Shown: positions 1 to 23,915 of the stretch, one piece after another | How positions within the stretch are numbered: the stretch's first letter is position 1 | Layout: each line of letters opens with the position of its first letter | IMG/VR virus record: IMGVR_UViG_2554235190_000005 | Coordinates: 1-23,915 of that record | Source: a virus | Taxonomy: Duplodnaviria > Heunggongvirae > Uroviricota > Caudoviricetes | DNA length: 23,915 bases | Reading direction: 5' to 3' (one strand) | Program-made: the position numbers and the translations under genes | The notes under the pieces: generated by a model | What the model was told of the DNA's origin: nothing | The model's input: the letters and a program-made list of their open reading frames with translations, nothing else | The model's database searches: none

Positions 1-1053
1 TTACGGGGTAATGCCAACCGCTGCCGCCACTTTGTCGCCACTTGGCAGCGTTGCCAGAGGATTGAAACGGAGCGCCGTTTCCAGATGATCCGGTGCCAGA
101 TGTGCGTAACGCATAGTCATTTTTATATCGTGGTGTCCGAGAATTTTTTGTAAGGCCAGAATGTTTCCACCCGACATCATGAAGTGCGCCGCAAACGTAT
201 GGCGCAGAACGTGTGTGAGTTGACCGCGAGGGAGCACGATAGACGTTTTTTCCATCACGGATAAAAATTGAAAATAGCAGTCTGTGAAGAAATTGAACCC
301 ATCAAGCGCCATGATCTCTTCGTAAAGCTCTTTACTGATAGGGATGCTTCTGTTTTTCTTCCCCTTCGTTCTGACAAAGGTAATTCGGTATTTGGTCACC
401 TGTGAGCGGGTAAGATTTACGGCTTCACGCCAGCGTGCGCCTGTGCTTAAGCATATCTTAACTACCAGTGCCAGAATTGGGTCCTGACGTTTGCAATCAG
501 CCAGCAATTCAACAATCTGCTCATGGGTAAGCCATGCCATCTCTTTTTCTGCGATGGTGAATTTTCGCATGTTCTCCAGTGGGTTCGGATACGACCATTC
601 GCCCAGACGGGATAGTTCGCTAAAAACACTACTTAGATAGCTTTGCTCCAGGTTAATGGTGACCGGGCTTGCTCCTTTCTTCCATTTCTCGCTGAAGTAG
701 ATCTCGCCTGTCAGGCGTTTATCTCGATAGTGGGCAAACATTTTAGAGGTGAGATCGGTTGCAAGAGGATTGCCCAGAGCGTCAACCATCAACAGCAATT
801 TGTCATAGACATGCTGCCCAGCTGTCAGAGATTTACCATGTAGTTTGAACCATAGCTCAACCACGTCTTTCAGTGTTCGACGATCCACTGATTCACCCAG
901 CCAGGGCTTTGCTTCGGTTTCTTCCATCGTGTGGCGCTCAAAAGCCAGTGCTTCGCCTTTGGTGACGAATTGTTTACGCACACGACGCCCACTTCGTCCG
1001 GCGGGGTAACATTCGCAAAGCCATTTCCCAGTGGTGAGTTTTCGTACTGCCAT
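1..1053 (-). CDS. int: Tyrosine recombinase (phage integrase), P2/186 family
   Basis: ORF 1..1209 (-) has a conserved C-terminal catalytic region (..CLSTGARWREA.., ..LRHTFAAHFMMSGGNILALQKILGHHDIKMTMRYAHL..). Start set at the ATG at 1051-1053 (MAVRKLTTGKW...), preceded by GGAGGG about 8 nt upstream on the coding strand; the longer frame back to 1209 is probably untranslated. Stop is at 1..3, so attL should lie just outside the window. Confidence 0.85.
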   Translation of the reverse strand: MAVRKLTTGKWLCECYPAGRSGRRVRKQFVTKGEALAFERHTMEETEAKPWLGESVDRRTLKDVVELWFKLHGKSLTAGQHVYDKLLLMVDALGNPLATDLTSKMFAHYRDKRLTGEIYFSEKWKKGASPVTINLEQSYLSSVFSELSRLGEWSYPNPLENMRKFTIAEKEMAWLTHEQIVELLADCKRQDPILALVVKICLSTGARWREAVNLTRSQVTKYRITFVRTKGKKNRSIPISKELYEEIMALDGFNFFTDCYFQFLSVMEKTSIVLPRGQLTHVLRHTFAAHFMMSGGNILALQKILGHHDIKMTMRYAHLAPDHLETALRFNPLATLPSGDKVAAAVGITP

Positions 1054-1241
1054 AAAAAATGCCCTCCAGTAGAGAGCATTTTCACTGTATGTATAACCAG
1101 TGTCAATGTATGAAATTCTACGACCATACATCTCACTGAAGCCATAATTAAGTTGGCTATTCTTTTTGCTATGTGAGCATGTAACTTTTGCGGTTAACCT
1201 GCGGCTCATTTTTATTTTAGACGCAGATATAAAAGCAAAAG

Positions 1242-1433
1242 TTATCGTGAGTTTTTAGTACAGATTTTTTTGGATTTACTAATAGTTCCATCATTGCAAA
1301 CGAATTTGCCATCTGAGGTACAGTGAGAAACACCTCCCTTTTTCCCTGAGCAGGGATAATTTCTAGCATAGGTAGTTAGTGGGTTTAATAACAAAGAACA
1401 TGACAAAACCACAAAAAATACCTTACCAAGCAT
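1242..1433 (-). CDS. Small secreted Cys-rich, Lys-rich protein (63 aa), possible moron between cI and int
   Basis: ATG at 1431-1433 with GGGAGGA about 5 nt upstream; N-terminal hydrophobic signal-like segment ([23 protein letters not shown]) followed by a short mature part with 4 Cys; AT-rich compared with the flanking int. Confidence 0.5.
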
Positions 1434-1448
1434 AGTTTCCTCCCGGTA

Positions 1449-2105
1449 CTATTTAACATACTTGACTGTTAAACTTATAATTTTACCAATTATTTCAATG
1501 TCTTCTATCTTGCATTCGAAGGCTCTGTTTCCACCCTCGACGAAGATTCTTCCACCGGGTAAACGAGTAATGTCACGGATCGTTATTTCGCCATCAATAC
1601 TTATTACCCATTTACCATCACGTATATCATCAAATTCTTTATCACAAATAAATTCAGAATTGTTATCTGTGATGACAAAAGGTTTTTTAAACGTAGAGGG
1701 TAGAAATCCCTTATCAAAAATATAAAAACCGTCTTTCTGCAATGCTCCATCAGACAATAAATATTTTTCTACTTCTATAGTATTTGTATTTGCTGATGCT
1801 TGCTTTGAACCATGCCCTGTTGTTAGCCAATTAAGCGAGGTGCCCGTTTCAAGGGCGCACTGGATTACCCAATCTGCTGGAAAAATATCACGCATATAGC
1901 GCGTTGCCATGGTGCTCTTAGAAACACCTAAATGATCACATAGAGCCTGACGGGTACCGAACCCATATGCTTCAACTAAACGTTCTATGGCTTTCTTACC
2001 GCCGCTATTGAAATCCACAAGTCCTCCAAAGAAATCCAAAATTCGTTGACAGATTCCAAAAGCGATCTTAAAGTTGAACCAGAAGTGTTCTTTTGGAGCC
2101 TTCAC
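1449..2105 (-). CDS. cI: CI-type immunity repressor (186-like)
   Basis: 218-aa ORF divergent from the apl/cII operon; helix-turn-helix-like segment (..TRQALCDHLGVSKSTMATRYMR..); position and orientation match 186 cI. Start at 2105 is a GTG (no in-frame ATG until after the HTH), so the exact N-terminus is uncertain. Confidence 0.7.
   Translation of the reverse strand: MKAPKEHFWFNFKIAFGICQRILDFFGGLVDFNSGGKKAIERLVEAYGFGTRQALCDHLGVSKSTMATRYMRDIFPADWVIQCALETGTSLNWLTTGHGSKQASANTNTIEVEKYLLSDGALQKDGFYIFDKGFLPSTFKKPFVITDNNSEFICDKEFDDIRDGKWVISIDGEITIRDITRLPGGRIFVEGGNRAFECKIEDIEIIGKIISLTVKYVK
2046..2074 (+). promoter_or_regulatory. Candidate rightward lytic promoter (pR-like): TTGACA-N17-TAAAGT
   Basis: TTGACA at 2046-2051, 17-nt spacer, TAAAGT at 2069-2074, upstream of apl (ATG 2164). 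In 186 pR and pL are face-to-face, so a promoter inside the cI 5' region is expected. Motif match only. Confidence 0.3.
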
Positions 2106-2163
2106 TACTAATCACGACAAACAACGGCTCGCCACAAGCCATATCTAGAAGGAATGTTGCCTT

Positions 2164-2367
2164 ATGACACCTAACATTTCAATTACTCTGAATACACCAC
2201 ATGTCACAATCGAACGTTATAGCGAACTGACTGGCCTTTCTATTGATACGATTAACGACATGTTGGCTGATGGCCGACTACCTCGTCATCGTCTTCGTAA
2301 AGACAAAAAACGTGAAAAGGTAATGATTAACCTGGCTGCTCTGACTGTTGATGCTTTGTCTGCTTAA
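2164..2367 (+). CDS. apl: Apl-like excisionase / lytic-switch regulator (Cox/Apl functional analogue)
   Basis: 67-aa first gene of the rightward operon, divergent from cI, directly upstream of cII; small basic protein (..[15 protein letters not shown]..). Assigned by position and size, not by sequence identity. Confidence 0.55.
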
Positions 2368-2431
2368 TAGACGTCTATTTTCGCAATAAGACGCTGAGTT
2401 CGATTTTGCGATAAGTTCGGAGTTGAAAACC

Positions 2432-2458
2432 ATGTTTGATTACCAAGTTTCCAAACAT
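2432..2458. promoter_or_regulatory. Candidate CII operator: inverted half-sites ATGTTTG (2432-2438) and CAAACAT (2452-2458), 20 bp start-to-start (pE-like)
   Basis: Perfect 7-bp inverted repeat two helical turns apart at the start of cII; matches my recollection of the 186 CII site architecture at the establishment promoter pE. Confidence 0.45.
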
Positions 2459-2941
2459 CCACATTTTGATGAAGCCTGTCGTGCATTCGCACTGCGCCAC
2501 AATCTGGTGCAACTGGCAGAACGTGCGGGCATGAATGTGCAGATTCTGCGGAACAAGCTGAACCCAGCTCAACCTCATTTATTAACCGCACCAGAAATCT
2601 GGCTGCTTACCGATCTGACTGAAGATTCAACGTTGGTAGATGGTTTTCTGGCACAGATTCATTGTCTGCCATGTGTACCGATTAATGAGGTAGCAAAAGA
2701 GAAACTGCCGCATTACGTCATGAGCGCAACTGCAGAGATCGGGCGTGTTGCAGCAGGTGCGGTATCTGGTGATGTAAAAACTAGTGCCGGTCGTCGTGAT
2801 GCTATCAGCAGCATTAACTCTGTAACACGACTGATGGCGCTGGCTGCTGTTTCATTGCAGGCCCGTTTACAGGCTAATCCTGCGATGGCGAGTGCAGTTG
2901 ATACCGTGACTGGCCTCGGTGCTTCATTCGGTTTGCTGTGA
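2432..2941 (+). CDS. cII: CII-type lysogeny-establishment activator (186-like)
   Basis: Translation from ATG 2432 begins [24 protein letters not shown].., strongly reminiscent of 186 CII; GGAG 9 nt upstream. The track ORF starts 9 nt earlier at a TTG. Confidence 0.75.
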
Positions 2942-2948
2942 GGTGCTT

Positions 2949-3245
2949 ATGCTGACGAAAGAACCATCATTTGCATCGCTGCTGGTAAAACAAAGCCCGG
3001 CAATGCACTACGGTCACGGCTGGATCACGGGTGAGGATGGAAAACGCTGGCATCCATGTCATTCACAAGATGAATTGCTGTCTGAATTGACCACGAGGAA
3101 ACGGAGAAAGTCCAAATGTATGCGGCAGAAAGTGAAGTGGTTTATCAGTTTCGTTACAGAGGGGAGAGTTATTCAGTACCTGAAGATGATTTGCTCTGTT
3201 GCTATCCGTCATTGTCGGGCGATGGCAGTTACTTTTTCACGTTAA
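2949..3245 (+). CDS. Hypothetical early protein; C-terminus uncertain (frame stays open to 3245 but overlaps the next gene)
   Basis: ATG 2949 with GAGGTG RBS immediately after the cII stop; first ~57 codons look protein-like, the last ~40 look like out-of-frame read-through of the next gene. Confidence 0.35.
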   Translation: MLTKEPSFASLLVKQSPAMHYGHGWITGEDGKRWHPCHSQDELLSELTTRKRRKSKCMRQKVKWFISFVTEGRVIQYLKMICSVAIRHCRAMAVTFSR

Positions 3246-3340
3246 AGGATGGGACGTTTTTACGGGGAGAGCAGGTTAAAGAGACGATACGAAAAAATGT
3301 ATCTCCTCTTGAGCGTTACCGTAAGAACAAAGAACGATAG
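3116..3340 (+). CDS. Hypothetical early protein (74 aa)
   Basis: ATG 3116 preceded by GGAG; translation has natural-looking composition (MYAAESEVVYQFRYRGESYSVPEDD...). Confidence 0.45.
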   Translation: MYAAESEVVYQFRYRGESYSVPEDDLLCCYPSLSGDGSYFFTLKDGTFLRGEQVKETIRKNVSPLERYRKNKER

Positions 3341-3362
3341 CTGCGTTTGGGGGATATGAAGT

Positions 3363-3704
3363 ATGGCAATTAATGGCGCTGCAGCAACTGTTCCATTAAG
3401 CCCCGGTGAACGCCTGAATGGACTTAATCACATTGCAGAGTTAAGGGCGAAAGTTTTTGGCCTGAATATTGAGTCAGAGCTTGAGCGGTTTATTAAAGAT
3501 ATGCGTGATCCACGGGATATCAATAATGAACAAAATAAACGGGCACTGGCTGCCATATTCTTTATGGCAAAAATTCCAGCTGAACGTCATAGCATCAGCA
3601 TTAATGAGCTGACCACTGACGAAAAGCGGGAGCTGATTAAAGCAATGAATCATTTTCGTGCAGTGGTGAGCTTATTTCCCAGACGGCTAACCATGCCGAA
3701 TTAA
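3363..3704 (+). CDS. Hypothetical early protein (113 aa)
   Basis: ATG 3363 with a G-rich RBS; co-directional in the early operon. Confidence 0.55.
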   Translation: MAINGAAATVPLSPGERLNGLNHIAELRAKVFGLNIESELERFIKDMRDPRDINNEQNKRALAAIFFMAKIPAERHSISINELTTDEKRELIKAMNHFRAVVSLFPRRLTMPN

Positions 3705-3771
3705 CCAACTAATGAAATTAATGGCGTAAACCCGCCGGGCATCCCTTTATCTAAATTCAGGAGAATTGATT

Positions 3772-4005
3772 ATGCGTAATATTGAAACCCTCACGACTAA
3801 AACCGGACCGGATGACGCAGGGCTTAATATTTTACTGACAGAGGCTCGTCTGGAAGAACGCCGGGCAAGGGCTGAAGCAATGGCTGCTCGCCTTGATAGC
3901 CTGGCGTGTCATATCTCATCCCGCCAGCTAAACCACGTGGAAGCGGCAGAACTGCTGCGCGTGACTGCTGAAGCAATCCAGAACGAAGCGCAGGAGATCC
4001 ACTAA
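3772..4005 (+). CDS. Hypothetical early protein (77 aa)
   Basis: ATG 3772 with CAGGAG 8 nt upstream (track ORF starts at a TTG at 3766); its stop overlaps the start of the next gene. Confidence 0.55.
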   Translation: MRNIETLTTKTGPDDAGLNILLTEARLEERRARAEAMAARLDSLACHISSRQLNHVEAAELLRVTAEAIQNEAQEIH

Positions 4006-4232
4006 TGGCTGATGCAATGGATCTCGTACAGCAGCGCGTTGAAGAAGAACGCCAGCGCCATATCCGTGCAGCCCGTGCCAAATCACCGGGCGTGTCACGC
4101 GTACTTTGCATTGAATGTGAAGCGCCAATTCCGCCAGCACGACGCCGCGCCATTCCGGGAGTGCAGCTTTGCATTACCTGTCAGGAAATCGCAGAACTGA
4201 AAGGCAAACATTACAACGGAGGTGCTGTATGA
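4005..4232 (+). CDS. TraR/DksA-family C4 zinc-finger protein
   Basis: 75 aa with CxxC-N17-CxxC (..CIECEAPIPPARRRAIPGVQLCITC..), typical of phage TraR-like proteins found upstream of the replication gene in P2-like phages. Confidence 0.75.
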   Translation: MADAMDLVQQRVEEERQRHIRAARAKSPGVSRVLCIECEAPIPPARRRAIPGVQLCITCQEIAELKGKHYNGGAV

Positions 4233-5086
4233 GCACCATCCTGAAATGGGCGGGAAATAAAACCGCCATTATGCCAGAACTGAAAAAATACCTTCCTGCT
4301 GGCCCGCGACTGGTTGAACCTTTCGCGGGTTCCTGTGCTGTGATGATGGAAACGGATTATCCCAGCTATCTGGTTGCGGATATTAATCCTGATTTAATCA
4401 ACCTCTATAAAAAGGTTGCCGCTGATTGTGAATCGTTTATATCTCGCGCCAGAGTTTTATTTGAGATCGCAAACAGGGAGGTGGCTTATTACAACATAAG
4501 GCAGGAGTTTAACTGCTCAACTGAAATTACTGATTTCATGAAAGCGGTATATTTCCTGTATCTTAATCGTCACGGTTACCGTGGTTTATGTCGCTATAAC
4601 AAGAGCGGGCATTTCAACATCCCCTACGGTAATTATAAAAATCCGTATTTCCCTGAAAAAGAACTTCGCACATTTGCAGAAAAAGCCCAGCGAGCAACGT
4701 TTATCTGCGCCAGCTTTGATGAAACGCTGGCGATGTTGAAGGCGGGAGATGTGGTGTATTGCGATCCGCCGTATGACGGTACGTTTTCCGGCTATCACAC
4801 TGATGGTTTCACTGAAGATGACCAGTATCACCTGGCATCCGTTCTTGAACATCGGTCATCAGAAGGACATCCAGTCATTGTTTCTAACAGTGACACATCC
4901 CTGATCCGTTCGCTGTATCGCAATTTTACTCACCACTATATCAAGGTAAAACGCAGCATCGGTGTGGCAGCTGGCGAGGGTAAATCAGCAACAGAAATCA
5001 TTGCTGTTTCCGGGCCGCGCTGCTGGATGGGATTTGATTATTCGCGTGGCGTGGATAGTTCTGCCGTGTACGGAGTACGTGCATGA
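4229..5086 (+). CDS. DNA adenine methyltransferase, Dam/D12 class (N6-adenine MTase)
   Basis: N-terminus [23 protein letters not shown]...[10 protein letters not shown] and a DPPY catalytic motif (..[10 protein letters not shown]..); ATG 4229 overlaps the upstream stop, GGAGGTG RBS. Confidence 0.85.
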
Positions 5087-7497
5087 GTCATGCCGATATG
5101 AACAACTGCTGCGGCTTTAACGAGGCTGCCGCAGCATTCTCATGGAACAGCCCGAAAAAGGCCATTAACCCTTATCTGGACCCGGCGGAAGTTGCGCCGG
5201 TTTCTACGCTTTCAAACCTGATCACTCTGTACGCTGCCGATAACGAGCAGGAACAGTTGCGCCGCGAGGCACTGAGTGATCAGGTCTGGGAGCGTTATTT
5301 CTTTAATGAATCACGTGATCCTGTCCAGCGCGAAATGGAGCAGGATAAGCTCATTAGCCGGGCAAAGCTGGCGCATGAGCAGCAGCGTTTTAATTCAGAC
5401 ATGGTCATTCTGGCGGACGTCAACGCCCAGCCTTCCCATATCAGCAAGCCGCTGATGCAACGTATTGAATACTTCAGCAGCCTGGGCAGGCCAAAGGCTT
5501 ATTCCCGCTATTTACGTGAGACGATTAAGCCATGTCTGGAACGACTGGAGCATGTACGCGACAGTCAGCTATCTGCATCTTTTCGCTTTATGGCAAGCCA
5601 TGAAGGGCTGGACGGCCTGCTGATCCTGCCTGAAATGAGTCAGGATCAGGTGAAACGCCTGTCCACCCTGGTAGCTGCGCATATGAGTATGTGCCTTGAT
5701 GCAGCTTGTGGTGATTTGTATGCCACCGATGACGTTAAGCCAGAAGAAATCCGCAAGACATGGGAAAAGGTGGCAGCGGAAACCCTGCGTCTGGATGTCA
5801 TCCCACCTGCGTTTGAGCAACTCCGTCGGAAAAGAAACCGCCGTAAACCCGTGCCCTATGAACTCATTCCGGGTTCGCTGGCGCGTATGTTGTGCGCCGA
5901 CTGGTGGTACCGGAAATTATGGAAGATGCGTTGCGAATGGCGGGAAGAGCAGTTGCGCGCTGTTTGCCTGGTCAGCAAAAAAGCATCTCCTTATGTCAGC
6001 TATGAAGCCGTGATGCATAAACGTGAGCAGCGCCGTAAGTCGCTGGAGTTTTTCCGTTCTCATGAACTGGTGAACGAAGACGGCGACACGCTGGACATGG
6101 AGGATGTGGTAAACGCCAGCAGCAGCAACCCTGCGCATCGCCGCAATGAGATGATGGCCTGTGTTAAAGGTCTGGAGCTTATCGCGGAAATGCGCGGTGA
6201 CTGCGCCGTTTTCTACACTATCACCTGTCCGTCGCGTTTCCATTCCACGCTAAATAACGGCAGACCAAACCCGACCTGGACAAACGCGACGGTAAGACAA
6301 AGCAGCGATTATCTGGTCGGCATGTTTGCTGCATTTCGTAAGGCGATGCACAAAGCCGGGTTGCGCTGGTATGGCGTGCGGGTGGCTGAGCCGCATCATG
6401 ATGGCACAGTTCACTGGCACCTGTTGTGTTTCATGCGCAAAAAAGACCGCCGTGCCATCACTGCATTACTGCGTAAGTTTGCCATCCGTGAAGACCGCGA
6501 GGAGCTGGGCAATAACACTGGGCCGCGCTTTAAGTCTGAGTTGATTAACCCGCGCAAAGGAACGCCGACAAGCTACATCGCGAAATATATCAGTAAGAAC
6601 ATTGACGGTCGTGGTCTGGCTGGCGAGATCAGCAAGGAAACGGGTAAATCTCTGCGTGATAACGCTGAATACGTGAATGCCTGGGCGTCTCTGCATCGTG
6701 TTCAGCAATTCCGCTTCTTTGGTATTCCGGGGCGTCAGGCTTACCGTGAACTTCGCTTGCTGGCTGGTCAGGCGGCAAGGCAACAGGGTGACAAAAAAGC
6801 AGGTGCGCCGGTACTGGATAACCCGCGTCTTGATGCCATTCTGGCTGCTGCTGATGCTGGTTGTTTTGCCACCTACATCATGAAGCAGGGCGGCGTACTG
6901 GTTCCCCGTAAATATCACCTCATCAGAACCGCTTATGAAATCAACGAAGAGCCGACCGCCTATGGCGATCACGGCATTCGTATTTATGGCATCTGGTCAC
7001 CCATTGCAGAGGGCAAGATCTGCACTCATGCAGTGAAGTGGAAAATGGTTCGTAAAGCCGTTGACGTTCAGGAGGCGGCAGCCGACCAGGGCGCTTGCGC
7101 CCCTTGGACTCGTGGCAATAACTGTCCCCTTGCTGAAAATTTGTACCAACAAGGGAAAGACAAATCAACTGATGGAGATACCAGAACGGATATCACCCGC
7201 ATGGATGACAAGGAGTTGCACGATTACCTGCACAGTATGAGCAAAAAAGAGCGCCGGGAACTGGCAGCAAGGTTACGCCTGGTGAAACCGAAACGGCGTA
7301 AAGACTACAAACAGCGAATTACAGACCATCAGCGACTGCAGCTCGTGTATGAACTGAAGTCCAGGGGATTTGATGGCAGCGAGAAAGAGGTCGATTTACT
7401 GCTTCGCGGCGGCAGTATTCCGTCAGGAGCAGGGCTACGTATCTTCTATCGGAACCAGCGTTTGCAGGAAGATGATAAGTGGCGGAACCTGTATTAA
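5083..7497 (+). CDS. A: Replication initiation protein (P2 gpA-like rolling-circle endonuclease)
   Basis: 804-aa ORF at the end of the early operon; size and position match P2/186 gene A. Start overlaps the dam stop; the true start could be a downstream Met. Confidence 0.8.
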
Positions 7498-7588
7498 TTA
7501 CGCGGGTTAACAATTCGTGCTCTTAATAATACCAGGCATATCAGGCTGATGAACGTAAAAAAACGTTTTACATCAGTAAGATTATCAT

Positions 7589-7608
7589 ATACTGTAAATA
7601 TAAACAGT
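7589..7608. promoter_or_regulatory. LexA box (SOS operator) TACTGTAAATATAAACAGTG overlapping a candidate promoter (TTTACA at 7566-7571)
   Basis: CTGT-N8-ACAG with an AT-rich spacer, close to the consensus TACTGTATATATATACAGTA; about 45 bp upstream of the ATG at 7651. 186 tum is known to be LexA-controlled. Confidence 0.7.
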
Positions 7609-7650
7609 GGTTATCTATACAGTATTGTTTGCGGTGTCATAGGAGGAAAG

Positions 7651-7839
7651 ATGCAGGACTATTTTTTGGAGTCTTTGAAGCTCCAGCGCATTGATTTTTT
7701 TCTTAAGCTTGTAGCGGCTAGTGAGTGTAGTGATGAAGAGAAGGGGCTGGCCCTGCAGTGGGTTTCTGAATTGACTGATGAACTCATGGCAAAAATCAGA
7801 AGCCACGAATACAACCGCTCAATGGATGTCATCAGCTGA
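7651..7839 (+). CDS. SOS-regulated small protein (62 aa), possible Tum-like antirepressor N-terminal module
   Basis: ATG 7651 with AGGAGGA RBS; first gene downstream of the LexA box; followed 10 nt later by a DinI-like gene. Confidence 0.5.
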   Translation: MQDYFLESLKLQRIDFFLKLVAASECSDEEKGLALQWVSELTDELMAKIRSHEYNRSMDVIS

Positions 7840-7849
7840 GGTGACTTTT

Positions 7850-8083
7850 ATGCGCATTGAAATAATGATCGATAAAGAGCAGAAGATTAGCCAGTCTACC
7901 CTGGACGCTCTGGAGTCCGAGCTTTACCGCAACCTGCAACCCATCTATCCCAAGACCGCTATCCGCATCCGTAAAGGGTCGGCAAACGGCGTTGAGCTGA
8001 GTGGCTTAAAGCTTGATGAAGACAAAAAGCGGGTGATGGAAATTATGCAACAGGTTTGGGAAGACGACAGCTGGCTGCACTAA
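7850..8083 (+). CDS. DinI-family protein (Tum C-terminal-like)
   Basis: MRIEIMIDKEQK...LDALESEL...VWEDDSWL resembles E. coli DinI (MRIEVTIAK...ETWESADDWF) in length and motifs; RBS GAGG upstream of ATG 7850. Confidence 0.7.
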   Translation: MRIEIMIDKEQKISQSTLDALESELYRNLQPIYPKTAIRIRKGSANGVELSGLKLDEDKKRVMEIMQQVWEDDSWLH

Positions 8084-8156
8084 GGAACGTTCCTGATGTA
8101 AGAACTTGAATCTGACGTCAGCAAGGTTGAACAACGAGAGTAGCGAGGCGTTAGCC

Positions 8157-8417
8157 ATGGGTAAAAAAGACAGTAATCACCAGATTATTTATCGGGGCTA
8201 GGTGCTGGAACGTTTAACCCTTGGCGACTGGGTCTTCTTTCAACGCCCAAAGGAGTGTGGCGGAGGTTTTTGGTTGGGCCGCATCTATGAAGACTGCTTC
8301 TGGCTTGAGCTGGAATTCCCCGTTTCGCTATATGACGGCCTGGGGTTTTTGATGGAAGTCACTAGGGTAGAGCAGAGAAGTGATGAGGTTGACGCGAATT
8401 ATCCCCTGTTTGATTAA
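8157..8417 (+). pseudogene. Hypothetical gene interrupted by an in-frame amber codon (TAG at 8199-8201)
   Basis: ATG 8157 with GAGG RBS opens a frame that hits TAG after 14 codons and continues in the same frame as the track ORF 8202..8417 (GTG start, weak RBS). Confidence 0.4.
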
Positions 8418-8465
8418 AAATGTATTAGCTTATAATGGAATACTATTTTTGCAGGTGGGGGCGCA

Positions 8466-9077
8466 ATGGATTTAGTCTTTAAAGTTCTGGCTTCGTTGGG
8501 TGGGGTGTCTTTTGTTGCATCTGGCATATTTGTTTGGATCGGGAAAGTTTATTTAGAAAGATATAAGTCGCGGCTAAACAAAGATATTGCTGAATTTCAA
8601 TCACAACTGAGTGCAACTAATGAAAGAATAAAGGCTAAGTTAGACAATTCTGTTTATGTAACGAAAGCGTATTTTGATAAGGAGTTATCAGCATATAGTC
8701 TCATTTGGAATTCGATGTTTGAAACCAGAGAAAGCGTGCTTAAGCTGAGGCCTGCGCTGGATCATGTTGACCCCAACGAACCATTTGAAGAGAGAAAATT
8801 TAGAAGGTTGAAAGTTTTTTCTGATGCATTTAACACTTTTGTTACAAGTGTTGAATCTAACAAACCGTTCATCTCACCAGAGGTTTATATAATCTTGGAC
8901 CGTTTCCGGAAGGAATGCCTTTCAGAGTCAATATCGTTTAAGCATAGCGATCCAGAATTTGACGGGCAAAATTATTGGAAAGAGGCGGAGTTGAACCATA
9001 CAACCATCATCAAGCTTTTTGATGAGACGTGTGATGCAATTCGAGACAGGATGCACACATTAACTGTGGTTACGTAG
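8466..9077 (+). CDS. Membrane-anchored hypothetical protein (203 aa), AT-rich cargo
   Basis: N-terminal transmembrane-like helix (LASLGGVSFVASGIFVWIG) then a charged soluble domain; strongly AT-rich versus the phage backbone; TTATAAT-like -10 element upstream. Confidence 0.6.
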   Translation: MDLVFKVLASLGGVSFVASGIFVWIGKVYLERYKSRLNKDIAEFQSQLSATNERIKAKLDNSVYVTKAYFDKELSAYSLIWNSMFETRESVLKLRPALDHVDPNEPFEERKFRRLKVFSDAFNTFVTSVESNKPFISPEVYIILDRFRKECLSESISFKHSDPEFDGQNYWKEAELNHTTIIKLFDETCDAIRDRMHTLTVVT

Positions 9078-9237
9078 GTTTCCAAAAAGTCTCGATGCCC
9101 GCTTTGGAGATTGTGCATGTCTATGCCGCATGAATCCGCATGATCGTTTGAGGATCGTTTTAGCTGAGGCCCGCCAGGAGTGGCGGGATTTTGCTTATGT
9201 CATGCAGGCGCATGAAAACCGCTACATAAAGCGGGCA

Positions 9238-9256
9238 GGCGTGGCGGGGATACGAG
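9238..9256. other. Candidate cos site (19-nt cohesive-end sequence GGCGTGGCGGGGATACGAG followed by GCGCGCGC)
   Basis: From memory, P2 and 186 cohesive ends begin GGCGAGGCGGGGA / GGCGTGGCGGGGA; this is the only such match in the window and sits in a GC-rich non-coding gap between A-side cargo and Q, where cos is expected. Confidence 0.5.
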
Positions 9257-9293
9257 CGCGCGCTTATTACTTTGATAGTACTCGGGTTATAAT

Positions 9294-10976
9294 ATGGATG
9301 ACTATCTATCTCGGAGAATGTGCATGTCATTGGACTATATCAAAGAACAGTTGTCAGACTTTATTTCATCTGCAGAACCTGAGGTAATGGCTATTCAGGG
9401 TGAGTGGGGGATTGGGAAAACCTATACTTGGAATACTTTCTTAAAGGAAAATAAAAATAAGATTGCATTTAATAGATATAGTTACGTCTCTCTTTTTGGT
9501 GTTAATTCATTGGACGCATTAAAATACTCCATCTTTGAAAATACAATTACAAAAGATTTTATTGGAAATAAACCTAATTTAAAAACAGCAACACAAAATG
9601 CAAAGGGGCTTCTTGAATCCTGCACTAGAAAGACCGCTCGTGTGTTAAAAGAAACACCTGTTGTGAAAAATTTTACTACGACACTTGAGTCAATGTCATT
9701 TATGTCAATTACTAATGTTATTGTAGTCATAGATGACTTAGAAAGACGTGGTAAAAATTTAGAAGTGAAAGATGTCTTAGGGTTGGTTTCTTTATTGAAA
9801 GAACAAAAAAATTGTAAGGTGGTTCTTTTACTTAATAATGGGACAAGTGGTATGGATGACTACTCCACTTATAAAGAAAAGGTTATTGATAGAGAGATTA
9901 CCTATAACCCTACGCCAGAAGAATGTGCAGCTATAGCATATAAAAATGATTCTGATGTTCATAAATTATTAAGCAAATACTCCATTTCTCTAGGTATTAA
10001 AAATATTCGTATACTGAAAAAAATAGAGCGGTTTTTGCTAGCCTTGTTACCTGGTATTAACGTTAATTTTGATAAAATTGCAAATGAAGTCGCACGCTCC
10101 TTAACTTTGTATTGTTGGAGTCATTACGCATTTACTCCAGATGGAGATGTACCATCATTGGAGTATATTAGAAATATGAGAAATATCTATATGCGTGATG
10201 AAAAAGAGGATGGAAAAGAAAAAAAATGGCATAATACTTTGCTTATATATGGTTATAAAAAAACAAACGAACTTGATGAAGTCCTTATAGACATGGTTAA
10301 GCATGGATATATTGATATGAATAATTTTCAAAGGCAAGTAAGTCTAAGGAATGATGAACTTATCCGTGATAGTAAGCGAGGTTCACTGTTTGAAGCATGG
10401 AAGCTTTTCTATAATTCATTTGAAGATAACCGAAATCAGGTTGTTGATAATCTATATCAAGCGGTGGTTGGTGGGATAGAGTATGTAACTCCAAGTGACT
10501 TGGATAGTGTTGTCGGACTGTATAGAGATTTAGATGAAAATATTAAAGCAAGTGAATTAATAAGTAAATTTATTAATTACGGCAATGATGCTCTTAAGGA
10601 ATATGTCCAATCTATTTACATGAATGTTCATCCTATAAAAGATGCTGAGTTAAAGTCAAAAATCCAAGATTATTCTACTAATTTAAATCTGGATGGTTCT
10701 ATAAAGGATGTTCTAATAAAATTATCAAGTCAGAATGGTTGGTCTGATAGGCACGAGGAAATATTGGATGCTGCCTCAGAGGGTGACTACTATGATTTAT
10801 TTAAAAAAGTCATTCTTGAAGGTGGTGATTCAATAATAGCCACTGCTCTTAAGTTTGGTGGGTATAGCAATGGTTCAGATAGAATGAAACGCATCGGAGA
10901 AAAAGCGAGAAATGCTTTGATAAGAATTGGAAATGAGTCGAAGATTAATAAAATACGTGTTAGACGGTATTTGTAA
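9294..10976 (+). CDS. KAP-family P-loop NTPase (560 aa), AT-rich cargo; candidate defence / abortive-infection protein
   Basis: Walker A GEWGIGKTYTWN and Walker B-like VIVVIDDLER in the KAP arrangement; very AT-rich; the true start may be the ATG at 9324 (GGAG about 9 nt upstream). Confidence 0.8.
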   Translation: MDDYLSRRMCMSLDYIKEQLSDFISSAEPEVMAIQGEWGIGKTYTWNTFLKENKNKIAFNRYSYVSLFGVNSLDALKYSIFENTITKDFIGNKPNLKTATQNAKGLLESCTRKTARVLKETPVVKNFTTTLESMSFMSITNVIVVIDDLERRGKNLEVKDVLGLVSLLKEQKNCKVVLLLNNGTSGMDDYSTYKEKVIDREITYNPTPEECAAIAYKNDSDVHKLLSKYSISLGIKNIRILKKIERFLLALLPGINVNFDKIANEVARSLTLYCWSHYAFTPDGDVPSLEYIRNMRNIYMRDEKEDGKEKKWHNTLLIYGYKKTNELDEVLIDMVKHGYIDMNNFQRQVSLRNDELIRDSKRGSLFEAWKLFYNSFEDNRNQVVDNLYQAVVGGIEYVTPSDLDSVVGLYRDLDENIKASELISKFINYGNDALKEYVQSIYMNVHPIKDAELKSKIQDYSTNLNLDGSIKDVLIKLSSQNGWSDRHEEILDAASEGDYYDLFKKVILEGGDSIIATALKFGGYSNGSDRMKRIGEKARNALIRIGNESKINKIRVRRYL

Positions 10977-10984
10977 TTTGGGAG

Positions 10985-11002
10985 GGGGATTTTCATCCCC
11001 CA
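10985..11002. terminator. Perfect hairpin GGGGGAT-TTTC-ATCCCCC between convergent genes (NTPase + strand, Q - strand)
   Basis: 7-bp GC-rich stem with a 4-nt loop, sited between the stop at 10976 and the Q stop at 11015; no strong T-run on either strand, so terminator function is uncertain. Confidence 0.4.
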
Positions 11003-11014
11003 CACACATTTTAT

Positions 11015-12046
11015 CTAATTCAATGAATAATCTTTGAAGGCTATTATTTTTTTCTTTAGCCAAATATTAACTTCTACAAGTCTTTTTTGTAAAGGAATTA
11101 ACTCATTTCGCACAAAAACGCAACTGGCTTTCTCCACATCCCCAAACCCACCGACATTATTAGGCATAATCCCCATCATTTGCGGCGGCACACGATGCGC
11201 CGCCATCATGTCATCCCGGCTCACGTTCTTGATATTCAAAAACTCATCCTTCGCAGCGACCTCTGACAACGGGATAATCTGAAGCCCGTCCTTTTTGCCG
11301 TTAGGCGAGTACATAAACAGGTTGCGGAAGTTGCCCGGACCTTTGGCGCTTTTCATCGCATTACGGAGGTTGTTTACATCCTCCTGGTTCTGCGCGGCAT
11401 CGGTCATGTACATGATGAAGCCTGCATGGCTGCCGTTGATGTAATACTTACGGCGGAACAGCGTGGCGGACTCGTTGAGCAGGGCTGACGGAATGGCAGA
11501 AAGATAGCCGGGCAGGCCGTAGATCTCCTGGTTGATGTCCGGTTCCATCAGATGAAAAATGCTGCCTTTCGTGAACTGATACGGCTGAGTTGTCATACCG
11601 TATTGCACAAACCAGTAGGTATCTAGGTCTAACCCGCGTCGGGTGTATTTTGCCAGCGCAGGCTCAAGGGCGATAACTTCACCGAATCGGTTCGTGCGTT
11701 TCTCCAGGTAGGCGTTACCAAATACCAGATAGTCCTGCACAAAACGCGAAAAAGCCTGCTGGCTGAGCAGCGGATGAGGGATATAGGTACTGGTCAGAAT
11801 GTTGCACTTTACTGCAATCGGGGAACTGTGATGCACGGCAGCGCGGAAGGTGCGCGCCAGTCCGTCAAAGCTGACGGGCGGCTCATACCAACGATCTGTC
11901 TGTACGCATTCCACATAGTCCAGCAGTTCTCGGCGGTCCAGAACAGGAACGGGATCGCCGAAGCTGAATGCTTCGGCTGTAGTCTGGCTTTTAAGCTGGA
12001 TCTGTTTCGTCGCCGCAGCGCGGTTCTTCTTACTCTTTCCCATCAA
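11015..12046 (-). CDS. Q: Portal protein (P2 gpQ-like)
   Basis: 343 aa, leftward, translationally coupled to the upstream terminase gene; size and position match P2 Q. Confidence 0.9.
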   Translation of the reverse strand: MMGKSKKNRAAATKQIQLKSQTTAEAFSFGDPVPVLDRRELLDYVECVQTDRWYEPPVSFDGLARTFRAAVHHSSPIAVKCNILTSTYIPHPLLSQQAFSRFVQDYLVFGNAYLEKRTNRFGEVIALEPALAKYTRRGLDLDTYWFVQYGMTTQPYQFTKGSIFHLMEPDINQEIYGLPGYLSAIPSALLNESATLFRRKYYINGSHAGFIMYMTDAAQNQEDVNNLRNAMKSAKGPGNFRNLFMYSPNGKKDGLQIIPLSEVAAKDEFLNIKNVSRDDMMAAHRVPPQMMGIMPNNVGGFGDVEKASCVFVRNELIPLQKRLVEVNIWLKKKIIAFKDYSLN

Positions 12047-13809
12047 AAAATCTCCACAATATTGCTGGTATTGGCGGATTCGCCCTGCAGCGGTTCGTTA
12101 AACAGTGCGTGCATTGTTGCCCAGGCCAGATCGGCGTGGCTGGCTTCTTCGCTGCGGCTGGCTTCATAGGTCGGGCGGTTGCCACTGGCGGTGGTGGCGC
12201 GACGGATTGCCATAAATGACTGCGCTATGTCGGTGTGTCCGGCGTCAAACTCCAGACGGCGGTGGCTGATAATGTCGTAGGCCTTGAGTACCAGGGCGTT
12301 TTTAACATTGGGGTTGTAGACAAACTCCCGGACGGCAGGAAAGAACGCTTTCACGTTCTCATAAACCCCGTGACCAACGCCGGTTGAGTCGATACCGATA
12401 TAGGTCACGTTGTACTGTTCGGTCAGTTTTTTGATGGCGTCAGCCTGGGCGCGGAAGTCCATCCCGCGCCACTGGTGACGCTCAAGAATGCGGAACTTAC
12501 CGCCCGGCACGGCTGGCGGTGCCACCACCACGCATCCGGCGCTGTCGCCGTTCTGCGTACCTTTTGCCGGGTCATAACCGATCCACACTTCGCGCCAGCC
12601 AAACGGGCGAAGGGCCAGTGCATGGAAGTCGGTCCAGACTTCCCAGCTGTCCACCATGCACGCCTGCAGCTCGCTGAGCGGAAACACGGACGCGAGATCG
12701 TCCACGAACTCGCACATCAGCAGGTTCAGGTATTCATCCGGGCTGTACTCCATGCGCAACTGGTCAAGGTCGAACAGGTTACAGCCGCCGCGCACTGCAT
12801 CTTCCACGGTGACTATCTGGCGGTATTGCCCGTCTGCGCACAGCAGGCCGGGGGCCAGATTGCTGTGGGACAGGTCGATGTCCACCTTGTCGGCTTTGTT
12901 GCGTCCACGGTTGAACAGCGCACCGGACCAGAACGGATAAGCACTGTGGGTCAGGCTGGATGGCGTGGAAAAATAGGTTTGTCGCCATTTCTTGTGAATA
13001 GCCATACCGGAAGCCACTTTGCGCAGCTCCTGGAATTTCGGTATCCAGAAATATTCATCCAGATACAGGTTGCCGTGGTAACTCTGCGCCGTGCGGGCAT
13101 TGGTGCCGAGGAAGTAAAGCGTGGCCCCGTTAGGAAGCACCATCGGATCGCCTTTCAACTCCACCTCCACTTCTTTGGCGAAGTCGATGATGTACTGTTT
13201 AAAGACGTGGGCCTGTGCCTTACTGGCGGAAAGGAAAATCTGGTTACGTCCGGTAAGCAGGGCGTCAATCAGGGCTTCACGGGCAAAGTAAAAGGTCGCG
13301 CCGATCTGGCGTGACTTCAGCAGGTTGCGGATGCGGTTGGTTTTTCCGGCTTCCCACCAGTGGCGCTGGTAGTTGAACATGGAGGAATGGAAAATTTCTT
13401 CCAGCTTCTCAATCTGTTCATCGGTGAAAACGTTCTTTTCCGGCTGACGGCGTGGGCCTTTGTTGCGGTTGGCGACGTTAGGGTTTAAGTCGGCTTCGTT
13501 GCCGCCATTGTTAAACTTGCCGATCCGCGCGTGGCGTTCCGACTGGCGCGCCAGCAGGTCAATCTCTTTGAAATCTTTCCCTTCTTTGTGCTCCTTCATA
13601 ATGAGCTGGCAGTAGCGTGCGGCGGTGGTGAGCTGCATCTGATCCAGCGGCCCATAGTCACCCCACTTGTCGCGTTTTTTCCAGCTGTGAACGGTTGCAA
13701 CTTTCTCGCCCAGCATTTCAGCAATGCGGGCTACGCGGTATCCCTGAAAGTACAGCAGCATGGCCTGCCGACGGGGATCGAGATCTGCGGGTGTCAGTGT
13801 GGTGTTCAT
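12043..13809 (-). CDS. P: Terminase large (ATPase) subunit (P2 gpP-like)
   Basis: 588 aa, divergent from the O-N-M-L operon as in P2; size matches gpP. Confidence 0.9.
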   Translation of the reverse strand: MNTTLTPADLDPRRQAMLLYFQGYRVARIAEMLGEKVATVHSWKKRDKWGDYGPLDQMQLTTAARYCQLIMKEHKEGKDFKEIDLLARQSERHARIGKFNNGGNEADLNPNVANRNKGPRRQPEKNVFTDEQIEKLEEIFHSSMFNYQRHWWEAGKTNRIRNLLKSRQIGATFYFAREALIDALLTGRNQIFLSASKAQAHVFKQYIIDFAKEVEVELKGDPMVLPNGATLYFLGTNARTAQSYHGNLYLDEYFWIPKFQELRKVASGMAIHKKWRQTYFSTPSSLTHSAYPFWSGALFNRGRNKADKVDIDLSHSNLAPGLLCADGQYRQIVTVEDAVRGGCNLFDLDQLRMEYSPDEYLNLLMCEFVDDLASVFPLSELQACMVDSWEVWTDFHALALRPFGWREVWIGYDPAKGTQNGDSAGCVVVAPPAVPGGKFRILERHQWRGMDFRAQADAIKKLTEQYNVTYIGIDSTGVGHGVYENVKAFFPAVREFVYNPNVKNALVLKAYDIISHRRLEFDAGHTDIAQSFMAIRRATTASGNRPTYEASRSEEASHADLAWATMHALFNEPLQGESANTSNIVEIF

Positions 13810-13855
13810 GGCACAAACCTACAGCCTTGAATGAAGGCTTTCCCCGCCTGCGGTT

Positions 13856-13873
13856 TGTGTGGTTGTCGGTACA
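13856..13873. promoter_or_regulatory. Candidate Ogr/B-dependent late promoter element (TGT-N12-ACA) in the divergent P/O intergenic region
   Basis: TGT(13856-13858)-N12-ACA(13871-13873) within the 142-bp gap between the P and O starts, where P2 has late promoters. Confidence 0.4.
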
Positions 13874-13951
13874 AATACCGCGCATTGTTTCACTGCCCCC
13901 ATCACCGCAACCATAAGGCTCCAGTAAGTTTTTTCTAACGGAGCACGGCTC

Positions 13952-14785
13952 ATGACAGTGAAAGCAAAGCGTTTTCGCATCGGGGTGGAAGGTGCCACCA
14001 CCGACGGACGCGAAATCCAGCGTGAATGGCTGGAACAGATGGCAGCCAGCTACAACCCGGCGGTGTATACCGCGCTGATTAACCTTGAGCACATCAAGTC
14101 TTATCTGCCGGACAGCACCTTTAACCGCTACGGCAAGGTGACGGCGCTGTTTGCTGAAGAAATCACGGAAGGTCCGCTGGCAGGCAAGATGGCGCTGTAT
14201 GCCGACGTTGAGCCAACGGAGTCCCTGGTGGAACTGGTGAAAAAAGGCCAGAAATTATTCACCTCTATGGAAGTCAGCCCGAAGTTCGCTGATACGGGCA
14301 AAGCCTACCTGGTCGGCCTGGCTGCCACTGATGACCCTGCCAGTCTGGGTACGGAAATGCTGACATTCAGCGCCAGTGCAGCCCATAACCCGCTGGCAAA
14401 CCGCAAGCAGAATCCTGCCAATCTCTTTACCGCTGCAGAGGAAACGGTGATCGAACTGGAAGAAATCCAGGACGACAAACCGTCCCTGTTTGCCCGCGTC
14501 ACGGCGCTGTTTACCAAAAAAGAGCAGTCCGATGACGCCCGGTTCTCTGATGTGCATAAGGCCGTGGAGCTGGTCGCCACTGAGCAGCAGAACCTGAGCG
14601 CACGCACCGAAAAATCCCTGTCTGAGCAGGAAGAACGCCTGTCTGAGCTGGAGACTGCCCTGCAGGCACAGCAAACCGCCTTTAACGAACTGGTGGACAA
14701 GCTGAGCCATGAAGACAGCCGCCAGGACTACCGCCAGCGTGCAACAGGCGGTAACGCCCCCGCTGACACTCTGACCAATTGCTGA
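13952..14785 (+). CDS. O: Capsid scaffolding protein (P2 gpO-like)
   Basis: 277 aa, first gene of the rightward late operon, GGAG RBS, acidic coiled-coil-like C-terminal half. Confidence 0.85.
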   Translation: MTVKAKRFRIGVEGATTDGREIQREWLEQMAASYNPAVYTALINLEHIKSYLPDSTFNRYGKVTALFAEEITEGPLAGKMALYADVEPTESLVELVKKGQKLFTSMEVSPKFADTGKAYLVGLAATDDPASLGTEMLTFSASAAHNPLANRKQNPANLFTAAEETVIELEEIQDDKPSLFARVTALFTKKEQSDDARFSDVHKAVELVATEQQNLSARTEKSLSEQEERLSELETALQAQQTAFNELVDKLSHEDSRQDYRQRATGGNAPADTLTNC

Positions 14786-14801
14786 TGGAGCACAAAACCT
14801 G

Positions 14802-15860
14802 ATGAAGAAGAATACCCGCTTTGCTTTTAACGCTTACCTGCAGCAGCTGGCGCGTCTGAACGGTGTGGCAGTTGAAGAACTGTCCAGCAAGTTCACTGTG
14901 GAGCCGTCTGTGCAGCAGACGCTGGAAGACCAGATCCAGCAGTCCGCCGCTTTCCTGACGCTGATTAACGTCACGCCAGTGACTGAGCAGTCCGGTCAGC
15001 TGCTGGGGCTGGGTGTTGGCAGCACCATTGCCGGAACCACTGACACCACCGCGAAAGAGCGTGAACCTGTCGATCCGACGCTGATGGTCGATGTGGAATA
15101 CAAATGCGAACAGACCAACTTTGACACGGTGCTGACCTACGCGAAGCTGGACCTGTGGGCGAAGTTTCAGGATTTCCAGGTGCGTATCCGTGACGCCATC
15201 GTGAAACGTCAGGCACTGGACCGCATCATGATCGGCTTTAACGGCGTGAAGCGTGCGAAAACCTCCAACCGTAGCGAAAACCCGCTGCTGCAGGATGTGA
15301 ATAAAGGCTGGCTGCAGAAAATCCGTGAGGATGCACCGGATCACGTCATGGGCAGCACCACCACGGGCGGTGAAACCACACCGGGCGCGGTGAAAGTCGG
15401 TAAAGGTGGCGAATATGCCAACCTGGACGCCGTGGTGATGGATGCCGTTAATGAGCTTATCGACGTGGTCTACCAGGACGATGACGATCTGGTGGTGATT
15501 TGCGGTCGTGAGCTGCTGTCTGACAAGTATTTCCCGCTGGTCAACAAAGAGCAGGAAAACAGTGAAAAACTGGCTGCCGATATGATCATCAGTCAGAAAC
15601 GCATGGGTGGCCTGCAGGCTGTGCGTGCGCCGTTCTTCCCGCCGAATGCGCTGCTGATCACCCGTCTGGATAACCTGTCCATCTACTGGCAGGAAGATAC
15701 CCGCCGCCGTTCAGTTATCGACAACCCGAAACGTGACCGGATTGAAAACTTTGAATCCGTTAACGAAGCCTATGTGGTTGAGGACTACCGCTGCGCCGCA
15801 CTGGTGGAAAATATCCAGATTGGCGATTTCAGCGCCGCCGCAGCAGAAACCGGAGCGTAA
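14802..15860 (+). CDS. N: Major capsid protein (P2 gpN-like)
   Basis: 352 aa; MKKNTRFAFNAYLQQLARLNGV... aligns along its length with P2 gpN as I recall it. Confidence 0.9.
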   Translation: MKKNTRFAFNAYLQQLARLNGVAVEELSSKFTVEPSVQQTLEDQIQQSAAFLTLINVTPVTEQSGQLLGLGVGSTIAGTTDTTAKEREPVDPTLMVDVEYKCEQTNFDTVLTYAKLDLWAKFQDFQVRIRDAIVKRQALDRIMIGFNGVKRAKTSNRSENPLLQDVNKGWLQKIREDAPDHVMGSTTTGGETTPGAVKVGKGGEYANLDAVVMDAVNELIDVVYQDDDDLVVICGRELLSDKYFPLVNKEQENSEKLAADMIISQKRMGGLQAVRAPFFPPNALLITRLDNLSIYWQEDTRRRSVIDNPKRDRIENFESVNEAYVVEDYRCAALVENIQIGDFSAAAAETGA

Positions 15861-15863
15861 ATC

Positions 15864-16514
15864 ATGAGCCTGAGTCCCGCACGGCAGCATCGCCTGCGCG
15901 TTCAGGCTGAACAGGCCGCCCGCGAGGGCGGCAGCGTTCGCCACGCGTCGGGCTATGACCTGATGCTGCTGCAACTGGCGGAAGACCGCCGCCGTCTCAA
16001 GGGCGTTCAGTCCACGGTCAAAAAAGCAGAAATCAAAGTGGAGCTGCTGCCGAAGTACGCCGCCTGGGCTGAGGGCGTCCTGGCTGCCGGAGGCGCTCAA
16101 CAGGATGACGTGCTGATGTACGTGATGCTGTGGCGCATTGATGCCGGAGATTATGCCGGGGCGCTGGAGATCGGGCGTCATGCTCTGCGTCATGGCTGGG
16201 TGATGCCGCTGGGTAACCGCAATGTGCAGACCGTGCTGGCAGAGGAAATGGCAGACGCGGCACAGAGCGCAATGCTTGCCACTACCGGCTTTGATGTCGA
16301 TCTGCTGCTGCAGACGCTGGAGCTGACAGACGGTCTGGATATGCCGGACCAGTCACGGGCGCGTCTGCATAAAGCGATTGGCGCTGTCCTGAGTGAAAGT
16401 AATCCGGCTTTCGCCCTTAATCATCTCAACCATGCGTTACAGCTCGATCCCCGCTGTGGCGTGAAAAAAGACAAACAGCAGCTGGAGCGCAGACTGCGCA
16501 ATGACAGCCGCTGA
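15864..16514 (+). CDS. M: Terminase small (endonuclease) subunit (P2 gpM-like)
   Basis: 216 aa directly after N; position and size match gpM. Confidence 0.8.
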   Translation: MSLSPARQHRLRVQAEQAAREGGSVRHASGYDLMLLQLAEDRRRLKGVQSTVKKAEIKVELLPKYAAWAEGVLAAGGAQQDDVLMYVMLWRIDAGDYAGALEIGRHALRHGWVMPLGNRNVQTVLAEEMADAAQSAMLATTGFDVDLLLQTLELTDGLDMPDQSRARLHKAIGAVLSESNPAFALNHLNHALQLDPRCGVKKDKQQLERRLRNDSR

Positions 16515-16608
16515 CAGAACGTGCCCCGCGCACGGGCGGCACGGGGTGGCGAAAGGCACTGCCACATCAAAACCCCGTCCACCGCCCTCTATTTCAGGAG
16601 AAAGCAGC

Positions 16609-17073
16609 ATGAAGTTTGTTGCGCCAGAACAGGCACCGGAACAGGCGGAAATCATCAGAAATACGCCGTTCTGGCCTGATGTGGACCTGTCGGAGTTTCG
16701 CAGTGTCATGCGCACTGACGGCACGGTGACGCAGCCGCGTTTAAAGCAGGTTGCGCTGTCGGCAATTTCGGAGGTTAACGCAGAACTGTATGAGTTTCGC
16801 AGACGCCAGCAGATGCTGGGGTATGCCTCGCTGGCAGAGGTTCCGGCGGAACAGCTGGACGGGAAAAGTGAGCGCATTCAGCACTATTTCAACGCGGTTT
16901 ACTGCTGGGCACGCGCCATGCTCAACGAACGATACCAGGACTATGACGCCACGGCATCCGGTGTGAAGCGAGGCGAAGAACTGGCAGAAGCCAGCGGTGA
17001 TTTGTGGCGTGACGCCCGCTGGGCCATCAGCCGGGTACAGGATGCGCCGCACTGCACAGTGGAGCTTATCTGA
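16609..17073 (+). CDS. L: Head completion/stabilisation protein (P2 gpL-like)
   Basis: ATG 16609 with AGGAGA RBS (track ORF extends upstream from a non-ATG start); about 154 aa. Confidence 0.8.
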   Translation: MKFVAPEQAPEQAEIIRNTPFWPDVDLSEFRSVMRTDGTVTQPRLKQVALSAISEVNAELYEFRRRQQMLGYASLAEVPAEQLDGKSERIQHYFNAVYCWARAMLNERYQDYDATASGVKRGEELAEASGDLWRDARWAISRVQDAPHCTVELI

Positions 17074-17276
17074 TGAAAGTGCGTGCGCATCAGTATGACA
17101 CGGTGGACGCGCTTTGCTGGCGTCATTACGGGCGCACGCAGGGTGTCACGGAGCAGGTACTGAAGGCAAATCCGGGGCTTGCCGAATACGGCCCCTTTTT
17201 ACCTCACGGGCTGCAGGTGGAGCTGCCGGACATTCCGACAACCACCACCGTGCAGACCGTCCAGCTATGGGACTGA
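17073..17276 (+). CDS. X: Tail protein X (LysM-like, P2 gpX-like)
   Basis: 67 aa, the same length as P2 gpX; ATGA overlap with the L stop. Confidence 0.75.
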   Translation: MKVRAHQYDTVDALCWRHYGRTQGVTEQVLKANPGLAEYGPFLPHGLQVELPDIPTTTTVQTVQLWD

Positions 17277-17279
17277 ATT

Positions 17280-17495
17280 ATGACGCTTGAGCGAATCAGC
17301 GCCTTTATCACGTACTGCATCGCCGTTGTGCTGGCCTGGCTGGGCGATTTGTCCATCAAGGATGCCTCAACGCTGGGCGGCCTGATGATTGGTGTGCTGA
17401 TGCTGGCTATCAACTGGTACTACAAACACAAAGCCTACCAGCTTCTGCGCGACGGGCAGATCTCGCGGGAGGACTATGAATCCATCAATCGTTAA
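17280..17495 (+). CDS. Holin (small two-TMD, pinholin-like)
   Basis: 71 aa with two hydrophobic segments and a charged C-terminal tail; immediately upstream of and overlapping the endolysin gene. Confidence 0.6.
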   Translation: MTLERISAFITYCIAVVLAWLGDLSIKDASTLGGLMIGVLMLAINWYYKHKAYQLLRDGQISREDYESINR

Positions 17496-17991
17496 ACGCT
17501 GCCTTGTCGGGGCCGTGCTGGCTATTGCTGCCACGCTGCCGGGTTTTCAGCAGCTTCACACCTCCGTGGAGGGGCTGAAACTGATTGCCGATTACGAAGG
17601 CTGTCGTCTGCAGCCGTATCAGTGCAGCGCGGGTGTCTGGACCGACGGCATTGGTAATACATCGGGCGTCATTCCCGGCAAAACAATCACGGAACGACAG
17701 GCAGCAGAAGGGCTGATCTCCAACGTGCTGCGTGTGGAGCGGGCACTGGAAAGGTGTGTGAAGCAACAGCCACCACAGAAGGTGTATGACGCTACGGTGT
17801 CGTTTGCCTTCAACGTGGGGACGGGCAATGCCTGTAGTTCCACGCTGGTGAAATTGCTCAATCAGCGGCGCTGGGCGGATGCGTGCCGACAGTTGCCGCG
17901 CTGGGTTTATGTAAAAGGTGTGTTTAATCAGGGGCTGGATAACCGCCGTGCGCGGGAGATGGCCTGGTGCCTTAAAGGAGCTGGACTATGA
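17476..17991 (+). CDS. Endolysin, T4-lysozyme-like (GH24) with an N-terminal SAR-like hydrophobic segment
   Basis: E-x8-D-x5-T catalytic triad pattern (..EGCRLQPYQCSAGVWTDGIGNT..) and a weakly hydrophobic N-terminus (VKRCLVGAVLAIAATLPG) resembling P1 Lyz / P21 R signal-anchor-release endolysins. Confidence 0.85.
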   Translation: MNPSIVKRCLVGAVLAIAATLPGFQQLHTSVEGLKLIADYEGCRLQPYQCSAGVWTDGIGNTSGVIPGKTITERQAAEGLISNVLRVERALERCVKQQPPQKVYDATVSFAFNVGTGNACSSTLVKLLNQRRWADACRQLPRWVYVKGVFNQGLDNRRAREMAWCLKGAGL

Positions 17992-18416
17992 CGCGTGCGC
18001 TGGCAGTAGTGGTGGCGCTGGTACTCGTTGCGCTGGGCTGGCAGTCGTGGCGGTTTAACAGCGCCAGCCACACCATCGAAACGCAGCGCGCGGCGCTAGA
18101 AAGTAAAGCGCAGGAACTAACTAAGAAAAATAGCCAGTTGATCCGTCTGTCCATTCTGGCTGAAACCAACAACCGGGAGCAGGCGCGGCTCTACGCCGAA
18201 GCAGAACAGACCAGCGCACTGCTGAGACAACGACAACGCCGGATCGAGGAACTGAAACGTGAGAACGAGGATTTACGCCGCTGGGCTGATACTCCTTTGC
18301 CTGCTGACATTATCCGGCTGCGGGAACGCCCCACACTCACCGGAGGTGCAGCTTACCGTCAGTGGTTGTCCGCGAGTGACGCCGTGTCGGCTGGGGCAGG
18401 CAGCGCCGCGCACTAA
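17988..18416 (+). CDS. lysB: LysB-like inner-membrane spanin (Rz-like)
   Basis: N-terminal TMD (LAVVVALVLVALGW) followed by a charged coiled-coil-like region; ATGA overlap with the endolysin stop. Confidence 0.7.
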   Translation: MTRALAVVVALVLVALGWQSWRFNSASHTIETQRAALESKAQELTKKNSQLIRLSILAETNNREQARLYAEAEQTSALLRQRQRRIEELKRENEDLRRWADTPLPADIIRLRERPTLTGGAAYRQWLSASDAVSAGAGSAAH

Positions 18417-18549
18417 CGGTGACCTGAACGCGTTGCTGGATGAAACGGAGGCCGCCTGGGCGGTCTGTGCAGACAAAGTGGACATGATTATTGCGTGTCA
18501 GGAGCGAAACAGTGAACAAACCACAATCCCTGCGCCACGCCCTCAATAA
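18259..18549 (+). CDS. lysC: LysC-like outer-membrane lipoprotein spanin (Rz1-like), overlapping lysB in another frame
   Basis: Lipobox LLTLSGC after a signal-like N-terminus; Pro-rich mature part; GTG start with GAGGA RBS; begins inside lysB and ends beyond it. Confidence 0.55.
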   Translation: MRTRIYAAGLILLCLLTLSGCGNAPHSPEVQLTVSGCPRVTPCRLGQAAPRTNGDLNALLDETEAAWAVCADKVDMIIACQERNSEQTTIPAPRPQ

Positions 18550-18943
18550 AGCGGTGCCTTATGTCCGCAATAACCCGGACAAACTGCATCTGTTTGTGGA
18601 TAACGGTTCGCTGGTTGCCACGGGGGCCAGCTCCATGTCGTGGGAGTACCGTTACACCCTGAACGCGGTGATTGAGGATTTCAGCGGCGACCAGAATCTG
18701 CTGATGGCCCCGGTTTTGCTGTGGCTGCGTGATAACCAGCCCGATGCCATCAATAACCCGGCGTTACGGGAAAAACTATTCACCTTTGAGGTGGATATTT
18801 TGCGCAACGATGTCTGTGATATCAGCCTTAACCTGCAACTGACGGAGCGTGTGCTGGTCAGTACTGACGGCAGTGTGTCGAGTGTTGAAGCGGTGCCGGA
18901 GCCGGACGAACCCGAGGAAATGTGGACGGTGAAGCGTGGATAA
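18512..18943 (+). CDS. R: Tail completion protein (P2 gpR-like)
   Basis: From the GTG at 18512 the translation (M)NKPQSLRHAL...LHLFVDNGSL...RYTLNAVIEDFSGD...LLWLRDNQPD matches P2 gpR as I recall it; GGAG RBS. Confidence 0.8.
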   Translation: MNKPQSLRHALNKAVPYVRNNPDKLHLFVDNGSLVATGASSMSWEYRYTLNAVIEDFSGDQNLLMAPVLLWLRDNQPDAINNPALREKLFTFEVDILRNDVCDISLNLQLTERVLVSTDGSVSSVEAVPEPDEPEEMWTVKRG

Positions 18944-19388
18944 TCTGCATAAGGTCGATGAGTGGCTGGCGGCACTGCTGGCGAATCTGGAGCCTGCCGC
19001 ACGCAACCGTATGATGCGGCAACTGGCGCAACAGGTGCGCCGGACGCAGCAGCAGAATATCAGGCTACAGCGCAATCCTGATGGCAGTGGATACGAGCCG
19101 CGCCGGGTAACTGCCCGAACAAAGAAGGGCCGTATTAAGCGACAAATGTTCACCAAACTCCGCACAACAAAATACCTTAAAACCGCTGCTAGCGCCGACT
19201 CTGCCAGCGTACAGTTTGAAGGTAAGGTGCAGCGCATTGCCCGCGTCCATCATTACGGGTTGCGTGATCGTGTCAGCCGTAAAGGCCCGGAGGTTCGTTA
19301 TACCAAACGTAACCTTCTCGGATTCAATTCTGTATCCGAGAGGTTAGTTAAAGACATAATAATAGATTGGATTCGTAGATTGTTATAA
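18936..19388 (+). CDS. S: Tail completion protein (P2 gpS-like)
   Basis: 150 aa; ..WLAALLANLEPAARNRMMRQLAQQVRRTQQQNIRLQRNPDGS.. resembles P2 gpS. The last ~20 codons are AT-rich and overlap the 3' end of the antisense cargo gene. Confidence 0.8.
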   Translation: MDNLHKVDEWLAALLANLEPAARNRMMRQLAQQVRRTQQQNIRLQRNPDGSGYEPRRVTARTKKGRIKRQMFTKLRTTKYLKTAASADSASVQFEGKVQRIARVHHYGLRDRVSRKGPEVRYTKRNLLGFNSVSERLVKDIIIDWIRRLL

Positions 19389-20288
19389 CCGCCATTTTGT
19401 TGTTTTGCTCATTGGATGTTTTTCTATCATATATCTTGCTATTTCCCCTAGGGCGGTTTTATCTTCGACGAAAATCTCAGCTGTGCGTGGTGAAATAATA
19501 GGGGGTGTGTTTTTTATAGGCTCATTGAATTTTATTGGTTCGTAGCGGAACTCATACTTCCAATTTGCTAGTGCAGCTAGGCTCAAAGCAACATGAGTAT
19601 CCTTGAGGCGATGGTAAATCTTCCGAGCAGATTCTAGAGAGCATCGCTCACCAAGGGTAACTGCTTTGATAGCATCTAGTGGAATATCGTTTGTATAAAT
19701 ATCAAATTGCTTAGCCTTGGCTTTATTTTTTTTACAATCCCTTAATGATCTGATTAAGCGATATTCTTTTTCATAGTTCCAGATGTCAGATTTTATACAT
19801 AAATTTGAAATGGGTATGGTTTCATTTTTTAAAAAGTAATCCATATGGATAATCGGCCGATCTTTCTCGTATCTAACTTCCGTCAGGCCAGAAAAATACT
19901 CATGACTTTCATCGAACTCTATGACTGCACCACTATATTCATCAGCGTAGTGTGCCCACATTAAATGTGAGTCTGCATTTTTTGAAAGGCATAGTATTCC
20001 TATTTCATTATTTAGATTGCTTATAAGTTCACGGGAAAAAATATCGTTGCAGTTTTCGTGTTGAAAATTCGACTCAAGGCGATAACTATCAATTAAAGGC
20101 TCTTGTGACAGAACATCAAATCGTAGTTGTACCCGATCACCTTCATTGTAGTTTGGATTGAAAACCTCTAAAGCTAGTTCAAACGGGTCATTAAATCCTC
20201 CCGGTTGAGTGAATCGTATTGAACCATTGAGAATGTAATCAAGTGTTGTAGCTGTAACGTATTTATATAGTGACATTTTATAACTCAT
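19383..20288 (-). CDS. DUF2971-like hypothetical protein (about 300 aa), AT-rich cargo inserted antisense between S and V
   Basis: Track ORF 19383..20393 (-); probable start at the ATG at 20288 or 20276 (MSYKMSLYKYV...). N-terminal motif LYKY...L.YILNGSIRF..P..FNDPFE matches the DUF2971 signature as I remember it. Strongly AT-rich; sole minus-strand gene inside the late operon. Confidence 0.7.
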   Translation of the reverse strand: MSYKMSLYKYVTATTLDYILNGSIRFTQPGGFNDPFELALEVFNPNYNEGDRVQLRFDVLSQEPLIDSYRLESNFQHENCNDIFSRELISNLNNEIGILCLSKNADSHLMWAHYADEYSGAVIEFDESHEYFSGLTEVRYEKDRPIIHMDYFLKNETIPISNLCIKSDIWNYEKEYRLIRSLRDCKKNKAKAKQFDIYTNDIPLDAIKAVTLGERCSLESARKIYHRLKDTHVALSLAALANWKYEFRYEPIKFNEPIKNTPPIISPRTAEIFVEDKTALGEIARYMIEKHPMSKTTKWRL

Positions 20289-20317
20289 GCTGTTTTGTTC
20301 GAATTGTTTGTGATTAT

Positions 20318-20335
20318 TGTTTGGAATTCCATACA
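20318..20335. promoter_or_regulatory. Candidate late-promoter activator site (TGT-N12-ACA) upstream of V
   Basis: TGT(20318-20320)-N12-ACA(20333-20335) in the gap between the cargo gene and V; spacing to the V ATG (20382) is tight, so the assignment is tentative. Confidence 0.3.
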
Positions 20336-20381
20336 AAAGCAATCGAATGCTGATAGCAAACCATTTCTGCATTGTATTGGC

Positions 20382-20960
20382 ATGAACGCACAACTAACCG
20401 AAATCATGCGCCTTATCACCAACCTGATCCGCACCGGCACCGTGACCGAAGTGGACCGGGAGAACTGGCTTTGCCGAGTGAAAACAGGCGACCTTGAAAC
20501 AAACTGGATTAACTGGCTGACATTCCGGGCTGGCAAATCGCGCACCTGGTGGTGTCCGTCACCAGGGGAGCAGGTGGTGCTGTTCAGCCTGGGGGGCAAT
20601 CTGGAAACCGCCTTTGCGCTGCCTGCCATCTACTCCAATCAGTTTGCGCCGCCGTCGGATTCCGTGGACGGCTGCGTGACGGAGTACCCGGACGGGGGCT
20701 GGTTTGAGTATGAACCCGCCACCGGGCGGTGGCATGTCCGGGGTATCAAATCCATGGTGATCGAGGCGGCGGACAGTATCACCCTCAAAACCGGTGAGTT
20801 TGTGGTAGAGGCTGACACCACGCGCATTAACAGCGAGGTGGTGATCAATGGCAGCGTCACCCAGGGCGGCGGCGCGATGAGTTCCAACGGGATCGTAGTG
20901 GATAAACACGGTCACACCGGCGTTAAGTCCGGCGGCGATACGTCAGGAGGCCCGGTATGA
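20382..20960 (+). CDS. V: Baseplate spike / assembly protein (P2 gpV-like)
   Basis: From ATG 20382: MNAQLTEIMRLITNLIRTGTVTEVD..., parallel to P2 gpV's N-terminus as I recall it. Confidence 0.85.
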   Translation: MNAQLTEIMRLITNLIRTGTVTEVDRENWLCRVKTGDLETNWINWLTFRAGKSRTWWCPSPGEQVVLFSLGGNLETAFALPAIYSNQFAPPSDSVDGCVTEYPDGGWFEYEPATGRWHVRGIKSMVIEAADSITLKTGEFVVEADTTRINSEVVINGSVTQGGGAMSSNGIVVDKHGHTGVKSGGDTSGGPV

Positions 20961-21316
20961 CGCTGTATATCGGCATGAGCCAGGACAATGGCAAGGCCAT
21001 TACAGATACGGACCATCTGCGCCAGTCGGTGCGGGACATTCTGCTGACGCCGCAGGGTAGCCGCATTGCCCGCAGGGAATATGGTTCCCTGCTGTCGGCA
21101 CTGATAGATCAGCCACAAAATCCGGCATTACGCCTGCAGGTCATGTCGGCAGTGTATGTGGCGCTGAGTCGCTGGGAGCCACGGCTGACGCTGGATTCCA
21201 TCACCATCAACAGCAATTTTGACGGTTCAATGGTGGTGGAGCTGACCGGGCGGCGGAATAACGGTGTGCCTGTGTCCCTTTCCGTATCAACAGGAGCAGA
21301 GAATGGCAGTGATTGA
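20957..21316 (+). CDS. W: Baseplate wedge protein (P2 gpW-like, GPW/gp25 family)
   Basis: 119 aa, ATGA-coupled to V; size and position match gpW. Confidence 0.85.
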   Translation: MTLYIGMSQDNGKAITDTDHLRQSVRDILLTPQGSRIARREYGSLLSALIDQPQNPALRLQVMSAVYVALSRWEPRLTLDSITINSNFDGSMVVELTGRRNNGVPVSLSVSTGAENGSD

Positions 21317-22211
21317 CCTTTCGCAGTTGCCTGCACCGCAGATTGTGGATGTGCCGGACTTTGAGACGCTGCTTGCCGAACGCAAGGCAGAATTTGTGGC
21401 GCTTCATCCGAAAGATGAGCAGGAAGCAGTGATCCGCACGCTGGAACTGGAATCTGAACCCGTCACCAAATTGTTGCAGGAGAATGCTTACCGTGAATTG
21501 CTTCTGCGCCAGCGCATTAACGAAGCCGCGCAGGCGGTGATGGTGGCTTACGCGATGGGCGGCGATCTTGACCAGCTCGCTGCCAACTACAACGTGAAAC
21601 GCCTGACGGTGACGCCTGCTGATAATGACGCTGTGCCGCCCGTTGCAGCTGTGATGGAAAGTGATGAAGCGTTACGCCTGCGTGTGCCTGCAGCCTTTGA
21701 AGGGCTTTCAGTTGCGGGGCCAACTGCCGCTTATGAATTTCATGCCCGAAGCGCCGACGGTCGGGTGGCGGATGCCAGTGCAACCAGTCCGGCACCTGCA
21801 GAGGTGGTGCTGACTGTCCTTAGCCGCGAAGGCGACGGAACAGCAGAAAAAGATCTACTGGATGTGGTGGAAAAAGCCCTGAACAGTGAGAACGTCCGCC
21901 CGGTGGCTGACCGTCTGACGGTTCGCAGCGCAGAAATCATCCCGTACCGCGTGGAAGCCACCATTTTTCTCTATCCGGGACCGGAAGCAGAGCCGGTAAT
22001 GGCAGCGGCAAAAGTCAGCCTGCAGAGGTACATCGCCAGTCAGACGCGGCTCGGTCGGGATATTCGCCGTAGTGCCATTTTTGCCGCGCTGCATGTTGAG
22101 GGTGTGCAGCGTGTGGAACTGGCTTCGCCGCTGGCGGATGTGGTCCTGAACAAAACACAGGCGGCATCATGTACGCAGTGGAGCGTGACCAACGGGGGAA
22201 CGGATGAATAG
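21303..22211 (+). CDS. J: Baseplate protein (P2 gpJ-like)
   Basis: ATG 21303 gives about 302 aa, the same length as P2 gpJ; track ORF starts 13 codons earlier. Confidence 0.85.
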   Translation: MAVIDLSQLPAPQIVDVPDFETLLAERKAEFVALHPKDEQEAVIRTLELESEPVTKLLQENAYRELLLRQRINEAAQAVMVAYAMGGDLDQLAANYNVKRLTVTPADNDAVPPVAAVMESDEALRLRVPAAFEGLSVAGPTAAYEFHARSADGRVADASATSPAPAEVVLTVLSREGDGTAEKDLLDVVEKALNSENVRPVADRLTVRSAEIIPYRVEATIFLYPGPEAEPVMAAAKVSLQRYIASQTRLGRDIRRSAIFAALHVEGVQRVELASPLADVVLNKTQAASCTQWSVTNGGTDE

Positions 22212-22809
22212 TTTGCTGCCACCGGGTTCAACTCCACTGGAGCGCCGACTGGCGCAAACCTGCAGCGGGATTTCTGATCTGCAGGTGCCACTGCGTGACT
22301 TGTGGAATCCGGCGACCTGTCCGGTCAGTTTCCTGCCTTATCTCGCCTGGGCGTTCTCTGTGGATCGATGGGACGAGGGCTGGACAGAAAGCGTCAAGCG
22401 CCAGGTGGTGAAGGATGCTTTTTATATTCATCAGCATAAAGGGACCACCAGTGCCGTGCGGCGGGTGGTGGAGCCGTTCGGCTTTCTGATCCGCATTATT
22501 GAGTGGTGGCAGACCGGAGAGGCTCCGGGCACGTTTCGCCTGGATATCGGCGTGCAGGACCAGGGCATCACTGAAGATACCTATCTGGAACTTGAGCGAC
22601 TGATAAGCGATGCCAAACCATGTAGCCGTCACATGATCGGCATGTCCATCAATCTGCAGACCAGCGGCCCGCATTGGGTGGGAGCCGCCAGCTATCTTGG
22701 CGAAGAAATCACGATCTATCCGTATATCAACGAAACGATTATTTCCGGTGGCACCGCGCATGAAGGCGGGGCGGTCCATGTTATTGACACAATGAGAGTG
22801 AATCCATGA
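22204..22809 (+). CDS. I: Baseplate protein (P2 gpI-like)
   Basis: MNSLLPPGSTPLERRLAQ...DLWNP..CP..LPYLAWAFSVDRWDEGW matches the conserved gpI N-terminus. Confidence 0.85.
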   Translation: MNSLLPPGSTPLERRLAQTCSGISDLQVPLRDLWNPATCPVSFLPYLAWAFSVDRWDEGWTESVKRQVVKDAFYIHQHKGTTSAVRRVVEPFGFLIRIIEWWQTGEAPGTFRLDIGVQDQGITEDTYLELERLISDAKPCSRHMIGMSINLQTSGPHWVGAASYLGEEITIYPYINETIISGGTAHEGGAVHVIDTMRVNP

Positions 22810-23915
22810 GCACAAAATTTTATACCCTGCTGACGGATATTGGCGCGGCGAAACTTGCCAGCGCCGCCGCGCTCGGTGTGCCACTAAAAATTACCCATAT
22901 GGCGGTGGGCGATGGCGGCGGGGTATTGCCAACGCCGGACGCAAAGCAGACTGCACTGGTAAATGAGAAACGCCGGGCTGCGCTGAATATGCTCTATATC
23001 GACCCGCAGAACAGCAGCCAGATTATTGCTGAACAGGTGATCCCTGAAAACGAGGGCGGTTGGTGGATACGTGAAGTGGGCCTGTTTGATGAGTCCGGAG
23101 CATTGATTGCCGTGGGCAACTGCCCGGAAAGCTATAAGCCGCAACTGGCTGAAGGCAGCGGGCGCACCCAGACCGTGCGCATGGTGCTGATTACCAGCAG
23201 CACGGACAATATCACCCTGAAAATCGACCCTGCCGTAGTGCTGGCAACCCGCAAGTATGTGGATGACAAGGTACTGGAGCTGAAAGTGTACGTGGATGAC
23301 CTGATGGCAAAACATCTTGCCGCACAGGACCCACATTCACAGTATGCGCCAAAAGCCAGCCCGACATTTACCGGAACCCCCAAAGCGCCAACGCCAGCGG
23401 CGGGGAATAATACTACGCAGATTGCGACCACCGCGTTTGTACAGGCGGCACTGCTCACCCTGATTGACGGTGCACCAGCCACGCTGGACACGCTGAAAGA
23501 AATTGCAGCTGCTATTAATAATGACCCGAAATTCAGTACCACCATTAACAATACGCTGGCACTCAAAGCACCGCTGTCGAGTCCGGCACTCACCGGAACG
23601 CCAACAGCACCTACTGCGGCACAGTCGGTCAACAATACACAGATTGCCACCACGGCTTTTGTGAAATCGGCAATTGCGGCAATGGTGGGTTCTGCACCTG
23701 CGGCACTGGATACGCTGAACGAACTGGCGGCGGCGCTGGGGAATGACCCGAACTTTGCCACGACAATGCTCAATTCGCTGGCGGGAAAACAACCGCTGGA
23801 TAATACGCTGACTAATTTGAGTGGAAAGGATGTAGCTGGTCTTCTCGCATACCTTGGTTTGGGGGAAGCGGCAAAACGGTGGGTTGGTACAGGAGAAAAT
23901 CAGATTCCTGACATG
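22806..23915 (+). CDS. H: Tail fibre protein (P2 gpH-like), N-terminal part; runs off the 3' end of the window
   Basis: Open frame from ATG 22806 to the window end (370 codons, no stop): MSTKFYTLLTDIGAAKLASAAALGVPLKITHMAVGDGGG... typical of the conserved H N-terminus; ATGA-coupled to I. Absent from the ORF track because no stop falls inside the window. Confidence 0.85.
   Translation, partial: MSTKFYTLLTDIGAAKLASAAALGVPLKITHMAVGDGGGVLPTPDAKQTALVNEKRRAALNMLYIDPQNSSQIIAEQVIPENEGGWWIREVGLFDESGALIAVGNCPESYKPQLAEGSGRTQTVRMVLITSSTDNITLKIDPAVVLATRKYVDDKVLELKVYVDDLMAKHLAAQDPHSQYAPKASPTFTGTPKAPTPAAGNNTTQIATTAFVQAALLTLIDGAPATLDTLKEIAAAINNDPKFSTTINNTLALKAPLSSPALTGTPTAPTAAQSVNNTQIATTAFVKSAIAAMVGSAPAALDTLNELAAALGNDPNFATTMLNSLAGKQPLDNTLTNLSGKDVAGLLAYLGLGEAAKRWVGTGENQIPDM
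23380..23800 (+). repeat. Tandem in-frame duplication of a ~74-codon (222-nt) motif inside tail fibre H
   Basis: NNTTQIATTAFVQAAL...APATLDTLKEIAAAINNDPKFSTTINNTLA.K.PL recurs as VNNTQIATTAFVKSAI...APAALDTLNELAAALGNDPNFATTMLNSLAGKQPL; nucleotide copies begin about 23415 and 23637. Confidence 0.7.

Follow-up and report, generated by a model that had tools for sequence, protein, structure and literature searches.

A YdcA-family gene between cI and int of a 186-like E. coli prophage and a tentative protective role for its predicted periplasmic product

Organization and expression of the cI-int interval

The DNA analyzed here, referred to as the window and comprising a whole stretch of 23,915 nucleotides (IMG/VR record IMGVR_UViG_2554235190_000005), was the left part of a 186-like (Peduoviridae) prophage, and identical E. 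coli chromosomes placed its integration site next to rcdA. On the minus strand, the order of elements was cI, an open reading frame (ORF) of 63 codons running from ATG to TAA, a structured 188-nt spacer, and int (Table 1). The cI stop codon (1449-1451) was separated from the ATG of the ORF by 15 nt. An earlier interpretation made from the letters of the window (the sequence-only reading) had described a small ORF with a strong ribosome-binding site inside a cI-int operon, and this description held, as a GGAGG preceded the ATG, the repressor gene was located upstream and the integrase gene downstream on the same strand, and no terminator was predicted before the ORF. The ORF listing extended cI to a GTG at 2105, and for int it gave a 402-aa form with its ATG at 1209, whereas position 1053 is the int start in RefSeq and in related phages. 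Translation of the 402-aa form, the extension of which overlaps the structured spacer, is probably not to be expected.

Table 1. Coordinates of the features in and around the cI-int interval of the window
Feature	Position	Strand	Remark
P2/186-type tyrosine integrase (int), 350 aa by RefSeq start	1..1053	-	downstream gene of the operon
Hairpin of 13 bp, then U6 and the int AUG	1055..1083	-	predicted by folding
Cargo module	1132..1448	-	absent from phages sharing the integrase
YdcA-family ORF, 63 aa	1242..1433	-	identical to RefSeq WP_000900883.1
TAA stop of the YdcA-family ORF	1242-1244	-	
Codons of the mature 40-aa peptide	1245-1364	-	
Codons of the signal peptide	1365-1433	-	
Shine-Dalgarno sequence GGAGG	1439-1443	-	within the 15-nt spacer between cI and ydcA, 5 nt before the ATG
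186-type repressor cI (Phage_CI_repr + Phage_CI_C)	1449..2018	-	directly upstream, same operon
Putative pL: hexamers TTGAAA (2182-2177) and CAACAT (2159-2154), 17-nt spacer	2154..2182	-	pL-like
apl/cox	2164-2367		divergent from cI; cII next

The pL-like hexamers upstream of cI were located at offsets from the apl/cox ATG (2164) equal to those of the annotated pL of phage 186. A promoter and terminator scan found no minus-strand terminator from cI to int, and the hairpin at the start of int was visible by folding only. The lysogenic operon of phage 186 is annotated as pL-cI-int-orf69-terminator, with cI abutting int; those of K139 and HP2 are annotated as PL-cI-orf2-glo-int and pL-cI-...-orf1-int, respectively. 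Synteny with these three operons suggested that the ORF is co-transcribed with cI from pL, in agreement with the lysogenic transcription that the sequence-only reading had proposed. As the ORF has its own GGAGG to drive translation and no terminator is predicted between it and cI, its product is likely made alongside the repressor from pL in every lysogen.

The minus-strand RNA from 1040 to 1260 was unusually structured (z -5.6). Within it, the 3' arm of the 13-bp hairpin (dG -17.8 kcal/mol, z -4.8) sequestered the int Shine-Dalgarno sequence GGAGGG (1062-1067), which precedes the int AUG at 1053. As modeled by folding, this hairpin is probably an attenuator or terminator acting on int, and it would probably leave cI-ydcA as the main lysogenic message. 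The hairpin fell in the part of the interval that is common to phages with other cargo.

The 63-aa product was not new to the databases. RefSeq labels the identical protein as "YdcA family protein," and a profile search matched NCBIfam NF007463 over the full length of the protein (115.8 bits; cut-off, 93). PHROG 6000 was matched with an E value of 1.9e-34, and Pfam PF27300 is precomputed for near-identical proteins and relatives. A scan with a Pfam-A copy that lacks PF27300 gave only a chance match of the ORF to GULLO2 (E 0.075). The YdcA family corresponds to NF007462, NF007463, and NF007464 (together PRK10040), to PF27300, and to PHROG 6000. Both the exact sequence and its families are therefore already catalogued, and the family is uncharacterized. 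This membership, together with a chromosomal paralogue in E. coli, had been missed by the sequence-only reading.

The alleles of the ORF pointed to strong purifying selection. The 85 E. coli copies represented 10 nucleotide alleles. These carried 18 synonymous codon changes, and replacements were limited to V5F and T20A in the signal peptide, to R24K, to a single allele carrying I57T/T59I, and to the tail at the C-terminus, so that within the cysteine core (residues 25-58) the I57T of that single allele was the only replacement. For the most divergent allele pair, pN was 0.058 versus a pS of 0.366. An overlapping 50-aa ORF (1217-1369) was set aside because the pattern of synonymous substitution matched the 63-aa frame. 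We are confident in assigning the ORF as a functional YdcA-family gene.

Predicted export, disulfides, and relatives of the YdcA protein

The N-terminus of the protein consisted of MLGK, 12 hydrophobic residues, and NPLTTYA, thus carrying one lysine and ending in a T-Y-A site, and the hydrophobic core had a mean Kyte-Doolittle value of 2.7 over 9 residues. By these heuristic features, the leader showed the n-, h-, and c-regions of a Sec-type substrate of signal peptidase I. The same heuristic found alanine or glycine at -1 and a small residue at -3, 2-3 residues ahead of the conserved PCS motif, in 46 of 47 aligned relatives. Signal peptides were divergent among relatives, and the mature core was nearly invariant from gamma- to alpha-proteobacteria; leaders that are not conserved are the usual signature of cleavage. 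A lipoprotein of the Cor, Llp, or TraT type was considered and rejected, as there was no lipobox, the fifth cysteine (C12, inside the signal peptide) was not conserved, and N-Y-P precedes the first conserved cysteine.

The mature part comprised 40 aa, among them 7 Lys, 2 Arg, 2 Asp, and 4 Cys, and had a pI of 9.7. The four cysteines (C28, C38, C46, and C58) were invariant in 48 sequences, as were P27, K32, F44, G49, S52, S54, and K55, and the phage protein contained the core motif of the family, PCSGxKGG..C...F.C.DG..S.SK..C, which is almost unchanged from Enterobacteriaceae to Neisseria, Comamonas, Rhizobium, and Acinetobacter. The AlphaFold2 model was confident over residues 31-60 (pLDDT 84-91) and contained a beta-hairpin (35-38/44-46). 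On these grounds, the precursor would use Sec for export, and signal peptidase I would cleave it after Ala23, yielding a strongly cationic peptide of 40 residues and 4.3 kDa in which the four invariant cysteines may form two disulfides around the short beta-hairpin. Cleavage at Ala23 and the two disulfides are predicted from the features of the family and from the homologous lobe of Dis2 described below. The view of the sequence-only reading that the ORF is a genuine gene for a small, secreted, cysteine-rich protein with a lysine-rich mature part was supported, with secretion predicted from these heuristic features.

A close known counterpart is E. coli K-12 YdcA (b1419), which belongs to the same family and likewise has a signal peptide followed by a core of ~35 aa with four invariant cysteines. 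The mature core of the phage protein was identical to that of K-12 YdcA at 26 of 35 positions (~74%). The phage copy falls in the NF007463 subfamily and not in NF007462, for which it scored below the cut-off (68.5 versus 118 bits). The two differ in setting, as K-12 ydcA is chromosomal, beside cybB-rydC and under stress control, whereas the phage copy lies behind cI. The K-12 paralogue has been described as periplasmic (PMC7642389; PMC5493296; bioRxiv 10.1101/2024.02.12.579971).

The only relative with a solved structure was Dis2 of Legionella pneumophila (Lpg0823; PDB 7MUC/7MUD). Homology was indicated by phmmer (E 3e-5) and by the family profile (E 2.4e-5), and a Dis2-like protein carries PF27300. 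Dis2 (7MUC chain AN) was also the top Foldseek match in the PDB, with a probability of 0.87 yet an E value of 0.23, and hhalign on a truncated sequence gave a probability of only 50%. All four YdcA cysteines aligned to lobe 1 of Dis2, with the motif GG..C...G..VCN.G in common, and the Dis2 model begins 1-2 residues past an AFA site equivalent to the predicted cleavage site of the phage protein. Dis2 is a periplasmic subunit of the Dot/Icm outer-membrane cap, part of a type IVB secretion system. It adjoins the outer membrane, serves there as an accessory docking subunit that contacts the lipoproteins DotC, DotD, and DotK, and can be dispensed with in assembly (PMC8486379; PMC12716638). Its signal peptide is cleaved, and its small beta domain is pinned by disulfides (PMC8486379). 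The same studies called Dis2 Legionella-specific and without structural neighbor (PMC8486379; PMC12716638), and since they report no similar structure, the link between YdcA and Dis2 appears to be new, with modest statistics (E about 1e-5). The likeness does not extend to the whole protein, as the phage protein consists of one lobe with 4 Cys, whereas Dis2 is built of two similar lobes in tandem that five disulfides pin. Genes for type IV secretion were found neither in the window nor near YdcA genes in 67 species-level loci. By these comparisons, the phage protein would be a domain homologous to a Dis2 lobe and not an orthologue of Dis2.

The family comprised 445 clusters at 50% identity. In 5 of the 24 longest family proteins examined, the YdcA domain was followed by a nuclease domain, the order being signal peptide, YdcA domain, nuclease, and the nucleases, periplasmic or secreted, represented three unrelated folds (Endonuclease_NS in three proteins, SNase in one, and PLDc_2 in one). 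Other architectures were also present. Five members contained two to three tandem YdcA repeats, a betaproteobacterial two-module form had a second, cysteine-rich module at its C-terminus, a Providencia form carried long Lys/Ala/Glu repeats, and one member was fused to a VasL domain. On a plasmid of Citrobacter sp. TSA-1, a 133-aa protein with a YdcA-like stretch (4926-5327 of the extracted locus) was encoded directly after tssE in a type VI cluster. The "ydcA" of the Neisseria gonococcal genetic island is a coincidence of naming; it is an unrelated toxin-antitoxin gene that is dispensable for DNA secretion.

Distribution, linkage to cI, and the cargo slot

The 317-bp module (1132..1448) was searched for in 5426 complete E. 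coli genomes at a nucleotide identity of at least 90%, and it was present in 628 of them, or about 12% (roughly one in nine), including BL21(DE3). The sequence-only reading had named absence or disruption of the ORF in close relatives as an outcome that would speak against it. The cI type of the window was found in 638 E. coli genomes, and 628 of these kept the ORF region, so that this outcome did not arise; one copy, in strain 730V1, was disrupted and truncated by IS5. The module was better conserved than the adjacent cI, as all 628 copies had at least 90% nucleotide identity, versus 80-90% for cI in 481 of 638 genomes, which means that the same group of ydcA alleles is common to diverged immunity types. 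The copy in BL21(DE3) (874330-879644) belongs to a decayed prophage in which cII and the replication gene are pseudogenes and cI, the YdcA-family gene, and int are intact.

In IMG/VR, ~500 viral contigs encoded a relative, as found by two scans; one returned near-identical E. coli copies only, and the other had the HP2 protein as its lead sequence. In Haemophilus phage HP2 (NC_003315), an unannotated YdcA-family ORF of 60 aa was located between cI and orf1(S) at about 2486-2668 on the minus strand, with a start codon that overlaps the stop of cI (TAATG), and the same match was found in phage S2. The order cI followed by ydcA was kept in 16 HP2-like viral contigs, and cI-ydcA-int was found in prophages of three Yersinia species. 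Linkage to cI is near-obligate in two Peduoviridae lineages. The family also occurred outside this arrangement, as siphophages of Moraxella and Acinetobacter carried a member amid their head and tail genes, and plasmid carriers included large plasmids and one mobilizable MOBQ plasmid of 3.9 kb and 5 genes.

A Pfam scan of the immediate neighbors in 67 species-level loci found no recurrent partner gene. Neighbors were heterogeneous, the commonest being integrase (6), phage cI (5), and cytochrome b561 (5), the last of which marks the chromosomal ydcA locus; ten more neighbors of the size of cI or int were checked, and none was either cI or an integrase. The absence of a conserved partner disfavors a toxin-immunity pair or a multi-gene system. 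The UniRef label "conjugal transfer protein," which the cluster of this protein bears, was discarded, as its sole support was a TraD-like gene adjoining on one small plasmid.

Comparison with sister phages outlined the borders of the module. Identity to vB_EcoM-813R9 and to Klebsiella phages ended at 1111-1131, and these phages had an integrase ~97% identical to that of the window, a different repressor region, and other cargo in the cI-int interval. In vB_EcoM-813R9, the cargo was PD-Lambda-1 (E 3e-120), and in Klebsiella phage 4LV2017, it was a 349-aa protein without assigned identity. In strain 09-02E, a PDC-S20/KAP NTPase (E 3e-171) was inserted right after Cys58, leaving a YdcA protein of 60 aa. 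The cI-int interval is a swap site for defence cargo in 186-like phages, and similar hotspots have been reported between cI and int of K139-like phages (PMC9122126; Rousset et al. 2022) and between integrase and primase of P2 (bioRxiv 10.64898/2026.02.27.708500). The YdcA protein itself matched 0 defence families of PADLOC-DB 2.0 at E <= 0.01, and unlike swappable cargo, ydcA behaves as a quasi-core partner of its cI type. The window also had two plus-strand genes in the classical hotspot of P2, which lies between the portal gene and replication gene A. One (9294-10976) encodes a 560-aa protein that matched PDC-S49, a candidate defence family of PADLOC (E 1.5e-25), and the 203-aa product of the other (8466-9077) had no match.

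Possible roles of the peptide in the lysogen

Our preferred physiological reading, which we hold tentatively, is that the peptide acts as a protective factor at the envelope of the lysogen, most likely by hindering the entry of foreign DNA. The peptide would work alone, given that no conserved partner gene was found. A docking or binding role for the domain is suggested by analogy with Dis2 and with the nuclease fusions, and the ligand of the free phage copy could be a conserved one located near the outer membrane, or it could be a polyanion, for example DNA in transit. The DNA kept out would be that of a superinfecting phage or, possibly, DNA arriving by conjugation or transformation. The specific mechanism, a docking or binding peptide at the periplasmic face that hinders DNA entry, is a possibility that we consider less likely than not. 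Taken together, a YdcA-family gene expressed from pL with a protective mechanism was the best overall explanation that we could give, and we offer it with reservation. A broader version, which we consider unlikely, would make the YdcA domain a hitherto unrecognized periplasmic module for binding DNA or for docking onto machines of the outer membrane, common to Dis2, to periplasmic nucleases of three folds, and to hundreds of phages and plasmids; the phage copy linked to the repressor would then represent a new and very widespread class of proteins for the exclusion of superinfecting phages or of entering DNA, present in about 12% of sequenced E. coli.

A close rival ranks just behind exclusion and concerns stress tolerance of the envelope. 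By supplying a constitutive second copy of the host's stress-induced periplasmic YdcA, the prophage could shield or stabilize a conserved envelope component and increase fitness under acid, organic-acid, and stationary-phase stress, a case of classic lysogenic conversion without any conflict between phages. The identity of the phage core to that of K-12 YdcA at 26 of 35 positions fits such a role, as do the chromosomal location of many family copies and the extreme conservation across classes, which would suit a universal envelope target. Loss of ydcA renders E. coli W sensitive to 300 mM 3-hydroxypropionate, and the gene has been reported to be acid-induced under YdcI (PMC7642389); in addition, a constitutive sigma-S promoter maps to the rydC-ydcA spacer (PMC5493296). 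However, the host already has ydcA, and stress tolerance leaves unexplained why the gene is coupled to cI in two Peduoviridae lineages, including the translational coupling in HP2, why a mobilizable plasmid of five genes carries it, and why nuclease fusions arose repeatedly. We consider this role rather unlikely as the primary one, yet a serious competitor.

The remaining explanations were far less probable. A disulfide-knotted inhibitor of periplasmic or exogenous proteases, comparable to ecotin or to plant Pin-II, was suggested by recurrent PDB matches to Pin-II over the DG-FVC-G-S...K-C stretch and by Providencia copies located between prc and an M48 peptidase gene; yet the matches were non-significant (E 0.24-1.8; profile E 0.26), there was no fold match, and the four cysteines do not make up the eight-cysteine Pin-II domain, so that we regard inhibition as very improbable. 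The sequence-only reading had included a toxin among its candidates, and the small size, four cysteines, and net charge of about +7 of the mature peptide would indeed suit a secreted toxin, a bacteriocin, or a defensin-like antimicrobial peptide. That option fared poorly and is slightly less credible still, as no immunity or export partner was conserved in the 67 species-level loci, a Sec signal alone would leave the peptide in the periplasm, selection was purifying rather than diversifying, the mature peptide was extremely conserved across proteobacterial classes, and the gene is single-copy and chromosomal in many genera. Least credible of all was that the interval serves as a cis-acting RNA or spacer tuning int, with the ORF as an incidental or neutral hitch-hiker. 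The strongly structured RNA and the hairpin over the int ribosome site speak for a regulatory element, but the ORF lies upstream of the structured part, its variants differ almost exclusively by synonymous changes, and the same peptide is kept by homologues whose nucleotide surroundings are unrelated.

The gene and its family were already catalogued, and a specialist would expect prophages to carry small secreted morons. The phage member, a predicted periplasmic peptide of 40 residues, is nevertheless a well-defined "known unknown" that would be made in every lysogen of a prophage type present in roughly one in nine E. coli genomes, among them BL21(DE3). The YdcA protein is conserved from Rhizobium to Neisseria and is tied to the repressor in two Peduoviridae lineages. 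New leads from this study are the putative homology to Dis2, the N-terminal fusion of the domain to three kinds of periplasmic nuclease, and its location in a slot for defence cargo. If the function of the peptide were found, it would also offer a first way into the functions of Dis2 and of host YdcA.

Envelope-level exclusion has a positional precedent in Glo of Vibrio phage K139, a P2-related member of the Peduoviridae; Glo is a small periplasmic protein annotated as involved in phage exclusion (PMC4870250). The phage YdcA gene shares with glo its placement between cI and int, a lysogenic transcript from the pL-type promoter (by synteny), a signal peptide, and the predicted compartment of its product. 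The two proteins differ in that Glo has 137 aa, a different composition, and no sequence kinship to the YdcA protein; an hhalign comparison gave a probability of 1.6%, with only the signal peptides aligning. As synteny with the lysogenic operons of 186, K139, and HP2 places the ORF on the pL transcript, the suggestion of the sequence-only reading that the ORF encodes a candidate lysogenic-conversion or exclusion factor was a reasonable one. Two further systems, to which the YdcA protein is not known to be homologous, resemble the proposed role in part. The rexAB genes of lambda are repressor-linked exclusion genes, in which a protective function is co-transcribed with the repressor in the lysogen, and Sp of T4, a small protein of the periplasm, interferes with DNA entry by blocking one of its steps.

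Follow-up and report, generated by a model that had tools for sequence, protein, structure and literature searches.

CII of phage 186 binds an inverted repeat whose two halves lie two helical turns apart, at -38 and -58 of the establishment promoter pE (PMC6593788). Upon CII induction pE rises from ~5 to ~1140 LacZ units, and CII bound to the DNA is no block to polymerases coming from pR (PMC6593788). pE is the sole CII-activated promoter of 186, and the cII- mutation V36E/Q37S falls within the helix-turn-helix of the protein (PMC7708051). In the GenBank record NC_001317 the CII site (protein_bind 'CII; activate pE') is placed at 23435..23462, beginning at the cII ATG; pE (minus strand) takes up 23400..23462, and FR, a site for CI, 23404..23420. 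The 186 sequence at the CII site is ATGTTTGATTTTCAGGTTTCCAAACAT. The half-site sequence of 186 used here rests on this annotation and the -38/-58 positions on PMC6593788.

The logic of lambda pRE is alike, in that the lytic transcript yields an unstable activator for a leftward promoter without a good -35 (PMC6593788, PMC7708051). Like pE, pRE reads antisense through the lytic repressor gene into cI, and it is convergent with pR at a similar distance (PMC6593788, PMC7708051). Lambda CII is unrelated to the CII of the window (the whole stretch of 23,915 nucleotides that we analysed), which matches PF06892 and no other Pfam family. The binding site of lambda CII consists of direct repeats, TTGC-N6-TTGC, on either side of the -35, whereas the site in the window is not of the lambda type but an inverted repeat with a 13-nt spacer, its half-sites being two helical turns apart and upstream of the -35 position. 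The switch of P2, from the same family Peduoviridae, likewise has convergent lytic and lysogenic promoters. It is without a CII-like factor and without an establishment promoter (PMC7708051).

We consider it very probable that the inverted repeat at the start of cII in the window is a 186-type CII operator at a pE-type establishment promoter, lying on the start of its own activator's gene; for CII binding, activation and the transcription start this reading draws on the experiments with 186. The whole site, ATGTTTG-N13-CAAACAT, is a strandless feature at 2432..2458, and ccATGTTTGattaccaagtttcCAAACATcc is the window sequence around it. Its promoter-proximal half-site ATGTTTG (2432..2438, strandless) takes up cII codons 1-2 and the first base of codon 3, and the promoter-distal half-site CAAACAT (2452..2458, strandless) takes up the last base of codon 7 and codons 8-9. 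The preliminary description had claimed perfect inverted half-sites 20 bp apart here and had stated a match with the 186 CII site. Both statements hold: the half-sites read exactly at these positions, with their centres at 2435 and 2455, and a comparison with the published 186 pE and CII operator finds the same half-sites at the same spacer length on the cII ATG in NC_001317, only 3 spacer bases being different from the window.

A pattern search for ATGTTTG-N13-CAAACAT gave 1 match in the window and none in 100 dinucleotide-preserving shuffles. Perfect 7-nt inverted repeats with a 13-nt spacer occur six times in the window and are therefore not rare as such, whereas the expected count for the specific 14 half-site bases is ~9e-5. 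The improbable element is the particular half-site sequence at its particular place, rather than the repeat as such. There is no second CII site in the window, where matches with 3 mismatches stay at chance level, and in having a single site the window resembles 186 with its single CII-activated promoter (PMC7708051).

The first three bases of the left half-site are the ATG start codon of cII at 2432, so that the operator overlaps the first cII codons as it does in 186, where the CDS starts at 23435. From this ATG the 169-aa product aligns from M1 residue for residue with 186 CII, and a GGAG ribosome-binding site lies at 2419-2422. A longer, TTG-initiated ORF from 2423 was set aside as a mechanical ORF call.

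The genes around the site follow the 186 order of int, cI, pR, apl, cII and fil, and their products CII, CI and Fil belong to the same families as those of 186. The leftmost gene of the window is int, on the minus strand, with matches to integrase families. The cI immunity repressor (1449..2018, minus strand, with the GTG start at 2018 chosen by eye) matches PF07022 and PF16452. The early lytic promoter pR (2046..2074, plus strand) reads TTGACA-17-TAAAGT, with 10/12 matches in a consensus scan, is convergent with the predicted pE and lies in a region that is invariant in related modules. The apl/cox-like gene (2164..2367, plus strand, 67 aa) has only a weak similarity to 186 Apl over 20 residues, would be antisense to the predicted pE transcript, and has an equivalent annotated as Cox protein in a close relative. 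The gene fil (PF10893) comes directly after cII on the same strand. The immunity module upstream of cII differs from that of 186: CI is 33% identical to 186 CI and Apl is barely alignable. The window is a heteroimmune relative of 186, and the site confirms a complete lysis-lysogeny switch of the 186 type, with an immunity specificity of its own. Many E. coli chromosomes carry the switch module at 100% identity, and its coverage reaches 80% or more in 164 of 5426 complete genomes.

The cognate activator is encoded by cII itself (2432..2941, plus strand, 169 aa). Aligned without gaps along its full 169 residues, the protein has 69% identity to 186 CII, and it scores 144 bits with PF06892 (Phage_CP76). 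With this family assignment and a recognition helix of the MNVQTLRNKL type, it has the features of the cognate activator. The helix-turn-helix, residues 28-45 (2513..2566, plus strand), was located by alignment with 186 CII, from which it differs by T38I in the recognition helix, a point that counts against the operator reading. At the DNA level cII of the window and of 186 share 69.8% nucleotide identity overall and 47.9% at third positions, while the half-sites agree in 14/14 bases.

The preliminary description had concluded from the position of the site inside the cII coding sequence that there is a leftward CII-activated promoter, and had proposed a promoter search on the minus strand. The promoter part of this claim stands, although on another footing, namely the homology with 186 and a conserved -10, and not the position within a coding sequence. 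A two-hexamer consensus scan of the window minus strand found no promoter, as would be expected for an activator-dependent promoter with negligible basal activity. An analysis of the -10 alone points to the hexamer CAAAAT (2403..2408, minus strand), 23 nt from the proximal half-site, which resembles a -10 more than any other hexamer 14-30 nt away and is the candidate pE -10. It is a mediocre -10 that matches the consensus at 4/6 positions, and the -35 positions at 16-18 nt spacing from it match at 0-2 of 6, which leaves no recognisable -35. The window and 186 alike have a leftward -10-like hexamer and no -35; the window has CAAAAT at 23 nt, while 186 has TAAAGT at 21 nt.

We scored -10 hexamers by position on the minus strand of 65 distinct upstream sequences, which come from many unrelated immunity modules. 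Between the proximal half-site and the best -10-like hexamer the distance is 21 nt in 43 sequences, 22 nt in 14 and 23 nt in 5, making 62/65 in total, and two of the three outliers also carry CAGAAT or CAATAT at 21 nt. Over these 65 sequences the mean -10 score is positive at 21 nt only, and the viral set repeats the distance pattern. The -10 and the +1 of 186 are our own derivation, based on the limits of the GenBank features together with the published positions -38/-58; if +1 is set at the annotated pE limit, TAAAGT at 21 nt fits those positions. From this geometry, with +1 8 nt after the last -10 base, the predicted pE transcription start in the window is 2395..2397 (minus strand), and the half-sites would lie near -40 and -60 at the 23 nt gap, compared with -38 and -58 in 186. 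This shift of 2 bp could matter for an activator touching both sigma and alpha. The distance from pR to the predicted pE start is ~315 bp in the window and 340 bp in 186 (PMC6593788).

The region between the predicted start and the operator (2398..2431, minus strand) would form the core of pE. It holds no -35, and its plus strand contains the cII ribosome-binding site GGAG. Across five species-level representatives of the window's immunity module this block, which includes the candidate -10, is nearly invariant and 2369-2397 is highly variable, so that the conserved block begins where the promoter should begin.

Read together with the work on 186, these features would give the following course of events. 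After infection, rightward transcription from pR (2046-2074) would lead to the production of CII, which would bind the two ATGTTTG half-sites, two helical turns apart on one face of the DNA. Bound CII would then recruit RNA polymerase to the leftward promoter, with its -10 at 2408..2403 and no usable -35, and the transcript would start near 2395-2397 and run antisense through apl into cI and int. An antisense reading through apl into cI had been anticipated in the preliminary description, and it follows from the gene order shared with 186. The first gene that the predicted transcript would express is cI, and along the leftward path to cI and int we found only weak terminator-like matches. A burst of repressor and integrase from the pE transcript would establish lysogeny.

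The point at which DNA homology between 186 and the window sets in is essentially the cII ATG. A first viral scan, in which CII was recovered at 99-100% identity only, showed different immunity modules joined to the same cII. At least three or four immunity modules, unrelated to one another, stand upstream of genes for CII proteins that are 99-100% identical (L002-L081, L082, L083 and L109), and the break between cII and these modules falls within ~3 nt of the cII ATG (2429-2432 in the window). With a break at this point, the CII operator travels with cII and the pE -10 travels with the immunity module. It is a tentative proposal, somewhat short of an even chance in our judgement, that pE-type promoters are composite across a recombination junction, with the operator in cII and the -10 in the immunity module. 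CII at 99-100% identity occurs with modules that place the -10 at 22 or 23 nt, and 186-type CIIs work with it at 21 nt.

The same facts raise the question whether pE is functional in this particular module. CII might still bind while the leftward promoter is weak or dead, with the operator 2 bp too far away and lysogeny arising from pL alone. The gap of 23 nt against 21 nt in 186, a class that accounts for only 5/65 distinct upstream sequences, would fit such a promoter, as would the homology break at the cII ATG that places operator and -10 in different recombination modules. We regard a weak or dead pE as very unlikely, although among the rival readings it is the single reservation that we keep, on account of the 23-nt gap. 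The -10 and 2398-2431 stay nearly invariant in the five species-level representatives next to variable sequence, many E. coli chromosomes carry the module at 100% identity, with coverage of 80% or more in 164/5426 complete genomes, and modules with a 22-nt gap also occur next to the same CII (99-100% identity), which suggests that the distance is tolerated.

CII and its half-sites co-vary. In 7 genome loci with a CII ~60% identical to that of the window, the recognition helix IKPHTLYNKL replaces MNVQTLRNKL, and all 7 carry ATGTTAG-N13-(C/G)TCACAT, that is, half-sites ATGTTAG and ATGTGA[GC]. A scan of viral contigs queried with one CII protein of the IKPHTLYNKL type found the altered half-sites ATGTTAG / ATGTGA[GC] in 56/56 viral loci with the helix IKPHTL[YW]N, and ATGTTTG twice in 24/24 loci with the helix [MI]N[VI]QTLRN. 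The pairing of helix and half-sites in the IKPHTL[YW]N subfamily therefore holds in all 63 loci examined (L142-L148, with the match start mostly at 2501, and L158-L213, at position 401). The change of half-sites in this subfamily costs two N-terminal substitutions, F2L and K8S. Such co-variation is the pattern that a cognate operator should show, and the CII family looks like it holds a natural second specificity class, in which the IKPHTLYN helix goes with ATGTTAG / ATGTGA[GC] half-sites.

The co-variation also bears on the idea that the repeat acts as RNA, as a hairpin in the cII mRNA that covers the start codon and regulates translation of cII, and is not a protein-binding site. The AUG does lie within the repeat, and base pairing would survive the T-to-A change that both subfamily half-sites show at position 6. 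But the predicted fold of 2405-2475 does not contain this pairing and is no better than that of shuffled sequence (z = +0.99, with 171/200 shuffles at least as stable), and the stem would consist of only 7 pairs, rich in AU, around a loop of 13 nt. Furthermore, the subfamily arms ATGTTAG / ATGTGA[GC] break one or two pairs, the half-site changes track the CII recognition helix, and the 186 counterpart is an established CII binding site. We therefore reject a hairpin over the start codon, on the strength of the fold and the imperfect subfamily arms, and rate its probability as very low.

Selection on the operator bases can be separated from selection on the protein by looking at synonymous positions. 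Scanning a single genome of each species recovered 75 loci whose CII has 59-100% identity, from which 67 distinct full-length cII genes were used. The scan was seeded with two mid-protein peptides and not with the N-terminus, so that the sample is free of N-terminal bias. Codons 2 and 8, both inside half-sites, are the only 2 of 115 eligible codons without synonymous variation. Phe-2 is TTT in all 60 genes that encode Phe there, whereas the other Phe codons of cII use both TTT and TTC; Lys-8 is AAA in 58/58 genes, Val-6 is GTT in 37/37 and His-9 is CAT in 59/64. Synonyms are used freely at codons 10-13 and at the Phe, Lys and His codons elsewhere in cII. The majority third-position base is kept in 79-96% of sequences inside the site, compared with 35-56% just downstream. 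These patterns indicate that the operator bases are under selection beyond coding need.

That the repeat is a mere by-product of the conserved N-terminal peptide MFD..SKH, with no function at the DNA level, is hardly credible: the peptide is indeed conserved and the window has six perfect 7-nt inverted repeats at this spacing, but this explanation is excluded by the frozen synonymous positions of the half-sites, when those of neighbouring codons and of the other Phe, Lys and His codons are not frozen, and by amino acid changes (F2L, K8S) that fall exactly where the DNA-binding helix changes.

Several other sequence features lie near the switch. A direct repeat, TTTTCGCAATAAG (2378-2390) and TTTTGCGATAAG (2404-2415), has its second copy overlapping the candidate pE -10, and related modules have instead an inverted pair, CTTATCGC ... 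GCGATAAG, flanking the -10. In 186 the FR operator sequence for CI overlaps the pE -10, and this sequence is absent from the window. The direct repeat might be the counterpart of FR, but its upstream copy is not conserved in related modules and we make no claim for a CI operator here. An inverted match of 11 nt (91%) between CACAATCGAAC (2205-2215, inside apl) and GTTCGATTTTG (2398-2408, the pE -10 and discriminator) may be due to chance.

Further to the left, an 8-bp perfect inverted repeat, TCCAAAAG (2055-2062) and CTTTTGGA (2090-2097), brackets the pR -10 and is a candidate CI or Apl operator; it lies inside the pR-pL region, which is invariant across related modules. A terminator-like hairpin on the minus strand (2124-2142) lies on the path of the leftward transcript, between the apl and cI starts, with 8 pairs followed by a T-rich tail. 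Its predicted energy is -10.9 kcal/mol, with a modest z of -1.4, its stem is invariant in relatives, and it probably belongs to the leader of the pL transcript. Between cI and int there is a 63-aa ORF on the minus strand (1242-1433) that has a signal-peptide-like N-terminus, several cysteines and no Pfam match, unlike the 186 record, in which cI and int abut with no gene between them. Transcription from pE and pL would take in this ORF together with cI, and it may serve in lysogenic conversion.

The operator described here is already known from 186, and what the window adds is its presence in a prophage that is common in E. coli and has another immunity region. The site carries little weight as a discovery; its value is for annotation, as it marks the probable establishment promoter in the prophage. 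If the 21-, 22- and 23-nt arrangements are all active, CII tolerates a range of 2 bp relative to the -10, and such a tolerance, if true, would be out of the ordinary for a protein in contact with sigma as well as alpha. The IKPHTLYN class could serve as an orthogonal activator and operator pair. For laboratories that work with the 186 switch, whether as a model or for its parts, the comparison yields cheap and testable predictions, namely the frozen synonymous sites in cII, the second specificity class and the 21-23 nt range between operator and -10.

Follow-up and report, generated by a model that had tools for sequence, protein, structure and literature searches.

A predicted LexA-controlled tumA-tumB operon in a Fels-2-like P2-family prophage with 186-type immunity genes

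Genomic Context and Gene Content of the Module

The analyzed window, a 23.9-kb stretch of DNA, represents a P2-family prophage with 186-type immunity genes. Its early region encodes an integrase, the repressor CI, an Apl/Cox-like protein, CII, a Fil-like protein, a Dam methylase, and the replication protein A. The two-gene module described in this work is located directly after gene A, at the place where 186 has p95-tum, and before the cos/portal end. The module and the features that are relevant to its function are the following:

1449..2105, minus strand: gene for the 186-type CI repressor, on which ORF1 presumably acts; uncertain start codon
5083..7497: gene A-like ORF (replication protein A)
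7567..7572, plus strand: -35-like hexamer TTTACA (5/6 matches to TTGACA), counterpart of the one in 186 p95
7590..7609, plus strand: LexA box 1, TACTGTAAATATAAACAGTG, with the CTGT-N8-ACAG core at 7592..7607; arms conserved, interior variable
7590..7595, plus strand: -10-like hexamer TACTGT inside LexA box 1, 17 nt from TTTACA
7605..7624, plus strand: putative LexA box 2, CAGTGGTTATCTATACAGTA, with the core GTG-N10-CAG at 7607..7622
7651..7839, plus strand: ORF1, tumA-like, 62 aa, ATG start with AGGAGG 4 nt upstream; presumed CI antirepressor
7850..8083, plus strand: ORF2, tumB-like DinI-family protein, 77 aa; the ORF1 stop codon and the ORF2 ribosome-binding site (GAGG) overlap
from ~11015: portal-side genes

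The module is thus placed between replication gene A and the cargo/portal region, and the gene order around it agrees with that in 186, PSP3, Fels-2, and Cartapus. Among phage records, that of Escherichia phage Cartapus is the closest, with 98% identity across the region. Among complete E. coli genomes, the module is found in 1126 out of 5426, where the two genes are annotated as "hypothetical protein" and "DinI family protein," respectively. The comparison set comprises 84 sequences, namely the window, Fels-2, PSP3, 186, and 80 IMG/VR loci; the latter were chosen by the presence of a DinI gene that is at least 94% identical to ORF2.

The initial annotation had described a 62-aa ORF and a 77-aa DinI-family ORF after a LexA box, and both genes are confirmed. 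ORF2 matches the Pfam DinI family PF06183 over the entire profile (positions 1-63 of 63; E 2e-24, 86.1 bits vs. the gathering cut-off of 24.2), as well as the E. coli DinI structure 1GHH (E 2e-9). Its score against the chromosomal DinI equivalog NF007893 from NCBIfam is below the cut-off (53.7 vs. 111 bits), and ORF2 is classified by these scores as a phage DinI-like protein, not as an ortholog of the host DinI. The two genes are tightly linked in all 80 IMG/VR loci. Both are under strong purifying selection, as indicated by the median dN/dS of 0.046 for ORF1 and 0.024 for ORF2 at dS of ~1.3, which is near saturation.

ORF1 is 96.8% identical to STM2728 from Fels-2 and matches phrog_698 (E 6e-38), a PHROG family whose function is not known, while no match was found in Pfam, NCBIfam, PADLOC, or PDB sequence searches. 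The AlphaFold2 model of ORF1 (pLDDT 89) is a two-helix hairpin formed by helices 2-23 and 28-61, with a conserved cysteine in the turn. A Foldseek search with this model against PDB returned generic helical hairpins only, all of them with E > 2. Two longer ORFs of 96 and 101 aa were rejected as real genes, since their starts are located upstream of the promoter or inside ORF1. A hairpin at 7828..7845, covering the ORF1 stop codon together with the ribosome-binding site of ORF2, was a candidate terminator or translational-coupling element; it was rejected as a conserved feature, since it cannot form in the most common variant of the junction.

LexA Box 1 and the Predicted SOS Promoter

The 20-mer TACTGTAAATATAAACAGTG is the sole site in the window with at most three mismatches from the palindromic LexA consensus TACTGTATATATATACAGTA; a match of this quality is absent from all 100 shuffles that preserve dinucleotide frequencies. 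The bare CTGT-N8-ACAG pattern alone is weaker evidence, as it occurs at least once in 25 out of 100 window shuffles. Across the compared sequences, CTGT-N8-ACAG is intact in 77 out of 84, at a fixed distance to the DinI gene and with the inner eight bases varying; five of the remaining seven sequences still keep CTG-N10-CAG, and the other two are rearranged or truncated upstream. In Fels-2, the 20-mer is identical to that in the window. We regard LexA box 1 as real because its arms are conserved across the relatives despite near-saturated synonymous divergence. The near-consensus LexA box that the initial annotation had placed upstream of both ORFs is therefore retained, with its coordinates corrected by one base from 7589..7608 to 7590..7609.

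The predicted promoter overlaps this box. In an anchored alignment of 49 unique upstream regions, TTTAC of the -35-like hexamer is invariant and its final A is nearly so, while the 17-nt spacer is variable. The -10 hexamer of 186 p95 is annotated in GenBank (NC_001317) as TACTGT, which corresponds to the first six bases of the 186 LexA site; the TTTACA-17 nt-TACTGT layout predicted here is the one annotated for 186 p95. An alternative -10 candidate is TATACT at 7588..7593, with a 15-nt spacer. A generic sigma-70 promoter scan reported no promoter at the module, which it missed because TACTGT has only 3/6 matches to TATAAT. Given that 186 p95 has the identical -10 hexamer, we rejected the negative scan as proof of promoter absence.

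A Putative Second LexA Box Overlapping the First

Fifteen nucleotides downstream of LexA box 1 there is a second LexA-like sequence, putative box 2, and the 16-mer cores of the two boxes share one base. Putative box 2, which was absent from the initial annotation, agrees with the consensus at 15 out of 20 positions, its right half being near-perfect. In all 49 unique upstream regions of the ORF1 type, the CAG of box 2 is invariant and the preceding "ata" is near-invariant.

A sequence search with the combined operator identified matches in small colicin plasmids. The 36-nt operator of the window, ACTGTAAATATAAACAGTGGTTATCTATACAGTATT, aligns without gaps with ACTGTACATAAAACCAGTGGTTATGTATACAGTATT, a sequence located 9 nt ahead of cya, the gene for colicin Y, and this gapless alignment includes the GTG left arm of putative box 2. 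Colicin operators, for example that upstream of cya, have two overlapping SOS boxes (PMC2994835). They serve bacteriocin control, whereas the operator in the window is assigned to the control of a prophage antirepressor and its second box is putative only. The 186, PSP3, ENT90, and YenM phages have one LexA box only.

Relationship of ORF1 and ORF2 to 186 Tum

The initial annotation regarded the module as a possible split form of Tum, the antirepressor of 186 with a DinI-like C-terminal part, and suggested aligning both ORFs to it. For ORF2 and the DinI-like nature of the Tum C-terminal part this reading holds directly, as ORF2 aligns by BLASTP to Tum residues 71-145 with 43% identity (E 2e-25). 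For ORF1, BLASTP produced no alignment to either 186 Tum or PSP3 TumA, and the comparison of PSP3 TumA with 186 Tum was also negative. Since all three proteins fail to align with each other by BLASTP, pairwise similarity is unusable as a test for membership in the TumA family.

Profile searches point in another direction. The N-terminal 70 aa of 186 Tum match phrog_698, the family of ORF1, with residues 6-44 aligned in register to positions 6-44 of the profile (E 5.9e-6). Two other PHROG families are matched by both proteins, namely phrog_8554 (E 1e-8 for ORF1 and 3e-12 for Tum) and phrog_1993 (0.002 and 1.5e-23, respectively). In addition, the two sequences are bridged by small proteins under LexA control in other P2-family phages: the ESSI-2 protein shares 53% identity with the ORF1 core and 30% with 186, and the YenM_324 protein shares 32 and 50%, respectively. 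A set of 31 short proteins of the ORF1 type and 35 of the 186 type can be aligned without gaps over residues 1-48, with E7, L20, and A34 invariant and R13, C26, and E40 nearly so. A comparison of the ORF1-type and 186-type profiles by hhalign was in register but weak (E 0.002, probability 13%). Based on the profile matches, the bridging sequences, the gapless alignment, the same genomic position, and the LexA control, we accept ORF1 as a homolog of the N-terminal (TumA) region of Tum, by profile and transitive rather than pairwise evidence. The support for the ORF1 part of the initial proposal is less direct than that for the ORF2 part. The split-Tum reading as a whole is supported, and the same arrangement had already been described for Fels-2 and PSP3.

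Comparison with Known Phage Systems

The tum genes of Fels-2 and PSP3 are split by a stop codon, and the Tum protein of 186 has the appearance of a fusion between an antirepressor and DinI (Lemire et al., 2011; PMC3121763). The Fels-2 prophage of Salmonella LT2 shares with the window the order of STM2728 and, after a 10-nt gap, the DinI gene STM2726.1 (STM2727), the position of this pair after gene A, and the 186-type CI. The two prophages differ in several respects. The DinI gene of Fels-2 is only 86% identical to ORF2, whereas PSP3 TumB is closer (92%). Between the CI proteins of Fels-2 and the window, the N-terminal domains are 70% identical and the C-terminal ones 28%. Downstream of the module, Fels-2 carries a 243-aa ORF of the size of 186 orf97, whereas the window contains small ORFs and a KAP NTPase. 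In a study in Salmonella (PMC2225428), Fels-2 STM2727 is reported as 5.5-14.8-fold up with the mutagen MX, its p-value is the lowest of the LexA-regulon table rows that are shown, and STM2726-STM2727-STM2728 are scored as a co-regulated operon.

PSP3 likewise has two cistrons under a LexA box after gene A. GenBank record NC_005340 describes tumA as "similar to 5' end 186 tum; UV induction of prophage" and tumB as "similar to dinI and 3' end of 186 tum." The PSP3 TumA protein (60 aa) shares with ORF1 only the core C-x4-5-(L/I)AL-x-(L/W)(I/V)x(E/D)(L/I). In contrast to the window, PSP3 has a single LexA box, a short leader, and a CI with a duplicated N-terminal domain.

The 186 locus resembles the window by its LexA box over the p95 -10 hexamer, by the matching genome position, and by the N- and C-terminal parts of Tum that correspond to ORF1 and ORF2, but the 146-aa Tum is encoded in one fused frame under a single LexA box. 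Tum acts on the non-cleavable 186-type CI (PMC7708051); its binding to CI, its interference with operator binding, and its induction of the prophage are known (Shearwin et al., 1998, as cited in PMC7708051). The DinI part of Tum is also translated separately from an internal GTG, giving a truncated Tum that according to GenBank "modulates SOS induction," and the alignment of ORF2 with Tum begins exactly at this internal start. The linker residues A-K-E-G-K of 186 Tum are encoded by the internal Shine-Dalgarno sequence of the DinI part, AAGGAGG, and the stand-alone protein of ENT90 ends within the region that matches the 186 linker, before the DinI part. These two observations suggest that the fused Tum of 186 may represent the derived state.

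A more distant parallel is provided by the Gifsy prophages, in which dinI-gfoA/gftA form a LexA-controlled operon for a DinI homolog and a small antirepressor whose target repressor is not cleaved (PMC3121763). In Gifsy, however, dinI comes first, the antirepressor and repressor belong to unrelated families, and the phages are lambdoid and not P2-like.

CI Repressor and TumA Type

The CI protein of the window is 33% identical to 186 CI and contains the Pfam domains Phage_CI_repr (PF07022) and Phage_CI_C (PF16452); its score for Peptidase_S24, 16.8 bits, is under the cut-off of 23.3. TumA proteins of the ORF1 type (84-100% identical) are paired with CI proteins whose N-terminal domains are 62-100% identical to that of the window, while the C-terminal domains of these CI proteins share 26-59% identity with it, mostly 26-40%. 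All 80 IMG/VR loci represent one TumA type, and the divergent phages for the covariation analysis were picked by hand. Among 12 such hand-picked representatives, the similarity of the TumA core is correlated with that of the CI N-terminal domain (Mantel r 0.48, p 0.002) and uncorrelated with that of the C-terminal domain (r -0.02), a test that is weakened by the non-random choice of the representatives. One locus, L040, combines a TumA of the ORF1 type with a 186-like CI, against the covariation. That the TumA type tracks the N-terminal and not the C-terminal domain of CI is an observation beyond the initial annotation, and a link between the TumA type and the CI N-terminal domain is suggested by these comparisons.

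Which Cistron Antagonizes CI

The initial annotation left open which of the two cistrons antagonizes CI. [quoted passage not shown]

Other phages of the family point to the same cistron. In Cronobacter phage ESSI-2, Erwinia phage ENT90, and Yersinia phages YenM_324 and YenM_201.16, a near-perfect LexA box and a TumA-like gene follow gene A, and no DinI-like ORF was found within ~9 kb on either side. As these four phages retain both elements in the absence of a DinI gene, the LexA box and the TumA domain form the constant unit, and the DinI part appears to be variable, being absent, encoded by a separate cistron, or fused. Many stand-alone proteins of the 186 type, 63-78 aa in length, are named "Tum protein" by NCBI. 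Thus, the phages with TumA alone point to ORF1 as the likely CI antirepressor. ORF2 is 92% identical to PSP3 TumB even though the upstream cistrons cannot be aligned and the CI proteins differ, a pattern consistent with ORF2 having a generic role and ORF1 one that is matched to the repressor.

Proposed Mechanism and Alternative Explanations

We propose that the module is an operon for SOS induction in a P2-family prophage that resembles Fels-2 and has immunity of the 186 type, with ORF1 as the antagonist of CI, and we assign to this interpretation a probability of about 85%. In the lysogen, LexA would occupy the operator, which covers the -10 region of a weak sigma-70 promoter as well as its start, and keep the operon off; this operator would consist of box 1 and probably of a second, overlapping box in a colicin-like arrangement, where the binding of LexA to box 2 is a prediction. 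Upon DNA damage, RecA-stimulated self-cleavage of LexA would free the promoter, and both cistrons would be made. ORF1, a helical hairpin of ~60 aa, would then bind CI and release it uncleaved from its operators, which would derepress the lytic promoter. ORF2 would have an accessory function, probably on RecA filaments, where it may tune the SOS signal, and would not act as a CI antagonist. The LexA control and antirepression in 186, the activity of tumA in PSP3, and the induction of the Fels-2 orthologs by DNA damage are taken from the literature (PMC7708051, PMC3121763, and PMC2225428).

The regulatory part of this model would fail if the LexA-like sequence were a chance AT-rich palindrome and the genes were transcribed by read-through from gene A. 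The frequency of the bare CTGT-N8-ACAG pattern in shuffled sequences and the generic scan without a promoter are compatible with such a coincidence, but a 20-mer within three mismatches of the consensus appeared in none of the 100 shuffles, the -35 hexamer is conserved, the arms of the box are kept in 82 out of 84 compared sequences despite saturated synonymous divergence, and the Fels-2 ortholog is reported as damage-induced (PMC2225428); we therefore consider this explanation extremely improbable. It is also unlikely, to a lesser degree, that ORF1 is unrelated to Tum and that the module is an SOS-induced DinI-type accessory pair that tunes the host SOS response, the prophage being induced in another way or never. 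This possibility draws on the lack of BLASTP alignments of ORF1 to Tum and TumA and of matches in Pfam, NCBIfam, and PDB, and on the hhalign probability of 13%. Against it stand the PHROG matches in register, the bridging sequences, and the 48 gapless residues with conserved E7, R13, L20, C26, A34, and E40, together with a genomic position and LexA control that are identical across all types and the dN/dS of 0.046 for ORF1.

The remaining alternative concerns the division of labor between the two proteins: ORF2 might antagonize CI, or both might jointly act as a two-chain equivalent of full-length Tum, with ORF1 as an adaptor or in another role. The annotation of 186 ascribes CI inhibition only to the full-length fused Tum, which allows for a contribution of the DinI part, and the linkage of ORF2 to ORF1 is tight throughout the 80 IMG/VR loci. 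However, the LexA box is kept in phages that have a TumA-like gene and lack a DinI gene, ORF2 retains 92% identity in PSP3 despite the different CI and TumA, the antirepressor activity of PSP3 is assigned to the upstream gene, and induction of the Gifsy prophages was not significantly altered when dinI was removed by non-polar deletion (PMC3121763). We thus regard such a role of ORF2 as quite unlikely. Several points count against the preferred interpretation, namely the lack of BLASTP similarity of ORF1 to 186 Tum and PSP3 TumA, the weak hhalign comparison, the second-hand nature of the evidence for the PSP3 antirepressor, the fact that PSP3 TumA belongs to another sequence type than ORF1, and the pairing of an ORF1-type TumA with a 186-like CI in L040.

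Beyond this core model, it is possible, although we hold it only tentatively and would not call it probable, that the tum promoters of the Fels-2 type carry a colicin-like double LexA operator and that the TumA hairpins recognize the N-terminal DNA-binding domain of CI.

Implications for P2-Like Prophages

The split tumA/tumB arrangement is real but already known and is ordinary for phages of the P2/186 family; the module as such adds no new biology because it is textbook-level for this family. The readings of a double operator and of a connection between TumA and the CI N-terminal domain go beyond the descriptions that we found in the literature. If the double operator is true, prophage induction would be a late, high-threshold SOS function in the phages that carry it, as compared with the single-box 186 and PSP3. 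If TumA reads the N-terminal domain of CI, one TumA type could serve many heteroimmune CI proteins, whose C-terminal domains are 26-40% identical. This would allow cross-induction of co-resident P2-like prophages, as has been shown for the Gifsy antirepressors. The DinI module would be an optional add-on that can be absent, encoded as a separate cistron, or fused.

There is also a gap in annotation. In about one fifth of the complete E. coli genomes, and likewise in most phage records, the TumA cistron is labeled "hypothetical protein" or even "levan regulatory protein." Since TumA is mislabeled and lacks a Pfam or NCBIfam model, the SOS inducibility of these prophages is unreadable from current annotation. 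The double operator, the phages with TumA alone, and the tracking of CI by TumA would bear on the induction thresholds of P2-like prophages and on the cross-talk between them.

Organization of the SOS-controlled cistrons

TumA-like genes occur in the absence of a DinI-like partner in four phages, Cronobacter phage ESSI-2, Erwinia phage ENT90, and Yersinia phages YenM_324 and YenM_201.16, where the replication gene A is followed by a near-perfect LexA box and then by a TumA-like gene, and where no DinI-like ORF was found in the approximately 9 kb searched to each side of this gene. The TumA-like gene is wholly unannotated in the ESSI-2 and YenM_324 records.

TumA-like regions in the comparison loci
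ESSI-2 (L089), about 7929..8195
ENT90 (L090), 8959..9198
YenM_324 (L091), about 6860..7105
YenM_201.16 (L092), 7503..7685

In the fused Tum of phage 186, the linker residues A-K-E-G-K are encoded by AAGGAGG, which is the Shine-Dalgarno sequence for the DinI part's internal GTG start (L001 4775..4795, record 29274..29294). This linker looks like a trace of a stop-codon loss that joined two cistrons.

In the window, the tumA-like ORF1 (7651..7839, plus strand, 62 aa) is called by many gene callers as a 96-aa protein starting from an ATG at 7549 (7549..7839; database entries P0001, P0004, and others); this ATG is located upstream of the LexA box and the promoter. In UniRef, one of the names given to the ORF1 family is 'Levan regulatory protein', which looks like a misannotation. 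A hairpin at 7828..7845 (GTCATC-AGCTGA-GGTGAC, followed by TTTTAT) covers the ORF1 stop codon and the ribosome-binding site of the tumB-like, DinI-family ORF2; it was rejected as a conserved element, since the majority variant of the junction does not conserve it, and thus the hairpin is probably incidental.

The SOS promoter contains a putative second LexA box, GTG-N10-CAG, at 7605..7624, which overlaps box 1 (7590..7609) and is kept in all 49 unique upstream regions of the Fels-2 type. The entire 36-nt operator of the window aligns without gaps with the double SOS operator that precedes the colicin Y gene. The promoters of 186, PSP3, ENT90, and the YenM phages have a single box each.

Genes downstream of the SOS operon

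Genes noted downstream of ORF2 in the window:
8157..8417, next gene after ORF2, phrog_2100; counterpart of gp46 (86 aa) of Escherichia phage Cartapus
8466..9077, 203-aa ORF before the KAP NTPase gene, phrog_26391
9294..10976, KAP-family P-loop NTPase, 560 aa (PF07693, E 5e-9)

The phrog_2100 gene is interrupted by an in-frame amber codon at 8199..8201 (TAG in the window versus CAG in Cartapus), past which a 71-aa ORF with a GTG start remains (8202..8417); this arrangement could reflect either a pseudogene or a restart. The KAP NTPase, which also matches PDC-S49 (E 1.5e-25), a candidate defence family in PADLOC, lies in a variable cargo region flanked by the SOS operon on one side and the portal gene on the other.

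Possible correspondence between TumA types and CI domains

The CI gene of the window (1449..2105, minus strand) was compared with the CI genes of comparison loci L006-L092. In PSP3 CI (286 aa; L007 23218..24078) and in the CI of comparison locus L080, the N-terminal helix-turn-helix domain is present twice in tandem, and the annotated ESSI-2 CI (305 aa; L089 1914..2831) looks over-extended at its N terminus. Partner CIs of ORF1-type TumA proteins are at least 62% identical to the CI of the window in their N-terminal domains and mostly just 26-40% identical to it in their C-terminal domains. Within a hand-picked set, TumA similarity correlates with similarity in the N-terminal domain of CI (Mantel r 0.48, p 0.002); no correlation with the CI C-terminal domain was detected by the Mantel test in the hand-picked set. 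An exception to this pattern is L040 (IMGVR_UViG_2751185914_000007), which combines a 186-like CI (60% identical to 186 CI) with a LexA-controlled cistron encoding a TumA of the ORF1/Fels-2 type (92%), a pairing that may mark L040 as a mismatched recombinant or may point to promiscuity.

Follow-up and report, generated by a model that had tools for sequence, protein, structure and literature searches.

In phage 186, Tum is a fusion of an antirepressor with DinI, and in Fels-2 and PSP3 the antirepressor and dinI are split into separate genes under LexA control (Lemire et al. 2011, PMC3121763). The interval between gpA and the portal gene is a known defense hotspot of P2-like phages (PMC9122126). 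A LexA motif has also been pointed out once, upstream of phiBZS1_p37 in Serratia phage vB_SspM_BZS1 (PMC7556043). Spontaneous amber hotspots at Dcm sites were described in lacI by Coulondre, Miller, Farabaugh and Gilbert in 1978, as recounted in PMC12606429, which gives the conversion of 5-methylcytosine to thymine by deamination and names the change of CAG to TAG at CCAGG as the original lacI amber hotspot, and VSP repair provides context for hotspot mutation at such sites (PMC2715241). Bacterial reinitiation after nonsense codons or short upstream ORFs, with scanning by 70S ribosomes, is credited to Adhin and van Duin 1990 and Yamamoto et al. 2016 in PMC5972666.

Here we describe a 23,915-nucleotide stretch of DNA (the window) that is a P2-like Escherichia coli prophage of the 186/Fels-2 branch, with phage Cartapus and the LF82 prophage (Peduoviridae, Elveevirus) as its closest relatives. 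A sequence-only reading of the window had singled out the frame at 8157 to 8417 as an ORF split by an in-frame amber codon and had proposed either a recent nonsense mutation in an accessory gene or a gene that now starts at a weak GTG. In our analysis, this frame is a PHROG 2100 gene with a nonsense mutation in a Dcm site, and it is quite likely that the gene is the third of a prophage SOS operon, that the mutation arose by hotspot deamination at this site, that the allele is null or strongly hypomorphic as a result, and that the gene is dispensable.

The features given below lie on the plus strand of the window, except for the portal and terminase genes. The gene for the gpA replication endonuclease (5083 to 7497) is followed by the window's only exact match to CTGT-N8-ACAG, a candidate LexA (SOS) box (TACTGTAAATATAAACAGTG, 7590 to 7609) at the head of the putative operon, 42 nt upstream of the ORF at 7651 and about 550 nt upstream of the 8157 gene. 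The 62-aa product of that first ORF (7651 to 7839) matches PHROG 698 with an E value of 5.9e-38 and is 96.8% identical to the product of the Fels-2 ORF upstream of dinI, which suggests that it is a tum-like antirepressor half. The second gene (7850 to 8083) belongs to the DinI family (Pfam PF06183, E value of 2e-24), and its product is named "DinI family protein" in RefSeq. The PHROG 2100 gene with the amber codon (8157 to 8417) comes third, and we found no convincing terminator between 7609 and 8417 and, in a promoter scan, no canonical promoter at the head of the LexA-controlled operon. Given a LexA box followed by a Fels-2-like tum half and dinI in this order, the PHROG 2100 gene is most likely the third gene of a prophage SOS operon, putatively cotranscribed with tum and dinI.

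A 203-aa gene with a hydrophobic N terminus (8466 to 9077; PHROG 26391) adjoins the PHROG 2100 gene in every E. coli locus that we read, and the shared transcript may end with it. We set aside the PGAP name of this gene, "valyl-tRNA synthetase," which is based on a sub-threshold coiled-coil match. From 8202 to 8465, the sequence is rich in G (0.30) and poor in C (0.18), so strong Rho-dependent polarity on the 203-aa gene is unlikely. A terminator-like GC hairpin followed by a T run (9170 to 9187) is a candidate end of the operon and lies within the last conserved stretch before variable cargo; homology between loci of differing cargo stops at about 9264. The cargo of the window is an AT-rich gene for a KAP-family P-loop NTPase (9294 to 10976), after which the portal and terminase genes lie on the minus strand.

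We confirmed the layout of the split frame. The ATG at 8157 is preceded by a Shine-Dalgarno sequence, GAGG at 8145 to 8148, with an 8-nt spacer and a predicted duplex of −6.4 kcal/mol with the 3′ end of 16S rRNA, and a GCGAGGCGTTAGCC-ATG motif is kept in P2-like contexts of other genera. The native start and the 14 codons that it opens (MGKKDSNHQIIYRG) occupy 8157 to 8201 together with the amber codon TAG at 8199 to 8201, and the remaining 71 codons, native Val16 to Asp86, extend without interruption from GTG 8202 to the TAA at 8415 to 8417.

Profile matching assigns the joined frame, which encodes 86 aa, to PHROG 2100, a family of phage proteins of about 85 aa. The intact homologue of LF82 and Cartapus matches the PHROG 2100 profile over positions 1 to 84 of 85 (E value of 4.8e-40), and the window's 71-aa part matches positions 17 to 84 (E value of 1.4e-28), an end-to-end correspondence that rules out a chance pair of ORFs. 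A database search returned 64 relatives, most of them 84 to 86 aa long, from Escherichia, Citrobacter, Enterobacter, Raoultella, Pantoea, Salmonella, Cronobacter, Serratia, and other genera. The N-terminal motif of the family, MGxKDxNxQ[IV][IV]YRG, is kept across Enterobacterales, and when 43 full-length members are aligned, the N terminus ranks among the best-conserved parts, with M1, Y12, and R13 invariant and Q9 and G14 nearly so. The 14-codon head of the window gene aligns with this conserved N terminus in more than 40 homologues, and the intact copies among 34 species-representative loci begin at the equivalent of ATG 8157 rather than at that of GTG 8202. Since the N terminus is conserved and intact copies start at the equivalent ATG, the 14 codons are part of the gene and do not form an independently conserved small ORF. 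An intact member of the family has an uninterrupted ORF of about 84 to 88 aa with the N-terminal motif; the window copy has the motif and a frame broken at codon 15, so on alignment it is a disrupted member of PHROG 2100 and not an intact one.

The interrupted codon is a sense codon in relatives of the window. Codon 15 is CAG (Gln) in LF82, phage Cartapus, TW10598, tcmA_3, and 28A18CPO003A and TAG in the window, which bears out the main proposal of the sequence-only reading, a nonsense mutation in an accessory prophage gene, and we found nothing that speaks against it. An otherwise matching intact allele (P0083, found at loci L067 to L071) differs from the window across 7902 to 8522 only by C instead of T at 8199, so that a single transition separates the amber allele from an extant intact one. 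"Recent" therefore holds for the mutation only in the sense of a single mutational step, since the amber allele is both widespread, as described below, and one step from P0083.

The position of this transition points to a cause. Intact alleles read GGC CAG GTG, in which 8198 to 8202 form the Dcm site CCAGG, and allele alignments give CTAGG at the same positions of the window, a C-to-T change at the second C, the base that is methylated by Dcm. Nine differences separate the window from LF82 within the gene, and three of them, at 8199, 8221 (Pro22Leu), and 8363 (synonymous), are C-to-T changes at the second C of CCWGG sites. There are 8 such second-C targets in the 261 nt, and 3 of 9 differences falling on them gives a binomial P value of about 0.002. 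A further C-to-T change at the second C of a CCWGG site is seen at 7901 when the window is compared to L067. From this context, we infer deamination of 5-methylcytosine at the Dcm site as the cause of the change at 8199. In the sequence of events that we propose, Dcm would methylate the second C of CCAGG at 8199, and deamination of this 5-methylcytosine to thymine would turn codon 15 from CAG (Gln) into TAG.

The amber allele is real and is not confined to the window. An identical 63-nt stretch, TAG included, is shared by 21 complete E. coli genomes whose sources (human, pig, chicken, dog, and water) are unrelated, and all 10 of the further assemblies that we read have it as well, which rules out an error of sequencing or assembly. 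The 21 genomes, which include 7 clonal isolates from dog and room floor, are among 41 complete E. coli genomes that have the locus, and the start codon is lost in 2 more of the 41. A large collection lists the exact 71-aa product in 317 index blocks, and all 10 loci that we read from this set have ATG...TAG GTG, each with a different cargo. Their hotspot contents are a DUF4325 pair, STM3845 with a reverse transcriptase, an ATPase with SIR2, AIPR, DUF4145, a 416-aa AAA protein, and, in four loci, only uncharacterized genes. In the nine of these loci without an IS1 insertion, the gpA alleles are 19 to 137 nt from that of the window, and 7500 to 9077 is only 0 to 4 nt from it. Four window-type amber carriers were the first to be read in complete genomes: 504237 likewise has a P-loop NTPase, whereas the hotspot of each of the remaining three is empty or differently filled. 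In total, we found 12 different cargo contents among 14 other amber-carrier loci. RefSeq contains a 71-aa hypothetical protein starting at the GTG in some records (WP_000893653.1 and WP_000893652.1), and the frame is unannotated elsewhere.

The same TAG also occurs on an LF82-type haplotype, at loci L063 and L064, which we reached via a second 71-aa protein (P0069, 25 index blocks). Within the gene, these two loci differ from LF82 only at the amber base, and they differ from the window at 8110, 8213, 8216, 8221, 8227, 8284, 8344, 8363, and 8403, the differences nearest to the amber being those at 8110 and 8213. Judged from these alignments, TAG has probably arisen at least twice, and a second hit at the hotspot is favored. 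Transfer by a gene conversion tract shorter than 103 nt, instead of a second mutation, could also have placed TAG on the LF82-type haplotype. In Citrobacter amalonaticus, a 71-aa protein (P0024) that is known from the protein alone starts at the same Val16 and might be a third case.

We then considered what the amber codon would do to the gene product. An AlphaFold2 model of the intact protein (mean pLDDT of 83) predicts strands at residues 8 to 11, 25 to 29, 38 to 44, and 47 to 50 and a C-terminal helix at residues 58 to 75. The amber codon separates the first predicted strand and the invariant Y12 and R13 from the rest of the protein, and so, from conservation and predicted structure, the amber allele is most likely null or strongly hypomorphic. 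Ribosomes starting at ATG 8157 would release a 14-residue peptide, with loss of the full-length protein, and at most a minority of the terminating ribosomes would restart at GTG 8202 to produce a 71-aa fragment that is predicted to be without the conserved N-terminal strand.

The gene might instead still function as a 71-aa protein, made by reinitiation or by a direct start at GTG 8202, with the allele being maintained for this reason. The local geometry would permit this, as the stop at 8199 to 8201 directly abuts the GTG, and an SD-like GGGG (8194 to 8197) lies 4 nt upstream of it with a predicted duplex of −5.0 kcal/mol, compared to −6.4 kcal/mol for the native site. Bacterial ribosomes scan after termination and restart at nearby start codons that are preceded by an SD sequence (PMC5972666). 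In addition, the 71-codon frame is open and identical in 13 of 13 loci read with the window-type amber, the allele is common in both the complete genomes and the index blocks, and RefSeq annotates the short ORF in some genomes. The fragment, however, would have neither the conserved N terminus, with its invariant Y12 and R13, nor the first of the predicted beta-strands, and a GTG that is only 4 nt from its SD-like element makes a weak start. The GGGG (within the codons CGG GGC) and the GTG are ordinary parts of intact alleles as well, so the arrangement is not a new adaptation, and the amber came without any compensatory change. Identity of the 71-codon frame is uninformative, because near-identity of the whole block from 7500 to 9077 means that there has been no time for decay, and because the amber block is almost invariant, a dN/dS test on the 71 codons has no power. 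A stronger internal site, TTG 8274 (GGAGG, −10.2 kcal/mol), would yield only 47 aa. Taken together, we regard it as unlikely that a short protein carries out the function of the family. A restart product as such is plausible and might keep some activity, and the gene may now start at GTG 8202, as the sequence-only reading had offered as its alternative, but we found no positive evidence for this.

A different way to keep the gene active would be to decode the TAG, through programmed read-through or a suppressor tRNA of host or phage, such that the full-length protein is made. A supE-type glutamine-inserting amber suppressor would restore the wild-type protein at a CAG-to-TAG change, and this locus has the exact change that such a suppressor corrects. 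Natural isolates are not known to have supE as a general feature. Relatives have CAG in place of the stop, which is therefore not a conserved one, and we found no tRNA genes within the window, no match to Rfam elements, and no stable RNA structure around the amber stop (fold z score of −0.87). All other long ORFs of the window are also intact under code 11 with standard stops. Decoding of the amber codon is thus extremely improbable, and we return to loss of the full-length protein as the preferred reading.

Loss of this protein appears to be tolerated. Of the 34 species-representative copies, about 9 have been disrupted independently, through stops, frameshifts, or loss of the N terminus, and an ATG-to-AAG change has removed the start codon of two E. 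coli alleles; from this pattern, the gene looks dispensable for the prophage. The amber allele would then have persisted and spread because the gene is dispensable. Its wide spread would fit neutrality, hitchhiking with defense cargo, or even an advantage. The last of these would mean that the amber allele is positively selected, with phage or lysogen gaining from the loss or down-tuning of an SOS-induced protein, as might be the case for one that is toxic or has a cost once induced, and this would explain why TAG is present in about half of the E. coli loci (21 of the 41 complete genomes, with two start codon losses besides). Consistent with selection are also the joining of the amber block to many cargo contents and diverse gpA alleles, the recurrence of TAG on a second haplotype, and the disruption of about a quarter of the copies in other species. 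On the other hand, intact alleles are found on more contigs (at least 1,000 and 928) than amber forms (300, 93, and 25), although the amber counts are too low because many gene callers skip the ORF, and the 41-genome counts contain the clonal set of dog and room-floor isolates. Mutation pressure at a hotspot combined with neutrality accounts for the recurrence, and we consider positive selection for the amber allele to be very unlikely.

It is just as doubtful that codon 15 acts as a two-way toggle of elevated rate between CCAGG and CTAGG for an SOS-induced protein, or that the 71-aa product is a functional short isoform, or both. In such a toggle, Dcm-dependent deamination would switch the gene off (CAG to TAG), Vsr-mediated very-short-patch repair of CTAGG to CCAGG would switch it back on, and the prophage population would hold both states. 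Hints in favor of this idea are the natural occurrence of exact ON and OFF versions of two haplotypes and the high frequency of the OFF state.

Independent of the amber codon, we found a regular association between PHROG 2100 genes and LexA boxes. A LexA box is present upstream of 31 of 31 homologues from other genera, 28 of them with an exact match within 700 nt and 3 with one mismatch, the latter at the same offsets as the exact boxes. There are two arrangements among these: 17 boxes lie 20 to 60 nt before the ATG of stand-alone genes in lambdoid and other prophages, and 9 lie about 550 to 590 nt upstream, ahead of a dinI-containing operon, in P2-like contexts. In total, we counted 31 LexA boxes in the 21.7 kb upstream of homologues and 1 in the remaining 234 kb. 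This regularity was established in the present analysis and is not part of how PHROG 2100 is defined, and it marks the family as a conserved, uncharacterized, putatively SOS-induced phage protein.

Searches for a function or for wider relationships of the protein were negative. There was no significant match in Pfam for the protein or for any of the 43 aligned members, in PADLOC for the PHROG 2100 protein, in a profile search of PDB sequences, or in Foldseek searches against PDB and BFVD. The family is narrow: a profile search against 1.84 billion representatives recovered only 107 small-protein clusters and connected them to no larger family. Several candidate relationships were also rejected. 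The UniRef label "DUF2829" on a Pantoea homologue is unsupported by Pfam scans; an hhalign comparison of the family profile with Gifsy-2 STM1020.1n (GftA), one of the small Gifsy-type antirepressors (GfoA, GftA, and FsoA), gave a probability of 0.4%; the Gifsy-1 genes STM14_3218 to STM14_3220 (PMC9879122) are of other sizes and unrelated; the PHROG 2100 protein has no similarity to IrsA; and a 202-aa gene beside the Salmonella homologue is unrelated to the window's 203-aa gene and to IrsA.

The amber codon itself is an ordinary knockout of an apparently dispensable prophage gene by what would be a known mechanism. Its exact before and after alleles exist on two haplotypes, and the intact and amber alleles are thus natural isogenic pairs for probing the role of the protein in prophage induction. 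The locus also calls for caution in annotation, as it is a disrupted gene that RefSeq nevertheless skips or calls as a 71-aa protein. The most useful by-product of the analysis is the LexA box association of the whole family across P2-like, lambdoid, and other prophage contexts.

Compared to known systems, the window shares with documented cases of reinitiation a permissive geometry, with a stop that abuts a GTG and an SD-like GGGG, but unlike conserved coupling signals, its TAG-GTG arrangement is an accident of ordinary codons, and the restart product is putative. The closest parallel for the mutation is lacI, as described in PMC12606429, where the hotspots likewise change CAG to TAG by a G:C-to-A:T transition at the second C of CCAGG and where, as is probable for the two haplotypes here, one site has mutated repeatedly in separate lineages. 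In contrast to laboratory mutants of lacI, the change in the window is a natural polymorphism of wild E. coli prophages for which the context suggests the cause, and it would be a clear case, outside the laboratory, of the textbook amber hotspot at a Dcm-methylated cytosine. The product of phiBZS1_p37 is a homologue of that of the window gene (49% identity, with the match lying within p37), and p37 is a solitary gene with a separate LexA box close to the integrase gene, whereas the window copy lies behind the tum-like ORF and dinI and, unlike p37, is full length only if joined across the amber codon. As in 186, Fels-2, and PSP3, the window has a LexA box, a tum-like ORF, and then a separate dinI, in an operon that follows gpA on the right-hand side of the early region, at its end. 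A tblastn search gave no match to the PHROG 2100 gene in phage 186 among the phage records listed, and, unlike the described operon of 186, Fels-2, and PSP3, that of the window has an extra third gene, the PHROG 2100 member.

We found a perfect LexA box at 7590-7609 in the window, at the head of the operon containing the tum-like ORF, dinI, and the PHROG 2100 gene. In other genera, all 31 PHROG 2100 homologues examined (among loci L010 and L014 to L049) also have an upstream LexA box, with 28 exact matches and 3 that carry one mismatch. In these same 31 loci, the density of LexA boxes was 31 per 21.7 kb upstream of the homologues versus 1 per 234 kb elsewhere. The sole earlier mention of such a box upstream of a member of this family is that for p37 of Serratia phage BZS1 (PMC7556043). 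Because a LexA box lies upstream of every homologue examined, its presence marks PHROG 2100 as an uncharacterised phage protein family that is predicted to be SOS induced.

The PHROG 2100 gene is also disrupted in ways other than the amber codon. The E. coli alleles L003 (TW10598) and L004 (tcmA_3) have an ATG-to-AAG change at the equivalent of window positions 8157-8159, which is a second, independent route of loss of this gene. The RefSeq start for both alleles is an upstream TTG, equivalent to window position 8106, with a very weak Shine-Dalgarno sequence (-1.4 kcal/mol), and tcmA_3 has an additional 6-nt insertion immediately 5' of the former start. About one-quarter of the species-representative copies are disrupted (loci L015, L023, L034, L040, L043, L045, L047, L048, and L049). 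The copies of Citrobacter pasteurii and Kluyvera sichuanensis contain in-frame stops, those of Raoultella and Citrobacter sp. OP27 and the second copy of Pantoea sp. BAV 3049 are frameshifted, and the remainder are truncated.

Among the amber-carrying prophages, the 1.6-kb block at 7500-9077 has 0 to 4 nt differences, and the adjoining gpA gene has 19 to 137. The cargo to the right of this block is unrelated among these prophages, with homology ending at approximately 9264. The block behaves as if it were a homogenised recombination arm for the hotspot. Additional C/T differences between close haplotypes are found at 7901 (CCTGG/CTTGG) and, within the PHROG 2100 gene, at 8221 (Pro22Leu) and 8363 (synonymous). 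Since all three positions are the second C of CCWGG, they suggest that deamination at Dcm sites is a visible contributor to the diversity of the block around this gene.

The window's cargo in the P2-like gpA-portal defence hotspot is a gene for a 560-aa KAP-family P-loop NTPase (9294-10976; Pfam PF07693, E 5e-9; PADLOC candidate PDC-S49, E 1.5e-25), with a GC content of 31 to 34%. Prophages with a near-identical left flank have at least 12 alternative contents in this slot.

The gene at 8466-9077 encodes a 203-aa protein (PHROG 26391) with a hydrophobic N-terminus. Many RefSeq genomes carry the PGAP label "valyl-tRNA synthetase" for this protein, which is a misnomer. The sole ground for this name seems to be a sub-threshold coiled-coil match to PF10458 (E 0.009), at 16.7 bits with a cut-off of 25.9. 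Citrobacter and Enterobacter P2-like loci lack the 203-aa gene and have a homologue of the 85-aa ORF at 9130-9387 (MNPHDRLRIV...) directly after the PHROG 2100 gene. In the window, this ORF runs into the beginning of the KAP NTPase gene, and its 5' part is conserved beside PHROG 2100 genes in other genera. Within it, a terminator-like GC-rich hairpin and T-run (9170-9187) may mark the end of the SOS operon.

At the other end of the operon, the 62-aa tum-like ORF (7651-7839) shares 96.8% identity with the Fels-2 ORF that precedes dinI, and a separate DinI gene (7850-8083) follows it in the window. The ORF listing for the window includes a longer form from ATG 7549, but translation from there would cross the LexA box, and this ATG is probably not the true start. 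In one amber-carrying prophage, L057 (GCA_000408105.1), gpA and the tum-like ORF are separated by a fragment of an IS1 transposase. The arrangement of two separate ORFs is the "split tum" layout of Fels-2 and PSP3, unlike that of phage 186, in which Tum is a fusion.

Follow-up and report, generated by a model that had tools for sequence, protein, structure and literature searches.

The window analysed here is a 23,915-nt stretch of viral DNA (Caudoviricetes; IMG/VR record IMGVR_UViG_2554235190_000005) that represents a P2-like (186/Elveevirus-type) prophage. The interval from replication gene A to portal gene Q contains two same-strand genes, one encoding a 203-aa membrane-anchored protein and the other a KAP-family P-loop NTPase (Table 1). 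The GC content was 0.32–0.38 across both of these genes, compared with 0.51–0.58 in gpA and the Q/P genes. The open reading frames (ORFs), the AT-rich composition, and the flanking genes were all as the first-pass annotation had described them. Families of true homologues exist for both genes, which rules out chance ORFs. An 85-aa ORF (9130..9387) was treated as spurious, as it overlaps cos and has no family match.

Table 1. Features of the gpA–gpQ region, with positions counted in the window
Feature	Position	Strand	Remarks
Replication endonuclease gene A	5083..7497	+	804-aa ORF; homologous loci annotated as replication endonuclease / Phage_GPA
DinI-family gene	7850..8083	+	Pfam DinI, E 3.8e-24; RefSeq homologues 77 aa
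Cassette 1, approximate limits	8155..9105	+	Small-ORF/leader region and 203-aa gene, between gpA and cos
Small ORF, phrog_2100 (family without assigned function)	8202..8417	+	71 aa, GTG start; PHROG match E 1.4e-28
Promoter-like TTGATT-N15-TATAAT	8414..8440	+	Putative, read from the sequence; directly upstream of the 203-aa gene
203-aa gene	8466..9077	+	N-terminal transmembrane (TM) anchor, stalk helix, four-helix bundle
Conserved cos-region block (packaging signal)	9113..9263		Common to P2-like phages
Terminator-like hairpin and T-run	9170..9197	+	CCCGCCAGGAGTGGCGGG then ATTTTGCTTA; inside the conserved cos block
cos core, predicted 19-nt cohesive end	9238..9256		GGCGTGGCGGGGATACGAG; from alignment with the P2/P4 core
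-10-like TATAAT	9286..9291	+	Putative; precedes the KAP gene and is conserved in three further KAP loci
Larger ORF	9294..10976	+	560 aa as first described
Cassette 2, KAP-family P-loop NTPase gene	9324..10976	+	550 aa; Pfam PF07693, PADLOC PDC-S49, phrog_4740
Portal gene Q	11015..12046	-	ORF; homologous loci annotated as phage portal protein
Terminase gene	12043..13809	-	Flank of the locus

Gene A and gene Q are backbone genes that form the left and right boundaries of the hotspot, respectively, and the DinI-family gene is a semi-conserved backbone gene within it. The left limit of cassette 1 was set where backbone homology with non-carrier prophages stops (~8153); from ~8155, the DNA accompanies the 203-aa gene in E. 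coli, phage Cartapus, and Enterobacter. Its right limit is the point at which the conserved cos block begins. The coding status of the 71-aa small ORF in this cassette is doubtful, because an extra T upsets the frame in the Enterobacter copy, where the ORF was not called.

P2-like phages have a documented defence hotspot in the cos-proximal region between gpA and gpQ (Rousset et al. 2022, PMC9122126). Both genes are horizontally acquired cargo of this hotspot: they lie between gpA and gpQ, vary among collinear prophages, and have an atypical composition. They resemble P2 tin/old and other gpA–gpQ cargo in occupying the same locus, in their AT-richness, and in being swappable, lysogen-expressed cargo. 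In P2, however, tin and old share the gpA side of cos; the present locus carries one cassette to either side. Neither protein gave a Pfam or PADLOC match pointing to OLD/TOPRIM or tin, in agreement with the earlier statement that they do not resemble these. That statement had extended to all named systems, and the genes had been put forward as candidate undescribed defence cargo. Both views were overstated for the KAP gene, as the exact arrangement seen here is already present in Table S5A of Rousset et al. (2022, PMC9122126), and as the protein matches the PADLOC candidate PDC-S49 and is distantly related to Reve, a validated system. For the 203-aa protein, in contrast, the label 'undescribed' is still reasonable. 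The KAP gene was catalogued by the same authors, whose table of tested systems lacks a KAP entry (PMC9122126). We found no mention of PDC-S49, the protein accessions, or the PHROG ids in the literature searched. Overall, the two genes are ordinary hotspot cargo.

The ~150-bp cos block was 88–95% identical in Klebsiella, Salmonella, Yersinia, and Escherichia P2-like phages and was found in 1,268 of 5,426 complete E. coli genomes. A search with the P2 cos core, allowing ≤3 mismatches, gave no match in the window. As 5 positions differ from the P2 core, the local core was located by alignment: GGCGTGGCGGGGATACGAG has 5 mismatches to the P2/P4 core GGCGAGGCGGGGAAAGCAC and matches the annotated cos of phage Cartapus at every position. 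The shared block and the aligned core thus place cos between the two genes, as initially proposed, and the genes are separated in the linear virion genome. A terminator-like hairpin (9170–9187) was found between the 203-aa gene and cos, and the spacing between the two genes, including hairpin and cos, is ~245 bp. We also considered a 16-nt direct repeat on either side of cos as a recombination scar; as the repeat pair was not kept in other loci, it probably reflects chance.

For the KAP gene, the most likely start codon is the ATG at 9324, which gives a protein of 550 aa and leaves the ATG at 9294 probably unused. This start is favoured because RefSeq homologues begin at the equivalent position, GGAG is located 7 nt upstream, the TATAAT element is conserved, and the 9294 ATG is missing from a related locus. 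An HMM search assigned the protein to Pfam KAP_NTPase (PF07693) with 36.2 bits, above the gathering score of 20 (residues 18–207 of the 560-aa ORF). PDC-S49, whose HMM has no curated cut-off, matched with an E-value of 1.5e-25 and 88 bits (residues 16–445 of the 560-aa ORF; profile positions 9–443/624), which left the last ~100 residues of the ORF outside the match. No PADLOC model besides PDC-S49 and PDC-S20 matched the protein, which also belongs to phrog_4740. In 550-aa numbering, Walker A (GEWGIGKT) occupies residues 26–33 and the Walker B stretch (VVIDDLER) residues 133–141. Walker A and Walker B (DDLER) were invariant in 41 KAP homologues, down to 41% identity. The family assignment and intact Walker motifs given in the first-pass annotation were therefore borne out, but its length of 560 aa is less likely than 550 aa.

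The structure model of the KAP protein (pLDDT 82.7) consisted of an NTPase module (approximately residues 1–245) and an all-alpha C-terminal region (246–550; 550-aa numbering). Fold matches were obtained with ORC/Cdc6, Apaf-1, and RdrA, the Apaf-1 match being confined to the NTPase. No TM segment was detected in the protein, the highest 19-residue hydropathy being 1.28; TM helices within the NTPase domain, which are typical of many but not all prokaryotic KAP members, are absent here. Between the two Walker motifs lies an insert (approximately residues 77–130) that is helical but not hydrophobic and falls in a low-confidence part of the model. By hydropathy, the KAP protein is soluble. No effector domain was recognisable by Pfam, PADLOC, or fold matching, and we rejected a STAND/AVAST-type tripartite architecture, since the NTPase begins at approximately residue 20 and Pfam and PADLOC gave no effector domain. 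Among distant homologues, the NTPase half was 54% identical and the C-terminal half 34%. Relatives that align over the full length occur on phage-plasmids and on phages.

A validated relative is Reve, a single-gene KAP P-loop anti-phage system of P4-like satellite hotspots that blocks Drexlerviridae and also siphoviruses (2026; bioRxiv 10.64898/2026.02.27.708500). The Reve construct (pFD425) lowered plaquing of Bas01 and Bas09 by ~1e-5 to 1e-6 (bioRxiv 10.64898/2026.02.27.708500). The KAP protein and Reve were 26% identical over residues 21–243 (BLASTP E 2e-13; hhalign probability 97.9%), and Reve matched the same PDC-S49 and phrog_4740 models. Both are single genes of similar size (586 aa in Reve versus 550 aa here), encode a protein that begins directly with a KAP NTPase and continues as an all-helical region, give the same ORC-type top fold match, and are AT-rich cargo adjoining a P2/P4-type cos. 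They differ in that Reve is carried by a satellite and the KAP gene by a helper-type phage, and in that a phenotype has been measured only for Reve. The phrog_4740 HMM covered Reve residues 4–544, while pairwise and profile alignments with the KAP protein ended at approximately residue 245, so homology of the C-terminal halves was not demonstrable (hhalign stops there). As similarity could be demonstrated for the NTPase module only, specificity and mechanism may differ between the two proteins. The KAP gene can be regarded as a P2-borne counterpart of satellite Reve and is readily testable; with a shared NTPase and divergent C-terminal halves, a comparison of the two could reveal how KAP-type single-protein defences gain specificity.

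Other known systems were also compared. PDC-S49 is, like the KAP gene, a single-gene candidate, defined only computationally. EF_KAP and other single-protein KAP NTPase fusions protect Enterococcus in a Walker-B-dependent manner (PMC12632615). Compared by description, EF_KAP likewise consists of a KAP NTPase followed by a ~300-aa region without a known domain and provides defence as a single protein, but it is of Firmicutes origin and has two N-terminal TM helices, whereas the KAP protein here is soluble. Tmn and PifA share the superfamily signatures GxWGxGKT and hhhDDL(D/E)R, are borne on mobile elements, and exclude phages; Tmn, however, has TM helices inserted in its NTPase domain. Orthology with PifA of the F plasmid was rejected, as only the Walker A/B stretches aligned (BLASTP E 0.01; hhalign probability 24.7%).

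In the 203-aa protein, a single TM-grade segment was detected at residues 7–25 (mean Kyte-Doolittle 2.0), directly followed by positively charged residues, and the predicted topology is N-out/C-in. The structure model, which was confidently helical, showed a continuous N-terminal helix, so the single N-terminal TM helix described earlier is supported by both hydropathy and modelling. A long stalk helix and a four-helix bundle complete the model and would be cytoplasmic in the predicted topology. The nearest structural matches were four-helix-bundle sensor-type folds, although such matches are generic. No informative homologue was found among Pfam, PADLOC, or PDB relatives. The family nevertheless comprises at least 776 representative clusters at 50% identity, without annotation, and E73, P134, E154, and R195 did not vary among 61 members with identities as low as 23%. 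The promoter-like element upstream of the gene was kept in all aligned carriers; a consensus promoter scan had missed it because its spacer is 15 nt.

The first-pass annotation had treated the two genes as a possible functional pair, a view that their distribution contradicted. Of the 5,426 complete E. coli genomes, 52 had the 203-aa gene, 128 had the KAP gene, and 1 had both, compared with ~1.2 expected under independence; among the 1,268 genomes with the cos block, joint occurrence was 1 versus 5.2 expected (raw genome counts, ignoring clonal relatedness). Neither co-occurrence nor synteny was conserved across related prophages (52 and 128 singles, 1 joint occurrence). Across cos, the 203-aa gene was partnered by DUF4145, AIPR, STM3845 plus RVT_1, OLD-like AAA_15/TOPRIM, AAA_21 plus RloB, or a 223-aa gene, and the KAP gene by a 111-aa minus-strand gene, a 71- plus 280-aa pair, or nothing. 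The KAP gene had no conserved neighbour across Salmonella P2-like, Cronobacter lambdoid, Pseudomonas, and Shewanella loci; the homologue in the Cronobacter lambdoid prophage adjoins an AbiJ-like gene and that of Pseudomonas an integrase. One two-component defence system, in which a membrane-anchored effector and a KAP NTPase sensor come together only in the circular or integrated form of the genome, would agree with the adjacency of the genes on the same strand of the prophage, their shared AT-richness, and their recurrence in the same combination in one other genome (CP025862), and a membrane protein with an ATPase is a common defence architecture. Such a system is nevertheless highly improbable, and by distribution it is largely refuted: co-occurrence is at or below chance, each gene has many other neighbours or stands alone, the terminator-like hairpin and cos intervene, and no TM partner was found beside the distant KAP homologues in the Cronobacter, Pseudomonas, and Shewanella loci. 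Chance-level co-occurrence, varied partners across cos, and the intervening hairpin and cos indicate that the two genes are very probably independent, unrelated cassettes of one gene apiece that flank cos. This result keeps a spurious 'two-gene system' out of catalogues. If the cos-proximal hotspot of P2 behaves as two independent cargo slots, the counting of hotspot 'arrangements' is also affected.

We favour, as the probable explanation of the whole locus, two independent cassettes that provide a KAP anti-phage protein and a lysogen-expressed 203-aa membrane factor, and that are very probably acquired and exchanged independently. The layout of the locus, the family assignments, the independent assortment, and the position in the hotspot are established here, while an anti-phage role of either protein and its mechanism are proposed. 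The KAP protein, which by comparison with its relatives is probably an anti-phage factor, would be made from the lysogen and act as a stand-alone protein. Its N-terminal part may serve as an ORC/Cdc6/STAND-like nucleotide switch without an N-terminal effector, while the faster-evolving, all-helical C-terminal ~300 residues would recognise a component of the infecting phage. Binding or hydrolysis of NTP at Walker A/B might then cause a conformational or oligomeric change by which phage replication is blocked, a mechanism modelled on Reve, EF_KAP, Tmn, and PifA. The 203-aa protein would act alone as a membrane factor of the superinfection-exclusion/defence type, expressed in the lysogen from its own promoter-like element; this is the weakest step of the explanation.

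The KAP NTPase could instead serve the phage itself, for example in packaging or the handling of cos, in replication, or in maintaining a prophage or plasmid, its position beside cos and the portal gene reflecting this role. Its direct adjacency to cos and the packaging genes, its fold resembling that of ORC/Cdc6 replication initiators, and relatives on phage-plasmids are consistent with such a role, and approximately one-quarter of P2-like hotspots hold partition systems instead of defence genes (PMC9122126). However, only 128 of the 1,268 cos-bearing E. coli genomes carry the KAP gene, and it is missing from P2, Cartapus, and many others, which indicates that the phage can do without it. The gene is AT-rich foreign cargo that is also found in unrelated lambdoid prophages and in chromosomal islets, its family is a PADLOC defence candidate, and its product is related to the validated Reve, so that a role in the phage's own functions is improbable and a stand-alone anti-phage protein remains the preferred reading. 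For the 203-aa protein, the balance is different. That it is not a defence protein, but either a membrane protein of lysogenic conversion or housekeeping, with a part in envelope modification, lysis timing, or signalling, or else neutral cargo, has close to an even chance. None of the 61 family members had a defence-family match, the nearest folds are of the sensor type, some distant members lie in ordinary chromosomal surroundings (e.g. Nitrospira L011), and only approximately one-third of cloned P2-hotspot systems showed defence, most candidates being without a phenotype (PMC9122126). Against this stand the strict residence of the gene in the same prophage slot of the defence hotspot, a distant member adjoining SieB, DUF2971, and a serine recombinase, and the invariant residues together with conservation over 776 clusters, which argue for selection for a specific function.

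SieB and T4 Imm are small inner-membrane superinfection-exclusion proteins. Like the 203-aa protein, they are small and prophage-borne, with an N-terminal membrane anchor, and occupy an accessory slot; no sequence or specific fold similarity of the 203-aa protein to them was found. An anti-phage role of the 203-aa protein is possible but rather doubtful. Only tentatively might it represent the first recognisable member of a large single-gene phage-exclusion family of mobile elements, with the gpA–gpQ hotspot forming two independently recombining slots split by cos. As the family is widespread and without annotation, a phage-exclusion phenotype, if true, would give a function to hundreds of clusters. 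The RefSeq label 'valyl-tRNA synthetase' of the 203-aa protein was set aside, as it rests on a sub-threshold coiled-coil match.

The window contains the greater part of a P2-like prophage. Two AT-rich genes on the plus strand lie between replication gene A and portal gene Q of the prophage, as the first-pass annotation had reported. The GC content was 0.32-0.38 across both genes compared with 0.51-0.58 to either side, and the closest complete E. coli genome match, CP025862, was 98.3% identical across the region and so is not the source of the window. The initial observation was confirmed; its interpretation held for the KAP family and the cos geometry, but not for the genes as a pair. They are two independent cargo cassettes in the well-known gpA-gpQ hotspot defined by Rousset et al. 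2022 (PMC9122126).

Features of the prophage and its cargo region in the window
Feature	Position	Strand	Remark
Integrase fragment	left of CI repressor		
CI repressor	1449-2105		
Early genes	between CI repressor and replication gene A		
Replication gene A	5083-7497		
DinI gene	~7850-8083		before the two cargo genes
Cassette of 203-aa gene	~8155-9105		
203-aa gene	8466-9077	+	ORF
Terminator-like hairpin, with T-run	9170-9187 (hairpin)	+	between the two genes, within the conserved cos block
cos core	9238-9256		GGCGTGGCGGGGATACGAG; aligns with P2/P4 cohesive-end core GGCGAGGCGGGGAAAGCAC
Cassette of KAP gene	~9264-11010		
KAP ORF	9294-10976	+	560 aa as first called
Portal Q	11015-12046	-	
Terminase P	12043-13809	-	late genes after it

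The cos call was examined through a block at ~9113-9263. P2-like phages of Klebsiella, Salmonella (SopEPhi), Yersinia and Escherichia share it at 88-95% identity, and 1,268 of the 5,426 complete E. coli genomes surveyed contain it. A search of the window for the P2 cos core with up to three mismatches gave no match, because the window core departs from that of P2/P4 at five positions. It is the same as the cos that phage Cartapus has annotated at its left terminus; the linear record of that phage has a 203-aa homologue as its final gene and a DUF4145 gene in the cos-portal slot. Since this core sits between the two genes, the proposed split in the linear virion is correct: by the cos alignment, the far right terminus carries the 203-aa gene and the far left terminus the KAP gene.

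An 85-aa ORF (9130-9387, plus strand), which spans the cos block into the KAP gene start, matched no family and is likely to be spurious. A 16-nt direct repeat also brackets the block (9106-9121, GGAGAtTGTGCATGTC; 9313-9328, GGAGAaTGTGCATGTC), with the second copy including the KAP gene ribosome-binding site and start codon. We set aside a recombination scar as its origin; the pair was not conserved at the other loci compared and is thus probably due to chance.

A functional pair, as the first-pass annotation had envisaged, would be expected to travel together. Among the 5,426 genomes (raw counts, clonal kin included), the 203-aa gene was present in 52 and the KAP gene (at least 80% coverage) in 128, 14 records of the latter at 95-99% identity and most others near 80%. 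Both occurred together in a single genome, against 1.2 expected across all genomes and 5.2 among cos-block carriers only, again in raw counts with clonal kin. The partner facing the KAP gene across cos varied (a 111-aa minus-strand gene, a 71+280-aa pair, or none), and a Salmonella KAP homologue (43% identity) occupied the identical slot opposite a 72+280-aa pair. Each gene also has its own promoter-like element, kept in other carriers (TTGATT-N15-TATAAT at 8414-8440 for the 203-aa gene; TATAAT at 9286-9291 for KAP), and the hairpin stands between them. Taken together, these results argue against a functional pair and for independent cassettes. The Enterobacter/Citrobacter 203-aa homologue (83% identity) was in the gpA-side slot every time, and the P2-like prophages L006-L010, of Enterobacter/Citrobacter type, combined one backbone and this gene with five cargo sets across cos: an unknown 223-aa gene, AIPR, STM3845+RVT_1, an OLD-like AAA_15/TOPRIM gene, and AAA_21+RloB. 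This variety indicates that the hotspot consists of two slots recombining independently.

The unannotated 71/72-aa + 280-aa pair turns up on the gpA flank of cos in both E. coli (locus L003, 4955-6012) and Salmonella (locus L016, 2710-3770), beside KAP genes with a mutual identity of only 43%, and is possibly a two-gene cargo unit in its own right.

The KAP family call was upheld by Pfam KAP_NTPase (36.2 bits; cut-off 20), the PADLOC candidate PDC-S49 (E 1.5e-25) and phrog_4740 (E 1e-142), and the Walker A and B motifs, reported as intact, were invariant among 41 homologues. The reported length of 560 aa needs revision. Translation likely starts at 9324 (550 aa), because RefSeq homologues begin at the equivalent position and GGAG lies 7 nt upstream, while the ATG at 9294 adjoins the conserved -10 element and is missing in one homologous locus (L004). 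The AlphaFold model (pLDDT 82.7) comprised an N-terminal alpha/beta NTPase and helical lid to ~residue 268, followed by ~17 helices; its Foldseek matches (ORC/Cdc6, Apaf-1, RdrA) covered the NTPase module only. No transmembrane segment or recognisable effector domain was found in the protein. Distant homologues were 54% identical in the NTPase half and 34% in the C-terminal half.

The genes had been considered undescribed, which is still fair for the 203-aa protein and too strong for KAP. Table S5A of Rousset et al. lists the CP025862 arrangement, with identical protein accessions, as 'hypothetical + hypothetical + KAP_NTPase + DinI', and the KAP gene with other partners too; the tested-systems table of that paper does not include it. 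Reve, a KAP P-loop system of P4 satellites that consists of one gene, was validated in a 2026 preprint (bioRxiv 10.64898/2026.02.27.708500); its construct pFD425 lowered Bas01 and Bas09 plaquing by 5-6 logs. The 586-aa Reve sequence, taken from Dataset E1 (Syst.19_UnknownSys7) and assigned via numbering order and KAP domain, shared 26% identity with the window protein across residues 21-243 (E 2e-13). Like the window protein, it matched PDC-S49 (2.5e-11) and phrog_4740 (residues 4-544, 2.7e-17), but profile alignment backed homology only to ~residue 245. Sequence comparison thus suggests Reve's NTPase module joined to a different C-terminal half. Other validated KAP defences include EF_KAP and relatives (PMC12632615), which are Walker-B dependent and non-abortive, and Tmn, which, unlike the window protein, contains a transmembrane segment; PifA of plasmid F has motifs alone in common with it. 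From the Rousset listing, Reve homology and these other defences, the KAP gene counts among a known kind: judged by sequence, a catalogued family with a validated relative, the defence role of this member being putative.

The family is broad in Gammaproteobacteria (>900 matches) and also occurs on ~110 kb phage-plasmids, Burkholderia phages and Legionella plasmids. Homologues lay in a lambdoid prophage accessory region beside an AbiJ-like gene, at an integrase-adjacent site and in a small island, with no conserved neighbour in the loci examined. Full-length relatives (26-29% identity) were common on ~110 kb Klebsiella/E. coli phage-plasmid-sized replicons (H134-H150; phage CP054387), a further mobile niche.

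The single N-terminal helix described for the 203-aa protein was supported by TM-grade residues 7-25. A K/R-rich stretch follows directly, so the positive-inside rule predicts an N-out/C-in topology. Word-indexed searching found enterobacterial relatives only; exhaustive HMMER recovered 776 representative clusters (276 at E ≤1e-10), mostly ~200 aa and matched full length, and E73, P134, E154 and R195 were invariant in 61 members. No relatives were found in Pfam, PADLOC, PDB or viral structures. The RefSeq name 'valyl-tRNA synthetase' (WP_016237789, many genomes) is a propagated misannotation, as its sole apparent basis is a sub-threshold match to the PF10458 coiled-coil (16.7 bits; cut-off 25.9). 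Of the distant members, one has SieB, DUF2971 and a serine recombinase as neighbours, another a transposase and an HsdM fragment, and a third comes after an integrase-containing gene. Our best guess, more apt to be wrong than right, is a putative lysogen-expressed membrane exclusion/defence factor. A small ORF (8202-8417, 71 aa, phrog_2100) accompanies the gene in all carriers; because the Enterobacter copy has a disturbed reading frame, it may be a leader/regulatory region rather than a gene.

A third AT-rich cargo island (GC 36-40%; 19383-20393, minus strand) separates tail gene S (18936-19388) from baseplate gene V (20295-20960) and encodes a 336-aa DUF2971 protein matching the PADLOC candidate PDC-S31 (E 1e-40), and in phage Cartapus the S-V slot is filled by a different minus-strand gene.

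Follow-up and report, generated by a model that had tools for sequence, protein, structure and literature searches.

A probable P2-family cos site within the variable A-to-Q region of a P2-like prophage, with a KAP NTPase gene between it and the portal gene

Where would the packaged DNA of a P2-like prophage begin if a cargo gene stands next to its portal gene? In P2, 186 and PSP3 the portal gene lies within about 170-200 bp of cos, with no gene between them. A different arrangement was proposed for the DNA considered here, a stretch of 23,915 nucleotides from IMG/VR virus record IMGVR_UViG_2554235190_000005 (positions 1 to 23,915; hereafter the window). The initial annotation placed a probable phage cos site at 9238-9256, inside the accessory region and not beside the portal gene Q. 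A KAP NTPase gene was said to lie between this site and Q, which would make a cargo gene the extreme left end of the packaged DNA. These proposals were followed up by gene calling, profile searches, alignment with known cos regions and a survey of related loci.

Gene calls and Pfam matches identify a P2-like prophage, read from its integrase end. The window covers about 24 kb of it and stops short of the tail-end genes and attR. The integrase gene (1-1209, minus strand) comes first and the replication gene gpA follows at 5083-7497 (Pfam Phage_GPA). From gpA to the cos island, a left accessory slot (7498-9112, plus strand) holds a DinI-like gene (Pfam DinI), small ORFs and a 203-aa ORF. Beyond the proposed site lie the portal gene Q (11015-12046, minus strand; Pfam Phage_portal) and an intact gene P for the large terminase subunit (gpP homologue; 12043-13809, minus strand; Pfam Terminase_6N, Terminase_6C and Terminase_5). 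The order after P is gpO, gpN, gpM and gpL, and the small terminase subunit gene (gpM homologue; 15864-16514, plus strand) is likewise intact (Pfam Phage_term_smal, E 1.6e-40). The gpP, gpM, gpO, gpN, gpL and gpA genes are all full length with strong Pfam matches. The site is therefore placed between replication and accessory genes on one side and convergent portal-terminase genes on the other, and the window encodes its cognate gpP and gpM. The 203-aa ORF of the left slot (8466-9077) is labelled 'valyl-tRNA synthetase' in RefSeq E. coli annotation. Its match to the valyl-tRNA synthetase tRNA-binding arm domain is sub-threshold, at 16.7 bits against a cut-off of 25.9, and the label is probably a misannotation.

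The proposed cosN is the 19-nt sequence GGCGTGGCGGGGATACGAG (9238-9256, plus strand), recognised by its homology to P2-family cohesive ends. It occurs only once in the window, even with three mismatches allowed, and is of the GGCG(A/T)GGCGGGGA... cohesive-end type. Compared with verified cohesive ends, it agrees at 15/19 positions with 186 and PSP3 and at 14/19 with P2 and P4. Bases 1-13 are the same as in 186, and the four mismatches to the verified 186 end all fall in the right third. There the window reads ATACGAG, whereas P2, P4, 186 and PSP3 read AAAGCAY (four to five mismatches). The bases directly 3' of the 19-mer are CGCGCGC (9257-9263). The initial annotation had GCGCGCGC following the 19-mer; that sequence is present, but it lies at 9256-9263 and so overlaps the last G of the 19-mer.

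The wider context of the 19-mer was compared with known cos regions, a check that had been proposed along with the site. Circular junctions of P2, 186 and P4 were rebuilt from their GenBank ends, with the annotated 19-nt cohesive ends, and aligned with the window, Fels-2 and Cartapus. The continuous block of P2/P4 identity in this alignment is exactly 55 bp, in agreement with the 55-bp cos core of Ziermann & Calendar (1990), as that work is cited in a passage of PMC5694545. The position of this core on the P2 and P4 sequences was inferred from the alignment. Its window equivalent (9209-9263, plus strand) comprises GCATGAAAACC, an inverted repeat (9219-9234), AAGCGGGC, the 19-mer and CGCGCGC, and is identical to P2 at 42/55 positions, to 186 at 44/55 and to P4 at 43/55. 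The flanks are also of the P2-family type, with GCATTAAAACC...AAGCGGGC on the left and YGCGCGC on the right. Invariant columns are found within three GCAT repeats ∼95-125 bp upstream, GCAT(T/G)AAAACC, AAG(C/T)GGGC, the 19-mer and GCGCGC. Past GCGCGC the alignment contains no conservation, not even for P2 and P4 with their common terminase. Taken with PSP3, the known sites thus have in common with the window the upstream TGCAT repeats, GCATKAAAACC, the inverted repeat, AAGYGGGC, GGCGWGGCGGGGA... and YGCGCGC. Their placement is also alike, between gpA-side accessory genes and Q-P, with nearly all of the conservation to the left of the nick.

A profile derived from just the 55-bp cores of P2, 186 and P4 matched the window at 9210-9262 (E 6.8e-10), and its next-best match, at 13834-13849, had an E-value of 0.57. 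Together with the 14-15/19 identity, this single match upholds the proposed resemblance to the P2/186 cohesive end, and the alignment agrees with P2, 186 and P4 over the 19-mer, the core and the upstream TGCAT repeats. Judged by these comparisons, the match of the 19-mer is far beyond chance. More than 120 IMG/VR contigs contain the exact 19-mer, as do prophages from dozens of enterobacterial species, and in the window neither it nor the core departs from the clade consensus.

The best-surviving alternative accepts all of this homology and holds that the cos is genuine, but that in this strain a defective prophage leaves it uncut. Cryptic members are common among P2-like prophages, and the window does not reach the tail-end genes or attR, so that a defect, or a second cos, could lie beyond it. 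However, the head and packaging genes within the window are full length with strong Pfam matches, and the 19-mer and core match the clade consensus throughout. A defective prophage is thus an unlikely reading, if one to be kept in mind.

Two of the surveyed loci carry more than one cos-like sequence. The metagenomic viral contig IMGVR_UViG_3300011853_000021 has two exact 19-mers, at 3447-3465 (minus strand) and 6704-6722 (plus strand), inverted and 3.2 kb apart, which a rearrangement or a chimeric assembly could explain. In Enterobacter sp. kpr-6, a degenerate second cos-like sequence lies ∼7.5 kb beyond Q, downstream of the main cos. It has three mismatches in the motif and an AGAGCAT-type end, and may derive from an adjacent prophage or a satellite remnant. 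The ends of IMG/VR contigs were also considered as a proxy for phage termini and rejected. Wherever the locus took up an entire contig the match was internal, and the set appears to consist mainly of prophage predictions.

How far the conserved sequence extends was measured in 80 Q-relative loci (one genome per species) and 120 IMG/VR stretches that contain the exact 19-mer. These yielded 178 unique sequences, which were anchored on the 19-mer and numbered from its first base. Between -125 and +25 the columns are 75-100% identical, against 30-50% on either side of this interval; positions -7 to +13 were used for sequence selection, so that conservation is circular there and not elsewhere. The resulting cos island of ∼150 bp (9113-9263, plus strand) has variable cargo DNA on either flank. 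It lies almost wholly to the left of the nick, and conservation is gone from +26. Cargo DNA thus begins ∼7 bp beyond the cut site. A profile made from the relatives matches the window at 9110-9265 (E 9e-52). E. coli matches with KAP cargo begin at window positions 9109-9114, and the stretch to the left of 9109 differs among them.

Several elements can be recognised within the island. Three (T)GCATG repeats start at 9115, 9128 and 9138 (9114-9143, plus strand), which places TGCAT motifs ∼95-125 bp upstream of the nick, and their GCAT cores are invariant in the alignment of P2, 186, P4, Fels-2 and Cartapus. The 125 bp to the left of the nick contain five GCATG/CATGC motifs (9114-9143 and 9203-9216), a ∼20-fold excess over the window-wide density of 1.84 per kb. 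By analogy with other cos phages, these repeats are candidate binding sites for the small terminase subunit. A terminator scan found a GC-rich hairpin, CCCGCCAGGAGTGGCGGG, followed by ATTTTGCTTA (9170-9197, hairpin 9170-9187, plus strand). The position of this hairpin is conserved in the relatives (-70 to -50), and it looks like a terminator that closes the leftward accessory genes; phage 186 has an annotated terminator, t95b, upstream of its cos. The island is also spanned by an 85-aa ORF (9130-9387), which is recorded as 'hypothetical protein' in several phage records and is without a family match. It overlies sequence that is conserved at the DNA level and is probably not a gene.

These observations bear on a second alternative, in which the functional cos adjoins Q as it does in P2 and 186 (for example at 10977-11014), with 9238-9256 being either a relic or a GC-rich stretch that matches by chance. 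The short spacing in P2, 186 and PSP3 speaks for such a site, as does its occurrence in 11/64 relatives. However, both the verified-core profile and the clade profile are silent near Q, and the best match of the verified-core profile outside the island is the one at 13834-13849. An island that is conserved across species while its flanks vary is also unlike a relic. The interval 10977-11014, which the initial annotation had named as the place where the termini might map instead, was examined by profile and by folding. It was rejected as a cos, as nothing cos-like was found there: it has no cos-like score and no Rfam family. It contains only a 7-bp GC hairpin (GGGGGAT TTTC ATCCCCC, 10984-11001), found by folding between the convergent KAP and Q genes, with an unremarkable folding energy (z -0.8). 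An Rfam scan of 8900-11300 returned only a chance-level match to atoC (E 0.99). A functional cos beside Q is accordingly very improbable.

The remaining alternative assigns the cos island and the KAP gene to another element (a P4-like satellite or a second prophage remnant) that abuts the portal gene. It takes some support from P4-like satellites, in which a similar cos has a defence hotspot directly on its right. It is scarcely credible here, as the complete genomes of SEN8, Cartapus and Fels-2 are collinear with the window over gpA, DinI, small ORFs, cos, cargo, Q and P, no satellite genes or second integrase are found nearby and the window has a single cos.

We therefore regard 9238-9256 as very likely to be the cosN of a P2-family prophage of the 186/Fels-2/Elveevirus type, with foreign cargo toward Q. 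Sequence-level tests all favour a cos inside the A-to-Q region over one beside Q, as had been proposed. Late in lytic growth, a terminase of gpM and gpP would bind the island, introduce nicks 19 nt apart on opposite strands and package a single genome length. With nick positions taken by homology from the annotation of the 186 and PSP3 records, cleavage of the top strand would fall 5' of G9238 and that of the bottom strand across from the 3' side of G9256, which would leave 19-nt 5' overhangs. Virion DNA would then begin with GGCGTGG... at 9238. With cos at 9238-9256, the packaged DNA would also have the KAP cargo gene at its extreme left end, ahead of all other genes, in line with the original proposal. 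To the right of the nick, conservation is limited to CGCGCGC, and the DNA from about 9264 would be free to vary. P2 and P4 are both packaged by the P2 terminase and share only ∼7 bp to the right of the 19-mer, so that a cargo gene this close to cos is compatible with packaging.

The cargo gene itself (9324-10976, plus strand) encodes a 550-aa KAP-family P-loop NTPase and is a candidate anti-phage gene. The Pfam family KAP_NTPase (PF07693) matches residues 18-207 of the ORF that starts at 9294, with 36.2 bits against a cut-off of 20 (E 5e-9). This supports the claim that a KAP NTPase gene lies between the site and Q. The distance of about 1.7 kb from the site to the Q stop also held, with 1,758 bp measured from the 19-mer and the Q ORF ending at 11015. 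RefSeq names the product 'P-loop NTPase fold protein', and many KAP members have transmembrane helices inserted in their NTPase domain. The protein also matches the PADLOC candidate system PDC-S49 (E 1.5e-25), and this homology suggests a possible role in defence. PDC-S49 was not found mentioned in the literature searched. The KAP NTPase could be an uncharacterised single-gene anti-phage system.

Base composition sets the cassette apart, with a GC content of 31-35% from ∼9250/9264 to about 11100 versus 51-62% in the structural genes. It starts with an AT-rich leader (9264-9323, plus strand) that contains a -35 hexamer TTATTA (9264-9269), a -10 hexamer TATAAT (9288-9293) and a ribosome-binding site GGAG (9313-9316). 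The -10 hexamer, spotted by eye, is perfect; the -35 is weak, with 3/6 matches, and the spacer is 18 nt. A consensus promoter scan made no call between 9257 and 9323 because the -35 matches at only these three positions. We consider 9264-9293 a candidate promoter for the KAP gene, which runs toward Q. The cassette would thus consist of a candidate promoter, the KAP gene and a hairpin.

At the other end of the cassette, the last ∼20 codons of Q (about 11015-11075) vary among relatives and do so with the cargo, and AT-rich DNA continues to about 11100. A KAP-bearing locus of Citrobacter pasteurii has a very similar Q C-terminal tail. Given this AT-rich 3' end that varies with the cargo, cargo exchange seems to have its right-hand junction within Q.

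Is the distance between cos and Q exceptional in this prophage? Among 64 species-level loci, a median of 1,544 bp separates cos from the Q stop, and in relatives the spacing ranges from 151 to 3,529 bp. It is at least 600 bp in 52/64 species-level relatives, while the P2-like spacing of less than 300 bp accounts for the 11/64 mentioned above; 73/87 IMG/VR loci also have cos at least 600 bp from Q. On the other side of cos, the distance from the gpA stop to the island is 311 to 4,253 bp in 44 relatives. The slot of the window fits this cos-to-Q pattern, with variable foreign DNA from a few bp to the right of cosN up to the 3' end of Q.

In relatives the slot holds genes of lysogenic conversion or defence, restriction-modification genes among them. 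Of the slot ORFs of at least 100 aa, 92/98 are on the same strand as the KAP gene and point away from cos toward Q. PADLOC matches were obtained for 8/9 sampled slot proteins. Six of these are to named families of defence proteins (type II MTase, IetS, bSEFIR, Old, AbiLi and Hp1); of the remaining two, one is partial and pAgo-type and the other is a weak match to PDC-S12. KAP homologues with 38-74% identity occupy the cos-to-Q slot of four other species. In E. coli, at least 80% of 8900-11300, the unit of cos, KAP and Q, is present in 128/5,426 complete genomes, with the best match to the window, NZ_CP025862, reaching 97.2% over the full 2.4 kb query. A 29,509-bp 'extrachromosomal' sequence of E. 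coli O25b:H4 (NZ_CP015088.1), deposited as a separate replicon beside a chromosomal prophage, was considered as a free cos-terminated phage genome. It is a linear, frameshift-rich, partial copy of the same KAP-bearing phage, from Dam to gpD, and includes the unit of cos, KAP and Q. Its ends are not cos, the proposal was rejected, and it looks like an assembly by-product.

The closest named relatives are the Felsduovirus/Elveevirus phages SEN8, Fels-2 and Cartapus, whose 19-mer is identical to that of the window and whose cos islands are near-identical. All three have cargo between cos and portal that differs from the KAP gene: a hypothetical protein and an HNH endonuclease in SEN8, a DUF4145 protein in Cartapus and a 565-aa ORF in Fels-2. 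A search for homology of the Fels-2 slot protein to the KAP NTPase found none. The SEN8 sequence comes from CsCl-purified virions, and its authors name the window's 19-mer as cos, assigned by annotation. The Cartapus record lists a 'putative cos site, homologous to the cos of P2', then the DUF4145 gene and then the portal gene. In both records the cos features are annotations by homology, and our profiles find one cos-like site in each complete genome. For phage 4LV2017, BLAST coordinates alone suggest a cos-to-Q distance of ∼2.1 kb.

More distant examples have been described for decades. In phiCTX, cosL (1-21) is followed by the toxin gene ctx (362-1222) and then by the Q homologue (1417-2469), so that ctx sits in the slot as the KAP gene does here, although the phiCTX cohesive end is annotated as 21 nt rather than the 19 nt of the window. 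Together with phiCTX ctx, the retrons Ec67 and Ec86 (Dodd & Egan 1996) and ORF1-4 of phiRSY1 are presented in the passages concerned as foreign genes to the right of cos and upstream of the portal gene. Their cargo (a toxin, retrons and a Vgr-like protein) differs from the KAP gene, and some of the hosts, Pseudomonas and Ralstonia, are distant. The position between cosL and Q is proposed as a hotspot for foreign genes in a passage of PMC5694545, which cites Dodd & Egan 1996 and Nakayama 1999.

The same locus was later surveyed as the gpA-gpQ defence hotspot of E. coli P2-like prophages by Rousset et al. (2022), who report the analysis of 18,150 gpA-gpQ loci in E. coli. Their Table S5A lists NZ_CP025862 with 'hypothetical + hypothetical + KAP_NTPase + DinI'. 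In the portions pertinent to this locus, both this study and a 2026 follow-up in NAR treat A-to-Q as a single hotspot 'adjacent to cos', with the side of cos unstated. The cos-cargo-portal layout is thus already known and common, and has been described since the 1990s. It is ordinary because it is the majority state of the clade, is annotated in public phage records and is covered in the literature. The novelty that the initial annotation implied for it did not survive this comparison.

The general understanding of P2-like phages is accordingly unchanged. Cargo between cos and portal has been known since the 1990s from phiCTX and from retron-carrying 186-like prophages, and the KAP-bearing locus already appears in the 2022 catalogue of P2 hotspot systems, as listed in its table (Rousset 2022). 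What the site offers is mainly of value for annotation, as it fixes the start of the packaged genome for this prophage family and lets cos divide the variable A-to-Q region into a left slot and a right slot. The ∼7 bp that are conserved to the right of the nick should be useful for designing cos plasmids and for engineering cargo in P2-like vectors. More speculatively, the gpA-gpQ hotspot might consist of two independently exchanging slots around the fixed ∼150-bp cos island, which would serve as a shared homology arm. Right-slot cassettes, with promoter, cargo, hairpin and the last ∼20 codons of Q, would then move as a whole, the left-end position of the cargo could matter, and the KAP protein would separately be a possible anti-phage system. 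We put this forward tentatively, with low confidence in the scheme as a whole. If it is true, the position of the cargo at the left end could affect the timing of its entry into the cell, and cutting at cos could uncouple the cargo from upstream transcription.

Follow-up and report, generated by a model that had tools for sequence, protein, structure and literature searches.

A P2-like (Peduoviridae) prophage carries, between its tail genes S and V, an AT-rich antisense DUF2971 gene whose most likely role is to shield the host cell from other phages. The sequence analyzed here, referred to as the window, is a stretch of 23,915 nucleotides that represents this prophage. The complete explanation that we favor, to which we assign a probability of roughly 0.6, is that the gene is an exchanged cargo of the S-V slot and that it encodes a DUF2971/PDC-S31 protein resembling an ADP-ribosyltransferase (ART), which would be expressed in the lysogen and would use NAD+ to abort infection by other phages. 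The evidence comes from the layout of the S-V junction, the family and predicted fold of the protein, a survey of the slot, and the distribution of the relatives of the gene.

Results

The S-V junction contains a single, AT-rich, minus-strand gene

Around the DUF2971 gene, the nucleotide identity between the window and Klebsiella phage 4LV2017 is about 87%, and the phages Fels-2 and SopEPhi, along with their relatives, are similarly close. The S protein is 77-83% identical to the S proteins of Fels-2-like and Elveevirus phages. The coordinates of the features described below are listed in Table 1.

Table 1. Features of the window that bear on the S-V junction.
Feature	Position	Strand or direction	Evidence or remarks
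Replication gene A	5083-7497		
Portal gene Q and terminase gene P	11015-13809	minus	as in P2
Late genes	13952 onward	rightward	
Tail completion gene S, final gene of the O late operon	18936..19388	+	Pfam Phage_tail_S, 2.3e-39; phrog_26
Cassette-specific AT-rich 3' end of S, roughly its final 25-30 codons; left cassette border	19300..19388	+	GC drop, identity drop
Inverted repeat in the 3' end of S	19306..19348		forms a hairpin (about -18 kcal/mol); lies 35-77 nt past the stop codon of the DUF2971 gene
DUF2971/PDC-S31 gene, 297 aa	19383..20276	minus	alternative start at 20288 gives 301 aa
Candidate leftward sigma-70 promoter, straddling the activator dyad	20313..20342	minus	-35 TTGCTT 20342-20337; 18-nt spacer; -10 AATAAT 20318-20313
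Ogr-type late-activator dyad TTGT-N12-ACAA of the V-operon promoter, right cassette border	20317..20336	+	palindrome search, alignment
Baseplate spike gene V, opens the V late operon	20382..20960	+	Pfam Phage_base_V, 1.5e-17, and Apex, 8.4e-7

An initial annotation of this DNA had called a minus-strand open reading frame between S and V, and this gene is real. The end that it had been given at 20393 could not be retained; it is the TTG start of a mechanically defined reading frame, lies past the start codon of V, and differs from the start indicated by the homologues. We regard the ATG at 20276 as the conserved start, because more than 100 homologues are 297 residues long and because a stop codon directly follows the upstream ATG of the E. 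coli orthologue. A start at 20288 is possible in the window. The gene and S overlap by 6 nt (19383-19388), with the TAA stop codon of S at 19386-19388 and the minus-strand stop codon at 19383-19385, and the same 6-nt overlap is seen in the E. coli and Leclercia orthologues. When the cassette was scanned for further credible open reading frames, none was found besides the DUF2971 gene. The gene had also been described as the sole minus-strand gene inside the rightward late operon; in the late region from O to H, no other credible gene lies on the minus strand, whereas Q and P, outside that region, are also encoded there.

The GC content of the gene is 36.8% (30.5% at third codon positions), as compared with 52% in S, 60% in V, 57% in W and 55% in R. 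Within S, most of the gene has a GC content of 57-68%, but this falls to 40% in codons 121-140 and to 21% in codons 141-151. Thus, the AT-richness relative to the neighboring genes, the overlap with S and the AT-rich end of S, all noted in the initial annotation, were upheld by measurement.

The protein belongs to DUF2971 and has a predicted ADP-ribosyltransferase fold

The assignment of the protein to DUF2971 proved correct. The Pfam model (PF11185) is matched over all of its 89 positions by residues 110-178, with a score of 26.3 bits (E 2e-5) that exceeds the gathering cut-off of 22, and precomputed matches to PF11185 are present in most homologues. Five models of the PADLOC class PDC-S31 also match; the best, PDLC04990 (6.3e-41), aligns residues 6-248 with positions 8-254 (247 positions) of a 259-position model. 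The class is defined by a single gene with no obligatory partner, which is the arrangement found here. When the PADLOC models were scanned with E values of up to 1, PDC-S31 was the only class returned, and no DarT model was among the matches. The protein further matches phrog_1762, a family of unknown function (5.5e-46), and no NCBIfam model matches it. A literature search on PDC-S31 yielded no paper that mentions the class, which is, to our knowledge, an unvalidated computational candidate. The description of the family as one of unknown function holds only in part: the family includes this PADLOC candidate class, has a predicted ART fold (PMC12522546) and contains one validated member, Aristaios (PMC11381338).

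Among 1.84 billion cluster representatives, a profile search identified 21,387 relatives with E values of 0.001 or less. Because just 15 or so of these cover all 298 profile positions, the final segment of about 50 residues is specific to the subfamily.

The AlphaFold2 model of the protein has a pLDDT of 92.4 and a pTM of 0.89, and its fold matches include the Rhs toxin TreX, scabin, PARP15, and pertussis-like and heat-labile toxins. A Foldseek search against the PDB gave nothing significant; the top match, with an E value of 0.15, was DarT, the single-stranded DNA thymidine ADP-ribosyltransferase of DarTG toxin-antitoxin systems. The alignments with DarT extend over 100-135 residues at 8-13% identity. 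No solved relative was found in a profile search of PDB sequences, where CarD appeared as a chance match (E 0.49). Two independent published predictions give DUF2971 an ART fold (PMC12522546; PMC11381338), and we consider such a fold no more than moderately supported for the window protein, as judged from the predicted structure.

Eleven residues are invariant in 36 relatives with identities down to 25%: D30 (in the motif FNDPFE), W107, Y110, G116, Y136, K162, W166, E169, E171, R173 and G209. Position 21 is almost always R or K in the same relatives. The catalytic motifs of the ART superfamily have H or R in motif I, Y or S-x-S in motif II, and E or ExE in motif III. Tyr and ExE motifs have been described for DUF2971 (PMC12522546), and the invariant Y110 and E169-x-E171 appear from the alignment to match that description. 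One could envision that the invariant residues line an NAD+ site.

One alternative is that the protein is not a DarT-like ART acting on bases or proteins but an RNA-directed enzyme of the Tpt1/KptA type, which uses NAD+ and acts on the terminal phosphate of RNA or DNA. It would then work on the ends of tRNA or mRNA, either in defense or in RNA repair. We think that this is unlikely. The catalytic residues of Tpt1 are Arg-His-Arg-Arg. The invariant ExE and Tyr suit the classical ART motifs better (PMC12522546). At the structural level, the DarT matches score nearly as well, and at the sequence level, neither Tpt1 nor DarT is matched.

The gene lies at the boundary of two late operons

In the P2 reference, the order of elements in the same interval is the O-operon terminator, which is rho-independent, then orf30, a non-essential gene on the minus strand, then the activator site of pV and finally the V-operon start. 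The activator dyad of the window precedes V in 8 of 8 aligned loci of the Fels-2/Elveevirus type, regardless of the cargo and with an empty allele among them; in the P2 row of this alignment, the TTGT half alone was aligned. The center of the dyad is 55.5 nt upstream of the V ATG, which equals the spacing annotated in P2 for the activator site and the start of pV. Based on the P2 layout and the conserved dyad, we conclude that the DUF2971 gene resides between two late operons and not within one. The earlier view of an insertion inside a late operon has, accordingly, been abandoned, as the slot is the boundary of the O operon and the V operon.

A relaxed search identified a candidate promoter for leftward transcription at a shared position in the window, in E. 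coli (locus L007) and in Leclercia (locus L008). It consists of a -35 element, TTGCTT or TTGATT, an 18-nt spacer that is the activator dyad itself, and a -10 element, AATAAT, which ends 31-36 nt before the ATG. The candidate scores below the threshold of the consensus promoter scan, which returned nothing in the gap at 20277-20381. Expression of the gene from the lysogen is plausible, although this candidate promoter is weak. One could further speculate that binding of the late activator would close the leftward promoter while opening pV.

A scan of 19000-20700 detected no intrinsic terminator, and an Rfam scan of 18800-20800 at E up to 1 detected no known RNA element in the junction. Because S overlaps the gene and no terminator lies between them, transcripts of the O operon may cross the gene in the antisense direction during lytic growth. 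The hairpin in the 3' end of S is possibly the terminator of the DUF2971 gene, although it is a weak candidate. RNAalifold gave no shared structure across four loci, which does not support a conserved terminator, and the hairpin has no T-run.

The S-V slot is exchangeable, and its left border is inside S

To define the slot, the S-V interval was measured in 63 loci, which came from phage records and from a sample of one genome for each bacterial species, in which loci encoding gpV were retrieved. The window and the other DUF2971 loci of the survey table were included for carrying the gene, with the exception of a Winslowiella locus (L037) that was found through gpV. The slot is empty in 18 of the 63 loci, with a spacer of 68-81 nt, and occupied in the remaining 45 by cargo of 570-3810 nt. 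Nearly all of the cargo is AT-rich, and the GC content of the spacer is mostly 0.32-0.39. These results support the claim that the gene is a variable accessory gene and not a tail component. Among the loci found through gpV, the Winslowiella locus is the only one with a DUF2971 gene, which is, therefore, one allele among many.

The cargo includes genes of recognizable defense type, namely PARIS AriA/AriB (AAA_21 with DUF4435), PtuA-like ATPases, EcoRII with a Dcm methylase, SIR2 and a KAP NTPase. Also present are HigB with an HTH protein, FRG/PDC-S15, DUF5677 and DUF6216. Because the slot also accepts an IS1 element, which is not of the defense kind, and many genes of unknown nature, the S-V location in itself only hints at a defense function. 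The chief open reading frame of the cargo is antisense in every occupied locus except three (L005, L039 and L043). This rule fits a constraint on expression, in that a constitutive rightward promoter in the slot would cause the lysogen to transcribe its tail genes.

The gene is not a one-off insertion but one allele of the long-known exchangeable orf30 slot of P2 (PMC3091744), a position that has been named among three regions of horizontally acquired genes in P2-like phages (PMC3091744; PMC6823313). Three other proteins, P2 Orf30, a 283-aa protein of RE2010 and a 176-aa protein of Cartapus, were considered as relatives of the window protein; none of them matches Pfam or PADLOC, and they were set aside as unrelated cargo.

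The comparison of occupied and empty loci also bears on the proposal that the insertion rebuilt the C-terminus of S. The mean GC content of the S tail is 0.42 in the 45 loci with cargo and 0.58 in the 18 empty loci, in agreement with that proposal. Between 19296 and 19340, the identity of the window to the empty allele, about 0.8 at first, drops to 0.4. The S residues past the LLG motif are variable in loci with cargo, whereas the empty loci keep an end of the form ...RDTLLRWLAG. The S tail of the window recurs in the E. coli locus L007, which has DUF2971 cargo (...NWLCRLL / ...DWIRRLL). An S C-terminus that accompanies the cargo is, then, a general property of the slot, and the differences between the S tails of occupied and empty loci indicate that the exchangeable unit has its left border within S, near 19300-19325. 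A search around the cassette for flanking direct repeats, as expected for transposition or site-specific insertion, returned short chance matches only, and homologous exchange in the conserved flanks, therefore, fits better than transposition.

Relatives of the gene are found inside and outside prophages, with a conserved protein length

The gpA-gpQ defense hotspot of E. coli P2-like prophages also lists DUF2971 genes (PMC9122126 supplement). The identical protein is encoded on at least 24 contigs, and the gene is at the S-V position in 24 of the 24 places that were read (3 shown and 21 listed as similar). Orthologues in the same slot and the same orientation are found in E. coli (81% identity), Leclercia (67%), Winslowiella (58%) and K. 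pneumoniae (56%). Relatives with about 50% identity in Stutzerimonas and Vreelandella are lone genes with a GC content of 39-40%, located next to integrase or IS elements, and homologues are also present in other environmental Gammaproteobacteria such as Shewanella, where the protein again has 297 residues. A conserved partner gene was sought across the prophage and island contexts, and none was found; the neighbors differ. A far more distant DUF2971 gene occupies the S-V slot of Pseudomonas phage BR319a (Citexvirus), on the sense strand.

Relatives with identities of 43-98% keep the length of 297 residues and have about 30 residues that are invariant. The dN/dS ratio relative to the E. coli orthologue is 0.06, at a dS of about 1.5, and dS is saturated in more distant pairs. 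When 5,426 complete E. coli genomes were searched by blastn, the cassette had no match.

Since the gene is phage-borne, it could be a helper of the phage itself, either a counter-defense factor or an enzyme for host takeover or superinfection exclusion like the phage ADP-ribosyltransferases Alt, ModA and ModB of T4. Phage enzymes of this sort do use the ART fold, and the BR319a gene, in its sense orientation among late genes, would agree with such a role. We nevertheless consider it decidedly improbable. The gene points away from both late operons in the window, as it does in the remaining enterobacterial DUF2971 loci, and the slot that it occupies is optional, being empty in 18 of the 63 loci. 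Close relatives, moreover, reside outside phages beside integrase or IS elements, and PADLOC flags the family as a defense candidate. A lysogenic-conversion or virulence factor, that is, an ART toxin sent into eukaryotic cells or rival bacteria, is very unlikely, as no secretion or delivery partner gene adjoins, the 297-aa protein also occurs in environmental Stutzerimonas, Vreelandella and Shewanella, and the other cargo of the slot comprises defense systems. Finally, a selfish or decaying passenger, useless to phage and host, would account for the foreign AT-rich composition, the absence from the 5,426 E. coli genomes at blastn sensitivity and the undefined promoter, but it is scarcely credible given the dN/dS of 0.06, the length and invariant residues kept down to 43% identity, and the identical protein on at least 24 contigs, in the S-V position wherever it was read.

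Discussion

We propose that the DUF2971 gene is a horizontally exchanged cargo of the S-V (P2 orf30) slot, which lies between the end of the O operon and the promoter of the V operon. The left end of the cassette would fall within the last 25-30 codons of S, at about 19300-19325, and its right end immediately before the dyad at 20317. With these two borders, the cassette supplies an S C-terminus of its own and does not disrupt the V promoter. Its product would be a stand-alone DUF2971/PDC-S31 protein with an ART-like fold, which the lysogen would make from the gene's own putative leftward promoter. The protein would remain idle until another phage infects. It may then use NAD+ to transfer ADP-ribose onto nucleic acid or onto a component of the gene-expression machinery, so that transcription of the phage would stop and the infection would be aborted, by analogy with its distant relative Aristaios. 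Because there is no antitoxin partner, control would have to be intrinsic, and the subfamily-specific C-terminal tail is a candidate for this role.

A more elaborate hypothesis joins several of these elements, and we offer it as a doubtful proposition when taken as a whole. The 297-aa enterobacterial subfamily might be an antitoxin-free, nucleic acid-directed NAD+ transferase akin to DarT and Tpt1, in which the C-terminal tail of about 50 residues serves as an off-switch until a phage cue is received. The leftward promoter might be arranged around the dyad, so that the Ogr-type activator shuts the defense as the tail genes start. The S-V slot itself might be an under-described defense hotspot whose cassettes are swapped by recombination in the 3' end of S.

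Much of this is already known, including the DUF2971/PDC-S31/Aristaios family, its predicted fold and the variability of the orf30 slot. The additions are modest and consist of this allele, the presence of recognizable defense systems in the S-V slot, the orientation rule and the border inside S. The DUF2971 gene appears to be a real but fairly ordinary accessory gene. Aristaios is the only DUF2971 member shown to stop phages; if active, the window protein would be the first tested Gram-negative, prophage-borne member of a very large family, for which about 21,000 cluster representatives were found. The S-V slot offers a small, well-delimited place in which to seek more defense genes, beside the two hotspots that have been mined. 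Current ideas are extended by these results, and none is changed.

Aristaios is a 316-aa, single-gene DUF2971 protein encoded on the Lactococcus plasmid pUCCL641_199, and it confers resistance of the abortive-infection type, with protection at low MOI and collapse of the culture at high MOI (PMC11381338). It works after DNA injection and blocks phage transcription and the production of structural proteins (PMC13064643; PMC12967558). The window protein resembles it in being a product of about 300 aa from a single, mobile-element-borne gene, in belonging to DUF2971 (PF11185) and in having a predicted ART fold. It differs in that Aristaios comes from a Gram-positive plasmid and is experimentally validated, whereas the window protein comes from an enterobacterial prophage and is a candidate. 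The Pfam family is the sole link that the two share, and the last 50 or so residues belong to the 297-aa subfamily of the window. As for PDC-S31, all five models match, and the window protein is likewise the product of a single gene. Unlike DarTG, the window gene has neither a DarG macrodomain partner nor any conserved neighbor, and the PADLOC comparison links it to no DarT.

With regard to its location, the S-V slot is similar to the gpA-gpQ (old/tin) and Z/fun hotspots, which are small exchangeable loci between conserved phage genes and hold diverse defense systems (PMC9122126; PMC9519451). The window has cargo in its gpA-gpQ hotspot as well. The S-V slot is, however, outside the hotspots mined in those two studies (PMC9122126; PMC9519451); the sites treated in the earlier hotspot papers are gpA-gpQ, Z/fun and tail-cI. 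A 2026 survey of P2 defense hotspots gives "within the tail genes" and, further, "downstream of GpL" as places of defense loci and leaves S-V unnamed (PMC13586616). The closest parallel in position is orf30 of P2. The 261-aa Orf30 protein is unrelated to the window protein and has no Pfam or PADLOC match, and a terminator parts S from orf30 in P2, whereas S and the DUF2971 gene overlap by 6 nt in the window. Nevertheless, orf30, the other S-V cargo and the DUF2971 gene are alike in their position between S and V, their antisense orientation, their low GC content and their optional presence.

DUF2971 genes at other S–V junctions and outside phages

The S–V slot between the tail genes S and V of P2-like phages also holds a distant relative of the DUF2971 protein in the phiCTX-like Pseudomonas phage vB_Pae_BR319a, with about 32% identity over 146 residues. 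Because this gene lies in the sense orientation, the same slot seems to have taken up a member of the family in an independent event in BR319a. In Winslowiella arboricola (L037), the slot is occupied by both the DUF2971 orthologue and a DUF5677 gene; the two could belong together as a pair, or the cargo could just be stacked. The GC content of the DUF2971 gene is also 39–40% in the relatives located outside phages in Stutzerimonas (L012 8001–8894) and Vreelandella (L014 8001–8894), the genomes of which are expected to be GC-rich. The family looks AT-rich in every setting where it was found.

Features at the S–V junctions and elsewhere in the window
Feature	Location	Strand	Setting	Match or note
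DUF2971 gene, 254 aa	L074 2294–3058	sense	S–V junction, phage vB_Pae_BR319a (NC_055793)	distant relative
DUF5677 gene, 348 aa	L037 2867–3913	−	S–V slot, upstream of DUF2971 orthologue	7.5e-32
ORF	1449–2105	−	window, AT-rich stretch	next to ORF at 1–1209
DinI-family gene	7778–8083	+	window, gpA–gpQ	3.8e-24
ORF, 203 aa	8466–9077	+	window, gpA–gpQ	~38% GC
KAP_NTPase/PDC-S49 gene, 560 aa	9294–10976	+	window, gpA–gpQ	~32% GC

The 3′ end of S and mobile cargo

A strong inverted repeat (19306–19348, about −18 kcal/mol) is positioned exactly at the GC drop of S in the window. The repeat is partly common to the window and the E. coli locus, and no conserved structure was detected there across four loci. 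In a Klebsiella MAG (L068), the S frame is interrupted by an in-frame stop right before the LLG motif near the C-terminus, and that prophage may therefore be decaying. One protein among the surveyed S–V cargo matched an IS1 transposase; its likeliest source is the Erwinia typographi locus (L039), where the spacer is the longest (3.8 kb) and contains an ORF of 491 aa on the sense strand.

Other AT-rich regions of the window

A further AT-rich stretch (1201–2100, 34–40% GC) surrounds the minus-strand ORF near the left end, and this region probably represents the prophage end with the immunity and integrase genes. The classical gpA–gpQ (old/tin) hotspot carries three of the tabulated genes. Searches of Pfam and PADLOC with the 203-aa ORF gave no match. 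The 560-aa protein matched Pfam KAP_NTPase (5e-9) and the PADLOC defence candidate PDC-S49 (1.5e-25), and its gene is, therefore, a second candidate defence gene in this prophage, residing in the old/tin hotspot.
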